From Oculina patagonica (Eukaryota): a stretch of 64,000 nt of DNA. A model generated the notes under the pieces. The model saw only the letters and a program-made list of their open reading frames with translations. It was not told the origin of the DNA and made no database searches. Position numbers and translations under genes: made by a program. Location: the NCBI RefSeq assembly GCF_052425735.1, contig NC_135764.1, positions 3,658,001 through 3,722,000 of the forward strand, given 5' to 3'. This document shows positions 1 to 64,000 of this stretch, piece after piece (within the stretch, counting starts at the first letter, position 1; the number at the start of each line of letters is the position of its first letter).

Positions 1-146
1 AAAATTGTACATGTACATGCCTTTTTGTCCACAAGATTGTTTACTAAAGCTACACATTCTATAATGTCAACAGTTTACTTGTCAGTTATATTCTCTGAGA
101 GACGATTTTAATAAATGCGGTTTCTTGCCACTGATGTCTGTTTTTT

Positions 147-245
147 TCACTAGCCATTTTGGCTAGTGAAAGGCCAAAACCTACTAGCCAAACCTGCATA
201 TTTACTAGCCTTTGGCTAGTTGGCTACCGTTAGTCTCAAGCCCTG
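147..245 (-). mobile_element. Partial copy of a CAGGGCT-terminated non-autonomous DNA transposon (same family as 893-1123)
   Basis: Ends in ...ggctaccgttagtctcaagccctg, the reverse complement of the left end of the element at 893; shares internal ctagcca repeats. Confidence 0.7.
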
Positions 246-249
246 CAGT

Positions 250-665
250 ACATGTGTACTGTTATCAACGGGGTCCTGCTGATAAAAATTAAAAATTACT
301 AAAATTACTAATTATATAATATACAATGAAAATTGTGTAAAAAGCGGATCATGCACTAAGTTAAAAACCTTAAAAAACTACAATTAAATATTAAAAGTAA
401 AAGTCATCCAACGCTTGAATCCTAAATAAAAGTCTAGAGTTAATGTTTCTTAAATTCAAAGGTAAAGAATTAAAAATCGAGGCACCTTTAAAATAAAAAC
501 TATGGCGCGCAAAATCAAGTTTGACTTTGGGCAGTTTTGCTGTTTTCCCGTTGTTTCTAGTGTTGGCGTTATAATGTAATCGTTCAAAGTAATTTTTAAA
601 CGGAGAACACACAGTTCCATTAAAACAATCAAAAACAAAAGAGCATGCTCTCTTTTATAAACAAG
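250..665 (-). mobile_element. 3' remnant of a CR1/L2-clade LINE (C-terminus of ORF2 plus 3' tail)
   Basis: ORF 391-612 reads H-Y-N-A-N-T-R...LPKVKLDFARHSFYFKGASIFNSLP, the typical H.y.TR...SF.y.g...wN.LP tail of CR1/L2 ORF2; frameshifted and truncated. Confidence 0.7.
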
Positions 666-892
666 TTTGCTTACTTTCCAGCAGTGGTTGCTTCACAGAT
701 AAAATCAAGGCCTAGGTGCCCAGATATTTGGGGAGGAACCTGAACTAGAGGGAGTGAGAACTCTATGGAAAGTCACAAGTGGGGGGAAGAAATGTTGGGA
801 AGTGGGAGAAATCTGGAAAACTTTAACAACATTTTTCAACTAATTCCAGTGTTGTTGAATTTCCCTCAATATTTTGTAATAGAGAAAGTACC

Positions 893-925
<33 letters not shown>

Positions 926-1123
926 AAGGCTACTAAAATTTAGGTTTTGGCTACCAGGTTTAGCATTCCTACTAGCCATTTGGCTAGTGAAAAACTCGGA
1001 AAAGTCAACTGTTCTTGATAGAAATCAATGTACCTGACTAGTGAAAAATTACTTTTGGCTAGTAAAATCTGACATGTCACTAGCCAGTAAACCAGTGAGT
1101 TAAAAAGTTAGTCTCAAGCCATG
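893..1123. mobile_element. hAT-like MITE with 5-bp target duplication
   Basis: Terminal inverted repeats cagggctcgagactaac / gttagtctcaagccatg; flanked on both sides by GTACC. Confidence 0.75.
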
Positions 1124-1361
1124 GTACCAAAGGGTGGGAACCAACAAGGAAGGGGAGGGAACTGGGAGTAAAAGGTATTAGAAGAGGGCAGTTCAGCCCC
1201 CCTTGCCCCTTCCGACACATATTGATGTCCCCACTAGGCATTGACTGTTATCCTTGTTCTTTTTTTATCAACCATCATTTTGAGGTTTCTTTGTATTTGG
1301 AGATAATTTTCTATAGTTGAAAGAAAGTCAGAATTTCTGATAACAGGTTTCTCTTTTGCAG

Positions 1362-4300
1362 AATGCAAGATGTAATTCACAGGTTATCCAAGGTGAGGCA
1401 CCTTTGTGATATCATTCTGACTTCTAATTTATTTAAATTATCCGTAGTATAAACAAAGTGCATTTTAGTTCCCTTCCACCTTCAAAACCCTAGACTGTTC
1501 ACAGCCTATCTATTTTTCATCCCTCTCTGCCACCCCCCACCCCACCCTTTTGCGCCTCCTGTTTTGCACTGGTGTCCAGTTCTCTTGCGATTCTTTTCCA
1601 CAGTCTAATTTGCACAGTCTAATTAAACCCACCAACCCAACCCATTCAACATTCAGCTCAATGTTGAGCATCTGACTGTATATGCAAGGAATCACAAGAA
1701 ATGGATAAAGCTATTAAAAGGTAATTTTATTGTTTGTAGCTCCTCAAGCCAGGTGGACTGATTCTATTCAGAGACTATGGTCGATTTGACATGGCACAGC
1801 TCAGATTTAAGAAAGGTTAGCCTTGCTGTTATTTTAGATTTAGCCTTTCTCCTTCATTTTATGAACGTCTCTGTTTTCATTTTTAATCAGCAAGGGTAGC
1901 AAATTCGTGTTTCCATTTATTGCTGTCGTAGGTTGTTGTTAATGCTTATGCCAGGTCTTCTTCATTTGCTTCAACCTTAGTTGCTAACGTCTCTCCTCAT
2001 CTTTCTAGTTGCATCATTTCTTGCTCTGCGACTGAACACTGCGAGCATCTCTTTCCTCAAACAGGAGTTTTCTAATTGACACCCCACACACCGAAAAAAG
2101 TTATTTAATATGGGCCAAGCTGGGTGCAAAAAAGCAATGGACTAATCAGAACTCGAAGTCAATCATGCAACGTGCCAAGCGCGGGAAAAACGCGCGTAAA
2201 CCTCAACTTGATCATTTTATTGTGCTGCTGATTGGTTAAACACACATCACGTCTGCGGCTTTCATTGATTGCAACGCAGTGCACGAATTAAGTACGGTGC
2301 TAAGAACCAAGTACGAACTATCAATGGAGCTCAGGAAACGAAAATCGAACGAAAACCCAAAGCAAATACAAAACAATTGTGTCTCAATTCGTGAAAATTG
2401 CTCAAAGACACGTTATCGCATCTTGCTTTGTTCTTCTTCTGATTTTTTTTGTTGGTTTATCCAGGCCTGTCATTTTAGTCCGGGTATCCTTCTCATGCGG
2501 CACCGGTGGTTGAAAATACAAACAAAACTCTACTTATGGCCACCTTTTCTACAACGGCCAGGTTAACGTTTTACTCTTATTGAAATTTCCGTACAAAGGT
2601 CAGTTAATTCTGTCTCATGTGAGCTGTTAAACAGATTTTTTAATAATCTCTAGTTTTTTCGCCCTCTACAATCTTCTTGCGCTAGTCTGTGCAATACATG
2701 AATACTCACGGGACTCAAGTCTTATTTTTCTCATACGTGCTACTGTTCTCCGGCAAATGTAGGAAATGTCCCATTTTGAAATAACGATGAAGTGACATGA
2801 AGGGACGTGTCGCAAGGGAATGTCGCAGCGACATGTGCAGGGACAAAATCTCAACATCTACACATACAAGAAAATGTTGACAAGGGACACGTTGCAGCGG
2901 CATGTTCCTTATAAAGTATCAGCGCACTCGAGGGGTCGTGCCGCTGGAACATGCCCCCGTTGCTACATTTTCTTGTGTTCGTTTTCTAGTGCCTCTCCAA
3001 TACGATGGATCATATTGGAAAGGCATGTCGCAGCAACATGTGCCCGCACCAAATGGGGGGATAAGTAGTTACGAGGTAGCAGGGACATGGTGCAGTGCCA
3101 CGTCTCCTTGTGATAATGATACTGCTTTTACGCTCATGCAAAGCACGTGAGTTTGTTCCCGTGACATTTCAATTGATGATGGATGTTGCTGGGACATGGC
3201 ACTTCAACATGACCCTTCGTGTGCGGGCACCTGAGAGCCTTATGTCGTTTAACTAAACGACAGCAACCTGGAAATTCTCAAATTTCTCCTTCCGCGCTTC
3301 TCTCATCCTTCGCGCTCCACCCGGGATTGCATAGTAGAGCATTTTACTCTTAACGGCATACCTGCTACCTTGTGTTCCCTGCAGCGCGATTTTTAAAACT
3401 TTTCGACGGAATCGCCTCGCAAGACGTTTGTTCGTATGTCCTTGCATCCTTAAGCTTTTCACTTCCTATTAAACGGGCTCCTTTCATTTTTCAAATACTA
3501 ATTACAAACCATTGTTGGATTTCTTACGATCTAAGGCTTTTTTTTATTCAGCTTCTCGAAGTTTTGTTAAAAATCGTTGCCACGATTGTCCTTTTAATAA
3601 ATAAGTAACTTTTATCTTCTCACTTTCCCAGGGAAATGTTTATTAGACAATTTCTACGTGCGTGGTGATGGGACAAGAGTGTACTTCTTCACACAAGGTA
3701 GAGTAGATATAGAGGTTTTTTGTAACTGCAACTCAGCAAAATGTGTAGCTTCTTTGTTTCAAGGCCGTTAATCAAGAAATTTGCCGTTTCTTAGAAGATT
3801 GAGTGAGCCCGGGTAAGCTCGTTTTAAATACCATGACAACGAGGTTGAGCCTACGGTTGACGTTTCTTGGTGACACGCGGGCAGAGGATTATCAAACATT
3901 CTCGTGCCACTTGCTGATTGGACAGTATTCATGGGGTACACCTACATATGAGCTATACCGTATGTGGCATGGAGACGGATTTTGAAATTCTTGGTTTGAG
4001 ATGATGTAGTCGTCGCAGTTTCACTCTCGAAATGTTCAATGAAGTTTCGCGCGATTTAGTGGTTTTGTATTACACAAAGAAAAAGGTCATTTTCTGTCCG
4101 GGGCAGGGCAGGGTAAAAATAAATTTTTAGCCTGAAATAGAGGGGCTTAGGGGGTACTCTGTGAGCAGTTGGTTTCTCCTATGCCAAACGTTGCGCTACG
4201 TGCACTTCGGTGTAGGAGAAACAACTACTCATAGACCTCATAGGAAAGGCTTAGAGATGGTGGGTACCAGGGCTAAATAGTTCAATGCAAGATTAACCTA

Positions 4301-7300
4301 GTTTGCCAAATTCATCCTTGGCTACTGAGCTAAAATAGGGCGTAAAGCGCTTTCAAGAAAAAAGAGGATGTAAGATCTATGATAGCTTACAATCTCAGAT
4401 TAACATAAATCTGCTTTCATGGGCTTTCGAACACTGAACTTGCATTCCGTTACACTCCTACTGTGGAATTCCCTTCTCCTCGGGCTTTCGCAAAAATCTT
4501 TCCGGCCTTTTATGGTAAAAGGATGTTTTTCCGTTTCAAAACACATACTGTTCTCTGGACTTGTGTGATCGGTCAAAAGTTAAGAATGAAATAATACGCT
4601 TAGTCTTAATGATGGAATTATATTAACTTCCCTTCCTTTTAATCGCCGGCTCTCTTCGCGGAGAGGGTTTAAACGACCCCAGGAGCTGACTAAAATTCAA
4701 GCCATTTGTGTAAAAGCAATATTATCGTCGCTGGTAAAAGAATTAAAGAAGTATGCGAAAGTTTATAGTTAAGCGCATTTCCAATTCTAAAAAATTCCGC
4801 GGACGTGCAAGAAACTTCCTTTTTAGCGATGTGTTATGATTAATGACCTTTTGTGTTCAAAAATTAGAAAATATCCCGATTATTATATAAAATAAAATAT
4901 TATATTATAATATTATAAAATATTATATTAGCTTGCCTTCCTTTCAATCGCCGGCTCTCATTGCGGAGAGGGCTTAAACGACCCCAGGAGCCGAATAAAA
5001 TTCAGGCCATTTGTGTAAAAGTAATATTATCGGCAAAGAATTAAAGAAGTATGCGAAAGTCTATAGTTAAGCGCATTCCAAATTCTAAAAAATTCCGCGG
5101 ACGTGCAAGAAACTTCCTTTTTAGGGATGTGTAATGATTAATGACCTTCTTTGTGTTCAAAAATTAGAAAATATCCCGATTTAAACTAATTTACAAACTT
5201 GAAAAGCTACATTTTTTAAAAGCATGTAACTAGTACAAGGAGAATTCAACCGAACTCTATAAACATAGATGTTTATTGGAGAGAAACACGACCCTCGTGT
5301 GAAGAAAACATGTTTTTCAGAACTTGTTTACTTCAAGTTGGTGTTATCTGGTTTCCGTACGTGCTGGCAAACAGTACAGCAACCTGTTACACAACCGATA
5401 TTGTTGGGCGAAACGGAAATGGGGCATTATGTTTGAAAACAAAGATTTCAGATCAAGAACATTTGACACTGATTTGACATTTGCTTTTCCGCCACACTCG
5501 TACGTGACTGTTTGGTAATGCTGCAATTAAGATAAGTGGAAAAACAACTCTGTAGGTGTGGCGCAGAACTTTCTTTTGACCTCCAACAATGAAAATTCGA
5601 TTAGTGCATTTTAAGGGGCTGTTTGTACGGTCAAGCCTTCGTTAACAAGATGAAAAAGTTATATTTTTGTGAGAAAACGCAGTGCTATACAGTTGCAATG
5701 TATTTTTGTTGGTTTACCCGATCATGTGACCAATCAAAACCAAGCTCTGAGGCGAATTAATTGCACGTGTAGATGTTGGCTCTGTGATTGGCTAAGACGT
5801 CTGGAAATCCAATGGAAAGTTCAATGATTGACAACGCGGGCACGATGAGATTTGTTGTGGTATTTTTGTATTTAATATTCGTGTTCAAAACTTTCAAATA
5901 CAACAAGTTCAGTAATATTAGTTCTCTACAATCCTCTTCTATAATCTTGCTTGACGAATCTGGCGACAAATGAAGCCACTTTTTCTCAAAAGAAGAAAAA
6001 ACTACAACTACCAATAATTTTAATGAAATCCAGGCCTTTAGTTGCAGTGTTCTTTTCGGCTAGCTTATCTTGTATTTGCCGATCCCAACAAATATTGCAG
6101 CTTTAGAAATGGAAAAAGAAATTACCGTCTTATTTCTGTCAGGCTGGAATGAGAAATTAAAAGAGGGTTAACGATATTTTTGTAGCATGAGAAATTGCGA
6201 TCAGTTTTCCAATGTTAAATTAAATTGTTTTCAAGTTTACAAAGTTAGTTTAGCAGTAACAATAAATGAAACACTTGAATGCTCTCACAACATTTATCTT
6301 TCCAGACTTTGAAGGGCTTGCTTCATTTCACAATATCCGAAATATGTAAACAGGGCTGCCCACAAAAATGCAAAACTGCTTAGACGCTGGAGATCTTTGT
6401 CAAGAGATTTTCAAGTCTATCTAGCGTTGAATAATTGATTTTAGAGATTAAAAATCCGAAATGTTTGCAATTCGTGCTCGAATGAACGTCTCGCTTGCGG
6501 TTGATTAAACCTTTTGTTACAAGCACTGTCTGTGATTTCTTTACAGTCCGCTAACGTTGTCAGTAGTTGGCGTTTAAAACCTTATGATAATAGACCGTGG
6601 GTGGAATGAATTTTCGCTGCTAATTAAGGCTACCTTTCAGTAAACGCTTCGCTTGCTTTTTAATTGAACGAAAGGAATTTATTTTTCCAAGGGATGTTGG
6701 CAAGAAGTGAGACCTTATAGTTTTGTAAGTTGACCGATTTAATCTTGATTTTTCATCTTATCCGGATCGGATGATCTCGAATTTTTCCTTTCAGTTTATT
6801 TGCAACTTTGCGGCTGAATTTCCGCACGTTTTAAGTACTTTGAAAATTCCCAGAATTTCTTGTTCCTGTTTACACCGTTCAGGTCGTCTTCGTCAGCAGT
6901 TTTAAAGCAAACTTTAATCTCCGCGAACAAACAGAGCATTGAGACGAACAATGGTGGCATTCTATGTGCAGGTTACTTCATTGGCGAAGGCTGTAAGAAC
7001 ATTAAATTCAGCAGGTGTCGAAAAATAACTTTAAAAAACTCCCGGACATGTCAGGTTAATTTCACGATTACTTCTGCCGTCAAGATTCAGGATTGTTGCC
7101 GTCCCTACGTGATGCTATTTGGCTGATTCATGGCTTAAAGACCCCCTTTAATAATAAGATATTGTATAAGGTTAAATGTTGAATACATTTCGCTGCTAAT
7201 TGGCAGGTTTCTCGAGATAAAATGAAAGCTTTATTGTGTTTTTGATTACCGCACCATCCGTTTGTTCAGCAATCTTATTGATGTTTGTCTGTGTAATCTC

Positions 7301-10300
7301 AGAGCAACTATTCTTTCCCAGTCGTGGGAAGTGAATGTTTTTCTTCGAATTGCTTTCTATAAGTAGGCTATAAAAAGAATCGGAGCTCTCAAGTTTAACC
7401 GCTGTCTCGTAACAGCAGGGAAACCAATTACAAGAGATTGATTGATTCTGACGGTCGCCTGCCCGCGAAGACAAATACATTTCCCAATGGCTAGAGGGGT
7501 TATTATTAGCAGCCCTTTGGAGCGACAGGTTGACGGACGATTCTGATTGGCTGGCTTCGAGACTTAAAATGCCATCATGTCAAAAGAACCTGTTATGAGC
7601 GTACGAAGCTATGGCCTTTATCAAAGACCTTTTCAGGATGCAAGACTTTGCTTTTGTGCGCCACTATCAAAACACATCGCGGTTTATCATGTCACATCTT
7701 TAGCTTCGGTGGCGAATTTTTTACGCCATTCGTTAGATTTTCGCTGATCTTGTTCTTAATAACATGCATTGCTCATTTTTGCTCCGTTAATCGCCAGCAT
7801 TTTCCTTTCTCGTTGGGACATTTCATCACTAATGGTATTCGTTGCTTTGATTAGATTACTTAAACAGGTTGTCTCGGTTGTTATTTATATTGTCTCTCCC
7901 GGGGGGGGGGGGGGGGGAAGGGACGAGATTTAAAAGTGCGCAACAGTTTTCGCTAGTAGACAAATTTCAATTTTTTGATAGCCCGGTTCGTTGCGTTCTT
8001 AAACGAAAAGCGATAACGGTGGGCTTTTATGGACAGAAAGGCATCACTGTTTTCAAGTAGACTGCAGTCCAGGTGTTTTTAAACGAGTTTCCTTAATTCC
8101 GAGATAACTTTCATGCAACAGGTGTTTAGCGCAGTCAAATATCTTCACTGCGATTAACGCGGCACCTTTGTGTGAAATGGCGGCACAAGATTACAGACCT
8201 CACTTTGAATAAAATCTTTATTTAGAAACCATCTCTTTGTACAGTCTACCTGTTTGTCAATATAAATTATAGAATAATAAAACTACTCTGTAATAGCTTT
8301 TATCGATACGAGCCGGGTTTCGGTTTCGAATTTCCTGTTACAGTTCTTCGCGAACTTTCTGCGTAATTAAGCCCTTTAAATTCCTTGGCGAAGTGAATTG
8401 TTGGTTTAGTTGTTATGGTAAAATACTCAGTTGTATCCTCGTTTTTTTGTCTAGCTCTTCTGATAGTTTATCTGTCTTTCTATACTCAAATGTTTTTATC
8501 TTTTTGAGACCAGCTACGCTAAGCTACCGGGTCCAAATTTTGAACGACTATTGTTGACTTATGTTTCAACAAAAACATCAATCGGGAAAAACACCTTAAT
8601 CACAGCAACTGTGATTTTTTTTCTATCGGTGTGCGGTAAGCCTTTTTAGCTTATGACAAGCAGAAGTTACGCTTCGTTTGCGAATCGAAAGCTCTGGAAA
8701 TAGAGTGAATCAGTTTTTGTGAGTCAAGTGCCGTTTCCAGGGCATCCGCTGTCTTCATGCTTCAGTAAAAGCGACATTCTCGAAAAAGATTTCGAGCAAA
8801 GGCTGCAACAGTACTTCTTGACGTCGGAGTGTGTCTGCAAGTGCGCGCGGAGGTTTGATCTGTCGGCGAAGGCTCGCTGGCAGTTTGGGCATTTGTACGG
8901 TTTCTCTCCGGTGTGGGTGCGAATATGTCCTTGAAGTAACCAGGGCCTACTGAACGCCTTACCGCAGATTTTGCACTTGCACGGCAATGTGTGTGTGCGG
9001 ATGTGCATTTTAAGTGCCCCTAGCGACACGTAAAGTTTGTCGCAGTATTTGCAGTGAAACGGGCGCTTGTGATGAGGCTGACAGTGGTATTGCTGGTGTC
9101 GGAGAAGCGATGTGAGGGAAGAGTAATTCTTACTGCACTCTTGACATTGGTAGTTACTTCGCGCTGTTTGCCCTGCGGCAATCTCATTGCCGTTTTCATC
9201 GAGGTTTCTTATGCCAGGTTGTTTTTCCTGAGATTCCGCGACAACGCTCTTTGGAGCTTCTCTTAGCACGGTAAAGCTCGATACTTCGGCTGGATAGGTG
9301 AAAAGTCTCTTTTCCCAGCCGATTTCCGCGGGCATCTGTAGCATTCCCACTCTCTTGATGTGCGGGGTAGCATGTTGAAAATCCTGAATATAACCTGTTG
9401 CGTGTGCAGAAAAACACATGGTATAAATCAGATATTTGGTTTACAAATTTAGCCTGCTGTTAGCAACGCTCGCCAGCGCTCAAAAATTCAGCAAATGAGC
9501 ACGCCTCACAAGCGACCAGCGAAATGACTTCGGGAAAGCGAACAGAAATTGCGAAACCTGCGAGCGAGCGTTCGCTCGAAGTGAAGAATTCTTTTGCGCT
9601 TGCTACCTGCCCGATATCTATGACAAGTGCATCGGGGTAAATACAATAGATTATTCCACTTACCGCTTCCCGGGCTAGCAATGATCACATTCGAAGGCAG
9701 TTTCTTGAGCTTTTCGGTCTTCTTCTTGACCAGAAATGCTTTCGGCATTTTTCGCAGGGCAAGTTAGCTATAGTTGTCAGAGAGCACTTCGCTGGCTGTT
9801 GTTGTGAGTTCAGAACGTGTTCCGCTCAACGTACAGTTGGGCAGTTGTGAGGGCGACTCTACTCGTCTCCGCTTCAGCCGCATTTATTGGCTGATTCACC
9901 GTGACGTCATCTGTCAGGTGTAACACATTATTATAACTCCTTGGTGTGAAGCAGCGCCCGGGGGGCAGTCGTACCGTATTTGGAAACCCGGGTAAAAACC
10001 CCATTAAGTTCACACCCTGTGCTTCAGCGAGTCAATAAAAGGCGTAATTAACTTGAAGCATGCGTTGCGTCTCGCCCTTCCTTCGATTTGAAGTAGTTCA
10101 AACCAAAGGAAATTCCAAGGTCGTTAGAAAAGATTTAAGCCTCACAGCAAATCTGCTCTTGTTTGAACTGAGGAGCAAAAAACAACAGGTGACGGGAGTT
10201 CATTACCATTGTTCAGCCATTGTTATGATTCGAAAGTCAATACAAGGGTATAATTAACTAACTCGAACAATAACACCTCAATACATGTCGCGGTGCAAAT

Positions 10301-13300
10301 CAAAATCAAACAGTATCGTCGATAAACTCGCTTCAGGCAAAAATTTGCATTTCAGCCGCGTAATAACAAAAGTTAATGATGCTATCCGGCCAAGCGCTTG
10401 TTTAACCGGCATGAGCGGTGAATAAATCTGTTATCAAAACTCTTCTGGTTTCCATTCCCGGCTGATTAGATATTCTGGCGGTGTAGGTTTTCCTTGGCAA
10501 GGGACAAATTTTGCTCTCTGTAAACCTTAGCAGGTGACTCAATAATGAGACTCAATCAATAATATCGCGTCGCTTAAAAAAAATATCTTAAGGCCAAGAT
10601 TACAGAGACTTGTGGTGTGAATATTACATTTCGACATCGCAAGTTCACCATAACAACATTCCAAGGTTAATTTGTTGAAACGAAATGATCATTTCGTGAA
10701 CTCTCTTAGCAACAAACAACCTGTTTTTAAAGGAATTTTTGAATTACCAAGGAGAAAGCGTCTCTTTGAAAGAAGCTATCCATCTTAATCTCATTTCCGA
10801 ACAACAATTGCCTAACGGTTGGGTTTATAGGTCTTTATAATCTTAACTTTCACCGGACGTCGATGGAGAATCGTTCATACTTTTAATCCAGGCTTTTTGT
10901 CGCAGGATTACGTGGAAAATCAGCGGAATCAAGGCTGTTTTTTCCTTGTTGATATTCTTAGAACAATGAAAGGAATTTTATTTGCAATCTACTTATATTG
11001 TGGACGTTGTTGGAGATAAGAACCTGTCGTTTCTATAATGGAAAAAATGTTGCTTGCTCTTCAGCGGGTAACTCGATCCGAAATTCCAGCGAAATTATTT
11101 GGACCTGCCCCACTTTTCTTTTTATAGAATTTATGTCCGTATTTAAAGTGTTTTATTTTTTATGTGGGAATAGTATTTCTTGGCTCAAGTCCCATTCCCA
11201 AGGCTAAAAAATTTTGGGAGAGCAAAGTGCGCGTGAGAATTTGTAAGACTGAAGTTGTTTTTGTCACGTTTGTCGCTCAATTTTCCTGTTCAACGTCTTT
11301 CCCGTCAATGACCACGAAGTTCATTTCAATATTTCTTCCTTGGTATTTTTCTCTGCGAAGTTTCAAGCGTTTAAACTGAAAATTGAAATGATAAACAGTT
11401 TGTTTTTAAAGGCAAACTTGGTCAGTTCGGAAGAAGTGCGAGTTGTTTGTCCCTAAAAAGTGAAATGGTTTCTTCGGCTTGTGATCGGAGTGCTTGTGTT
11501 TTGTCCATGCGTTTTGTGTACATGAAAAAATGAATAATGAATAAAATGGTATCCGGATTTACAAGATTACAAAATAGTGAAATGAGAAGTGGTGTGGTGA
11601 GCTTGAATTATAATCGGCTGTATCGAAAAAAAAATCGCGCCCGCCGGGGAGACTCGTCAATTTCTAGGGCACAGCGGAAATAAATGACCGAAGTGACCTA
11701 ACAGGCAACCATCACGGCTGTTTAGCTACGATAAAAGCTCTTATTTCATTCAATACAACAGAAGTTAATTCTTCAAATGATCAGTCAGCTGAAATGAGTG
11801 ATGAATATTAGTGATGATTCTTTATGAAGGGTTTGAAGGCTTCAGGAATTAGCACTAGGGCGTTGCTAAGATATTTGCAATTCGCTTTTGAAACTGAAGG
11901 AAGTCATAACGAGTCTTTTGAGAGCTGATTCCTTTTAATCTAGTTGCCCTTTTTACGCCGAATTAATTGGATGAAAAGATTCCAGAATTAGCCATGACGG
12001 CAGGGCAATAGTTCTTCCTTTATTCATCGGACGTGCTTCGACAGTCTTTTCGAGACAAAAATGTTTTCTTTACATGTAATGACTTCCTATTTCCCTTTTT
12101 GTGTATGGACAAACAATCAATTTGTGAACATGACGCTATGCATTCAACCAAGGGTGCCCCTGCTTGTTTTTAGACGCAAGTGTAATCTTTTGTTTTCAGA
12201 TAGCAAGGTTATTTTCCTTTGTAAAACAATCGAAACACAATCAACGCTATTTGCGACCTGCTCTACGGACTATAAAATCAAAAACACCTAATTTCACGTG
12301 ATTTTGTGATGAGATCAAATTAATTTTAAATTATGATGAAATACTTCGCCTCTTGGAACATTTCTCGCATGGTTTCTCAGTCACTAGGTTTTAAACGATT
12401 TTAAAAAAGTTATTAATTTATCCGGCTTCAGTTGTAAACGCCACTTTTGAATACCAGGTGTCTCAAGCAGCGTGAACGCTGCCGAAAAAATGCGCCGCGT
12501 TCGTGCATGAGGGCGTCTTATTGTGTTTTCTCCATTTTGTAAAAAGAAGAAAAGGCTCTCGCAGGCAGCGAGTCGCTTGGGTTTTTAAAAAAATAACAAT
12601 TAATTGTCTTAGCAGCAAACATAACTAAACTTGCTGTACGCTTTTTAGCGTTGTGTATCTCAAAACTAAACTGTCGCCGTTTGTTAAGTTGGTCAAAAAG
12701 CGTGCTTGTTACTATTAAATACGAAGGGAAACGAATTTAATTGACCTTCGTCAGGGATGAGCATTTTGATGGAATGAAAAAAAAAATGATTACCCGACTG
12801 CTTATTGAGGACTTTGACCAAAAATTTAAATCTTGTGATTGAAATGTCCCCACGAGGAAAAAAAATTAAATGGAATAAAAACATCAATCCGGCATAATGA
12901 GCCTGCTGTGCGATTATCCTTAGCATCAAACATGGCAAGCTCTCTGTCTATTGTTACAGAGAAAAAAAAGCAACGCTTTGACCTGCTTTAAAATGGGTCA
13001 CATTTAATACTTTGTTGTGGTTTCTTACGTTGCCTACTGTTCGTGGTATGATGTTTGGCATACTAGTCATTTTGGCAGTCTCCGTGAGTCATTTTTGCCT
13101 GTTGTATTGATTTCTTTCTTTTGCTTTTCCTGTTTTGAAGAGAATCCGTTTGTTTTCATGTAAAATTAAATTTGGAACCGTCCCCACTTTTCGTATATTT
13201 GCCTCATTGATTGATCTATCTCTTGCGTCAGTGATTGTCTGGTTCAGTTTGCTTTTTAGACTATATCTGGCAAAAAATAGATGTATTGCTGGCGTACTTG

Positions 13301-15912
13301 TGTGCCAAATTGCTTCTAAAAGACTCTTCTATTCTCTGTTACATGGCTTATCTTAATACTGCTGAAACCTTAAATGAAAGTGAAAAATGTAGGGGAGAAA
13401 TGAAATGTGGGGAAACCTTAGAAGAGTCGGTGTGGTGTGGTCAAAATGGAGGCAAAATTGAAGAGGACTGTTAAAAGTGCATTGTAGACATAACTTGATT
13501 TTTGTTTCGGTTCGGCAGAATTTATTTAAAAACGCGCATAAACTGCTCAGAAATGCTCTTTGCTTACATAGATGAAATAGAGTCATTAAAAAGCATCAAC
13601 AACAATAACCTCGCCAAGTTCAAAAGGCAAAACTAATTAATTGCCTTCTTGAAGAAAAATACTATTTATACTCATAAATGACACTACATGTAGCTAATTT
13701 CCGTCTAGTGACCTCGTAGATCTGTCGGTGGAATGCCTTTTGTCACCACTGAACTCTTTTAGGTATTAAAATACCCAGAAGTGACGGATATAGATTTTCT
13801 CCTTACAACATCGATTGTCAAGCATAGAAGTGTAGAGAATAAAGAAATGCGTCAATTAGGGATATAGACAACAAGACCAGTTCGTGTTCTTTCCGCTATT
13901 TTTAAAAGAGGCGCGAATTACAGCATGTGAGAATCCCGGGGTGAGAAATCCCTATAAAACTTTCATTCGCGAAGTGTTTGCTGCAAAACGTTCATTTCTA
14001 AAATATCCACCGCCTGTAAGATATCTCGCATAAGATTTCACTCAGCAAATTTAAGGGATCTAGATTGCTTGCACACCCTCCTTTCTCTTAAAATGCAACA
14101 AGTGTTTATCCCACGAACGCGAACGCGGGGGGGGGGGGGGGAATGGAGGTGAGATGTTTCTCTCCTCGTGTGCGTCCTAGCGCGCCGCAAATAGCCCCCC
14201 CCCCCTTCTGTTCCTTCTCCCAAACGTCCTTTTGTGCTGCAACGAGACAAATTCAAGAGAGAAAAGAACTGCAAGCAATCTAGAGGGATCTAGCTTTTGT
14301 CAAGTAAAAGCCGAGTAAAAGACCAGCTGAGAAATTCTAGGGAATTAGTTCGATCATGCCGAGTCCCATACCAACATTTCGCCTCGCAACATGATTGCAA
14401 CCTCATATGTTACGTATACCGAGAAAAAAATCGGTGAATGGCATTGCAAGAACTAACATTTAAAGAAAAGTGTTCAATTTAGCTGTCAGTAAGATTTAAT
14501 TTCCAGCTTGTGACTAAGAGATTAAAAAAAATTTCAACGCACTTGTGATTAACGTTTTTTTAATCGTTTTGGTATTTATGTTGAATTGAGCACTTTCAAT
14601 CACTTTCGTTTTACTGTGGAAAATTGTAAATAGCAGTTAATCTGTCATGAGAATTCTGTGGCGGTGACAAAAAAAGTTAATTTCCTTTCCATGGGGCGAA
14701 AACAGCATTTTTTTTTCATGAACTTGGCTCATACGATAAGACATCGGTTCCTTGGCCATTTATGTAATTGTCATAGGCTAATTATGTTCTCTCTTGCAAA
14801 AGAAATTTGTCTAATGTCGGGATATTTTTAGTCGGTTTTAACGAAAATAACAACCCTAAAAGGAGCCCAGTAATGAAGGCCACACCTGTTAATCAGCTGC
14901 CTGTCAATCAGTTTAAGTTTTTGCGTGGAAGGTAGCATTAACATAGCCTGCAGACGAACAAAACCCCGGTATAGTCCGTCTATACCGGGGTCTTGTTCAT
15001 TTGCAACGCAGGCTAGCATTAAGATTTAACACTGATACAAGCGGGAAAGTCGAGGAAAGAGAAAGTTGTTGTTAAGCAAGTGATTTCAGAATTGCTATTT
15101 CCATTTCCTTTAAACGAATCTTAGTGTTTTCATAACGTACAATGAACAGAAGAAACTCCTTGCCTTGTTACTTGCTTAAGTTTTTGACGCCTTTCCTCCA
15201 TCTTTAAGTTGGTTTCTAAGCCAATCAAAAGTAAAATAACCACACGTTGACATCTCCATCACCCAGTTTTAACTTGGATTTTGAAGTGAATGAAAACCCT
15301 TCTTTGACTAGCAACCATAAGCACGGCGTGTACCAAGCCCGAAAAACCCTTAGAGCCCAAGCGCAGCCTAATCTTGTTCCCACGGCCTTCGCTCCCTCTA
15401 TCGTTGACCAGTAGGACCGAAGGCTCAGGAAAGCGCGTTTCTGACACGGATCTGTTTGTGACATACCCTGGTTCTAAAGGTTTTCTCTAATATGCCATTT
15501 CCGAGTTACCCTTTGCCTCTGTTTCAAAACGAGTCTACGTGCGTAACCATTCAAATGAAAATGATCTTCACCGACACGTCGATTTTCATGCAAATCAAAC
15601 TCACACGTAGACTCGTTTTAAAACAGGGGCAAAGGGTAACTCGGAAATATCTATATTTCTAAAACAAATTTGAACCGCGACGGCAATTCGCTTTAGTAGA
15701 AGAAAGAAAACGTCTGGGACTAGGGCATTTGTGACATCCAATTCTAATTATGTGTTGTTGGTTTTTTTTTAGACGACCTTTCCCAGATGTTCCAAGAGGC
15801 CGGGCTTGTTGAAGAACAGAACTACGTTGACCGCAGACTGCAAGTGAATCGCGGGCGTCAGCTGAAAATGTATCGTATCTGGATTCAGTGCAAGTATCGA
15901 AAACAAAGATGA
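1362..15912 (+). CDS. METTL2: tRNA N3-methylcytidine methyltransferase METTL2, 3' part; exons 1362-1392, 1740-1815, 3632-3697, 15773-15912 (5' exons lie upstream of the window)
   Basis: All exons are bounded by AG/GT and phase-compatible. Spliced translation: [103 protein letters not shown]. This closely matches the METTL2 C-terminus. AATAAA at ~15930 and ~16005. Confidence 0.95.
2790..3233. repeat. Degenerate interspersed DNA element rich in GGGACA/TGTCGC motifs
   Basis: Many short internal gggaca/catgt repeats and a terminal cccttcgtgtgcgggcacct; no credible ORF. Confidence 0.5.
4628..5181 (+). repeat. Direct tandem duplication of ~250 bp (4628-4881 and 4932-5181) with a ~50-bp pure A/T spacer
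   Basis: Both units run from ...aatcgccggctctc... to ...aaattagaaaatatcccgatt with few substitutions and one small indel. Confidence 0.9.
8724..9748 (-). CDS. snail: Snail-family C2H2 zinc-finger transcriptional repressor, 251 aa; exons 9748-9664 and 9394-8724
   Basis: N-terminal SNAG motif MPKAFLVKK. Phase-1 intron G|gtaagt...caacag|GT of 269 bp. Five zinc fingers including [52 protein letters not shown]...[16 protein letters not shown], diagnostic of Snail/Slug. Minus-strand AATAAA at 8217-8222. Confidence 0.97.
9880..9925 (-). promoter_or_regulatory. Putative snail proximal promoter elements: CCAAT box, CRE (TGACGTCA 9902-9909), Snail-type E-box (CAGGTG 9915-9920)
   Basis: Motifs are clustered 130-180 bp upstream of the snail ATG; function is inferred from motif identity only. 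Confidence 0.45.
14061..14282. mobile_element. Small MITE (TAGATTGCTTGCA...TGCAAGCAATCTA)
   Basis: 13-bp perfect terminal inverted repeat; flanks aagggatc / gagggatc resemble a target duplication. Confidence 0.7.
14944..15015. mobile_element. Miniature palindromic element TAGCCTGC...GCAGGCTA with 9-bp TSD
   Basis: Hairpin-forming; flanks gcattaaca / gcattaaga. Confidence 0.7.
15490..15655. mobile_element. MITE with long terminal inverted repeats
   Basis: atttccgagttaccctttgcctctgtttcaaaacgagtct ... agactcgttttaaaacaggggcaaagggtaactcggaaat. Confidence 0.75.
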
Positions 15913-16027
15913 CGAAAACGTTTATAGTGAATAAAAATGTTGACGGTTTGATTTTAATGCATTTGTCTGTTCATTTATTGTACTTCTTTATTGTTCTTCG
16001 AGAGAATAAAACAATGCCGTTAGCCCC

Positions 16028-16090
16028 AAAACAATAGCAACTGCTACACTAGAGGACCAGTATTATAACAAGCTTAAAAGAGCTGCTACA
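16028..16090. repeat. Short dispersed repeat, second copy at 18109-18171
   Basis: aaaacaatagcaactgctacactagagga...agctgctaca is present at both loci. Confidence 0.7.
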
Positions 16091-16958
16091 CTCGTGTAGG
16101 TAGGAGGGTAGGGGATTGGGCATAGCAAAGTGACCAATGAGCACAGACCTTCGAGAACTCGACTAGCAAAGACAAGTAAACTTTGTTCTTAATCAAATAC
16201 AGTTTATTATTTATTTTGTTGATAGCGCTCACCACTAACAGATTAATAACCATGTCCTCAATTTTACTAGTGAGCTTGATTTTCTAAAAGGAAACCTAAC
16301 ATTACTGGTTTAATATTGCAGAACAGTCGACCATTGTTCGATAAAGAAAAAAATTAATTTAAGATTCCAGTAAATTTCATATTCAGTTTTTCAAATTATT
16401 AAATGGCTTTGCAATTTTCCCCCTCCACTTTGTTCTTGACAAATCTTAAACTGAAAGAGGTTAAGAATAAAAAGGTTTGTACTAGAAGAACAGAGCCTGG
16501 GTTTAATGATTATCACTTAGCTTTTGAAAAATTGAGCTCAGTACTCAACAAATGACAGCAATCCATTAGGAAAGTGATGGAGAGGACAAAAATGGACTTT
16601 AATAAGAAAAAATGAGAAAGTGAGGTTCATGTTTGGCATGGATTCTCTTCACACAGTTTGAAGATCTGTCAAATCTATAAATCCCCCCTTCGAAACATTG
16701 CTTTCTATCATTGAGTTCCTTTTTTACATTTTTTTTAATTTCATCAGTAGGAAGAATACTTCCAGTATTTAATATTTTTTGGGGGCCGACAGTGTTTGTT
16801 CACCTAGAATAGATCATAATATGAATCCAACAGGCATTTTTCCAGTACTTGTTGATAAGTAACATGCTTGAATGTTGCATCATGGTGGTTAAAACTAATT
16901 TGGTCAAGCCCTGTCGTTTGTTCTGCAGTAGTTTGGAGAAGGAAGGCCAAGCCTGCCA

Positions 16959-19900
16959 CTAATCTTCACTTTCCTCGTTGCTAAATCTCGTATGTTTTGG
17001 GTGTTTTGTCTTTATTTCTGAGGCCTGTAAAAATAAAAAAATTGAAAAAAAAAAAAACACAGAGGGAGTAAGCAAGAACTTCACACAATCTTCACAACAC
17101 TTCAATACATTTCAGTGGCATTTGCCACGATACATGTATGTTTAGTATCATGTATCTGATTGTTGCCATTGATCACCTTATTATTTATCAAGGTCCTAAT
17201 AATGCCCAGAAGTTGCAACCCTCCATAAGTAGTAAACGAATGAGGCTACTAAATCCGAAAGTAATGATCCTTGTTACTTGCAGAACTTTATGGTAGCAAG
17301 AAAACTGAATTAAACCATATGCTTTAATGCTAAACAATAACACTTGAGGGGGTTTAGGATTCCAGGGTATAAATGGTCCAAGAGAAAAGAAACAACACTT
17401 TTGTCTGTGCTACTAGAGAAAGGAGCAAAGCATGGGGCTCGCAGGGTTTCTGTTTGCTTCTGAGGGTCCTTTAACTTTGCAGTGAAATATGGACAAATTG
17501 GCAAGTTAAAAATGTTAGGAGTGTGGGAAAGGCCTAAAGGGCAGATAAGAGTGGAAGGGCAGGAAAATACAGCTGTTAGAGTTGCACAGTAGCTGTGTTC
17601 TTGATGAAGTGAAAAAAAAAAAAAAAAAAAAACTAGGATTAACTTACATAGCCAGGAAACTCATAGTCAATGCCAAGATCTTTCATCTTTTTTCTCTTCT
17701 TTTGTTCTTTTCTGAGAATATTTTTGACTTGTTTTTGATGTTCCTCGTCAGTCTTTGTCTGAAACAGACGGAAAGAAAGGTGATAAACACAATCATTATA
17801 GCACCAGAGTAATGAAGATGTGATTTTCAAAAAAACCTGTGATGCAGGGTTGAACTTGCGACTACAGACAACAAATCCAGCAAGTTACCAGGAATCTCCA
17901 TATGTGGGTCAGGTAGTAGCCTGCGGGCGCGCATTTCCGGCCGTGCTTCTCTTCTCTTCTATTTTTCGGCGGAGAGAAGCGACGGCCGGAAATGCGTCTG
18001 CTCTCGCAGGCTAGTCAGGTAGCAGCTCTCGCAAGGTCGCACATGAATGGCTTGCTACCCTTTGAGAGAACAATAGAACAAACAACAGGAACAATGCCCC
18101 AAGTCCGCAAAACAATAGCAACTGCTACACTAGAGGAACAGTAGAATTACAAGCTGACGAGAGCTGCTACATCCTAAACAACTCAGCCATGCTGACAAGT
18201 GTCCTATCATCAAATTCTTCTAACTTAAACTATAAAAAATGTATGGAGACCAATAAGTAAAATTTGTGTGTTGACAAGTCGATCAAATATGAAACAAAGG
18301 TGCTGTCAATTTAAACTTGACTCCAATACATCTTACTTTGTATTGATCTTTTATTACAGGGCCGTGGGCAAGATTTTGCATGGGTGGGTGCAAGCACCAG
18401 AGGCGTGAACCTCTCTTTTGTGGCGTGTGGGTGGACTGCTGATGCACCTATTGCACCCTCCTGCCTATGGCCCTGTTTCAACAAGACATTTGAGGGTAAT
18501 CACCATTCTCTTTGTTTTGTTGACTATCAGTACTCACCTTATTTTGCTTTTTGATTTCATTTTTCTGTCGGGGTATAAAACGAAATTTTCTGTTTGATCC
18601 TTTCCATAGCCTTGGATGAACTCTATCATTAGGGATTACTTTGCCTGTAAAAATGGAAAATGGCAGAAATTTAGATTCAATAGTAAAGCCTTAAACGTAC
18701 CTGGCTCATCTCAGAGCTACACTTTGATTTCTGTAGCATGAAGCAGCCGGGAGTATTTCTACTCCCCCTGCTGGATGTGATGCTAGTCCATCGCAGGGTT
18801 ACCTCCCCAGCATTATGTCAGGTTGCCTCAACAATTCGTCGGTACCCATTCATATTCCTGGGTGGAGAGACGCACTGTGGGAGTGAAGTGCCCAAGAACA
18901 CAACACAATGGACATCAGAAATAGGCCCTTTTGTAAACTGAAGGCCCTGTAAATGAACATTAAAATGCGATCTTAAGAATTTCAGGCTCCTTAGTGTGAC
19001 TACATGTATACTCACATTTTAATAATCTTCCAAACATCATGTAATTATGCATAGTTTCTGCTACAATTTTGGCGACTTCATCACAGGCAAACTCCACAAA
19101 GGCATAGCCTTTTGATCTTGCAGTCTGTGTAGTAGAAATAAAGAAACAAATTAATAACCTGACAAAAAATTTAAATCTCAAGATAAAAATAATCACTACC
19201 AATTACCAATTTTACCAAAAAATGTCTGTCTTTTCACAGTCAAGTAAATAAAATTCGAAATACAGGTGCACATCACATCATGGACCAAAACACAGGAAAG
19301 AAATGCAAAACACCATGATCATAAAATATACATGTACATGCTTTATAAGATATTCCTGCATTGGACTTTTGACACCCATAACAACATTAAAAGTACTATA
19401 AAATGGTATACAGTAAAAACCCGCATATAAGAACCTAACATTTAAGAACCTGTTAGGCTAAAATTTCATTTTTAAGCACCCTTCATAAGACCATTTTAGG
19501 CTAAAATTCTAAAACAGGTTCTTTTTTCAAAATAAGAGATAAATACTAATTCCAATCCTCTGTCAGTGGACATTTTTAAAGAGGAACTTTGACATTTTAT
19601 CATGTTATGTTATTTTGTTTACAAGATTTATTGGGAATTATAGTGAAGGTTACAGTATAGGTTTGATTTTAACAGAATCAGATTAAAATAGTATATATTT
19701 TGCTTACCGAAGCCTCCAAGAATACTTTATTGGACATTAAAGACCAGATCATTTAAAAATTCTACTTTATTTCTTGAACAAAAGTTAAGAACCTAATTAA
19801 GAACCTGGTTGCCTATTTTACATATACATTTTATAGAACTGTTTAGGCTACTTGAAAAACCTAGGTTCTTATACGCGGGTTTTTACTGTATAGTCGACTC

Positions 19901-21761
19901 TCTCTAAAATGGACACCGTCGGGACCGGCTCCAACTGTCCATCTTAGAGAGGTGTCCGTCTTATAGGGAGTTTAGTTACAGTAAAATTACTGAAAAAAAT
20001 CAGGGAGGTGACCAAAAGCAGGTTTCCGTCTTAAAGAGGTGTCGTCTTATAAGGTGTGGTAGAGTTGACTGTATTCTTATTATTGTAAAATAATCTAAAC
20101 TAATCTGATGCAAATTTCAACATAAACAAGGCTTAATACTGTGATTCATAAACAAACCACTGTTATGGATGGCATATTATTTTATTCATTTCTTATCTAG
20201 AGTCTGAGCCACCCACCTTTTTGCTTCTTGAAAGTCTGACTTTATTTACTGTGCCAAATTGTGAGAAAAAGTCTCGAATTTGATTTTCATAGAAGCCATG
20301 TGGAATATGACCAAGATAGATAACACCAGGGGTCAAGTCATCAGCCTAAAGTGAAAAAAATGTGAATAACCTTATTAAGTCAGTCAGAGTGTGTACATTG
20401 ATGCCTGTAACTATCACTGGCTTTTTTACCCATTTTACATGGGGTATGTTTTCCCTAGTGGAGGGAGAATTCTGTGAGTCAAAGTCAGTTGGGTCACACT
20501 TTCCTAACAAGCACACAAGGTACATGTACAAGGTAAAATTTGCATTTGAACTTAGTGGTCCATCTATCAAACCATGTCTCCAGTTTATGTAGCATGAAGA
20601 GACTAGGAGTATACCCACTCCCCCTTTAATGAGATCCAAGCCCACTGCAGAGTGATCCCTCAGGATTTAATTTGTCCCTACCCACCCCTAACCCTTGGGT
20701 GGAGAGGGGCACTGTGACAGTAAACTGTTCTGCTCAAGGACACAATGTGCATAGCCAACCGCCAAAAACACAATTGAGCTCCTTGCTGTTTTACTTCTGG
20801 TCATTTTATTTTTTTTTTAACTAACGCCATCCCTTTTTTTGTCTGTTTATCGTTATCTGACTGACCCATATTTTGGCATTTTCAAAAAAAAAAACTCATG
20901 GATGCTGGCAGATCGCAAAGAAGCATTAGTGGTTTATCTTTTTTCGTTTTTCTCAGCTGATTTTAACCACGACATCGATGTTTTCTACCTCCATTGCAGC
21001 TATGTTGAATTTGTAACCACATTTCGTTGTTTCCAGCCTCCACGGCAATGATGCTTTGGTACAGAGCCTCTTAGATCTTGTACATTGCTCCGATTTTTTT
21101 GAGGATTTTTTTTAATCCGACCAACCAACCCAAAATTACGAAACACATTCAACAGTAAAAACAGTAAGGATCAAAAACTTGAGGTACAAGATTGTGATGA
21201 CCTCAACTCAAAGTCCAGCAAACTGACCATCAAGCCGCTATGTCTCCATCCTTTCCTTAACAGAATATATATCCCCTATTAAATCCCCATAGTTTTCCTT
21301 GTGATCTTTCAGATTTTCTTTACCAAAACATTCTATTAACTCTAATCATGTTTCATCCTGGTCATGGGCTGGGGAAAAATTACATTCAATCTCCCTGGAT
21401 TTTTTACTTCTGGGGGATAGCTAGCCAGTGATATATGCATATCACTGAAAGATCAAGCAGCATTTTCTTAGGAGGGGAAACACGATGAAACACGTATCAA
21501 TATCCTCTCAAAATATTTGTTATTAGTATAATTTCAGAGGTAATTATAAGAATTGGGGCATTTTGACCATTGGTCGAGAAACTCGGCTTGTGAAGCTATA
21601 ATCACCCCTCAGGCTCAGTGATTATGTGATAAACACAATCTTTTACTTACCTGGGTAGTTATTCTCTTGACTTTATCCTCAAATTCTTTTTGTTTATTTG
21701 AATCAAGAGCTAAACTTGATAGTTCATTCTTTTCACCTTCTTCTATGTTGTTGTCCGCCAT
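16959..21761 (-). CDS. NIFK: NIFK / Nop15-like nucleolar RRM protein (60S biogenesis), 210 aa; exons 21761-21651, 20345-20217, 19124-19016, 18644-18538, 17758-17648, 17024-16959
   Basis: Canonical GT-AG junctions, total 633 nt in frame. Translation includes [62 protein letters not shown]...[21 protein letters not shown]...VHPRLWKG...[10 protein letters not shown], all hallmarks of NIFK/Nop15. Confidence 0.93.
17917..18013. mobile_element. Miniature TAGCCTGC...GCAGGCTA element with perfect 9-bp TSD
   Basis: Internal inverted repeat catttccggccgt / acggccggaaatg; flanked by gtcaggtag on both sides. Confidence 0.8.
18357..18475 (+). mobile_element. Short degenerate relative of the hAT-like element at 23834-24623
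   Basis: Ends cagggccgt...gggtgggtgc and gcacc...gcaccc...atggccctg mirror the ends of the longer copy. Confidence 0.55.
18690..18908 (-). mobile_element. tRNA-derived SINE, partial copy (family of 48775-49081)
   Basis: Reverse-complement similarity to the 48775 element (gcccaagaacacaac, ggtacccatt, tgctagtccatcgcagggttac). Confidence 0.75.
19411..19888. mobile_element. Tc1/mariner (pogo-like) MITE
   Basis: TIR cagtaaaaacccgcatataagaaccta / taggttcttatacgcgggtttttactg, with TA on both flanks. Confidence 0.85.
19891..20071. mobile_element. Second Tc1/mariner-type MITE abutting the previous one
   Basis: Ends tagtcgactct... / ...agagttgactg followed by TA; internal gaggtgtccgtctta repeats. 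Confidence 0.7.
20528..20750 (-). mobile_element. tRNA-derived SINE, degenerate partial copy
   Basis: tagcatgaagagactaggagta and gggtggagaggggcactgtg match the reverse complement of the 48775 element. Confidence 0.65.
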
Positions 21762-21884
21762 GTTGAAATTTAACCACGTGGGTATGGAATGCGCATAAAC
21801 TTACACGTGTGACGCGAGCCCGCGATGTCGAATCGAACTCCATTGCTATGACAACGATCATAAACTCCTCAGATCGGAAACAAA
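21762..21884. promoter_or_regulatory. Bidirectional promoter NIFK/MDH1B: CACGTG at 21775-21780 and 21804-21809, RFX X-box-like ATTGCTATGACAAC at 21842-21855
   Basis: 123 bp separate the divergent ATGs; the interval is CpG-rich; motifs are seen directly. Confidence 0.75.
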
Positions 21885-23294
21885 ATGGCGAAGTATGTTA
21901 TCGCTGGAAAGGCAAATTGCCCTTTTTACGCCAAAGCAGAGCTTCTAGCCGATGAGCTTGCGTTAAACCTATCAGATTTCAAAGTTCACAAGATTGTAAA
22001 GCAGCCCGAAGAATGGGAAGACTGGCTAAAACTGACTTGCGAAGAGAAAGGATGGAAGCATGTTAGCTCTCCTCTTGTTTGGCGCGAGCTGGTCGATCGA
22101 GGCGGCGCGGGAATACTTCTTGGTGGATGCGATGACTTCTTAGAAATGGCGAAAGGCTATTACGGCATCACTTCAGTGAAAATGAGCGACGAATTGATAA
22201 ATATGGCCAAAGAAAATCTTCAAACAAAGATCGAGATTGATGCAGAGGAAGAACAGCGAAAAGCCGCCATCACACCTTTGCGAGTTTGTGTCGGTGGGGC
22301 ATCGAACGCTCTGGCTTATGGTGTTTTGAGTTACTTAGCTCAAGGAGAAGTCTTTGGAATCGATCAGGAAGTTAGTATATATCTCCTCGACACGCCTGAA
22401 TCGCAAGAAGTTCTCAAAGGAACAGCCATGGAGATCCAAGACTGTTCATGGCCTCTCCTAAGAGATGTGGTTTACACCTCGGATCCAGCGGTCGCCTTCC
22501 AAGATGCTAGCGTCGTAGTTCTGCTTGACGGAGTGCCTCTTGCAGGCGAAGGGGACAAAAAGGAGCAGCTTCTTGCTAATGCCAGAATTTTTAAAGCTCA
22601 TGGACAGGCACTTGACCAGTATGCCAAGAATGATGTAAAGGTACTCATTGGAGGTGGGCCCTCGAGTGTGAACGCTTTTGTCACCAGTAAATTTGCCCCA
22701 TCGATACCAAAACAAAATGTTTGCGCGTTGGCTCGCCTCCAGGAAAATAGGGCCAAGGGACAACTGGCCAAAAAACTGAATGTAAACACTGCTGGGTTGA
22801 AGGATGTAATTATCTGGGGTAACATAGGTGTCATTACCACAGCAGACCCAAGAAATGCAAGAGTGCATGGGTATGATGGGGCCATTTGGGGACCACATGT
22901 TCCCGGGTTCACACGTCAAGTACCAGAAATGGTTCATGATGATAAGTGGCTAGCTGGAGAGTTTTTGGAAACATTAAAAAAGCCGCTAGATAATGTTAAA
23001 AACCCAGGTGCGACCCCACCTTTATCAGGGAGCTTTGCTGTGCTGTCACAACTCTGTGACCTGTGGCACGGAACATCATCAGAGATTTATTCGCTTGGAG
23101 TATCCTCCGAAGGATGGTATGACCTTCCACAGGATATTGTGTTTTCTTTGCCGGTCAAGTTTGGCCAAGGTTCCTGGAAAATTGTTGACAATATCGAACT
23201 TGACGAAAACCTTAAATCTCAAGTGCAAACCATTGCTGAAGAACTGAAGAAAGACTGCGAGGAAATTTTAAGTGAGCTGAGCTCGGAAACTTGA
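21885..23294 (+). CDS. MDH1B: Malate dehydrogenase 1B (putative, likely catalytically inactive), single coding exon, 469 aa
   Basis: N-terminus MAKYVIAGKANCPFYAKAELLAD...SPLVWRELVDRGG is characteristic of MDH1B, followed by an MDH1-like fold (LRVCVGGA, GEVFG, DVIIWGN, GYDGAIWGP); AATAAA at ~23421 and ~23441. Confidence 0.93.
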   Translation: MAKYVIAGKANCPFYAKAELLADELALNLSDFKVHKIVKQPEEWEDWLKLTCEEKGWKHVSSPLVWRELVDRGGAGILLGGCDDFLEMAKGYYGITSVKMSDELINMAKENLQTKIEIDAEEEQRKAAITPLRVCVGGASNALAYGVLSYLAQGEVFGIDQEVSIYLLDTPESQEVLKGTAMEIQDCSWPLLRDVVYTSDPAVAFQDASVVVLLDGVPLAGEGDKKEQLLANARIFKAHGQALDQYAKNDVKVLIGGGPSSVNAFVTSKFAPSIPKQNVCALARLQENRAKGQLAKKLNVNTAGLKDVIIWGNIGVITTADPRNARVHGYDGAIWGPHVPGFTRQVPEMVHDDKWLAGEFLETLKKPLDNVKNPGATPPLSGSFAVLSQLCDLWHGTSSEIYSLGVSSEGWYDLPQDIVFSLPVKFGQGSWKIVDNIELDENLKSQVQTIAEELKKDCEEILSELSSET

Positions 23295-23833
23295 GTGGAT
23301 TTATAGTTCTGTTTGTACATAGGTAGAAAAATTAGCATCTTTTGACATGTAAATTAATTATTGCCAAATATATTGTAGTGGACTAAAGACTAAACAGAAT
23401 ATTCAACTGCTTTAAGAGTCAATAAATGTCAATCAATGTCAATAAAAATGTAAGTCAATTTTCAACTAGTGCTAGTAAATAAAATCACTGATGTTTAAAA
23501 TCGGTATGTGTGAAATCTGGTGATTTCCTGGGCAAGGTGGGGTGGGGAGGAGGAGGTACATCCACTAACAACAGGCAATTTAGATCCCTGCCAGGGTAGT
23601 CAGAGTAAATTCTGACAAGTAACATGGCCCAAAATGCACTGACAGTGCATACAATGAAATTATGGCCAATAGCATTTTTTCCCATAATTTTCTGATTGCA
23701 GGCATAAAGTATAAGACAGTAACAAGGGTATTTATTTTAAAATCTGGACAAGTGACACAAGATCCCTCCACCCGCCTCTATCACAGTCTGTGCCACCCCA
23801 TTGGGTATGGTTTTAAGATTTTCTTGGCAGATC

Positions 23834-24623
23834 CAGGCCCGTAACCAGGATTTTTCACGGGTGGGTGCGTATGAGCGTCTGCGGCGCGAAAATGCAGGGG
23901 GGGGTATGGGGGCATCCTCCCCTGGGAAATTTTGAAAAAATAAGTTATCTGAGACAGCATTTCGTGCGTTTTGAAGACAGTTTGTAAGGAAACAAGGCAC
24001 TGGTAAAAGTGAAGGTAGCAACGATAATAATCTGGTACATTTTTTAAATTCAAAAACGTATTTTTTAGAAACAGAACCTTGTAAACGTAATTTACAATGA
24101 ATAGCTAACAATGTCGGCAGTACATAAAAAAAGGCAGAAAATAGATAGCTTTCATTATTTCAGTGTCAAATGGTAATTAAATAAATCAGCCTGAGTGTTG
24201 GTTTGTTGAAGCACCCAACCTTCTTGGGTGCTTCCAATCCCGACAAGTACCTAGTCTCCTTTTCTTTTTTCTAGCGCCTGGAAATATTAATGTAACTTCG
24301 AACGGTTCGACTATTAGAGACTATGAAGGACATTTGGTAGAATTTATAGTTGAAATTAACCTAGAATCACCAATTTTATACCTGCCAACTTTTTCTGGTA
24401 AGGGTAATTTTTTCTGGTAGGTGGGGGACAATTTGGTCAAAAATATAACACACGAATCTATCAATGGTGGACCTTCAACCCAAAGGACCATATTGAATGT
24501 ATGTTTGAACAGTACAGGAATACCATTCCCCTTTCCCTTTTTCACAATGAGCGGACTTCCAAGGCTCGTGGGGGGGGGGGGGGGTGCGGACGCACCCATC
24601 GCACCCCCCTCCCTACGGGCCTG
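23834..24623. mobile_element. Non-autonomous hAT-like element with 5-bp TSD
   Basis: TIR caggcccgta / tacgggcctg; AGATC immediately before and after. Confidence 0.8.
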
Positions 24624-25862
24624 AGATCTTTAAAATGAAAAAGAGAAAAAAAAAAAATTTGAAAAACCAATCAGATTTGAGAAATAGCAATTAAAGACCA
24701 CTTTGATATAGTAGAAAATTTTACAGTGTCTGAAAGAGGGATGGGAAATTTATACTGATAAAAAAAAAAATTGCAAAAGAAGTGGAAACACAACTACGTG
24801 TAAAAACCCAGCAAATTTCCATCGCTCGCATCTGATCAGGACTGTTGAATATTTTTTCCAAGTACATGTATCTTTAATTAAGCTCGCCGCAAAGACAATG
24901 ATTTCGACCTTATGTTGGTTCAGATCAGACACCGTTTTTCGCGCCATTTTACGCGCTCTTTTCAAATTGGCGCGAAAAAAGGAATTGTTCCGGCATATCT
25001 TGAAAGTCCGCTTATGCGGGTATTTTTAATTACAAAAAGACAACGGACTGCGTTTTTTGAAAAAAATAAATTCGGCGCGGAGAGCCAGTTTTCGGAGTTT
25101 TCATTTCGGTTTGGGAATTAAGCCTGTGTGATATGAGATTAAAAATCGAATCTTGCAGTTTCCCAAAGAAACGCACCCTCTGTAACATACAAAAGGTTAA
25201 TTATACACATCTCCTCGCTCCTTTGGAACAGTCTAGACTGAGTTCCTATCTTTATTGATCTGCTTCAAGTATAAAAATAAGTAACAAGATTTTGAGGAAG
25301 ATTGACAAAGAAAAGTCTGGAACTGAAAACTTGCCCAAGTTTCAAGCTAAAAGCAAATGTAGTAGTCGCGTGTATCGCACCGATTAACGGTGAGTTAGAA
25401 TGTTGCATTTTCAAAATTTAAAGTGCTTCCTGTAACACCGAATTGAATAGCAGATCAAGATAACAGCCGAAGCTGTAACTCACGTTCACCAAGAACGACG
25501 TTGCCCTTGATGTGACGCAAAACAACTTGAATGATAGTTAACGTTTGAACCGGCTTTCCAACTTCTGATCTGCTTCGTTTTTCGTCAACATTTCTTTTAC
25601 ACACAGAGCTAAACGTTAATGCAAAGTGGCATATTTTATGAAGGTAAGATCAATTAGCATCTTTTACCGTTTTGGGCTCGCTAATGTTATTGACTTTCCC
25701 TGTAGCAGCTGTTTTCTGTTTTGATAATTTTCGTAAGATCAGGGTATCACCATCGCAACACACTGACGTAAACGGATGTTTTCCACTTATTATTCGGATA
25801 CGATCACTAGTCATAAACAAGACAAACCCGGAGCTGTCTCTTATTAATTTAGAAAGATTGAA

Positions 25863-27198
25863 ATGGCGACGTTTGGAAAGGGCGCGATTTTTCTTATTCT
25901 GTTCCTTCTGTGGTGTGGGTACATTGTCATCGGGATCTTCGTCTTCACTGCTGCGGAAGGCAATGTGGAGAGACCGTACCACGAGCAGAAAGAACGCCAG
26001 AATATGTCAGAGGTGCAAGCTGCAACGATGCAGAAGCACAACATGACGGCTGCCGAGTTTGACGCACTCGCGAAAAAGATTCGTGAAACACCGCGCGAGG
26101 ATTATTACCACGAACGCCGATGGAATTACGCAGACTCGTTTTGGTTTGTGGTCGTTTTGCTTACGACTATTGGTGAGAACGGGGAAACATTGTTGAATTC
26201 AGTAGTTGAAGACCGTTTAACCTAATGAAAATTCAAGGTGTTGGCTTTGTTTTGATTTAATTTGACATGCATCAAAACAAGATTATAATAATTGCCATGA
26301 TTGAAGATAAGTATCTACTTGAAAATATGATTCATTTGTTTTGTGTATTTTATTTCGTTGCAAGGTTAGAATTCGCGATAATCTTGTAAAATGCTCCCGG
26401 CAAAATTTTTTTCGCGGGAAATTTATTTCACGAGTTGCGATGAGTCATGCAAGTTATATTGATATTAAAATTATTTTGTTTTGAGAATAAATTTTCTCAG
26501 GACTCGCCCAATCAGAACGAAAATAAATCTCAAACTCACTAAAAGGAAAATGCATTAGGGACCAAGATGCTAAGAGCAAGATCACATTTTTAGATAAAGA
26601 GCATCTATTAACTAGAAAAAGCAACATTTCGACTCTTTACGTTCTTCAAAGACCTCAAATTGCGTTTTTTTATGTCCAAATAGGATATGGAGATTTGATA
26701 CCCGTTACTTTTCTCGGCAAGGCCCTATGCGTGGTGTACGCCATCTTTGGCATCCCGATAACTATCTTACTGCTCAGATTCATTGGCCAGCAAATGCTGC
26801 GAGGCGAGAGGTCGCTCATCAGGGCCATCGAGAGGCGCTGTCTGGGAAGAAATGGACCGCCATGCTGCTTGAACGAGAAATGCTTCCTTATTGGCTTTGT
26901 GTACTTGCTGTCGCTGTTAGTGATCGGCGCTGCTGCGCAGATGACGGCTGAGGGCTGGAGTTATGGAGAAAGCTTTTATTTTTACGTCGTTACCTTCACG
27001 ACGGTCGGCTTTGGAGATTTGTATCCCCAGAAAGCGAAGTACATCGCCATCCCGTTCATATTTCTGGGGCTCACCGCCATCTCAAACATTCTGCACGCGG
27101 CAGCCGCAGTGGCGCTGATCAGACGTGTGACCGCGGGCTCACAGGACAACGACGAAACTGAAGAAACTGAGAAGCTGGAGAAAATTGCTGATGTTTGA
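25863..27198 (+). CDS. Two-pore-domain (K2P/KCNK) potassium channel, 274 aa; exons 25863-26172 and 26684-27198
   Basis: 4TM/2P topology; P1 LTTI-G|YGD is interrupted by the conserved phase-1 intron, P2 is FTTVGFGD; YAIFGIP motif in M2. Confidence 0.92.
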
Positions 27199-27389
27199 AC
27201 AAATGTAGGAAACGTTTAGCAAAACTGTGGTGAGCGGATAAAGCCATGACACAATGAATGTAAACATCTACATAGAAAAAGTTAAAAGCGTAGGAAATAA
27301 GAACAAAACTACATTATATTTGCCTTGAGGCCTTGAGGCTCTATGACTTATAGCTTGTAATTTTATCAAAATATGCCGACTAAACTAAA

Positions 27390-28007
27390 AGACTGATTTC
27401 CACTAGCGGCCAGAGTCGCAGTCGGAGTAGTAAGAGTGCTTTAGCTTACGAATCATAAGCTCGACGGAATCGGAGTCGGAACAATCAGAACGTTTCTCTT
27501 CCGATCACCGCTTATGACTCAAGTTGCTTATGATTCAGTGAAACTAGATCAGTCGGAGGAACAAGTGCCAGATGACGGCGACATCACTTCTTCGAGAAGT
27601 GACTGAGCCCGCGGTTTTCTTCCCAGAAGTTGCTAAGCAACATGACGTATTTATACGCGTAACGGCTTTCGAAGTACTCTTGAGCACTAACGCTAGTTTT
27701 TGATTGGATGAAATTATTCGGAAATATTCGAGTACTTCAACGAAGATTTGCCACAACTGGCACTTATTCCCACAACTGAGATTGTTGGAGTCGCAAAGCA
27801 GGAGTGGAAGAACAAACCAATCACAATGCTAGTTCTCAGGCCCTCCGAATATTTCCTTTCTGCTTGCGACTCCGACAGCTTAGTTTTCACTGGATCATAG
27901 GCGACAGAGTCATAAGCGGAATTGGAAAGTCTGCTTACGACTCTGTTGGTTTGATTTTCACTAGATCGTAAAGCACTGCGCTTTACCTCGCTTTTGAAAA
28001 CCAGCCT
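27390..28007. mobile_element. PIF/Harbinger-like non-autonomous element with GAGTCG internal repeats
   Basis: Ends gactgatttccactag / tgaaaaccagcc; internal ggagtcg, gcttatgactc and tcataagc inverted motifs. Superfamily is inferred. Confidence 0.55.
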
Positions 28008-28010
28008 GAA

Positions 28011-28677
28011 AGGAGCTACGTTACGGACAACACATTTTGAAAAAATTGGCAAAGTTTTTTAAATTTTTCGTTCGAAATTTGTCTAAATCTTTATCAGTCG
28101 GAACCATTCTTGGTATTTTCGCCTTTTTATTACTCCTTTGTTGTTTTTCTACGTTAGAAAACTATTATTTTCAGGTGTCCTTCAATTTGAAAGGAATCAG
28201 AAAATGACTTAAGGTAATTCCCTAGAAATAGAACTGCTCATAGATTTCCAACCAAACGTTGCCAGTTGGTTGTTTACCTTCAGGGAAGTTAAATTTTAAA
28301 ATAAAAAAGGGGGGTCACCGTATTCGTTTATGAGCAGGAAGACCTTGTATTTACCATATAATTCCTTATATTTCCTTTGCGAGTACTGGCAAAGTACACG
28401 TTTTCGGTGATAATGTATTATTCTGCCATAGAAAGTGATCTGTATTCATTTTATAGAAATAATTTGATCGCTACTTTCGAACTAAGAGAAAAAAATGATA
28501 GGTCACCGAACTCGTTAACGAGTAAACGATGATTTCTATCTCTCACGAGCCAAGTCGCATAGAAAAAAGCCGCCATTTTGTTTATGTGCGCGCGCTAATT
28601 ACGCGTAAAATTCTGCGCAGTAAGGATGCGCAATGCAATACCAGGGAATCACCTTAATTTACCGTGACATTGCTCCT
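28011..28677. mobile_element. Kolobok-like MITE (outer), interrupted by a second element
   Basis: TIR aggagctacgttacgg / ccgtgacattgctcct; flanks tgaa / ttaa. Confidence 0.6.
28213..28653. mobile_element. Kolobok-like MITE (inner) with TTAA TSD
   Basis: ttaa|ggtaattccctag ... ccagggaatcacc|ttaa. Confidence 0.75.
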
Positions 28678-29608
28678 TTAAAAGCTTTCGCGAGTTAAAC
28701 AGGTCACGTGTATTTAGGACGAGAACTATTATTATATACAGCATATATTTGGATATACTATAACATACTTCATACTATAGCATAAGTGGCAGCTGACAAT
28801 TGTTATTTGGTTGGTATATATCTGTCTTGATTAAATAAAATATACCTAGAGAATTTGAGTTGCCATTACATTTCTGGTGATTGCGGTGGAGTGGTAGAGC
28901 GGGGGTAGGGAAGGGGGTGGGTGAATCACGTCCGTTATAAAATGATTCAGCTATTTGAGCGTTTTATTATTGTTTACAGAGATATAAAACACATGCCTTA
29001 CAGATCACAGGTTTGATTTTGTAGAAAAGTGCCCGAAACAAATAACAGGAACCCACCAGGTAGTGCGAATGAGGAACGCGAAGCGAGATTGGAAATGGAT
29101 TCAACTCATGGCAGATAAACTTCAGAACGGGATTCTAAATTTTCAAGTTTGGTTTGGAATTCCTTGAAAGTTTGCGAAAATCTTATTGTTACGTCACTGA
29201 TTTCTTTTTCTATGGTTCCTAAATTTTTTCTCTTCCACACTGGTCTCAAACACGTACCCGTCCCTTTGCTATCATCGCCCAAGGAGGAAATTTTCAGATA
29301 TATTTAAGAAACCAGTTCATGCTCAGTTTTTGTCTATTGAGTTATGGAGACCACGCGGAAGTTTGAAGAACACGAGAAATCCGTTAGCGTTGCTCGAGGA
29401 ATAGCCGTATTCATTGTTCAAAGAAAAAAAACGTAAAAAATAGAATGGCTTTTGGAAATAAAAACTAAAATACACCTTCCGTTCGATGGTTTTACAAATA
29501 AAACGGCACGCAATACATGCAGAAACGATGACGTTTTACACGAGAAAATTTGTCAAAGCATTAAGCTAACGGTTCACTTGGCCCCCATTCCCTAATTAAT
29601 AATAAAAT

Positions 29609-29611
<3 letters not shown>

Positions 29612-29689
<78 letters not shown>
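29612..29689. repeat. (AT)n microsatellite
   Basis: Perfect dinucleotide run of about 78 bp. Confidence 0.97.
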
Positions 29690-29696
<7 letters not shown>

Positions 29697-30125
29697 AAAA
29701 AAAATTTGTAAAATGAAAGCAGCTGACAACTAAATGTGTATGTTATGTTATTGTTTTCCAATGAGGAGTGAGGGAGACTTGGCGTAATTAACAATATTGG
29801 GGGTATTAGAGAGTGGCAATAATAAGTGGGAGACAGTGGGAATTAAGCATGGGAGTGGTGGGGGTAAGAAAAACATTAACAGCTAAAATTTTCTGACACA
29901 AAGAAGCAATGTTAGTGATTGCGCAAATATAGAATTGTGAGGCCGTGGAGATCTGTTGAAATTCAAATTAATGCGATACAGTAGTGTAATCTCTAAGATA
30001 ATACATGATTGCGTGACGAACCCAAGCAACGGCTGCGAACTGAAACTATTAAACAAGAAGGCAGCCATCGTGAATTTGAACACAAAGAACTTACTATAGG
30101 TGTAGGAGCTTTGGTTTATCAAAAG

Positions 30126-30944
30126 ATGGCAAATTTGTTAAGCGATAACGCAGCACAAGGATACAGAGAAATCTCGCTTTCCGTGCAAAAGGTGGAAGGG
30201 GAAATGTTTGTTCAAACAGATATTTGTCCTCAAGCAGGAGACGCCATCTTGGATTTAGGTTGCGGTACAGGAGAGCTGTCTGCATATCTGGCTGAGCTTG
30301 TAGGACCCGAAGGAAAGGTTGTGGGTGTTGATCCTGACAAGGAACGAATTCTACTGGCTAGGCAAGCTCATGGTGAAATCAAGAATCTCTCATTTGTAGA
30401 AGGAAGCGCTTCAAACTTCCCAGGGATCGGCTCCGAGTCATACGATATTATATTCAGTAATCATGTCATTCACTGGATCCCTGACAAACAAGAAGTCTTC
30501 AAGAATATGTTTGGAAGTCTTAAAAGAGGTGGGAAAATAGCCGTTCAGTATGTGGATCATTCTTTCCCGTTTGAAGTACGCGCTTTCGAGAGTTTCAATC
30601 CTGAGAACTTACAACGCTTTCTTGACATGGTACATGAGGAAGAAAGGGCCAAGGTTGAGCAATACTGTACCTCTGCAGGATTTGACATCCTTAAGAGTTA
30701 TGACGTGTCCAGCACGCAAATGGTTTTCGAAAGCATCGAGTGTCTTATGAAATATCTTTGGTCGATTACACACGGTGTTTTTGATCTTAAGCTGGTAACG
30801 GAAAAGCGTTTGCAGAGTTATAGCTACCTTGATCCGTACTCAAGCCGAGATAGCAACCCTCGTTTCGACTTCAGAGGAATCGAAGAGGAATCGGGAATGT
30901 GTCGATTGATAGCTGTAAAGCAAGGAAAGAATGCTAGCCCATAA
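30126..30944 (+). CDS. Class I SAM-dependent small-molecule methyltransferase (UbiE/Tam/JHAMT-like fold), single exon, ~272 aa
   Basis: Motif I ILDLGCGTG, acidic motif VVGVD, YDIIFSNHVIHWI, LKRGG; first ATG in good context (aagATGg) at 30126. Confidence 0.88.
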   Translation: MANLLSDNAAQGYREISLSVQKVEGEMFVQTDICPQAGDAILDLGCGTGELSAYLAELVGPEGKVVGVDPDKERILLARQAHGEIKNLSFVEGSASNFPGIGSESYDIIFSNHVIHWIPDKQEVFKNMFGSLKRGGKIAVQYVDHSFPFEVRAFESFNPENLQRFLDMVHEEERAKVEQYCTSAGFDILKSYDVSSTQMVFESIECLMKYLWSITHGVFDLKLVTEKRLQSYSYLDPYSSRDSNPRFDFRGIEEESGMCRLIAVKQGKNASP

Positions 30945-31189
30945 ATATATTCAGACTTCATCTTCTCACAATATCGATCAATAGATACTTATCTTGACAG
31001 TTATTATAAGTGAGGTTCAAAGTTCTATTATTATGCAAAACTTTCAGACACGAAAATTCCCTCTCGGTATAGGCCTTTTCAACTTTTAGACAATTTAAAC
31101 TACTATTACCACTTTTCTTAATTGTTTTTTTTTTAATCTCAGATACAAAAACTATTATTATTACTATGTATTATTCAGTGTATTATATA

Positions 31190-32282
31190 CTACTTATTAA
31201 CCGAGAGTGAGGTCATACAGGGGAATCCAGACCGAGGCGTGATGTATTGACCGAGCGACAGCGAGGTTCATCAGGTCGAGGGAGATCCCTGAATGGCCGC
31301 GACAGGTTAATAAGTTATTTATTATATGGCCTAAGCACTACAAAAAAAGAGTATAATCAAGGGAAAAACACTGAGACTCGCCCTGCTCCTTCGTCGCTCA
31401 TATAAGTTCGGTATGCTTTTTTCTTCAGTATTGAAAAGATAGTTATTTTTTCGGCATTTTGTTTTGCCCCCTCGCTAGTAGCTTTTACCACCTCAAAAAT
31501 AGGGCCCAATCCATGTTTTTGCTGCAGAGCAAGTCAGGGAATAGAAAGAAATAGTGAGATGAAATCCAACGTCATTGTCTGTCACTTGTGGCAGGATGCA
31601 TGTAGTCATTTTCCCAACTGACAAGATAAATCGCACGCGCACCGGCGACAACAACAGAAAGACGGCGTTGAACGACGCAAAGTCATGAAAGCGAAAGTAC
31701 AAATTATCACGTCAGTCATCCCTCACGCAGAAACCACCCAAGACGGAGACGAAGACATGCGAAGAAATGAATGAGGAAGAGGAAGGACCGCTGACACACA
31801 CTCCACAAAATAAAGTGGCGCCAGCGCGCGCAGTCAAAAATCACAACTTCCCCCAGCTATTTAGCGGGGCAAAGTACCACCTGTCAGTCGTAGAAAAGGA
31901 TAAGGAGAACTAAAATGAAGACCGAAATACTAGTACAACTGTCGCCAACGAATGACGAAGTTGACTAGAAAGTAAGAGAATTTTTTCGACGGATCCAGTA
32001 TTCATTAGCGCGAAAGTGGGTGCAGCGAGAAAAAAAGAAAGAAGAAGAAGGAACGCGAGCGTCTTGCTGAATAAAGGCGCAGTTCGGGTAGTCCCCGCAG
32101 CGCCGATTTTTGTTCATGGATATAACGGGACCTCGGCACACACCGCGCACACCAGCAAGGCTTGCAGCCAGGGCGAGAAAACACAAAAAGCGAGGAGAAA
32201 AGTCATAGCCCGGCATACAAGAAAATATAAGCCCGCTCAGCAGCCAATCAGAGCGCGCGTACTATTGTAGACATATAATAAT
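31190..32282. repeat. Interspersed repeat / probable non-autonomous transposon
   Basis: CpG-rich block bounded by tacttattaaccgagagtgaggtc... and ...cagccaatcagagcgcgcgtactattg...atataataa, resembling repeats recalled from coral genomes; no credible ORF. Confidence 0.45.
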
Positions 32283-32483
32283 GCAGAATTATCACACACA
32301 CAGATCACACTTAAGCATATAAACATCGCATTAATGGTTATATGATTATATGCAGATTATATTGGTTATACTACACGCCACATTTATCAACGCATTAAAG
32401 AGCATAGAGCCTCTTTAACTGGAAAGCACAAAAAAGAAGTCGAAAGTGGAGCGGTTTCAGAGCCACCTTAAATTTTCGTAAAC

Positions 32484-32808
32484 TTAAGGTGGCGACGAAA
32501 CAACTACAGGAATTTTTTTTTAACTTTGCAAGAAGTTGTATTTTATCTTGCTGATCATTATTCAATAATAAAAAATGGGGGTCACTGAACTCGTTTTTGA
32601 GTTATAAGCACTTAAAGCTAAAATTAAGGGTGTTGTTAACCGGTTATACCGTTGCTATGGTTACTAGTGACGTCAAGAAAACAATCACAATTTGTTTGCC
32701 AATGACTGGGCATTTGTTTGAAACCATTTTTGTAGCTGTAACTGATAAATGTTTGTAGCACTGACCCATCAAGGTATATAAGAGCTGGAAAGTACTGAAA
32801 ACTATCAA
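32484..32808. mobile_element. Truncated Kolobok-like element
   Basis: Starts ttaa|ggtggc; shares the aaaaatgggggtcac.gaactcgtt motif with the 28213 element; an inverted end (gagccacc|ttaa) lies immediately upstream. Confidence 0.5.
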
Positions 32809-35800
32809 CAATTGAATGGGAAATGCCAGTTTATTATATTAAATTATTATTGCTGCGATGAAATGAAATTGTTCTCACTTATTTCATCGTGGACTTGGAT
32901 TTATTTTGGCTTTGGTAGTTAAAGATCAACATGGTGATATCCTCTTGCTCGCCGATATACGATGTTTCTGACAGTTATGAATTCAAAACAGTCTGATTTA
33001 ATCGGAAAGCATCTGGATTCTGCCGTGAAATTTCCGTTCGTATAGTTAAAAGTCAAAATTAAAACAAGACTGGCGAACATTAAATTTGTTCTCATTAGTT
33101 TTGTCAAATTTGTTATCGTTAAGTTTGTTTTTATTCAGCTTTTAACGTCACAATGAGAATTATTGGATCTACTAAAGAGTTGTTTTTCATAAAAACTGTT
33201 TTCAAATGGTTTTAATGAATCCATATATTTGTGGTTTCATTGATTCTTAACTCGTTCTTCCCAAGTGAAGATAATGCACAAGGCAGCTGGAAATTGCAGT
33301 AAAAGCTCTCGCATTATCAGTAAAATAGCGAGGCGTGTGCATGTACATGTGATTGGTTAATACTGACGAATAATACACCATTAACATAAAACCCAGGGCA
33401 CAAACACAGCGAGGGTACTTGTTACAGATTGTTGCAAGATTGTGTGTATTTGCGCGACGAATGGTGTTACCAAAAGCTCTGGGGTGAGTGACTACATTTA
33501 TTCTTTTGTATCTCTTTATTTCATCGGTGATCGCATGCGAATTTGTTTTTCATTTCTTAAAGAGATGTACTTGTGTTCTTGTGTTATGGTTTTGTGTTTT
33601 TGTGTTCTTTGCTTAATAGCGTAAGCTGAACTTTACCTAGCGACATATATCACGGTTTAACCTGTGGGTGATCTTTAATAATTTCTCGACGATCCTTGAA
33701 TACCAAAATGTGTAGATCAAGAATTTGTGTTGTTGTGAAATCTAGGTTTCACTGACGCGAAGGTAGCAAAAAACAGTCCACCCTCTCTGTGAAACTAAAC
33801 GAATTATCGAATGGTGTTTAAAATACAATTCGACCAAGCTTCTGATCATAAGCTTTAAAATTTCTTTCGTAGTGGAATTACGAGGATTTTTTTCGAGTTA
33901 GTCATAATGTTTAGCAATATGGATAATAAAACAGCAAAAGAAACCCCTTAATAACTATTTCTGTATCTTGCAGAAAATTCAAAAAATTGATGGAGATTGT
34001 TGTTACTTTGCACGATTAAGAAACATTGTTTTGGTAAACGAATTATTTCTTTCCTTTCTTCCCGGAAGACTTTCTGAGACTATCTTATCTCCAATCTAAC
34101 GAATCTTCACTAATATTGTATGCGAATATCACAAAGAATCGTTTCAGCCACCCCGCAGACAAATTAATGATAATGCTTCAACACCTTATTCGTTTATCGT
34201 CCCCGTTGCGGCAGATAAACTGCTTTAGGCTGAAAGCAAGAAGAAGATCAGATATTATAATACTTACTTATTAAATTATACGGAGAAGAAAAAGTCAAGT
34301 CTTCGCCCTTTAATTCCGAAAGAAAATCACATCTAAACAAGATTTTTTTGAGATACCGCCGAATTCGGAACAAATATTATTATAAAAGGTAATTATGGCA
34401 TCTTTTGGGAGGAAAAATAATTTGAGGTTGGTCTCAAAAGAATAATTCATTGCCTTTTAATTATGCTGAATTCTACAACATTCTGGAAAAAAATAACAAG
34501 CAATTCACATCTTCCTTCGGTCTCTTTTGTTAGATTAAGACTACTTAAATGTTTTTTTTTATTTTTTATTTTTGATAATTTGAAACAAGAAGAGGTTAGG
34601 GGAAGAAATTTTTAACCAAATGTTGACAAAAAAATTATGTGAACAAGATGGGCGATTTTGTAGTAATTGAAGTCCATTTTATTTTAACCCATCCTTAGCA
34701 TAAAGAAAGACTAATGGGAATTCCATATCACTCTGAAAATCGCAATTTTTATCTTATCGAATTGTTTTTAAACCCTGATATGTAACTTGCACAAGAACGA
34801 AAAAAAATTAAACACTTATATACATATACCTCGTTGGTGACAATAGCCTGATAAGATTCGCACCAAGCTGAAATTTTAGAAACTACGGAATATAAATGAA
34901 CTGAACATGTAGAGTTACTGGACCGATATCATTAAAAATTAAAAGCTGGTTAGCTCTGTTATAAATTTTTAATCAACGAATTACTCAGGGTTACCAGTCC
35001 ACAAAAATAACCACAAGGCGGTAAATCCAGACGGGGGGCTCTTATGTGAAAGGGACGGGTATGCTTGTCGGAAAATGTGAATTAAACTATTAACGGAGAC
35101 CAATCTGGGCGTAGCTCAAGTATTTTTTGAGCCCTAAAAGGTACCATTTTTTATGTTTGATAGGTTTAGACCTCCAACACAGCATGAAGGCGTTTTTCAA
35201 TCCTTCACGTGCAACCCTCGACGGCCAGAAATATTGTGCTTTCTGTTCCAAACACCCTAAGGGTGACCAAAGTCTGTAATTTACACCGCTAAGCGAGACG
35301 ATAAGCATCACCGTCCCGTTTATATGGAGTTCCCCCTCCCCCCCGTGGGCTGTTAATACGATGGACAAAATTTACAGGCAAACGATATGTGTGGAAATGC
35401 AAAGAAACATTTGGTAAAAAAGTTTATATGGTATTTTCTGTTACGCCAAAGTCAGCCTTTGACGAATATTACTTTGAACTGGTGTTATTCATAAGAAAGT
35501 TCATTTTTAAAAAATATTAATCATAACCGCCATTCCACGAACTGTTAAAAGGGTTCTAGGCAAAACTACAGGCATCTATTTTCCCATTTTAGTTAGACAA
35601 GGAAATCATTTATTTTTAAAATGGCGTCTCGGCAGCCAGGCCTGTGGGATGGTTGTCATGACTTTTTTTTTCTTCGTTAGAACAGTTTTAAAGTGATTCT
35701 CGTGAAGTTCTTAAAAGGCCCGAAATCAATGTAATAATTTCTGGCCAACCACAACGCGGGGAAATGACGCGATGAGCCAATCAAACTACTGGAATCAAAA

Positions 35801-38800
35801 CATGCAACGGACGCCAAGTGCGCGAAACCGTGCAAACACCGTGTCACGACTGGGTTTGGTTTGTTTCTTATTGGCTGAAAAATAGCGAGCTTGCTGTGAT
35901 TAGTTAGCATTGTTGTACAAGTCTTATTAGTTAACCAAGGCGTAGAGCAAAGCTATGGCAGAAATTGCTACCTTTACAGGCGATCGAAAACCATTATCAT
36001 TTTAAAGAATCACTTTGTTTAAATAAGAAAACCATTTATGTGCTTGAGGTCAAACACAGTGCGTTAATCACAGCACGCGTGGAAAAAAGGTGTTTGCGGG
36101 CAAAGAAGCAAAGTTTGGTCCTTGATTTTAAAAACATCGATTGTAAGAAAAGCTCTCTGCCGGATTAAGCATTTCGGAATTGTTTTGATTTAGTAAACTT
36201 GTGGTGACTTTGTGACAAAAAATATTTTCTTCGTATCTCCCTGCAAGATGCCTGTTAAGTCAGCTCTCGATGAACCGGAAAAAGTATTTCAGTTCTTCGT
36301 TTTCCACCATATGCGGAGCAAAACTTTTTCCCGCGAAATTCTACCTGCCAGGTCAGTCTTTAAAAGCTTAAAGCTTTGGGTAAAGCTGGTTCAATAGTCT
36401 AGCAAGCTATTGGAGGAATAACAACGGCAAAACCAGTCAAGTCAAACCCAACATTAGTAGCGCTGTCATCAGTAGCCAATGGGAGCACAGAAATAGTTTG
36501 TCAACTTAATTAACACGATTAACATGGTTTTCAGAATTTATTCATATTTTTTGCCCTCAAACCGGCAATAACAAAAGCAAGAATTAGGTTATAAGGCTAT
36601 TATCTGTAGGGCCGATAGTAAATTAACCCAAAATGAAGTGGGAGTATTATTTTTCCGAGTATCTTTAAAAAGAAAAAAGAAAAAATATATGGTATAAAAT
36701 CTACAAGTATATAACACATCCCAGTGATTTTGTTGATATTTCACCGCAGTTCGCCTTAAGCTGGATACTCCCCCGCAGCAGGTGCTTAGCCACATAACAA
36801 GCAAATAACAGTCGGAACATAAATATTGCTACACCACACACTAGTATCACAGTATCACCCAGACTTAAACGCTTGAAGACTTTCTTCCAGTAAAAATTGG
36901 GCGATTTAGTGAAGGAGACAAATTTTCGAGGTTACTGATCTGTGGGAAGAGCTTGAATTATGGTAAGATATTTTTACGATTTCAGCATCTTGAATAATTT
37001 TCCTTGTTATTTTTTTGCTGTTTATTTATTATCGTGCAGTGTTACACATGTTCAAATCGCCAGTTAAAAAAACGAGATATAAAGTTCACTGGAAAAGAAA
37101 TGATTTTGACCAATTGAGTCAGGATTTTGGGTTATTCGAAAGAAGTGTCTGCTTATTCCAGTTTTTCCGGTATTTAGTACTTAACAAACCATCTAGGTTC
37201 TTTAATGAACCTTGCGTTATTTATAAACGAAAAAAGCATTTCATATAATCAGGTTGTGTCAAACTAAATTGAATAAACTTTCTCTCTTATATAATAGCAA
37301 TATATTAGCAATGTTCGATATTAGCTATTTTCATGCCTGGAATTTTTTTTCCAACGGTGAAGATCGATCGATAGTAACCGTTTTGAGGCACTGTTTACAA
37401 AAAAGAAGAATAAATTGTTATCGATAACGTTATGCTTGGCAAAGTAACGCAATTTGAAACAAGGAAATAATGACTAAAATAGGCTGATCCCCAAGCTGCA
37501 CTTATAGTAGCATCTTGTTTGTAACTTATTGCAAACAGACGAAGGTTTTGGGTGCCGTACGCACGTTCATGCCTTAGCTTTGTACAGTGAAATGATGTCA
37601 AGTCGTTAAGTCAAATTAAACAAAATAGATGCTACAGCTTTCACTGCTTTTAGCATTCAGTATTGGATGATGATCCCGTAAGTTAGTAATATAAATAATC
37701 ACATCTCGAATCAATACGAGAAAATGGAACAGTTTTAAAAATAGTGGATAAGTTTAGATACATTGGTCCTGTAGCGAATGTATGTAGTCTTGATGGTACG
37801 TATAATTATTCTAACTGTAGTTAATTTTATTTTATTAAACAGTATTTGAAAATTTAATATCAATAAAATAGTCTGTGAACAGCTTCACTCACCGATCAGA
37901 TGGGAAGCCTGCTCGCAGGCTACAATAAAAAAATCAAGGGAACACAGTTCAGGGGAAGGCTAAGCGGGACCCCAGGTGGGCTCTACAGTTAGTGGGCTGA
38001 TGAATTAGCGCACTGTAGATTGGGTGCAGTGTTTGCTGTGACTAAACAGTCCATGCAATGTTAGATTTACCAAGAGAAATTTCTCTTGATTAACGGATAC
38101 GGTCTCAGTTCTGGCAGACGAGTTGTTTCTCGTGTAGGGTTTTTGAGAGCTCGCAAATGGCCTAGCTTCTTCTTCGCTCTTTTCACCTCCGCTACCAGAG
38201 AGATGTGTTGTTCTCCAACTATGTGTTATTCACAAAGAAGTACTAATACTCCTAGTCGCTTTATGCTGCGAAAACACAGTCTAAACACAGGTCTCTTGTC
38301 CTGAGCGACTAACTTAGTAAGATACTTGACTACTACCAACAACAAATCTGAAACGACTTTGAACACCTTTAGATACATATTTGGGGTGGACAACACCCGT
38401 CTTAAGTGAAACTGCAAAAATATATTTGAAAATTAAATGCTTCGTTAAAGCTGAGAGTTTTCACAAAAAGTAATTCACGGCACCCATTTTTACTTTCAAG
38501 TCCCAAATTTTACAATTATGCATTTCACTTTTGAAATATTTTATTTAGTAATAGTCATAGTGGAGTTAGATGTTAGGTGTTTTTGATTTGCTGTTTTTGT
38601 TTTTCTAGTGAAAATGAAAAACCAAAAAAAACCATTCTGTTTAAAAATTAAGGACGTGATCCTTTTTGCTCCCATTATTTTTATCCTCGCCACTTATGGA
38701 CGACTTAAACGTTTTTGTTTGGAAATTCGTAGAAGCCTAGAAAGCTTTTAATCACTTAAATCTCATTTGAATAATCTCATCTGTCGCCACAAAATGTTTT

Positions 38801-41800
38801 CTAATCAATCTTCACAACTCTTTGCACGCTATGAATGGTCTTACAGCAAAACGTTATAAACTTCTGATTGTCGTTCAGAGGAGCGTCCGTACTGCGTTAT
38901 TTACGGTCTTATTTGCCTTCAAATTTTTTCCATTTAATTGTCACCTCTCTTAAACCTTACGTCAAACCTCCATTCACCCAATTAGCTTTATTAGAATATT
39001 CTACACTCTTAACGCTATTAAGTGCATCACTCCGCATTAATTATTCACGTGTTTAACACGTGATCTTGTTCTCTTACGCCTTTACATTTCTCTGTGCGAT
39101 TCAGCTCCTTAATTAAAGTTTGCTCGCATTGGTTTTACTCAACATTTCCCTCAGTCTTTCTCTACCAACCACTAATTCTCGAATCTATCTCTTTCTTTCT
39201 CTCTCTCTGTCATGGTGTAAAAGGTGATATGACAGTTATTTCCTGGCTTGGGTAATAAGAGATTTTATCACTGTTGTGGTCATAAGTAGAAGAAACATCA
39301 CTCGCAAATATGATGTCAAAATGGAAGCAAATTTCATCTCTTGTTCGCTCGAAAGGGTTGGTTCCCTTCTCGGTGAGTATGAGCACACCTCATTCCTCTC
39401 AAATATGCATAAGCAGATCATACACTTTGTCGTTTGCTTCATTATTTGGGCGTTTTTTGTGTGCATTTTTCGTCACAATTGTCCATTTCCCACTCAGAAT
39501 CTTTGTTCATCAGATTCAGAATCGGTTATTGGTAAAACAAAATTTCGCAGGCAAAATCTTGCAGTTTTTACCTTTTTTAGCTGACGTTAATTATGTATTT
39601 TCATCTATTGAGCTAATTAAGACAGTTATTATTAATTGCTGGAGACTACCACCTGTTAATTATCAACTGCGAAGAAAAGCAAGAGACGACAACAGGGAAA
39701 AAATAGAAACTGTTGAGTTATTTACATAACAATTAACACGCTTACTAGATAACAAATTCCTTTCAAAGAAAAAGCCTCCAAGCTTCTCTGTATTCTTTAC
39801 TGATCAAAGGCACGAACAGGCTTTCACTTTGCTAAATGGCGCGAGAATGTCTTCAAATAGTAAGCATACAGAATTATTTGCTTTGTTTGTTTATCAAGTT
39901 CCTTCCATGCATCGTTTGTTTATTCACTTGTTCATTCGTTGACTCTTTTATTTAACAATTCTAAATTCCAATTCGATCGAGAATCCGAGGGCCACAGGTT
40001 TGTCAGTTGCGACCCTTGTTAAACAAAGTCGATTTATTTATTTATTTTTATTCGTTAACTTAATTTTCGTTCATTTACTCCACTCGTTTTCAAATTTAAT
40101 AGTGTCATATTTTATACTGTTTTTCATTTCATTTATTATTCAGTCTTTTGTTTGTTCCCTCGGTCTCTCGGTCGCTCGCTCAATCCACTCGGTTAAACCT
40201 TTATCTTTTTTCATTCCGAGGTCTTTCTTCGACTTCCTTGTTTTTTTTTTTCAAAATATCTTCTTGCACTAGCAAGAAATATCTGTGTTCATTTCATCTC
40301 TTCCTGACTTTATATTCGGGCCTTTAAGTGTTTTTCTGCAACTTGGAATCATTTTAGCTCATTTAATTCCGGCTACCCAGTGCCTTGAGTTTCCGATTGG
40401 AAACGCGGTTGGTCTGAACCAAAAGGTCCTGGAACGAGGGTCGATAAACTTAGAGAAAGGAAAAAAATATTTAATTTTCTTTCAATTTTTTAAAAATGTT
40501 ATTCGTTACTGCTGTCTTCCTTTTCCGTTACAATTTCATCTTACACTAGCAGTTTAGGACCACCGCTACTTTTTGAAAAACTGTTTTCTTTGTTTGCCTC
40601 GACTTACGTCACTAGCTTAATTTTAAATTGCTTTTCGATGATTTTAGGAAAAAGGACAACTTTTTAGTTTTGAAAGCATATAAGATTGATTTTCCCTTTT
40701 TATGTCAGAGACTAAAGCCCGCAGTTTATCACAAAAAGTCTCGGTTTGCGGGCGTCTGTTTTGACTGCTAGGCTTTTTACTCTTTCAGTTATTCTAACAA
40801 AACAAAGCTTCAGATCTGCAATTGTCATTTCCAGAGTTTAATTAAGTGTTTACGGAAAGAAATGGGATACGGTGTCTTGAGAAAAAGGGATGTTTTTTGC
40901 ACCTGTGTAGCCAACCACTATTCTAATGAATTTTTCTAAGCAAGTGCCTTGAATATATTAGTTAATTTTTATCCAAAACAAATGCCTGACATATATTGTT
41001 TTTTTTTTATGCTCAATAAATTGCCCAGTTTTCACGGCTCAGATCTAATGTAAAATTTAAGTGCCATCGGGAAAAAAATCGAAATGGAGATTTTTAAGTC
41101 ATTAAAGCTTCCTCAATTAAAATGCATGATTGACTTAAAAGAGGGATTTTATAATTACTTCACACGTAGGAGATATAGAAAGGGGGTAAAGAAAATTCGT
41201 TTTTCAAAGCCATGTCATTTAGAGAACGGAAGATATCAGTCGTGTTATGAAATGTCCTACCGAGTAAGTATTATACATAGCTCGAGTGAAAAATCAGTCT
41301 TCAATTCTTTTAAGTGTAAATAAACTATTATTCTACCAGCGATGTGAAGCCCGGAAATCCACAGACATTATTTCCATATTGAATATGTTTTTTTAAGCGA
41401 AAGCTTTCAAATGTACATTGAATTATCGATCATCTTTCATTTCGGCGATTTTCATTCAAACGTACGCGGGCATTCGTTCAGAATCAAATTTACTTTGAGG
41501 CGTTGAGTAGTTTCGCTGGCGTTCTTGTGGGGAATGTTTAGATTTTCATTTATTCAGTAATGAATGTTTAGATTTCAAGTTGCAATTTTTTATGCAAACG
41601 TTTAGTGATCATTTGTGGAATAGTTGAGGAACAACCGTCAGCCCTATGATGTAATGAATCGCGAACGAATCCGTGGAGTTCGGCTTGTAAAGTAGAACGC
41701 TAATATGTTTATGGTATGGCCTTCGTAAACGCGTTATACCTGATATTTGACCGGGAAATAAGCGAGTTGTCGTATAAAACAGTATTCTTATGTTAACGTT

Positions 41801-42744
41801 TATTTTATTTTTTTTAGCTGCCGTCAAGTTACACTTTTACCCCAAACAAAGAAGAAGTTATCGGTTCCAGGTAGGTGGCTCGAAGGCAATTGTCGCTTTT
41901 TTTGTTTCCTTTTTTTGAACTGTAGACAGGGAAAAAGCACGAAATCCGAAACGCTCGCGAAATCCTTGAAATGCAAATCGCAGAGTACAAAGACGGCGGT
42001 ATAAAAACCATGCTTTCATTTAAAAGGCTTGAATTGACTCTAATCATGTTGTTCCTTTGTATCCTTGAAAATGTTTATCGTTAAAACCAAGTAGCTAACT
42101 AATTTTTTCCTTTGCATAAAAATATTTATTGTACAAATGTATTGGAACTTTAAAAACTCCCTCAAGCCGACGTCTAGCATGAAGGGTTCTAGCACACTAA
42201 ACAAGCCATTAGAGGAAAAACTGACATAGGACTTTTACTAAAAGCCAATGGTTTCCAAATACATTCAATGTTTAAGAGTGGTCAGAGTAATGATTTAAAA
42301 GGGAGAAAGCTTTATTACTTCCGTAAGAAACTGATAAACAGCCCCGAGGCAACCTAAAAAAATAATCGAGATAAAATTACTTTCCGCCAGACGTAAATCA
42401 ATCATATTTTCAAAATTAGTAGTCTAGAACCTCAGCGCAAAGTGCAATGGCGAAACGTATAAGCAAATTGAAAATCCAGCCACTTCGAGGCCACTGTATA
42501 TGGAAGGGCTCGTGTAATACTGAATAAAATCGAGTTTCTCGATTCGTTTTCTTGATACTCCAAAATTCAAATTTTGATTCCTGGTTTCTATGGGAACTGC
42601 TTGTTTGAAATGCATTGATAGAATTTTGATTGTATGTAATAAAGTCAAATACGTACAATTTGACAGAGAAAAGCTCAGACATGGAGCTGTTATTTCAAAA
42701 TAGAGTGAGGATTGTTAGAGTTTAGCGTGATTCAAACTTGGGAA

Positions 42745-42804
42745 CATTCTCGTCCCCAGAGGCCGCGACAGACCAGAAGGATCGCGGCCTCTGGGACGAG
42801 AATG
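42745..42804. mobile_element. 60-bp hairpin element with perfect 9-bp TSD
   Basis: cattctcgtccccagaggccgcga...tcgcggcctctgggacgagaatg flanked by acttgggaa on both sides. Confidence 0.85.
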
Positions 42805-43163
42805 ACTTGGGAATGAAACACCAATATAAAGCAAGGTACGCATGCGCAGGGTATCAGTAATAAATTACGAACAATCCACGTAGGCAAATATGGTAGACTA
42901 TTAAATACAAGGAGAAAATGTTTTTTATCTGGGCAAATAAAATGTTAACCTGAAAAATAACAGATGTTTCTGTTTGGCGCCATACCTTATACGTCACTTC
43001 CAAGAGAAACATTTTATTTTCGAGTCGAAAAACGCCATATTGATATCAGGAGCCCATTACTACTAATGGGCTCCTGTTGATATTTAGCATCACGGAAATA
43101 TCAGAGAAACTACATGAACCATTGTGTGTTATGTATTGCAAAACCATTCCATTCTATGCTTTG

Positions 43164-43498
43164 TTAGAGCAGTTTTCAATTGAGTGTCGTAAAACCAAAA
43201 CCAAAGTAATTACTCCGGCCAATCACAGAGGACACAGACAATCCAAATCAAAACTCCAAGCAAATACATGTAACTGGCACGAAGCGCGGGAAAACGTGCA
43301 CGAGCGAGTCACGATTGGTTTTGGTTTTAGTTCTGATTCGCCGAGAAAGTGGCGCGAGATTTTTAAGCCAATCACTAAGCGTAGTAATGCAAAACCAAAG
43401 CAAACACAATTAACTTTCGACACTCAAGTGAAAACCGCTCTAATGCAAAACCAAAGCAAACGCAATTTACTTTCGACACTCAAGTGAAAACCGCTCTA
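43164..43498. mobile_element. MITE (TAGAGC...GCTCTA) with a tandemly duplicated right end; related fragments at ~2140-2400, ~35690-35900, ~61215-61430
   Basis: TIR tagagcagttttcaattgagtgtcg / cgacactcaagtgaaaaccgctcta, the right end present twice; shared core ccaatca...gccaagcgcgggaaaac. Confidence 0.8.
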
Positions 43499-43533
43499 AG
43501 GATATAAGAAATTGCCACTTTTATTTATTTATT

Positions 43534-43720
43534 CCATGTCACGCCCGATACCATGCGAAGCCATGCATTGCCATGCCAACCATTACAACCATAGTAACCA
43601 CGCCATGCCGTAACAAACCATGCCATACTATGCCATGCATATTGCATCGCAAGCCATTCCATGTGAGGCAAGGCTATGCCATTCTATGCCAACCATATCA
43701 AGCCATGTCAAGTCATGCCA
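43534..43720. repeat. Degenerate (CCATG/CCATA)n pentanucleotide repeat
   Basis: Recurrent ccatg/gccat units at ~5-bp period. Confidence 0.7.
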
Positions 43721-43771
43721 AACTAAACGATTCGTGGCAAGCACTAATCTTTGGTATTTATTTTCCCCCAG

Positions 43772-46700
43772 ATTCCGGTTGCGTTACAGTACCACGTGTA
43801 ACAGTTACTATAGAGACTGGTCTGACGCCATAGACCCATCCGCACAGGGGGTCATCTCAAGATGGGACAAAGTCCTTTACTCTGTGGACTCCGTACACCG
43901 TCATATAAATGAAGAAGTCGGGCAGGTCGGTCCTTATTCACAGTTTATTCTTAAATATGTTTCAGTGACAAACTGGGTACTTTATACACCATATTCCAAA
44001 ATGGCAGAAAATACATTATTCTTTTGTCTACATGTTAATTGACCTAATAATTATGGCCCCGTTTTAAGCCAAAGATTCTTTTGAATTCTGCAGATGGGAT
44101 CGAGGCCAGAGGGTCAGTTAACATGAAGACAAAAGAATAATGTATTTTCCGCCATTTTGGAAAAAGGTATATGTTTCTACGGTACCCGAGTTTCTATTTC
44201 TGTGAAAAAACGAACGTCCATACTCTGTAATCTCCAGGTAGCCAATGAACATAAATGGCCAGTTCCCTCTATTTCACGCAGCTGCAGGGAATCAAGGTAG
44301 TCTCGGGCTCGTTTTGTTGTATACTACTATGATTCCCTGCAGCTAGGCGCGTCTCAATGAGGGGACCGCACATGCTGTTGTTCGCTCCGGCTTTAATCGA
44401 CAAAGAAGTTTAGAATACCGAATAACGTTAACCAACAGCCGTCGATATTTGTTTCCTCAGTTTCATTGGCATGCCTGTAAACTAGCCATCTCGAATGAGA
44501 TATGAAGCCTATGCATGACCACTGTTAACAAAATTTACACTTTATTTTTACATTTACATTCAGGTCTATCTAGAGAGAACACCAGGCTCCAATACAGGTT
44601 GCATCAAATGGCGGATCAATTTTGGCTGCTGTGGATTGCTGGTTGACGAGGTCACTATTCGCCTGTCATGCGTGGAAGAATATGGGGGAGAGGTGGTCGT
44701 AACACTAATGGGGACACCGGGAGAAAAACGAGTGAGGTACCCTATAGGTAAGAATCCCAACACTAATACACCAACTGAATCTTAGGGCACCTTCCATTTG
44801 TCAGAACTGGCCGGCCAGACCGGTATATTCGAGAAAAGAATTCCGTTGTTAGTCAGATTTGTCCTGTCAAATCAGTCAATACATAAATATCATAGACTGT
44901 TATTATGGAAAAATCTCGTGAAAAACAACCATTTCACATTAAAAATCACCGGAAAGGCCGGCCAGTTCTAACAAATGGAAAGTGCCAATAGTTGCTTAGA
45001 AAGCTGACTGATTACAATTTAATTCAAGGATTTGCAAGAGAAGAGATCAAAGCAAATTTCAAAGCCCTTTAAATTATCTTTTTTTCAGGAAGTGACTACG
45101 TCACATACAACGAGCTGGAGAATTCAACTGAGTTGACATTAACCGTTCATTTCGTTGGAGAGACTGGCCAGGTTACTCGGCTCTTTCCACAGAGTATATT
45201 GAGGGGCATGGGATATCCGCTTGACATTCAGGTTATACTGAAGGTAGGTGCTGGCCAGGTTACTCAGCTGAGGCGGATTTTGGCATGGTTACTCAATGAT
45301 GTTTTGATAAAGGCCATCATCACTATCTTTTTTATCACCATCACCGTTATTATCATCCGCCATTATGCTAACGTGGGCGCATGATCAGTCTATAAATCGA
45401 AATTTGCTTTAGATGAAGATAGCTATTTATAAATGGAATTTCTTTCTTATTTATAAATCAAGGAAAAAAGCAACGCTGATTTAACATTAAAGGAATATTA
45501 TGTCAATGCTAATATTTCGAAACGCACTGCCTTCTTCTTCAGGGTCTTATAAATAACGACTCTGGGTATTATTTAGTTGGATGTTGTTAGGGTTTTATCC
45601 TAATGACCATTTCTTGCCTTTCTTATATGTATCACTCATTTTTTCCCTAGCCGCCGCTTCAGTCTTTAGGCAGGCCAAGGATGCTTGTGGGGCTACTTTA
45701 CAGCAGTTCGCAAGAGATTGAAGTGGATGGAAGACATTACAAGCAAAACACTACAAATACAGGCCAAGGATTTCTTCATGTTCACCTTCTCAGGGCAATG
45801 GATTTACCAGGAGGAAAACATGGTTTACCAGAGACTTTCTCTAAGTGGTAAGAAAGTCATTTAGCTCGCGCGTAGATTTTGGCTTGCTGCGTCATTTATG
45901 TTGACGAGGTTTTATAAACTTCAGAGTCAACGTTTTGGGGTGAATATCAGCATATGAGTTATTCTAATAGACCTTTTTCACTTGGGCGTTTTGTTGCCCC
46001 ATTACAGACCATGTGATGATACTCTTGAGAATTCTTGCTTTCAAATTTTCAAATAGTCGCGTGTACATGAATGAATAAATTTTATGTGGATAAAAGGAAA
46101 ATTCTCTAGAGAACATCACGTGGTCTGTAATGGGAAAACAAACCGCCCAAGCGAAAAAGGTCTATAATTGATCTCCATACTTATTGTGTAGAGCTAATTA
46201 GCATTGGGAGAAACAGGAGTGATGGGCTACTGCGAAAAGTTAGTCCTGCAGTTCAGTGAATGAATGAATGAATAAATAAATGAACTTTATTTAAGTGTTA
46301 TAGTTTTTAGCTGTTAGGCTAACTGGGAACACTAAAATAATTTTAAAATTATAGGTTTGCTTGTGACGCAAGTCCCGAGTCACGCTCTTAGTGTGAGGGG
46401 TCTCAGGTGTTACTTGTGCCTAGTATGCTTTCCAGGATGGGGTGGGGGGGGGGGGGGGTGGGTACTTAACAACGTTTTATACGGGGAGGCTCCACTTTGA
46501 GTTTCAAACATTAACCCTTTTATATACCATTTTTGGCAGAAAAGTACCTTCTACTGAAAATGGTACCCCTTACGGGCGAAGCCTATACAACAATAAGAGA
46601 TAACTTTTACAAAAAATACAGCCTATCATCTTAAATGTCAGCCGGCTACCAGTGCCTGACTTGATTTTAGAATTAATGAATTCTTCCGATTATTTTGTGA

Positions 46701-48741
46701 CCATGCAATTGATTAAATTTATATCATCTTGTTTTGATTTACGTAACAAAATACTATCAATGTAATTAATTTTATATGTAATCATTTTGTTTTGTTTTTT
46801 ACTATGTTATTATTTTATTATTTTTATTATTATTATTACTTAATAAGTTTACGCTTTTGCAATATTGTAACAAATTTACAGTCATGCAAATAAAGCTTGT
46901 TGTTGTTGTTGTTGTCCATATAGGGAGTACCACCCAGGTCTACTCTTCATACCATTCAAAACAGTAATAGAAAAACTAAAAACAATGAAAAGCAAAATAA
47001 TAAACCCATTTTCATCTTTCATTTTTTTCCCAGTTATCTTTTACCTGATGCTAAGAAGTCAACCAAGTGTAGAACAAAGTCAAGAAAGGGCAAAGACCCA
47101 TTGTGGAACGAGGAATTTCTAATAGTTGGCGTTAATTTTCACGATGTGAAACGTAGAGCTCTGGAAATCTGCATTGCCGACAGCCATACGTCAGTCGGAA
47201 AGAAGGCGAAGTTCCTCGGAGGTCTTCGGCTTAGTCTCGGTTATAAAGCAGTCGTAGCTGCGCAAACCAAACAAGTCAGTAACGTGCTTCGGCTTCTTAA
47301 AGGAAAGGGAGGGGTGAGTGGGGGAAGGAACATTGAAACAGAGGGGACGAGAGAGAGGAAGGTGTCTTTCAGTGACAAAGACACTGTGATAGCAAATGTG
47401 AATTCGAGCTTCGGTAAATGGAAGAGAGCGAGTGGAAAATCTGTGGCAAAGGATAATACGGACAGCGACACCAAAGCTGAGATTGACGCAGGAACCGCAG
47501 GTGCACAGGCAAATAACAATACAGGAAATGTGAAAATCACTGTCGATGTAACAAAGCCGGAAATTGTTGAGAATGAACAGCAGAGTGCTTCTTCGACTAG
47601 CACTGAGGACATGTCAGCGGCCTGTGACTCAGCCCCAGATCCCACTGCGAATTCAGAGCAGGAATTGGGTACAAGCCCCGATAAAGACAACGCGGACAAG
47701 CGTTCACCCGAAGAGCGACTATTTCATTCAGTGCTGACCTCAATAAAGCAACTGGAAATCGCAACTCGTTACAGCGTGACGCTTGAGAGCAGCGAAGATA
47801 AAGAACTCGAACTCTTTAAAGAACATGAGAAAGAAGACGATCGTAGAGAAGTTACCAATGGTCCTGACAATGAAGATGCAAAGAGAGACGAGAAACAAGA
47901 ATCCGGTGAAAATTCCCCTCGTAATATTGTAAACGACGCAAAGCAAGAAGAAAATGGTTTCAAGGAGACTGAAACTCCGCGGAAAGGTGATCTAACCGAA
48001 GACAAATTCGTATTACATGACAACAACAACAAAGTAAACGAGATCAACGAAAAGCATTCTCAAAATGAAGATGACCTAGAGAAGCATGGCGTAAAGGAGG
48101 TTGAAATTCAAATAAATGGCAATCTAACCGATGAGCGAATCATATTAAATGACATAAAGGGAACCGAAGTGATCTCAAATGTCGAGGTACACGAAAATCC
48201 GCCGGATTCTTCCGAAAATTGCCGAACGGAACACGACAAAAACACAGACAAGCAAAATGGCGACGAAACTTGCACCAAAGTTGAGGAGGCTATTGAGGAA
48301 GAGAAGTCAACAAAGAAAGAAATCTCGCTGCAGCTGAGTTCTGCTGTGACAGAGACGCGTGGATCAGTGAAAATGGTTGAAGGAAAGATTCGTAGTGTTT
48401 CTGCCCCTCCCCGTCAAGAAATTAAAGTGGACCGTCTACAAATCGAGCATAACAAAGTTCACGGGGCATCGGAGAAGACATCTACTGACTCAAATGAAAT
48501 GAAGCGCAGCCCGTCATTCACTTTTAAAGACTTAGGGAAGAAACTAAACTTTCGAGGAAGAAGCAAATCAGAAAGCGACAAGACTGGGTCGGAGGCTGCA
48601 GGCTTAGCGACAAATGCAAACAAGGTGATGTTAGACGCTGAAGGGCTTGAAATAACACAATGGACACTTGTGGTTGATCGGCCAAAACAATGGCATTACT
48701 GCTGGCACATACTGAGACCTGAAATGACCATCTTACACTAG
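43772..48741 (+). CDS. PAW-domain + synaptotagmin-like C2-domain protein (~806 aa); exons 43772-43925, 44564-44747, 45089-45243, 45651-45847, 47034-48741; first coding exon uncertain (33461-33483 or 42813-42835)
   Basis: Five phase-compatible AG/GT exons with no stops. The first three read FRLRYS...WDKVLYSVDSVHRH...VYLERTPGSNTGCIKWRINFGCCGLLVDEVTIRL...TELTLTV...TRLFPQS...LDIQVILK, colinear with the NGLY1 PAW domain. The last two read GFLHVHLLRAMDLP...FSKCYLLPDAKKSTKCRTK...DPLWNEEF...RALEICIAD...FLGGLRLSLG, i.e. an Slp-type C2B domain. Confidence 0.85.
43984..44172. mobile_element. MITE with terminal inverted repeats
   Basis: ccatattccaaaatggcagaaaatacattattctttt ... aaaagaataatgtattttccgccattttggaa. 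Confidence 0.75.
44785..44987. mobile_element. Harbinger-like MITE
   Basis: ggcaccttccatttgtcagaactggccggcc ... ggccggccagttctaacaaatggaaagtgcc. Confidence 0.75.
45967..46165. mobile_element. MITE with ~50-bp terminal inverted repeats
   Basis: atagacctttttcacttgggcg...cccattacagacca / tggtctgtaatggg...cgcccaagcgaaaaaggtctat. Confidence 0.8.
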
Positions 48742-48774
48742 ACAATAAATAAACTATGAATTGATATATAGAAT

Positions 48775-49081
48775 GGGAGGTACGGTGGCCTAACGGTTAG
48801 TGCGTTGGACTCCGGATCGAGCGGTCCGGGTTCAAGCCTTGGCCGGGGTCATTGCGTTGTGTTCTTGGGCAAGACACTTTACTCTCACAGTGCCTCTCTC
48901 CACCAAGGTGTATAAATGGGTACCGGCAAATTTGATGCTGGGGGTAACCCTGCGTTGGACTAGCATCCCATCCAGGGGGCCGGGGGGAGTAGAACAATCC
49001 TAGTCGCTTCATGCTGTAGCTACTGAAACCGGGATAAGCTCCGGCCTGATGGGCCACTAGGCTCGAACACAGACTTAACCT
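48775..49081 (+). mobile_element. Full-length tRNA-derived SINE
   Basis: Pol III A box (tggcctaacggttag) and B box (gggttcaagcc) head, followed by cttgggcaagacacttt...gtgtataaatgggtacc core; other copies in the window. Confidence 0.85.
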
Positions 49082-50021
49082 ATGATATATACATGTAGAG
49101 CAACGTTAATTCAATATGCTAAGCTACTAGCCTCTTATTTACAGATCGCTAGTCAAAGGAAACGAAGGCTCTTCATTGGGTATATAGGGTGTACAAAAAT
49201 GTTTAGTTTCGTGTTTACTGAAAAGTTGCTCTGTTAAATAATCGATGCGTTTGTAGAAACGGGTACGGCCGCTAAACAGGAGATATTATTCCATGTCGAA
49301 AGATACCAACATGGTTTCCACACCTACCTCGGTTAGTATTGACGGAGGAGCCTAAAACGTTTGAATACGAAGATTGGTGCCACACGATTGAACATCAACC
49401 CAGTCCCCAGGGTCTTCTTCGTTTTTATAATGGCGGCTCGTCGGGAGAAGACCCTGGGAAAGGCTGGGTCACGTGGTACAAAATCTCCAAAACTCTTTGA
49501 GGTTTTTATCACGTGAGCCGCCATTTTTGAAAACAGAGAAGACGAGGCTGGGAGAATATCAGCTTCAGGCTAATAGACTAGTGAGTTGCTTTTAATAAGC
49601 GAAGATCGAGCTACGAGAATTATGATATTAAATGCGGAAATATAAAAATACAACGTATAGTTAGAATAATCGGTTTTCCTACTCATTCAATACAGCTACG
49701 TGATCCTAGCCTTCGATTGTGATATTAAAACATATTTTATTTTAAAAAAAGGTTTTCCTAAGATCTTATGACTTTAAGTATTATTTTTTTTTCATTTCCT
49801 TTAATAGTTTAAATTGTATGGTTTACGCACGTTTTTATATAAATGTTTTAAAAGTAGCACGTAGAAATTTAGCAGGAGAAGACCATTACACAAGAGAACA
49901 AATGTCTACCTCTATGCCCGCTAGTTTCCACGAATAGTTTACCCCAGCTTCTTTAACGGAATTTATCATTTACTATCATTTAAAGTGACTAGTTTCTGAA
50001 GAAACTGTTGTTCTACGTCGG

Positions 50022-50126
50022 CAACCTCGTTCTCAGGGTCTCTCTCTCTCTCTCCCCGCCCCCCAGAGCTCTGGCGGGGGGGGGGGGGAGGGGGGCGTGG
50101 AGAGAGAGACCCTGGGAACAAGGTTG
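50022..50126. mobile_element. Miniature hairpin element CAACCTCGTT...AACAAGGTTG with 9-bp TSD
   Basis: Inverted arms cagggtctctctct / agagagagaccctg; flanks ctacgtcgg / ctgcgtcgg. Relatives at ~15370-15445 and ~49396-49550. Confidence 0.75.
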
Positions 50127-50338
50127 CTGCGTCGGCGGACAAGTTAAACATTTAAAGTTGATAAAGGTTAATTTACCACCCATAGTGAATTTAAGAAAAA
50201 ATATTTTTCATTTCCATTTCTAGAGGTGAGCCAGCTCATAGGATAGAACTTCCTTTCACTGCACCACTCTCGTAAACGGGGGGGGGGGGGGGGGCACTTT
50301 CTTTTAGATCCGCCTCCGCCGTTTATTTCCTTCGCCAT

Positions 50339-50490
50339 AGGAAGAGAGCATGGCCGAGTGTTCGGCTGGGGCGCTGCTCTTGAAATCCCGAGGTCCTGAG
50401 TGCAAGCCTTTTTTCTTCTATCCCAAGTTCAACTTCTCGGCTATGCTATGCAGAAAAAGCCACCTGGTTAGCCTCCTGCCAGTTGGATAA
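50339..50490 (+). mobile_element. Degenerate tRNA-headed SINE fragment
   Basis: tggccgagtg...gcgctg...gaggtcctgagtgcaagcc resembles A/B boxes; downstream ctggttagcctcctgccagttgga. Confidence 0.45.
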
Positions 50491-52154
50491 TCATTCCCCT
50501 GTGTAATGCTAATTTAGGCGTCTGTTTTAACTCAACGTTGGCGACAGACACATGAAAAATTTCTTTTTTTATGTAACCTGGTCCATTTGTTTCACCGAAA
50601 TATAGCTAAATAAGCTATAACAGTGAATATAAAATAGGAGTATTAATAATAATTATTCTAATTATATGTGCTAACCCAACTAGGCTTGTGGGAAATCTTT
50701 GGGAGAATATTAATATTATATGTTAACAATAAACAGTACTTCTCTTATTACTGTGTCCATTGGGTTCTATTTGTGTTTATTTTTGGCCTGTTTGTGTTGG
50801 TTCCCCAATTACTCGGTCAATATCTCTGAAGTTTGCAGTTAAATGTCATAAGGTAGACGATCCCTTAAATTATTTCAAAGGTGATTTAAAAAACAAGAAA
50901 TGCTCAAAGATTGTCAGAAGTCTTTTCTACCATCGTGCCCAGAAAGTAGATCACGTGATGTCCAGCAGCTGGGAGGCAGCGGGGGAGTCAAAGCAGCCGC
51001 ATGCCGATAAAATGCACGTGCGGTTTTCAGCTCTTTGATTGGCCGAGAATGTTGGAAAACCAATAGAAGGCAAAATATTCAAGCCTTTGGCAAGCGGTAG
51101 CGCGCGCGTTTCTGTAATTGCTCGAGAATAAAGCTTGCCGCATATAAAGTGCATGCAACTTGCGGTGCGATCATGTTGTTAATGACGAAATAAATGTTTC
51201 TGCAACATTTTAATTGACAGAGAGTCGCTGTGAGCAGGGTCTTAGCGAACTGTCAGCGAGAAACGACAGGTTTTTTTTCGATATGGTGAAATTTAATACC
51301 TTCTAGTAGTGTGAATTTCCTCTGACATCGAAAACTGCATTTGAATCAGAATCTTGTTCATTGATTGTCAACAGTAACTTGTTTTTCATGTGCAAAGTAA
51401 TTGTATTTGTCAGAATTTCGTTTTATTGCTGTCAAAATTAAAACACATGAAAAGCTTCGCCACTTTGTAAGCCTATCGGTTGACGGCGGCATGTTTTTGA
51501 ATGAAATTATTCATCAAAGCTGCGATTATTTTTCTTTGTCATTAGTTTTCCTTTGCATAATCACTTTAAAAGTTTGTTGCAGATGTTTTTTCTCTTTTTG
51601 AGATCGCATACATAAAAATATTGTCAACGTTTTCAATTAAATGTCTTGAAAACGTTTCAAACTAGAGGCATGGAACGTAATCGACAATAAAAATTCTAAT
51701 AACCACAGTGTAAAATCAGTTTTAGCTAATAAGCTCGAGGTAAACCCCTCAAGCGTATACCGATTCAGATGCCTTCGTTTTATCACAAAAATCAAACGTT
51801 CATTTCCACTGATAGCGAACATATTTACACGCAGTTTTCCCGGCATATCTTATAGGTCAGATCACCGTACATATATCTTCATCTCCGTCGATGCGATATT
51901 TTCTTTTTCAGCGTCAGCGCCCGGTTGCATTAATGTTTATAATTATTCCTGGTCACGAGGGGATCGGAAGTTATTTATTTGAAGCTTTTATTCTGACAAC
52001 TTCATTTGCAATCGCCGGATCAGACGAAAACAACAGAAAGGTCGGTTTTCCCGCTGAAAAAAATCCAACTCGCCTCTCTACGAGAAGAGAATCTTGAGCC
52101 CAAAAACCCTGAACGAGAAAGATTTTTTAATGCTCGATACCAAGTGTAACAGAA

Positions 52155-54611
52155 ATGGCTGCAAAGCAGAAGAAGTCCGGATCTTGCACGTTGCGAGGCA
52201 AAGAAGCATTACTTGAATGGAGTAAGCGGCAGACTGTTGGTTACAAGAACGTTCGTGTGTGTAACATGACGACCTCATGGAGGGACGGACTTGCATTCTG
52301 CGCAATAGTACACCGCTTCAAGCCGGACTTCATGTAAGAGTATATATTTTCTTAGTTTACGCATATTTCTCTTTTTACCGTGCTTATAATTTAACCGCAT
52401 TTTGATTTGAATATGAAAATGATAAATTTGGAGTTATCAGTTCTGCCGTTTTTGTGGCAATGACACATGTCGGTGGAATTGTGGCATGTGAATTTGCAAG
52501 AAATAAAAATTCTCAAGAAGTTTGTTATTAAACTACAGTTTAATCTTAAGCATTTGAAGGTGAAGAATTTAATTTACCTGCCAGATCTTAATTATTAGTT
52601 TTTCTACCTCGATGAAATAGTCCGGATGTTGCAAGAGGGAAAGATACGATGATTTTTATTTATTTATTTTTTCCTTGAAACTAAAGTGTTCAAAATTCTT
52701 ATGTTACGATACCACATCGTGTTTAGCCGGAAAGTTTCGCTTGTTTTCTGTTTACGTCTACAGCTGGTAGATTATTACAATGATAATCGTATGCTGAAAT
52801 ATACAAGCGCCACAATATTAAAGTACTTCAGACATAATTCAAACGCGACAAGTTATAACTTTGTTTTATTAGCATACAATTTTATGAGCTTTGAAAATAT
52901 CAGACATTTGTTGCAACAATAATAAAATAAAAAGATAACAAGTTATAGAATACTGTAAGCTCTCCAATACACAAACAAGCGAAACGAAAAGAATTTTGGT
53001 GTTCTAAAACCACATGAATCGACCTGAAACACGATAAAATTGAAATACTGTAATGAAAATAATAATCCAATAACTTCAAAATTCTACTGTCGGTAGGCTC
53101 GGTTCGTTATCATAACTCTCCAATGAATGCGAAATACGAAAACAATAGAATTTTGACGCTTCAGGTCATAGTATGATTCGATCTGAAAAACAGTCAAAAC
53201 TTAAACAAATGAAAATGAAAGACTGTGGCTAGCTTAGGCTGTTGACAGCGCTTCTATTTTTCAACGCCAAAAAAGGCAAAAGAAACAGCGAACGAATTTT
53301 TTCTCCACGTTCAACGATCGAAGAAAAAACGAAAAAAACAACGGGGAAGTAGTAGAGAGATCAGTGAACAGCTATATGTTAACAGTCCATGGTTAGCTTT
53401 ATGCTGAACATAATAATTTTGTACATTCAATATTTTAGTTTCAGCAATTTAGCTGGATTCAGGCTTTTGTTTTTGTGGGGTTACTTTATGAACGGTTGAA
53501 ACACTATCATCTCTCAGCACTCGGTTTCTTTCCTATCTCAAAATAGTAATTCTCCTTACTGAACGCCATACATTTCTCTTAATGTTAGTTCTGAGAATTT
53601 AGTGGTAAATCAAGTCATATTTTTTCTTGATGATTTTCGTTATTCTCATCACCTATCTACTTAAAAATGTATTGATAGTGTAAGGAGATTTTAGATTTTG
53701 ATTCGGCTCTAGGCAATTCAACGATTCAGACACTGGAATTTATATATTTGGAGGGTAACAGCAGGATGTAGTTAACAAGTAAAGTTTCTGTTTGCTGAAA
53801 TAGCTTTAGTTTTTGGGTTTCAGTTTTAAAGACAAGAATTAACGTGTCTATTTATTTTTTCAGCGATTTTCAGAATCTTTCCAAGGATGACATGATAAAA
53901 AATAACGACCTGGTAAGATAAACACGAATTTCAATAATTTTATATCCATTTGCTTTGTACGCGAACATTGTTGGAGACCTCAAAACAAAAGTTTTCTTAC
54001 ATAGAAAAATAACAAAAGAGTAATAAAAAGGCGAAAATAACCAAGAATGTCTATGTTCGTGACATGGCTTATTTAAAAAGACAATATCTTTGAAAACAAT
54101 GTGAAAACATTGTCATTAAAATGAATGTACTGGGTTATAGTTTTGATTAAAAACTGCCATATGTAGAAACATGTCAGCAATCTTTTTATTGATTAGTATT
54201 TTTACGTGACTTGCAGATAATATGTTCTCGTGAATATTAAAACAACTTAAGATACTATTCAGTAACAGCTTGATTAGATAATGTGCGTGTTATAATAAAT
54301 AGAAAACACTGAATTATTACAAAATTTGTTGACACTTTTATGTCACGTATAAGCTGATTGCAAGCCACAATAGTTATTTTCGTTTTTGAAAATTTTGATT
54401 TTATTCTGAACTTGGCAGAGAAATCCTTTTGTTAAATTTATTTTATCTGTGCCCATTTAATATCAGCACCGGATATTTACAGTTTACTTAGTAAATAAAC
54501 CCCTTTCTGGCTTGCTAGTATATTGGAGGATAATGCCCAAGGCTGAAAGATTGTCAAAAAATGAACAGTTGGCCGAGAAGCGAAGCTTCGAGGGCAACTG
54601 TGAAATTTTGA

Positions 54612-54642
<31 letters not shown>

Positions 54643-56792
54643 CAATATACTAGCAAGCCAGAAAGGGGTTTATTTATTTTATAACCCTATAATTGATTTC
54701 TACAACGCGCTTTATCGCCAGTAAATTTATAGGAAACAACCTACGTAATAACCCCGGCGTAACTGTGGTTAAAACAAATGTAAGTTGATTGGTTTACGTG
54801 ATTTTTTAACTCTGTGATTTCATTAAAAGTTAGAATTGAATAACATGACTTCATTCTTTTGTTTTGTGCTTGCCTACAAAATCGGGCGACGGATATCAAA
54901 TCGGACGGGGTATATTCGCTGATACCCGTCTTCCGATTTTGTACCACGTGATGCGTTTTGTCCAATGAGCGCGCGCAAAAAATAATGAGTGGGTTATAAT
55001 AGTGTATATTCATTTTCTTGCTTTCAATATAATGTTGTAAATAAATTCTTGGCCAAGAACATATCGCGACAAAAACTGTAGCCGAAAAGGATGTTATTAT
55101 TTTAACACGCTATCAGTTTGTATTGTGACATGAACTATTACCTGACATCATAACTTTTTGAAGTTAAAGGCTAACCAAACAACTGAAAATGTGTTTTTAT
55201 GCTCTTAATATTTCGGTGAAGGCTAGTTCCCATATGACCGCCCCAATCGCCTGGTATGAGCAACGACCTACGAAATACAATCGTCTTAGCCCTAGTTCCA
55301 GCACAATGACAGCCTTCAATGAAAGAGCAAAACTTGTGGCCTCGTACTATACCGAAGAAGGGAAAGAGAAACTAGACGCAGATGTTAGCGATCGTCTGTG
55401 TTATGTTCTCATATAATTGCACCAATCGATTATATGAGAACCAGGCTTAAGTCAATACTATCGTTCATTAGGGACTAGGAAACCTAAGACGTAGGGGTTT
55501 ATTAAAAAAATTCTTTAAATATAAATCCATTTTTTACTTTTTGCACTGTCCTTATCGTCACCGTCATCATTGCTTTTAAAGGGTTACGCTTTTTGCAAGG
55601 TGGGGGGAGGGGATACCGTCAATCATCTAAGCAGACCTCTCAGGTAACAGAATTTCACTTTAACTGTCTCTTGGGTGTGGCCATAGTTATGATTGACGGC
55701 AGTGAATCGTTAGTTGGGTTTTGAACTTCGGGGTTCGCATGTTATTGAAAGGCGTTGTAAGCTTTTTGTCAGACAGCCTCAGTAAAACTATTGATTTTAA
55801 GTTATTCACACGTAAAAAATCTGCTCATATAAACCAGCTGTGCTGTGCGTAAAACTCGAACTGGATACTTAAAACTCCGAAAACGCCAAAAACGTACATT
55901 TTGTTTCGTTTCCAGGCCTTCAAGGTGGCAGAAGAGCAGCTTGGTATCCCAGCCTTGCTAGACGCGAGAGATCTGGTGTCTATGGATCTCCCGGATGAAC
56001 AGAGCATTTTGACATACGTTTCCTCGCTGTATAATCATCTCAGTAACATAAACACTTCAGGTAAAAAAAAAAATATCCTTTGACATAAAGGAAAAGTATA
56101 TTTCTTTATTAAATATTACCTTCAGAATTTTGCACTGCTATTTTTGATTGCAGAATGTTTTGCTTATGGCTTTCGTGGTCAAAGAGTGATGGCGCAATTT
56201 TGAGAGTTATTCAAGAAAATGCAGCTATAGAAATACTTTTTTCCACTAAGTCAAGCAACTTTTGTGTTTTTGTGTTTTTGGAGCAAAATGTTTGCATTTT
56301 CGTAGCAGAGAAGCCTTGCATAGAAGCCTTGCACGTGACCAAGAGGTTTCAAACTAACGTCAACTAACGTGTCTAAAACAGTGGATGTTAAAAGAACTAC
56401 GAGGGTAACACCAAAGACCCTCTTAGTTATTCTCTCTTGTGCATAACTAGACTGAATGGCATGAAGCTGCGGAGACCCAAAGAAATGAGAAAGATGTATA
56501 AGAGCAAAATAAATATTCATGTAACTTTTATTTTTTTTAATCACAGAAGAAGCAACGAAAACAAACAACAATACGAATAAAACAGGTAAATGTACAGTTC
56601 AAGTTTATTCAGTCAAAATGTTGAGAATCATTATAGTTGTATACTAACTTACAAAACCCTGTTTTTATTTTTTTAACAGGAAAACCCAGGCGATATTTAT
56701 TTGATATTCTGGCCGATGAGGCTTACAAACGACGCTTTAAAATAAGACAGCGCGAGATAGTCGAGGAAAAGGATTCTGGAGTAACTGCTTAA
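52155..56792 (+). CDS. Calponin-homology-domain protein of MICAL-like/EHBP1 type, apparently CH-only (~174 aa); exons 52155-52333, 53864-53912, 55916-56060, 56547-56585, 56680-56792 (alternative terminal exon 56306-56367)
   Basis: Spliced translation [98 protein letters not shown] is a complete type-2 CH domain. The last two exons rest on splice signals and phase only. Confidence 0.85.
54492..54676. repeat. Long inverted repeat (64-bp arms, 2 mismatches, 57-nt loop) in intron 2 of the CH gene
   Basis: Arms 54492-54555 and 54613-54676 are reverse complements. Confidence 0.9.
55220..55449. mobile_element. Degenerate Harbinger-like MITE
   Basis: aggctagttcccatatga ... ttatatgagaaccaggct. Confidence 0.5.
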
Positions 56793-58006
56793 AAGTGAAC
56801 AGAGGCAGAGGCAAACTTTTTAAAATTTCCGATCTGAATCCAAACGTACGCTTTCCATCAGCTGTTTCTAAGAAATTTTGCACCAAAATTTTGGCTCAGT
56901 TGTTCTCCAACTATGCTCGCCGAATCATTTTAATAATTTTTTTTTTAATTTTGCAGAATTATTTTAATAAACATGTCTAGCCTGGATGAAGATTTCTTTA
57001 AATAATCGTTACCATGAAAAGATTGATTTTTGGCACAAAAATAGAGGCAGGAGGGATTCTTTGAGAAGAAGTTTAGCTTTCAAATGATTTTTATGATTAC
57101 AATATACAATTCAATTAAATAATACAGCCGCACAACACTAATCAAAATACTACACGAAGTATCTTCTGTTAAATGTTACATGATTGTATAAAACGCACAT
57201 AAATATTGCCCTATCAGGACTATAAGCCTCTTTGCAGGGTGTGCCTTGGTATCCTTGTCAGGAGATAGGTAAAAGGATGTTTAATCTTTGGTTGCTCTAT
57301 ACTTAATTTCTTGTTCAATCATATACTAGAGTATTCAAAGGATAAATATTTGTAGAACTTTTTCTTGAGGCACAAAGCGATTGCACTCAGAATGTAATAC
57401 AATGACCCCAAGACCGTCTCCGAACTTGCATATTAAAGATCTACGTGACTTACTTTAGCTGATTTTATGTCAGCGAAAACTATTATTAAAAATTTAAGTG
57501 CTATGCATTAAAAGTAATTTTTTAAAACACGTCTTGATTGTATTTTTCTTAGCTGTGTTCACGAGTTACATGTGTTATGCCTGAGTTATTCTGTCACCTA
57601 TGTAAATTGTTAAAACGTTAGTTCGAAGCCCCTTGTGAACTGCACTTTTCTAGGACATGAAGACATTTTGGAAACAAAAACGGACGAATATATTTTTTAT
57701 TTTTGCTTCGTTGCCAAGTTTTAACTGGATGGCTAAAAACCAAATTATGGCACTTAAACAGAGTTTCGTTTTCGTACAAGAGAAAAGGCCAAAATTTGGA
57801 CTATTAGACTAGGGGGGTATCTTCAAAATAACATTTCGTAGGAAGAATACGGTCAAATTATCAGAGTGCAAATTAAGATAAACATGGGCAATGCAGTGGA
57901 GAGTTACTGTCATATATAAAGCGCGGTTAACAAGACACACACATGACATTGACAGAACACCATGTAGTGGCCACTACATGAAGGAAAATATACTCTTTAA
58001 AATATA

Positions 58007-58246
58007 TAGCCTGCAGTGCAGGCATTTTTGGCGTCCGAACGCTCGATAATAACAGTCGATCTGTTTTGGTCGCCATCTTGGATGCTTGACGAGTAGAGGG
58101 TCGCGGCGTCGCGGCGTCGCGGCGACGGTTGCAGCTAGCAGGCGCGCGAACGAGGCCCAGTTCTCTGCGCGCCTGCTCATCCAAGATGGCCGTCGTAATA
58201 TGCAGTCGGCGCTCGCGCCCAACAAATACTCCTGCACTGCAGGCTA
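58007..58246. mobile_element. GC-rich MITE TAGCCTGCAGTGCAGG...CCTGCACTGCAGGCTA
   Basis: 16-bp perfect TIR; internal inverted gccatcttggatg / catccaagatggc. Confidence 0.8.
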
Positions 58247-58995
58247 TAGATAGTATAGAATATAAGAACGCAAACTACATGTATATAAACTTCACTCTCC
58301 CTGAAAAGTATTGTATTATCTGAGAATCTAGGCTATCAATAACTGACTGGATCGTTTGTCAGCCGTCCGATAAGCGTTTTGGAGTTGAGCCATGATTGGT
58401 TTGAGTTAAAATTTCGACCGGACCGACCATCTTGTCCGCAGTTGTCAGTTAAAATGTATTTCTTTCGCTTTTCTCTATCCTATTTTCCAGTCAAAATTTT
58501 AGACGTTTTCCTTGCGAAGTTTCGTTCAACTAATTAGTAAAGTCTACTATGTGAACCTGACAAGCGAAGCCGAACCAGGTCACAATAAAATTTAAAGATT
58601 GAAGGCTTTTGGCTTACAGATCTAATTATATTTATTCAGCTGTAGTCAGCAGTTACAAAAAAAACTGGCAAAAAAACGTACGTCCTTTATATATGTATAC
58701 AATCATCTGCATCACTCTCAAGTTAACCAATGAAATCTCAAGAAATTAACATACCTTTCAAGTCGCACAGCAGTCTGTGCAAGTGGACAGTTTTAATCAA
58801 GAATATTAGAAGCAGGAAAGTAAACCAGTAAATGGTAATCGCAAGATCGTACGTCGACTGACAGCTATAGGCATACAACTGGCTTTTTGGGGCCTTTTTG
58901 GACGAATTAACTAAACATTTTAAAATGTTTTGGGCCCGTACGCCTTTGAATCGAAGAACGTCGCTGTATTTCAAACTAATGGTAACCTGCTAAAT

Positions 58996-61211
58996 ATGGC
59001 GAAGGTTGACAGCAAAACTTGTTTATTTCACGTCGTTGGATTTTTGGCTTTTATTCTTATTGGAGGAGCTGTTTTTATGCAGATCGAAAAGGACAACAAT
59101 AAAAAAGCGGCTACGTATACATTTGAGGATTTACAGCGTCAGTGGATAAAAGAATATATCATTTATCCAAGGAAAACATCACTAAGCTGTTACAAGATTT
59201 CGACAACATGAGAGAAAACGGAGCAAAACCAGCGTGGAGTTTCCTCAACTCAGTTTATTTTGTATTGCAGCTTGTCACAACAATAGGTAAAAAAAAACAT
59301 TTTGTTCATTTTTGTTTGCGATGAAATTTTTGATATCTCCTGAAAATTATTTTAATGCGAAGGGATCATCAGGATTCCTAATTGATTTCTATAACATTTT
59401 TAAACACCAGTCTGGCCAAAGCCTATTTTTCCGAATAGTATCGATACCCCATCAAGCGGACCGGTACTGGACGTGAATACTGAAAAAAACATTGCCTTAA
59501 CGAACCGCCAAATTCTCCAAATTAGGCCCGGTTTAGACGCCGATCTTTTCATGAGCCGAACCTAATTCCTCGAATTAAGTACATGAAAAGTCGGCGTCAT
59601 TAGAACGGCTATTTCAATTTGGAACGGCTCACCCGTTCTTCCTGCCTGGCTTGGCCGAGAATTTCGCCTGTGGAACGCCTTTGGAACGGCTTTGATTCAG
59701 ACGCCGTACTTTTCATGTGCCGATCCTAATTCATAAATTTTATAATGTATTTTGCCAGCAGTTTACCTCATTATTGGAATATATTAGGAACGGCCTCGGA
59801 ACGGCCAAAGGAGGGTCTGAATCAAGAGGCGTACTTTTGTCAATTTGGGTCGGTCCGAATTCGATTGAGTTCGGCTCATAAAAAGGACGGCGTCTGAACC
59901 GGGCCTTATAGCGTTAAAATCAATGTTTGTTAACCGCAAGAAGAATTAAAACGGAATCCGCCAGGTCTTGAGTATTAATTGGGAAAAATTTTTACATTTT
60001 ACATCTTATTGCAAACTTCTGTGTTACTGTTTCAAATATCTTATCAAAAGAAATCATTTCTAAGAACACCAAACATCGAGAACCAATTTCGAAGTTCCAC
60101 TGAATCCCACTGAATCGCTATAAGACGATTTTACAAAATAGCCTACTCGTGAGATTTCACCCATAGTTTACACGGATCTTGTGAACTTTAAAATTCATTT
60201 TCTCAGGCTCTGATAAGAAACACTTGTTGTTGGTGTTATCACTTCAAGAAAAAATTTTTTTTTTTTTTTTCCTTTTGGTTGGGGGGGGGGGGGGCCCCCC
60301 CCCCCCCCCCCCCCCCCCGGTAGATAATTACTTACATCTTTCGGTATAAAATAACGCAATAGGATTTAAATTATTCTGGTACTCGATTTTTGTCCAACTA
60401 AAATATTACTCGATTTCCTGATGGATTCCGTCTTTAATAATAACTTTCAATCAGAGGGTTAGAGCTAGATCCTGTTTTGTATGGCTACTCGTTAAGTCTT
60501 ACTTGAATTAAGCTTTACCTTTTTAACTCCCCTGTTTTTGTTGCAGGATTTGGCAATATTACCCCTAAAACACCAAGTGGTCAACTTTTCTCTGTAGCTT
60601 ATGCCATGGCGGGAATTCCACTTACAGTTCTAGCACTGAAATCGGTCGGACAACTCGTTAACGTGGCATTCAGAACAATTCACCGACCATTACATACAAA
60701 ATTCCACACCATACTGTGCGATGAAGGCAGTTGCGATTTTCTGGAAGGTGGAAACGTATGCCTCAACGTTACCTGTTTAAGTTTAATATGGATTATTGTG
60801 ACAGCTATCGGCGCGCATTTGGAGCCGAAACAGAACCTCATTAGCATTATTTATTCCATTTTTGTGACTTATTCTACAGTCGGGTTTGGTGACATCATCC
60901 CGTTCGAAGACCACAAATACGTTTTTATGATAATTATTATTCCAGGGCTTTGCTCTATGTCGAGTTTAATTGATTCCATTGTAGCTTACGCGGAAAAGAG
61001 CAATATGGCGACAAGACGTTTTTTTAGCCTCCCGAATTGCTGGCCGGCGAAAAGGAAAGCAACAATAACGGCAGATGAAGATCAGCAAGACACAGCGAAC
61101 GACAATGAGACTCCGTGTGAAGTAGAGAGGGTTTTAAACGACGAAACCCAAAACAACGTACCGGTAGTCTTGGCAATGGCATCTGGCCAATCACAGCAAA
61201 CACAGATATAG
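58996..61211 (+). pseudogene. K2P potassium channel (317 aa if corrected) with a 2-bp frameshift at ~59158; exons 58996-59286 and 60547-61211
   Basis: M1 FILIGGAVFMQIE, P1 LVTTI-G|FGN, P2 YSTVGFGD. GAATAT-AT-CATTTATCC here versus GAATATAATTTATCC in the downstream paralogue. Could be a real null allele or a consensus error. Confidence 0.75.
59525..59905. mobile_element. PIF/Harbinger-like MITE with TTA TSD in the K2P intron
   Basis: tta|ggcccggtttagacgccg ... cggcgtctgaaccgggcc|tta. Confidence 0.85.
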
Positions 61212-62476
61212 CATTAAGCCAATCAGAACTCGAGGCAACATTAAGCGTGCGATCGGTGCCAAGCGCGGGAAAACGCACGTGGACCAAGACACGATTTGTT
61301 TTGATTGGTTGAAGCAAATTGCACGAGTTTTATTAACCAATCACAGGGCTCATGTATCCTTAAAGCAAAGTAAGGAAATAGTATTTACTTTTTATAAGAA
61401 CTGAATAACTAGAAAACCACTCTCAAATTGACTAGAGAGAGGAAAAGTATAGTATACCGATGACGAAGAAAAAGGTTACTGATCGAAACGCAAAATAAAT
61501 CAAGTTTTATATCTATAAATTCCAAGAAAATGTAATCAGAGAATCGTACATTCTCAGATTAAAATGGAATGTTTCCCTGTCTAGCTTTCATGACGAACTC
61601 CCTGCTCTTTCTTCTTTCTTTTTTTTATTTTGTATCTTGGGGGGGGGGGGAGGGGCTTTTCGAATTCTGATCAGGATAAAGTGATACGATAGCTTTTTTT
61701 TTTTAGAGGGAATGTTTAAGTCCACCTTACCTTTTTTATTTGTACCTAACTATATATGTTTAATCCCTCCCTTATAATCCCCCCGCAAAAAGGTATTCAA
61801 ACGAAATAAGTCCCCAGTGGGCTTAATAGGGCTTTTAAGGTAATGCTCCCTTTGTTAAACATTTTCGCTCGTTAAGAGAATCACCATGGAGATGATAATA
61901 TTCTCGAAAACGCTCGGTGTTATGTAAATATTTTTCCCGTTCTTTCCTTTATATTTTTACATGTAAATCCCCCTTTCATGAATTTTGCCACCGGCTTTAG
62001 TCTGAAGAGGGAACAATTGACTTCACAGGAAATCTATCAAGTATTTGAAATCTTTTGTTTTCGCAGTCAGGAGACAGGTTGAAGTATTTGTAAACAACTT
62101 TTAAATGGGTGTTAGAAATTAGCGGTTTTTTACTTGCGTGAGTTTAATAGAGAGCCGCTACCGACACCTGCGTTTTTTTTCTTGCTCAGCCAATCAAGTC
62201 TAAAGAATTTTAAACAACTTTTCTAATTTGAAACCAAAACAGTGTTTCAAGCTGCTGAAAAACAGTTTTATCCGACGATGTTGAGTGGCATGTCTCAATC
62301 ACCACGACTCTCTTCAAATTATTGGTAGTTGGTCGCATACAGCTGGCTTTTGTTGGTTTTCAGTCCAGTAATGACACAGCGAATTATAATCAGAAAATTT
62401 CAAAATCAAATGTTAGACATCTAGTTCGCACCAAAACCTGTCGTTCTGAAGTGAGGTTTAAAATTTTGAGCTGTAA

Positions 62477-62762
62477 ATGGCGACCGCTTGCAAAACATTA
62501 TTGAAACGTCTGGTCGGATTTTTGGGTTATGTTTTAATCGGAGCAGCTATTTTTATGCAGATTGAAAAGAACAAAGATAAAGAAGCAGCTACCCACACAT
62601 TTGAGGAATTACAGCGTCAATGGGCAAAGGAATATAATTTATCCAAGGAAAACATCACTAAGATGATACAAGATTACGACAACGTGAGAGAAAACGGAGT
62701 AAAACCAGCGTGGAGTTTCCTCAACGCGGTATATTATGTATTACAACTTGTCACGACAATAG
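62477..62762 (+). CDS. K2P potassium channel, exon 1 of a tandem paralogue (remainder beyond the window)
   Basis: MATACKTLLKRLVGFLGYVLIGAAIFMQIE...PAWSFLNAVYYVLQLVTTI-G|gtaaaa; highly similar to 58996-59286 with an intact frame. Confidence 0.9.
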
Positions 62763-63398
62763 GTAAAATAGTTATTTTTATTAAGTGCATGCTAATTAAA
62801 ATTTATCATACTCAATTTCTTATGCAACTTTATATAAAGGCTTAAAAATAATTGCTCGTTCTTTGGTTACTTTTGAGTTTAAAGCTCGTACATTGCCAAA
62901 ATTTAACCTTTAAACAGAGTCGGTAAGAACTTGGGCCATTTCGTGGTAAAGCTGATATTTAATTTTTTCTATTGGTGCGTATTTTTAAGTTGCGCACGGA
63001 TGTAAGCTGAAAAAAGTTAAACTTTGCTTATCCACAGAGGAAAGCCGTAAATGTATTTTATTTTACGCAAGTAAAAAATCCTCGTCAGTACGTATATAAA
63101 AATTTACTCGTTAATGGACCAACTTTGTTTAATTATTATCAGCATACGGATGCAGAACATAAATATGACTAGTCGGCTTTGAATATTTCAGCCATTTTTT
63201 TTGCCTGTTTCCACGCGTATTCAGCCGAATCACTTGAAATACATTGTTAAAACGGAAAGTTGCCGCGAATAAAGGATTGATGTACAAATATACGATTTGC
63301 ATAATTAACATATGCAGAATAAATTCATTTTCTTTATTCTGTCAACTAGTCCTTCATAGGAAAGATAGAACCCGCAATAATGACCTATCTCCCAATTT

Positions 63399-63520
63399 GT
63401 GGCTTCATAGCTCAACATATTGGTGGGACATCGCACCAGTATCGTAGAGGTGACGGTTCGAATTTTGTTGAAGGCATGAGCTATTTTTCAGGCTTGTCTT
63501 CCCCAATTGCTTAAATTGGT
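63399..63520 (+). mobile_element. Degenerate tRNA-headed repeat (SINE-like)
   Basis: ggcttcatagctca...tggt...catcgcacc...gaggtgacggttcgaat: A/B-box-like head without a clean cloverleaf. Confidence 0.55.
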
Positions 63521-63589
63521 GGTCTCACGAAGAAGGTAGACTCATTGCTTTTATAATTTACATAAAAACATTAAAAAACAAGGAGAAGT

Positions 63590-63901
63590 GGTGCGCTTTC
63601 CATTCGATCAAAAATTTTGGAAATTTCAGAAAGGGAACGAAAGACTCGAAAAATTTTCTGGGAATTTTTCTAGAAAATCCGAAAACTGTTGAATTATCGG
63701 AATGCGAACCATTCAACCGAAAATTCCGGTTGCAAATCGAATGGAACTGAAATTTACGGAAAGAAAAATTAGAAAAAATTCAAGAATTTGGGCATACCTC
63801 GCGAGGTTGCCGTTTCAGTTTTCTCAAAAATTTCGGGAAAAAATCGATGCTAGAAAATGGTGTCAGACATTCGCAACTGGATGTTGGATGGAAAATGCCT
63901 C
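63590..63901. mobile_element. Degenerate Harbinger-like MITE
   Basis: ggtgcgctttccattc ... gatggaaaatgcct termini; internal ggaaatttc/ttccgg repeats. Confidence 0.5.
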
Positions 63902-64000
63902 TAATTAATATTTTTGCTCAGTGTAACTGAACTTGTTTTGCCAACCTACTGATTTGTTTTCCTTTTTTTCTAATAAAGGTCTTTTTTTACTTAACCCTAT

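What the first reader, a model, noticed from the sequence alone, without database searches (positions are those of the whole stretch)
3698..15772. Snail is nested antisense inside the 12-kb last intron of METTL2
Seen: METTL2 exon 3632-3697 (…RVYFFTQ G|gt) can only be completed by exon 15773-15912 (ag|AC GAC…VDRRLQVNR…). The 12,075-bp intron between them therefore contains the whole snail gene on the opposite strand. The other visible METTL2 introns are 0.35 and 1.8 kb. Inference: a developmental regulator locked inside a housekeeping bystander gene, a genomic-regulatory-block-like arrangement with possible transcriptional interference during gastrulation.
Basis: seen in the sequence. Interest (0 to 1): 0.7.

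Follow-up and report, generated by a model that had tools for sequence, protein, structure and literature searches.

The report
Snail gene nested inside METTL2 intron
In this stony-coral genome the gastrulation regulator snail does lie backwards inside the last intron of the tRNA methyltransferase gene METTL2; the arrangement is shared with other stony corals and, flipped, with a sea anemone, but it is an ordinary old nested-gene pair with no evidence of a regulatory tie.

Summary
METTL2 exon 3632-3697 joins only to exon 15773-15912. That terminal exon is unique in the 529-Mb assembly. The 12,075-bp intron holds a complete two-exon snail gene on the minus strand (CDS 9748-8724, 251 aa).

An RNA-type contig of the same or a very close species starts the last exon exactly at the predicted acceptor. 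A contig from another coral joins the two exons directly.

The same antisense nesting occurs in Pocillopora damicornis, Porites harrisoni and an unnamed coral assembly. A fourth coral's RNA-seq contig links snail antisense to the penultimate METTL2 exon. In Nematostella the orthologous snail (SnailB by elimination) sits in the same last intron, but in sense orientation. An octocoral and a scyphozoan METTL2 carry no snail.

The nesting therefore most likely arose once before sea anemones and stony corals split, and snail was later inverted within the intron.

Noncoding sequence shared by all three coral genomes is confined to snail's own transcription unit and about 430 bp of promoter. That fits a self-contained guest gene better than a genomic regulatory block. 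Transcriptional interference was not tested.

The genome's second snail paralogue is likewise nested antisense in a STRIP intron, and sense in Exaiptasia. I found no paper describing either nesting.

The parts
1362..1392 (+). METTL2 coding exon (..[10 protein letters not shown])
   Evidence: ag/gt borders and frame. Matches named coral METTL2 proteins.
1740..1815 (+). METTL2 coding exon ([26 protein letters not shown])
   Evidence: Alignable at DNA level with three coral genomes.
3632..3697 (+). METTL2 penultimate coding exon ([22 protein letters not shown]), donor gt at 3698
   Evidence: Conserved in three coral genomes.
3698..15772 (+). METTL2 last intron, 12,075 bp, holding the whole snail gene
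   Evidence: The equivalent last intron is about 12.3 kb in Pocillopora, 13.9 kb in Porites, 15.3 kb in L006 and 6.2 kb in Nematostella.
15773..15912 (+). METTL2 last coding exon (stop TGA at 15910-15912). The 3'UTR continues at least to 15924; AATAAA lies at 15930-15935.
   Evidence: Unique in the genome. X1 spliced contig matches 15771-15924. L007 shows the direct join.
9664..9836 (-). snail exon 1: 5'UTR from about 9836, ATG at 9748, SNAG motif [10 protein letters not shown], donor gt at 9663-9662
   Evidence: The 5' end is taken from the spliced mRNA contig L025 of a related coral.
9395..9663 (-). snail intron (phase 1, just after the SNAG region)
   Evidence: Removed in contigs L024 and L025. 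The C10 paralogue has an intron of the same phase at the same position.
7217..9394 (-). snail exon 2: CDS to the stop at 8726-8724 (five C2H2 fingers), then a 3'UTR of about 1.5 kb, if the 3' end of the relative's mRNA applies here
   Evidence: The 3' extent comes from L025, which ends at about 7217 after AATAAA at 7235-7230.
9837..10272 (-). snail proximal promoter, conserved in three coral genomes (TGACGTCA at 9909-9902, CCAAT at 9890-9886)
10273..12580 (-). upstream region alignable only with Pocillopora at 65-71% identity; possible distal snail regulatory sequence
7137..7227 (-). 91-nt noncoding block at or just beyond the snail mRNA 3' end, conserved in all coral sequences compared
   Evidence: No stable fold (z = 0.04). 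No Rfam match.

Best explanation
This is a real host-guest (nested) gene pair.

Shown:
- METTL2, the tRNA m3C methyltransferase orthologue, has 11 coding exons and spans about 23.5 kb. It starts 7.6 kb before the window.
- It is completed by splicing 3697 to 15773.
- A complete snail gene lies on the opposite strand near the middle of that intron. By comparison with a relative's mRNA it has its own promoter, one intron and a long 3'UTR.

Inferred:
- The nesting arose once in the hexacorallian stem, before sea anemones and stony corals separated.
- It persisted mainly for a passive reason. Any rearrangement that removes the guest needs both breakpoints inside one intron of a presumably needed housekeeping gene.
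- An inversion confined to the intron is harmless, and one such inversion explains sense orientation in Nematostella versus antisense in all corals sampled.
- Snail is probably driven by its own nearby sequences (about 7.0-12.6 kb of the window), not by elements scattered through METTL2.
For: Structure: exon borders and frame. The upstream exons map on L005. The terminal exon is unique in the genome.

Splicing: the X1 contig starts the last exon at the acceptor, with 547 upstream letters that lie nowhere in 10150-15770 and no joint inside that stretch. L007 joins the two exons directly.

Guest gene: snail identity. Spliced snail mRNA contig of a relative covering 9836-7217.

Conservation:
- Antisense nesting in the last intron in L006, Pocillopora with NCBI gene models and Porites harrisoni.
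- RNA-seq contig L024 links snail to the reverse complement of the penultimate exon.
- Nematostella has snail in the same last intron, same strand.
- All METTL2-nested snails fall in one clade, support 97/90, apart from the SnailA/Exaiptasia clade.
- The octocoral last intron is about 220 bp and the scyphozoan one 4.3 kb; neither holds snail.

Self-containment: noncoding conservation shared by all three coral genomes is limited to 7137-7227 and 8722-10272.
Against: - The own-species splice evidence is one Logan contig whose 547 upstream letters I could not read. The run is only guessed to be RNA.
- The two poly(A) runs gave almost no reads on the exon.
- Snail's transcript ends are transferred from a relative with only about 79% DNA identity.
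- Nematostella P0038 sits on a long branch (1.04), so its place in the tree is less certain than the support values suggest.
- Only one anemone, one octocoral and one scyphozoan were examined for METTL2.
- Passive retention is an argument, not a measurement. Weakly conserved or relocated enhancers would escape blastn at these divergences.
Confidence: 0.78

Rival explanations
1. Genomic-regulatory-block reading. METTL2 is a bystander whose sequence carries enhancers that snail needs, and selection on those elements keeps the two genes together.
For: A trans-dev gene sits in an unusually long intron of a housekeeping gene: 12 kb against 0.35 and 1.8 kb. The nesting is kept in four coral genomes and in Nematostella. 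Noncoding blocks are alignable with Pocillopora up to about 2.7 kb upstream of snail. This matches the predictions listed for GRBs in PMC3514665.
Against: Blocks shared by three coral genomes hug snail's own transcript and proximal promoter. None lies in other METTL2 introns or in the outer 3 kb on either side of the host intron. Orientation is flipped between anemone and corals. The pair is absent from the octocoral and the scyphozoan and is on different contigs in three bilaterians. The pair is not mentioned in the main text of the metazoan microsynteny survey.
Confidence: 0.12
2. Functional antisense coupling. Transcription of METTL2 through snail, or of snail against METTL2, tunes one gene's output through polymerase collision or double-stranded RNA, for example around gastrulation.
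For: Antisense orientation holds in every stony coral examined. RNA-seq contig L024 of a relative is colinear with 10583-3670, with only the snail intron removed. So RNA, or contaminating DNA, from the whole stretch coexists with spliced snail mRNA.
Against: The orthologous pair is co-oriented in Nematostella, so antisense overlap is not an ancestral requirement. L024 comes from an unstranded assembly and may merge METTL2 pre-mRNA with snail mRNA. No stranded, staged or small-RNA data were laid on the snail stretch.
Confidence: 0.12
3. Artefact. The interval is misassembled, or the exon pairing is wrong and METTL2 ends elsewhere.
For: Only one own-species contig supports the acceptor, and no read spanning the whole 12 kb was available.
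Against: Four independent assemblies of other species (three corals and Nematostella) show the same host intron holding snail. Two spliced contigs support the join. The terminal exon is unique in the genome. The window has no N runs.
Confidence: 0.02

Closest known systems
Nematostella vectensis snail in METTL2 (locus L009, record OW051986.1). The snail is P0038; it is SnailB by elimination, because P0017 is SnailA and PMC4507178 reports only two snail genes.
   Same: Same host gene and same (last) intron. The guest is orthologous by tree (97/90) and also has two exons.
   Different: The guest is on the same strand as the host. The intron is about 6.2 kb rather than 12 kb. No noncoding DNA is alignable with the window.
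Pocillopora damicornis and Porites harrisoni METTL2/snail loci as annotated at NCBI (L008, L026)
   Same: Antisense guest of 251 or 254 aa in a last intron of 12.3 or 13.9 kb. The gene models already show the overlap.
   Different: Different species: the METTL2 tail is 93-94% identical and snail 79-83%. I found no paper that describes the arrangement.
Genomic regulatory blocks (trans-dev gene plus bystander gene; Irimia et al. 2012, PMC3514665)
   Same: A developmental transcription factor is physically tied to a housekeeping gene with a long intron, and the linkage is conserved.
   Different: No conserved noncoding elements were seen outside the guest's immediate surroundings. The linkage is limited to Hexacorallia, and orientation is free.
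Classic intronic nested genes, such as OMG/EVI2A/EVI2B antisense in an NF1 intron or Pcp in Drosophila Gart (from my own knowledge, not checked here)
   Same: A complete, independently transcribed gene on the opposite strand within one intron of an unrelated host.
   Different: Here the guest is a key gastrulation regulator, and its paralogue is nested in a second, unrelated host (STRIP).

Membership tests
Snail family zinc-finger transcription factors | N-terminal SNAG repression motif (MPRSFLVKK-like) | tested here: met
   [10 protein letters not shown] begins at the ATG at 9748.
Snail family zinc-finger transcription factors | Four to six C-terminal C2H2 fingers with the Snail-type signature ([18 protein letters not shown]) | tested here: met
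   Pfam zf-C2H2 E = 3.5e-27 with four scored stretches. Five fingers can be read in the translation.
Snail family zinc-finger transcription factors | Groups with named Snail proteins and not with Scratch | tested here: met
   Best named hits are Exaiptasia Sna and Nematostella SnailA and Snail. It lies inside the anthozoan snail clade, with the genome's Scratch-like copy as outgroup.
Snail family zinc-finger transcription factors | Expression in invaginating endoderm/mesoderm at gastrulation | not testable with these tools
   No developmental RNA of this species was available.
METTL2 (tRNA N3-methylcytidine methyltransferase) | Orthology to named METTL2 proteins over the whole length, including the C-terminal DRRLQVNR...WIQCKY motif | tested here: met
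   The 103-aa tail is 87-94% identical to Porites, Pocillopora, Montipora and Acropora METTL2. All upstream exons were found on L005. Named hits.
METTL2 (tRNA N3-methylcytidine methyltransferase) | Class I SAM-dependent methyltransferase domain | tested here: inconclusive
   Pfam domains were scored on the Pocillopora orthologue only. The window's own domain exons lie upstream of the window and were matched by tblastn, not scanned.
METTL2 (tRNA N3-methylcytidine methyltransferase) | m3C32 activity on tRNA | not testable with these tools
   Needs a biochemical assay.
Nested (host-guest) gene pair | Guest transcription unit entirely inside one host intron | tested here: met
   Snail spans about 7217-9836, inside intron 3698-15772.
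Nested (host-guest) gene pair | Host mRNA is spliced across the guest | tested here: met
   X1 contig and L007. The own-species evidence is indirect, because the upstream letters were not shown.
Nested (host-guest) gene pair | Guest is independently transcribed and spliced | tested here: met
   Spliced snail mRNA contigs L024 and L025. They come from a related coral, not from this species.
Genomic regulatory block | Conserved noncoding elements or enhancers for the target gene inside the bystander's introns, away from the target | tested here: not met
   Blocks shared by three genomes are confined to 7137-7227 and 8722-10272. Sensitivity is limited to what blastn can detect.
Genomic regulatory block | Linkage conserved across distant phyla | tested here: not met
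   Absent in Dendronephthya and Rhopilema. On different contigs in Ptychodera, Tubulanus and Dreissena.

The most novel reading that the evidence does not exclude
Both anthozoan snail paralogues sit in long introns of unrelated, constitutively expressed genes (METTL2 and STRIP). Both pairs survive from anemones to corals with orientation free. This may not be chance: the host intron could serve as a selected chromatin shelter, where steady host transcription or gene-body marks keep the compact snail module insulated or poised for rapid activation at gastrulation.
Probability: 0.1. Interest if true: 0.65.

Novelty: new member of a known kind. Interest (0 to 1): 0.36.

Why it matters
- It fixes the gene models. 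METTL2 is a 23.5-kb, 11-exon gene and snail is a separate two-exon gene. Automatic annotators could otherwise truncate METTL2.
- It adds a host-gene marker, consistent with the tree, for telling the two anthozoan snail paralogues apart: the SnailB type lies in METTL2 and the SnailA type in STRIP.
- It warns that edits or reporters at snail in Nematostella or corals lie inside an intron of another gene.
- Sense orientation in an anemone and antisense in corals offer a natural comparison for testing whether host transcription affects a nested developmental gene.
- Nested genes are common, and this scan has already noted others in this genome. The arrangement is useful but not surprising.

Tried and rejected
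- Read laying on 10150-16149. The two poly(A) raw-read runs (X23, X24) gave a depth of about 0.3 or less on the last exon and no junction reads. They carry no weight either way.
- The look-up of sequencing runs listed no holder on record as RNA.
- The look-up of encoding contigs had no record for Actinia (P0332), Acropora muricata (P0391) or Montipora (P0390) METTL2. Those taxa remain unchecked.
- The listing of cluster members gave no own-species spliced fragment. It only identified P0124 as Acropora digitifera METTL2.
- Rfam found no match in 1-17000.
- The conserved 91-nt block shows no fold beyond shuffled controls, so I rejected a hairpin or miRNA reading.
- Pfam N1221 (PF07923) found nothing in the genome search. 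DUF3402 (PF11882) and tblastx located STRIP instead.
- Literature searches for METTL2+snail+intron, snail+nested+intron+Nematostella and microsynteny+bystander+snail found no description of the arrangement. No supplementary files of Irimia et al. 2012 are held.
- An alternative homologous terminal exon between 3698 and the snail 3' end was looked for and not found. A non-homologous alternative last exon cannot be excluded without cDNA.

Full report
**1. What is in the sequence**

The window is G000:C7:3658001-3722000 of a 529-Mb, coral-like assembly. It has no N runs and is 38.6% G+C.

On the plus strand four exons with ag/gt borders lie at 1362-1392, 1740-1815, 3632-3697 and 15773-15912. Spliced, they give a 103-aa tail:

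...[57 protein letters not shown]|[46 protein letters not shown]

This tail is 87-94% identical to the ends of the Porites, Pocillopora, Montipora and Acropora proteins named METTL2 (names).

The remaining seven coding exons lie upstream of the window on L005, with the start codon 7,576 bases before the window. The gene therefore spans about 23.5 kb, and half of that is the last intron.

**2. Is 15773 the only way to finish METTL2?**

- tblastn with four coral METTL2 proteins finds one C-terminal exon in the window.
- A six-frame search of the whole assembly with that exon finds a single copy.
- Laying reads and contigs on 10150-16149 showed no joint inside that stretch.
- In run X1, a 726-nt contig of depth 61 has positions 548-701 matching 15771-15924 with one mismatch. 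Its first 547 letters lie nowhere in 10150-15770. The two extra matched bases are expected, because exon 3632-3697 also ends in AG.
- A Logan contig from another coral (L007) joins the counterpart of 3624-3697 directly to that of 15771-15918.

I could not read the 547 upstream letters of the X1 contig, and X1 is only guessed to be an RNA run. The own-species evidence is therefore good but indirect. The two poly(A) raw-read runs gave practically no coverage of the exon.

**3. The guest gene**

On the minus strand an ATG at 9748 opens [10 protein letters not shown], a SNAG motif.

- Exon 1 ends at 9664 with a gt donor.
- A phase-1 intron runs to 9395.
- Exon 2 carries five C2H2 fingers and stops at 8726-8724.
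- The product is 251 aa.

Pfam scores zf-C2H2 at E = 3.5e-27. The best named relatives are Exaiptasia Sna and the two Nematostella snail proteins.

Spliced mRNA contigs of a related coral (93% protein identity, about 79% DNA identity) cover the counterpart of 9836-9662 joined to 9395-7217. This suggests a transcript of about 2.3 kb with a 3'UTR of about 1.5 kb ending after the AATAAA at 7235-7230. A TGACGTCA and a CCAAT box lie at 9909-9902 and 9890-9886.

**4. Other genomes**

| Taxon (locus) | METTL2 last intron | Snail in it? | Orientation to host |
|---|---|---|---|
| This window | 12.1 kb | yes | antisense |
| Unnamed ENA coral assembly (L006) | about 15.3 kb | yes | antisense |
| Pocillopora damicornis (L008) | about 12.3 kb | yes, 251 aa | antisense |
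| Porites harrisoni (L026) | about 13.9 kb | yes, 254 aa | antisense |
| Nematostella vectensis (L009) | about 6.2 kb | yes, 272 aa (P0038) | sense |
| Dendronephthya gigantea, octocoral (L023) | about 220 bp; gene 2.9 kb | no | n/a |
| Rhopilema esculentum, scyphozoan (L022) | 4.3 kb | no | n/a |

- In Pocillopora and Porites the NCBI gene models already show the overlap.
- By the usual classification (my own knowledge), Pocillopora is a robust and Porites a complex coral, so both main stony-coral lineages are covered.
- A 6.5-kb RNA-seq contig of a fourth coral (L024) runs from upstream of snail, through spliced snail, to the reverse complement of the penultimate METTL2 exon.
- Nematostella has only two snail genes (PMC4507178) and P0017 is SnailA. 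P0038 is therefore SnailB.
- The Rhopilema METTL2 gene carries only transposon-type genes.
- In Ptychodera, Tubulanus and Dreissena the listed snail and METTL2 proteins lie on contigs of different lengths, hence on different contigs.

**5. One origin or several?**

In a maximum-likelihood tree of 41 snail proteins rooted on the genome's Scratch-like copy, all four METTL2-nested snails fall in one clade with support 97/90. This clade is separate from the one holding Nematostella SnailA and the Exaiptasia snail, which has support 100/97.

Nematostella SnailB is on a long branch, so the tree alone is not conclusive. The identical host intron is independent support. The simplest history is one nesting event before sea anemones and stony corals separated, followed by one inversion confined to the intron. 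By my recollection of published molecular clocks that split is several hundred million years old; I did not check this here.

**6. How it probably works**

Noncoding sequence alignable in all three coral genomes is limited to two stretches:

- 8722-10272, which is the snail CDS, intron, 5'UTR and about 430 bp of promoter.
- A 91-nt block at 7137-7227, at or just past the mRNA 3' end.

Pocillopora alone aligns further, from 7007 to about 12580. The outer roughly 3 kb on each side of the intron and the other METTL2 introns show no shared blocks. Parts of them are high-copy repeats.

This is what a self-contained guest gene looks like. It is not what a regulatory block with enhancers spread through a bystander looks like. 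The free orientation points the same way.

My preferred reading is passive retention. The guest cannot be separated from the host without two breakpoints in one intron of a presumably needed gene, whereas an inversion within the intron costs nothing.

Functional antisense interference is neither shown nor excluded. It cannot be an ancestral requirement, because the Nematostella pair is co-oriented.

**7. A second case in the same genome**

The other snail paralogue is at G000:C10:1941631-1942173, with its SNAG exon about 300 bp upstream. It has the same intron phase.

It lies antisense in a roughly 12-kb intron of the STRIP/FAM40 gene. The STRIP exons are colinear with Exaiptasia on both sides. 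In Exaiptasia the snail P0014 lies in the equivalent STRIP intron in sense orientation.

So both paralogues are nested in unrelated housekeeping hosts, and both are flipped between an anemone and this coral. This may be chance, since this scan has noted other nested genes in this genome. It is the basis of the more novel reading given separately.

**8. Novelty**

The gene models at NCBI already display the overlap in Pocillopora, Porites and Nematostella. Three full-text searches found no paper that describes it, and the main text of the metazoan microsynteny survey does not mention it.

I class it as a new member of a known kind: a conserved intronic nested gene. It is useful for annotation, for paralogue assignment and as a natural experiment, but it is not surprising.

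Noticed in passing
G000:C10:1929787-1958657 (outside the window; loci L018-L021): The genome's second snail paralogue (248 aa, MPRSFLVKKK, same phase-1 intron) lies antisense in a roughly 12-kb intron of the STRIP/FAM40 gene. In Exaiptasia (L011) snail P0014 lies in the equivalent STRIP intron, in sense orientation.
   Followed up: partly
G000:C4:21410567-21411001 (L014): A third SNAG zinc-finger gene (MPKSFLIKKGKEY...ALKSYLNKH) looks like Scratch. I used it as the outgroup of the snail tree.
   Followed up: partly
window 7137-7227 (minus strand): A 91-nt noncoding block at or just beyond the snail mRNA 3' end is conserved in Pocillopora, Porites, L006 and the L024 contig (86% identity with L006). 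It contains CTGCCAATTA and the imperfect palindrome AAATGTATTCAACATTT. It shows no stable fold and has no Rfam match. Its function is unknown.
   Followed up: partly
L024 (Logan contig of SRR6255880), equivalent to window 10583-3670: A 6.5-kb RNA-seq contig is colinear with the genome from 750 nt upstream of the snail start to the unspliced border of the penultimate METTL2 exon, with only the snail intron removed. It could be METTL2 pre-mRNA merged with snail mRNA by an unstranded assembler, a long read-through snail transcript, or DNA carry-over.
   Followed up: no
window 15486-15600, 14950-15150 and 16024-16062: High-copy repeats, with contig depths in the thousands and many loose ends. 15486-15600 is a short inverted repeat of the MITE type, lying just before the METTL2 acceptor.
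   Followed up: no
window about 2796-2980 (METTL2 intron 1816-3631): A repeat of about 180 bp has dozens of copies at 70-80% identity on many chromosomes. A second short repeat lies near window 1530-1600.
   Followed up: no
L005:3971-4369 (7.6-5.6 kb before the window): The fourth METTL2 coding exon is much longer here (133 aa) than in Pocillopora (83 aa) and aligns poorly at 31-38% identity. It is a lineage-variable insert in the N-terminal half of the protein.
   Followed up: no
L022 (Rhopilema esculentum METTL2 locus): The scyphozoan METTL2 gene hosts two transposon-type genes in an early intron: one THAP/DDE transposase and one YqaJ-type exonuclease. It holds no snail.
   Followed up: no
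window 7895-7918: A run of about 20 G residues lies within the presumed snail 3'UTR region.
   Followed up: no

Follow-up and report, generated by a model that had tools for sequence, protein, structure and literature searches.

A PAW domain of the NGLY1 type joined to a synaptotagmin-like C2 domain in a coral gene without a peptide-N-glycanase core

NGLY1, the cytosolic PNGase, is a human disease gene, and the PAW domain is its least understood part. In a 64,000-nucleotide stretch of the Oculina patagonica genome (contig NC_135764.1, positions 3,658,001 to 3,722,000; hereafter the window), an initial annotation had placed a PAW domain directly before a synaptotagmin-like C2 domain, with no catalytic core. 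The locus raises the question of whether such a protein is made, where it came from and what a PAW domain may do apart from the enzyme. The gene product is a non-enzymatic paralogue of the glycan-binding module of NGLY1. It consists of an N-terminal PAW domain that lacks the first canonical strand, about 10 conserved linking residues and a single C2 domain of the Slp C2B type that carries an acidic disordered insert.

The gene has seven exons on the + strand (41252-48741), and every internal intron is GT-AG. Joining 41252-41263, 41818-41870, 43772-43925, 44564-44747, 45089-45243, 45651-45847 and 47034-48741 gives an open frame of 2463 nt, and the spliced translation is identical to an 820-residue NCBI protein (P0001), isoform X2 of LOC144660155, named 'uncharacterized protein' in Oculina patagonica. 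The small PAW exons are thus joined in frame to the exons encoding the C2 domain, as had been proposed. The exons were found at the proposed positions, except for the end of the second PAW exon, which is at 44747 (donor ATAG/gtaaga) and not at an earlier GT. There are two alternative first coding exons. The one used in isoform X2 (41252..41263, +) encodes MSYR, is followed by a GT donor and was the sole match in the window to the back-translated pattern. The other (39310..39372, +) encodes a basic N-terminus of 21 residues that starts MMSKWKQISS and also has a GT donor; joined to 41818 it gives an 837-residue isoform with the frame open. The same N-terminal peptide is conserved in the orthologues of Stylophora, Montipora and Desmophyllum. 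One contig starts at 41724.

Merged gene models do occur, and the Desmophyllum model of the orthologue (P0053) is frameshifted inside the C2 domain. One possibility considered was a false merger in which the PAW and C2 exons come from two adjacent genes or from a decaying copy of NGLY1. However, assembled contigs without introns link PAW and C2 exons in four runs from four studies. In two of the runs, a single contig extends from exon A through exon E with the introns removed (X1 record 1 and X7 record 16), and others cover the spliced exons in part (X10 records 5 and 6, X2 record 9). The junctions 45243->45651 and 45847->47034 are both present, the first being the junction proposed for verification. 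The RNA nature of these runs is a guess. Per exon, the contigs diverge from the window by about 0-6% and may therefore belong to other strains or species; even so, the introns are removed exactly, which shows that splicing takes place. The gene is expressed. Moreover, the frame is open over the whole coding sequence and the domain order is identical in seven other species of two phyla. Taken together, a merging artefact is extremely improbable.

The PAW domain is encoded by four exons. The first (41818..41870, +; covered by contig X10 record 5) encodes LPSSYTFTPNKEEVIGS and ends in a split Arg codon, and its counterpart in NGLY1 is the exon encoding HEPYIYKPTDEEIKEK followed by a split Arg codon. 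The next three match consecutive parts of the Pfam PAW profile: exon A (43772..43925, +) corresponds to profile positions 39-78 and ends in phase 0 directly before VYLER, exon B (44564..44747, +) corresponds to positions 84-137 and ends in phase 1 within a Gly codon, and exon C (45089..45243, +) corresponds to positions 147-196 and its phase-0 end coincides with the end of NGLY1 proteins. The boundary between the PAW and C2 domains therefore falls at a phase-0 intron, as first described. In the 820-residue protein, residues 8-184 match positions 24-196 of the 197 in PF04721 with 78.9 bits, well above the cut-off of 31.4, and the PAW domains of the orthologues score 51-77 bits. The family profile matches mouse PNGase's C-terminal domain (2G9F, 2G9G, 2I74) with E-values of about 3e-20. 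The AF2 model of the domain has a pLDDT of about 95, and Foldseek superimposed it on the β-sandwich of 2G9G and 2G9F with a target TM of 0.86-0.90 and an rmsd of 1.9-2.1 Å over 183-187 columns at 27-28% identity. Both the profile search and the fold comparison thus confirm the identity of the domain, and the alignments originally quoted from NGLY1 (VYLER.. with VYLAR.., TRLFPQS with TQLFRQS) were reproduced.

The catalytic part of NGLY1 is absent. Neither the Transglut_core/Rad4 domain, the core with the Cys-His-Asp triad, nor a PUB domain was detected in the 820-residue protein. The core was also not found in the window, and the PUB matches of the genome lie on other contigs. When Nematostella NGLY1 was compared with the window by tblastn, the last PAW exon was the sole match. 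Both searches agree with the initial annotation that the core is missing, and no catalytic exons lie upstream. The PNGase genes of this genome that do bear the core are located on another contig (C11) at approximately 20.83, 20.85 and 20.93 Mb. The three PAW introns, in the Arg codon, in phase 0 and in the phase-1 Gly codon, have the same position and phase as those of the coral's own NGLY1 (locus L013). Because these introns are common to both genes, an origin at the DNA level, which had been put forward as exon shuffling, is supported.

The ligand of the PAW domain is less easily read from this homology. As had been noticed, HINEEV stands in place of KVExDW and GQVTR in place of AWQHxQ. Transglutaminase-linked PAW domains share 40 columns with a conservation of 85% or more, and just 6 of these are preserved in at least eight of ten PAW-C2 proteins. 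None of the members has retained the first strand (GRxSGSxxWRxxRGE), KxExDW or WQHxQxFRQ, and what stands in their place is not the same in sponges as in cnidarians. The specificity of the domain may have changed relative to NGLY1, on the basis of the loss of conserved motifs rather than of mapped contacts with mannopentaose. An invariant R-x-R-x-R-Y-S strand was considered as a basic ladder specific to the PAW-C2 proteins and was rejected, as it is also present in the PAW domain of Nematostella NGLY1. In the MAFFT alignment, the W-K of the MSKWK.. peptide pairs with the canonical W-R of the first PAW strand. For now, this peptide is not taken as a stand-in for the missing strand because AF2 predicts disorder for it (in the Stylophora orthologue, residues 1-14 have a pLDDT below 50).

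These data bear on the proposal that the PAW domain is still a high-mannose lectin, tethered to membranes by the C2 domain, that senses N-glycans exposed to the cytosol on ERAD substrates or ruptured vesicles. High-mannose glycans are ligands of the PAW domain of NGLY1 (Zhou et al. 2006, cited in PMC9102325), the fold of the PAW-C2 domain remains intact, with strong constraint acting on it from before the separation of sponges and cnidarians onwards, and elsewhere PAW has been recombined with adaptor-type domains, namely the ankyrin repeats of a Saccoglossus protein and the autophagy-receptor zinc finger of a krill protein that has two PAW domains. However, all members have lost both Trp motifs (ExDW and WQH) and the first strand, few of the NGLY1-conserved columns persist, and the residues that took their place are not the same in the two phyla; the hemichordate and krill domains, by contrast, keep WQHxQLFRQ. 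Retention of the original lectin function is considered unlikely.

The C2 domain is distributed over the last two exons. The linker and the first strands are encoded by 45651..45847 (+), an exon included in the spliced contigs. Strands β3-β7, with a basic β3-β4 stretch and a conserved helix past β7, are encoded by 47034..47298 (+). The insert (47299..48588, +; residues ~341-770) is an acidic, Ser/Thr-rich disordered region of about 430 residues in the β7-β8 loop. A C-terminal piece (48589..48741, +) with the motif GLEITQW...WHYCWHILR completes the domain with two helices and strand β8 and is followed by the stop codon. Pfam C2 (PF00168) matches residues 228-322 with 39.8 bits, above the cut-off of 22, and the PDB profile matches, with E-values down to 5e-24, include Syt7, rabphilin and Doc2. 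In the AF2 model, the domain has a pLDDT of about 90. Residues 772-820 reach 93-96, and the strand at 806-811 completes the domain, so that profile and model together describe an eight-stranded synaptotagmin-type sandwich with its last strand included. The pTM is 0.60, a hint that the PAW and C2 domains may pack rigidly against each other.

When the insert was removed, the C2 profile matched the C-terminal C2 domain of SYTL5-like proteins over HMM positions 4-167 with 80-100 bits; Sytl5 of rat and mouse and an Slp5-like protein of Saccoglossus were among the matches. The matched domain was the last C2 of its own protein in 44 of the 45 best matches, and the C-terminal piece aligned with the C-terminus of the SYTL5-like C2B. 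The original description of the domain as synaptotagmin-like holds. Searches for features in a protein atlas returned only generic C2 clusters with scores below 0.85. The closest structures found by Foldseek were the C2B domains of Doc2B and rabphilin, including complexes of rabphilin C2B with SNAP25.

Projection on C2 sequences of the Ca2+-binding type showed that the five ligand positions are occupied by G, E, D, H and K in the coral protein. Since just one Asp and one Glu remain of the five acidic ligands of loops 1 and 3, Ca2+-regulated membrane binding is unlikely, to judge from these residues. The missing ligands, together with the loss of the NGLY1 motifs from the PAW domain, weaken the case for a lectin adaptor. 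Within the β3-β4 stretch, 8 of 21 residues are K/R, and the C2 domain has a pI of about 10 in its N-terminal part. This basic patch is found in cnidarians and is absent from the sponge orthologues, so that lipid docking may not be a common property of the family. The insert has a pI of 4.97 and a pLDDT below 50 over residues 357-763; its length varies between species from about 150 to 700 residues, and its conservation among anthozoans is limited to a few short blocks.

Another explanation is that the C2 domain binds proteins instead of lipids, and that the gene product acts in trafficking or signalling as a soluble scaffold whose two domains both have protein partners. Rabphilin C2B binds SNAP25, and the presence of these complexes among the closest solved structures is consistent with such a role, as are the missing Ca2+ ligands and the lack of conservation of the polybasic patch in sponges. 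The short conserved blocks in the long insert are what would be expected of linear motifs. However, cnidarians keep the strongly basic β3-β4 stretch, and stretches of this type bind phosphoinositides in the related C2 domains of synaptotagmin and rabphilin. This explanation is regarded as improbable, to about the same degree as a retained high-mannose lectin.

The mechanism that we favor, tentatively and at clearly less than even odds, is that of a peripheral cytosolic adaptor that acts independently of Ca2+. The C2 domain would dock on acidic membranes through the basic β3-β4 patch in cnidarians, or on some protein partner. The PAW domain would contribute another binding surface with a specificity unlike that of the high-mannose site of NGLY1, and the variable insert may serve as a regulatory or scaffolding region. 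As a whole, this account, from the non-enzymatic paralogue to its proposed role, is the best explanation of the data, with the chances about evenly balanced. The architecture itself and its history are held with very high confidence.

Proteins with both PAW and C2 domains are also present in Stylophora, Montipora, Nematostella, the jellyfish Sanderia and the demosponges Amphimedon and Ephydatia. The architecture is not a cnidarian novelty; demosponges also carry it. Among the best 150 of 725 exhaustive HMMER matches, only cnidarian, sponge and metatranscriptome proteins had both domains and none was bilaterian. A search of AFDB clusters gave no further lineage, returning NGLY1 PAW proteins and C2 proteins separately and one partial entry with a C2 of the coral type. 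No mention of the architecture or its loci was found in the literature searched. The PAW domains of the PAW-C2 proteins form one branch of the tree with support of 95/89, and the order within the branch matches the species tree. This single supported branch points to one origin before sponges and cnidarians parted. Tree and gene structure together show that the 3' PAW exons of NGLY1 were joined once to a C2B-type unit before that split, and the locus is thus an old animal gene for an uncharacterised protein.

A bolder suggestion is that of a pre-bilaterian cytosolic sensor in which a re-tuned PAW lectin, kept at membranes by an Slp-type C2 domain, reads luminal glycans, or some other marker, exposed on damaged or remodelled endomembranes. 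If so, the same task would be performed in bilaterians by the unrelated galectins and FBXO27, which could explain the apparent loss of PAW-C2 there. This suggestion is speculative and quite improbable. More generally, a PAW domain that has persisted apart from the enzyme for over half a billion years, coupled to a C2 of a vesicle-docking type, may be viewed as a natural experiment, and knowledge of its ligand would show what the fold is capable of beyond aiding deglycosylation. In early-branching animals, reef corals among them, the protein is a candidate component of membrane trafficking or quality control.

Among known systems, the PAW domain of the protein is a β-sandwich homologous to the C-terminal PAW domain of NGLY1, with which it has three introns in common. 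However, NGLY1 has a PUB domain and a transglutaminase core, while the PAW-C2 protein is without both and has a C2 domain added where NGLY1 ends. As a practical matter, the Stylophora and Desmophyllum orthologues are misannotated: the name 'peptide-N-glycanase' is misleading because they have no PUB domain or core, lack the PAW motifs and carry a C2 domain after PAW. The C2 domain resembles the C2B of Slp/SYTL proteins such as SYTL5 over its whole length, including the C-terminal DWMDSxGxE..W..ML..P..W...LR. In contrast to the tandem C2A-C2B and N-terminal Rab-binding SHD/FYVE_2 domain of these proteins, the PAW-C2 protein has a single C2, no FYVE_2 and a disordered insert of 150-700 residues in the β7-β8 loop. 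Other non-catalytic PAW domains occur in the 'other worm proteins' of C. elegans, a Saccoglossus protein with two PAW domains and ankyrin repeats, a Ptychodera protein with PAW only and the krill protein with a zinc finger and two PAW domains. The tree places them with the transglutaminase-linked domains, and none bears a C2; the Saccoglossus and krill domains retain WQHxQLFRQ and the PAW-C2 members do not. FBXO2, FBXO6 and FBXO27 (FBA) and the galectins have folds unrelated to that of the PAW-C2 protein, which has no F-box and for which glycan binding is hypothetical. The likeness to them would be functional only, if the lectin reading is right: according to PMC9102325 and general background, they too combine cytosolic sugar binding with a targeting module.

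The PAW-C2 gene lies on the + strand of the window (G000:C7:3658001-3722000 of the 529-Mb coral genome). A four-codon first exon at 41252-41263 is followed by small GT-AG exons at 41818-41870, 43772-43925, 44564-44747, 45089-45243 and 45651-45847; the final exon, at 47034-48741, is long. The three exons from 43772 to 45243 (A, B and C) encode PAW and the final two (D and E) encode C2. With 41252-41263 included, the translation of the 2463-nt spliced frame is exactly that of P0001, the 820-aa NCBI model LOC144660155 isoform X2. The exon layout of the initial annotation held everywhere save at one donor; because the frame must be kept, the second PAW exon must stop at 44747 (ATAG|gtaaga). A candidate second first exon on the + strand (39310-39372) encodes a 21-residue basic N-terminus kept in Stylophora, Montipora and Desmophyllum, and its use gives an open frame of 837 aa. 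The intron between 41818-41870 and 43772-43925 carries an interspersed repeat of ~285-335 bp (43163-43499), probably a SINE- or MITE-like element of recent origin. A first look gave more than 2600 candidate genome copies, the 40 scored copies were 92-95% identical, and the summed contig depth over the repeat was at least 1000 times that of the gene exons in the runs aligned to the gene. A single-exon ORF of 311 aa on the + strand (30009-30944), ~8 kb upstream of the gene, encodes a SAM-dependent methyltransferase domain of class I, which scored 88 bits with Methyltransf_31.

Logan contigs from four runs in four studies were aligned to window positions 41700-47600. Consecutive positions of one contig from run X1 (record 1, 1628 nt) mapped to exons A, B, C, D and E with all introns absent, and the same was true of a 1099-nt contig from run X7 (record 16). 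Records 5 and 6 of run X10 and record 9 of run X2 gave the same joints in pieces, including 41866->43768. The RNA nature of the runs is a guess, and intron-less contigs jointed at GT-AG sites match spliced mRNA; the PAW and C2 exons therefore share one transcript, as initially proposed. The gene is expressed, and a gene-model artefact is essentially excluded. In each exon the contigs were 0-6% divergent from the window sequence, and their source may therefore be other strains or closely related species. Record 5 of X10 was unspliced at 41724-41866: it starts 94 nt upstream of the acceptor of exon 2 and continues into that exon, which could reflect intron retention or a third site of transcription initiation.

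The identity of both domains, originally recognized from the sequence alone, was borne out by profile and structure searches. Searched singly, the three PAW exons matched collinear parts of Pfam PAW. Residues 8-184 of P0001 matched PAW with 78.9 bits (cut-off 31.4) and residues 228-322 matched C2 with 39.8 bits (cut-off 22). A profile of the PAW region of the PAW-C2 proteins retrieved the mouse PNGase C-terminal domain structures with E ~3e-20. The full-length protein was modelled with AlphaFold2 from a 71-row alignment, giving a pLDDT of ~95 at residues 10-190, ~90 at 196-340, <50 at 357-763 and 93-96 at 772-820, a segment modelled with two helices and a strand (806-811). The top Foldseek matches in the PDB were the NGLY1-type structures 2G9G and 2G9F (target TM 0.86-0.90, rmsd ~2 Å, 27-28% identity), followed by the C2 domains of Doc2B, rabphilin, RIM and synaptotagmin. 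The high-pLDDT blocks on either side of 357-763 indicate a split C2 domain, in which strands 1-7 are followed by a disordered acidic insert of ~430 residues (pI 4.97) and then by the piece that closes the sandwich. Just a few short blocks of the insert are conserved in anthozoans.

The gene has no PNGase catalytic core, as had been claimed: a tblastn search of the window with Nematostella NGLY1 matched the last PAW exon only. Genome-wide, contigs C11 and C12 hold the Transglut_core matches, and C11 also has the strongest PUB match. The PNGase genes on C11 are locally triplicated. The canonical NGLY1 gene (C11:20.826-20.836 Mb, 20826000-20836000) encodes a thioredoxin-like piece, PUB, a transglutaminase core and PAW, and two copies with transglutaminase core and PAW lie ~20 kb (G000:C11:20845000-20856000) and ~90 kb (G000:C11:20924000-20931000) from it, with no PUB match beside either. 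The PAW-C2 gene is thus a non-enzymatic paralogue distinct from them.

Word-based and exhaustive protein searches for both Pfam domains recovered PAW-C2 proteins from the stony corals Stylophora pistillata (798 aa) and Montipora foliosa (1109 aa), the sea anemone Nematostella vectensis (649 aa), the scyphozoan Sanderia malayensis (677 aa) and the demosponges Amphimedon queenslandica (533 aa) and Ephydatia muelleri (two neighbouring genes). Both domains also occur in one metatranscriptome protein, and a partial one was found in Geodia; the Desmophyllum model is frameshifted within C2. The split C2 and the C-terminal ...W.YCWH.LR piece are common to all PAW-C2 proteins found. A maximum-likelihood tree built from 31 PAW domains placed all ten PAW-C2 sequences together on one side of a single branch (support 95/89), sponges and cnidarians being apart in an order that matches the species tree; across that branch lay the PAW domains of transglutaminase-linked, hemichordate and krill proteins. 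Furthermore, the three PAW introns (inside an Arg codon, phase 0 before VYL, and inside a Gly codon) have the same positions and phases in the PAW-C2 gene and the coral's canonical NGLY1, and C2 starts after the phase-0 intron predicted at the boundary, located where NGLY1 proteins stop. The architecture is ancient, and its simplest history is a single event, earlier than the divergence of sponges and cnidarians, that joined the 3' exons of NGLY1 to a C2 unit at the DNA level. No bilaterian protein with both domains was present among the 150 best matches of the exhaustive search, which suggests later loss in bilaterians. A single 3-kb Logan contig from an Amphimedon-like sponge carries both the PAW-C2 mRNA and, tail to tail with it, a carnosine-N-methyltransferase-like gene, which suggests that their 3' ends overlap or that the assembly is chimeric.

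Of 40 alignment columns at least 85% identical across 18 transglutaminase-linked PAW domains, just 6 are retained in at least eight of the ten PAW-C2 proteins. The entire first strand motif of NGLY1, GRxSGSxxWRxxRGE, is missing. The long-isoform N-terminal peptide was considered as its substitute and rejected, being predicted by AlphaFold2 to be disordered. The alignment reproduced the motif changes noted initially: KxExDW is H-I-N-E-E-V in the coral protein, and WQHxQxFRQ is Q-V-T-R-L-F-P-Q, four to five residues shorter. The substitutes at the lost motifs are not the same in sponges and cnidarians. Because conserved polar and aromatic residues alternate along the strands of the two lost motifs, these residues may line the sugar-binding face of NGLY1. 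The membrane-tethered lectin that the initial annotation envisaged is a less probable reading of the protein than the adaptor favoured below, and a scaffold that binds proteins alone has a similar probability.

Other PAW proteins also occur outside the enzyme. A partial krill protein (P0154, Meganyctiphanes norvegica, 432 aa) has a zinc finger of autophagy-receptor type (Zn-C2H2_12) and then two PAW domains, both of which keep WQHxQLFRQ; its sequence is consistent with cytosolic glycan recognition by another non-enzymatic architecture. Saccoglossus kowalevskii proteins P0104 and P0205 combine two PAW domains with ankyrin repeats, and P0152 of Ptychodera flava has a single PAW with ~200 further residues, all without a PNGase core.

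With the insert removed, positions 4-167 of the 170-position C2 profile matched the C-terminal C2 of synaptotagmin-like proteins with 80-100 bits, and 44 of the 45 best matches were the last C2 of their protein. At the five aspartate positions of Ca2+-binding-type C2 domains (Syt7 alignment), the coral residues are G, E, D, H and K. The cnidarian beta3-beta4 stretch, with 8 K/R among 21 residues, is very basic, and the pI of the N-terminal C2 part is ~10; the sponge stretch is not basic. A Ca2+-independent cytosolic adaptor is tentatively favoured. The Slp-type C2 would dock either on a partner or, in cnidarians, on acidic membranes, PAW would give a second binding surface of changed specificity, and the disordered insert might regulate.

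In the literature searched, no paper treats a PAW and a C2 domain together, in keeping with the novelty first suggested; papers on PAW do not deal with these proteins, and none cites four of the locus names. Databases name the PAW-C2 proteins 'uncharacterized', 'C2 domain-containing' or, wrongly, 'peptide-N-glycanase'. PAW-C2 is an undescribed, conserved joining of two known domains. Among the synaptotagmin-like matches to its C2, those with names are Sytl5 of rat and mouse and an Slp5-like protein of Saccoglossus, and the C-terminal signature DWMDSxGxE..W..ML..P..W...LR is common to PAW-C2 and the synaptotagmin-like C2 domains.
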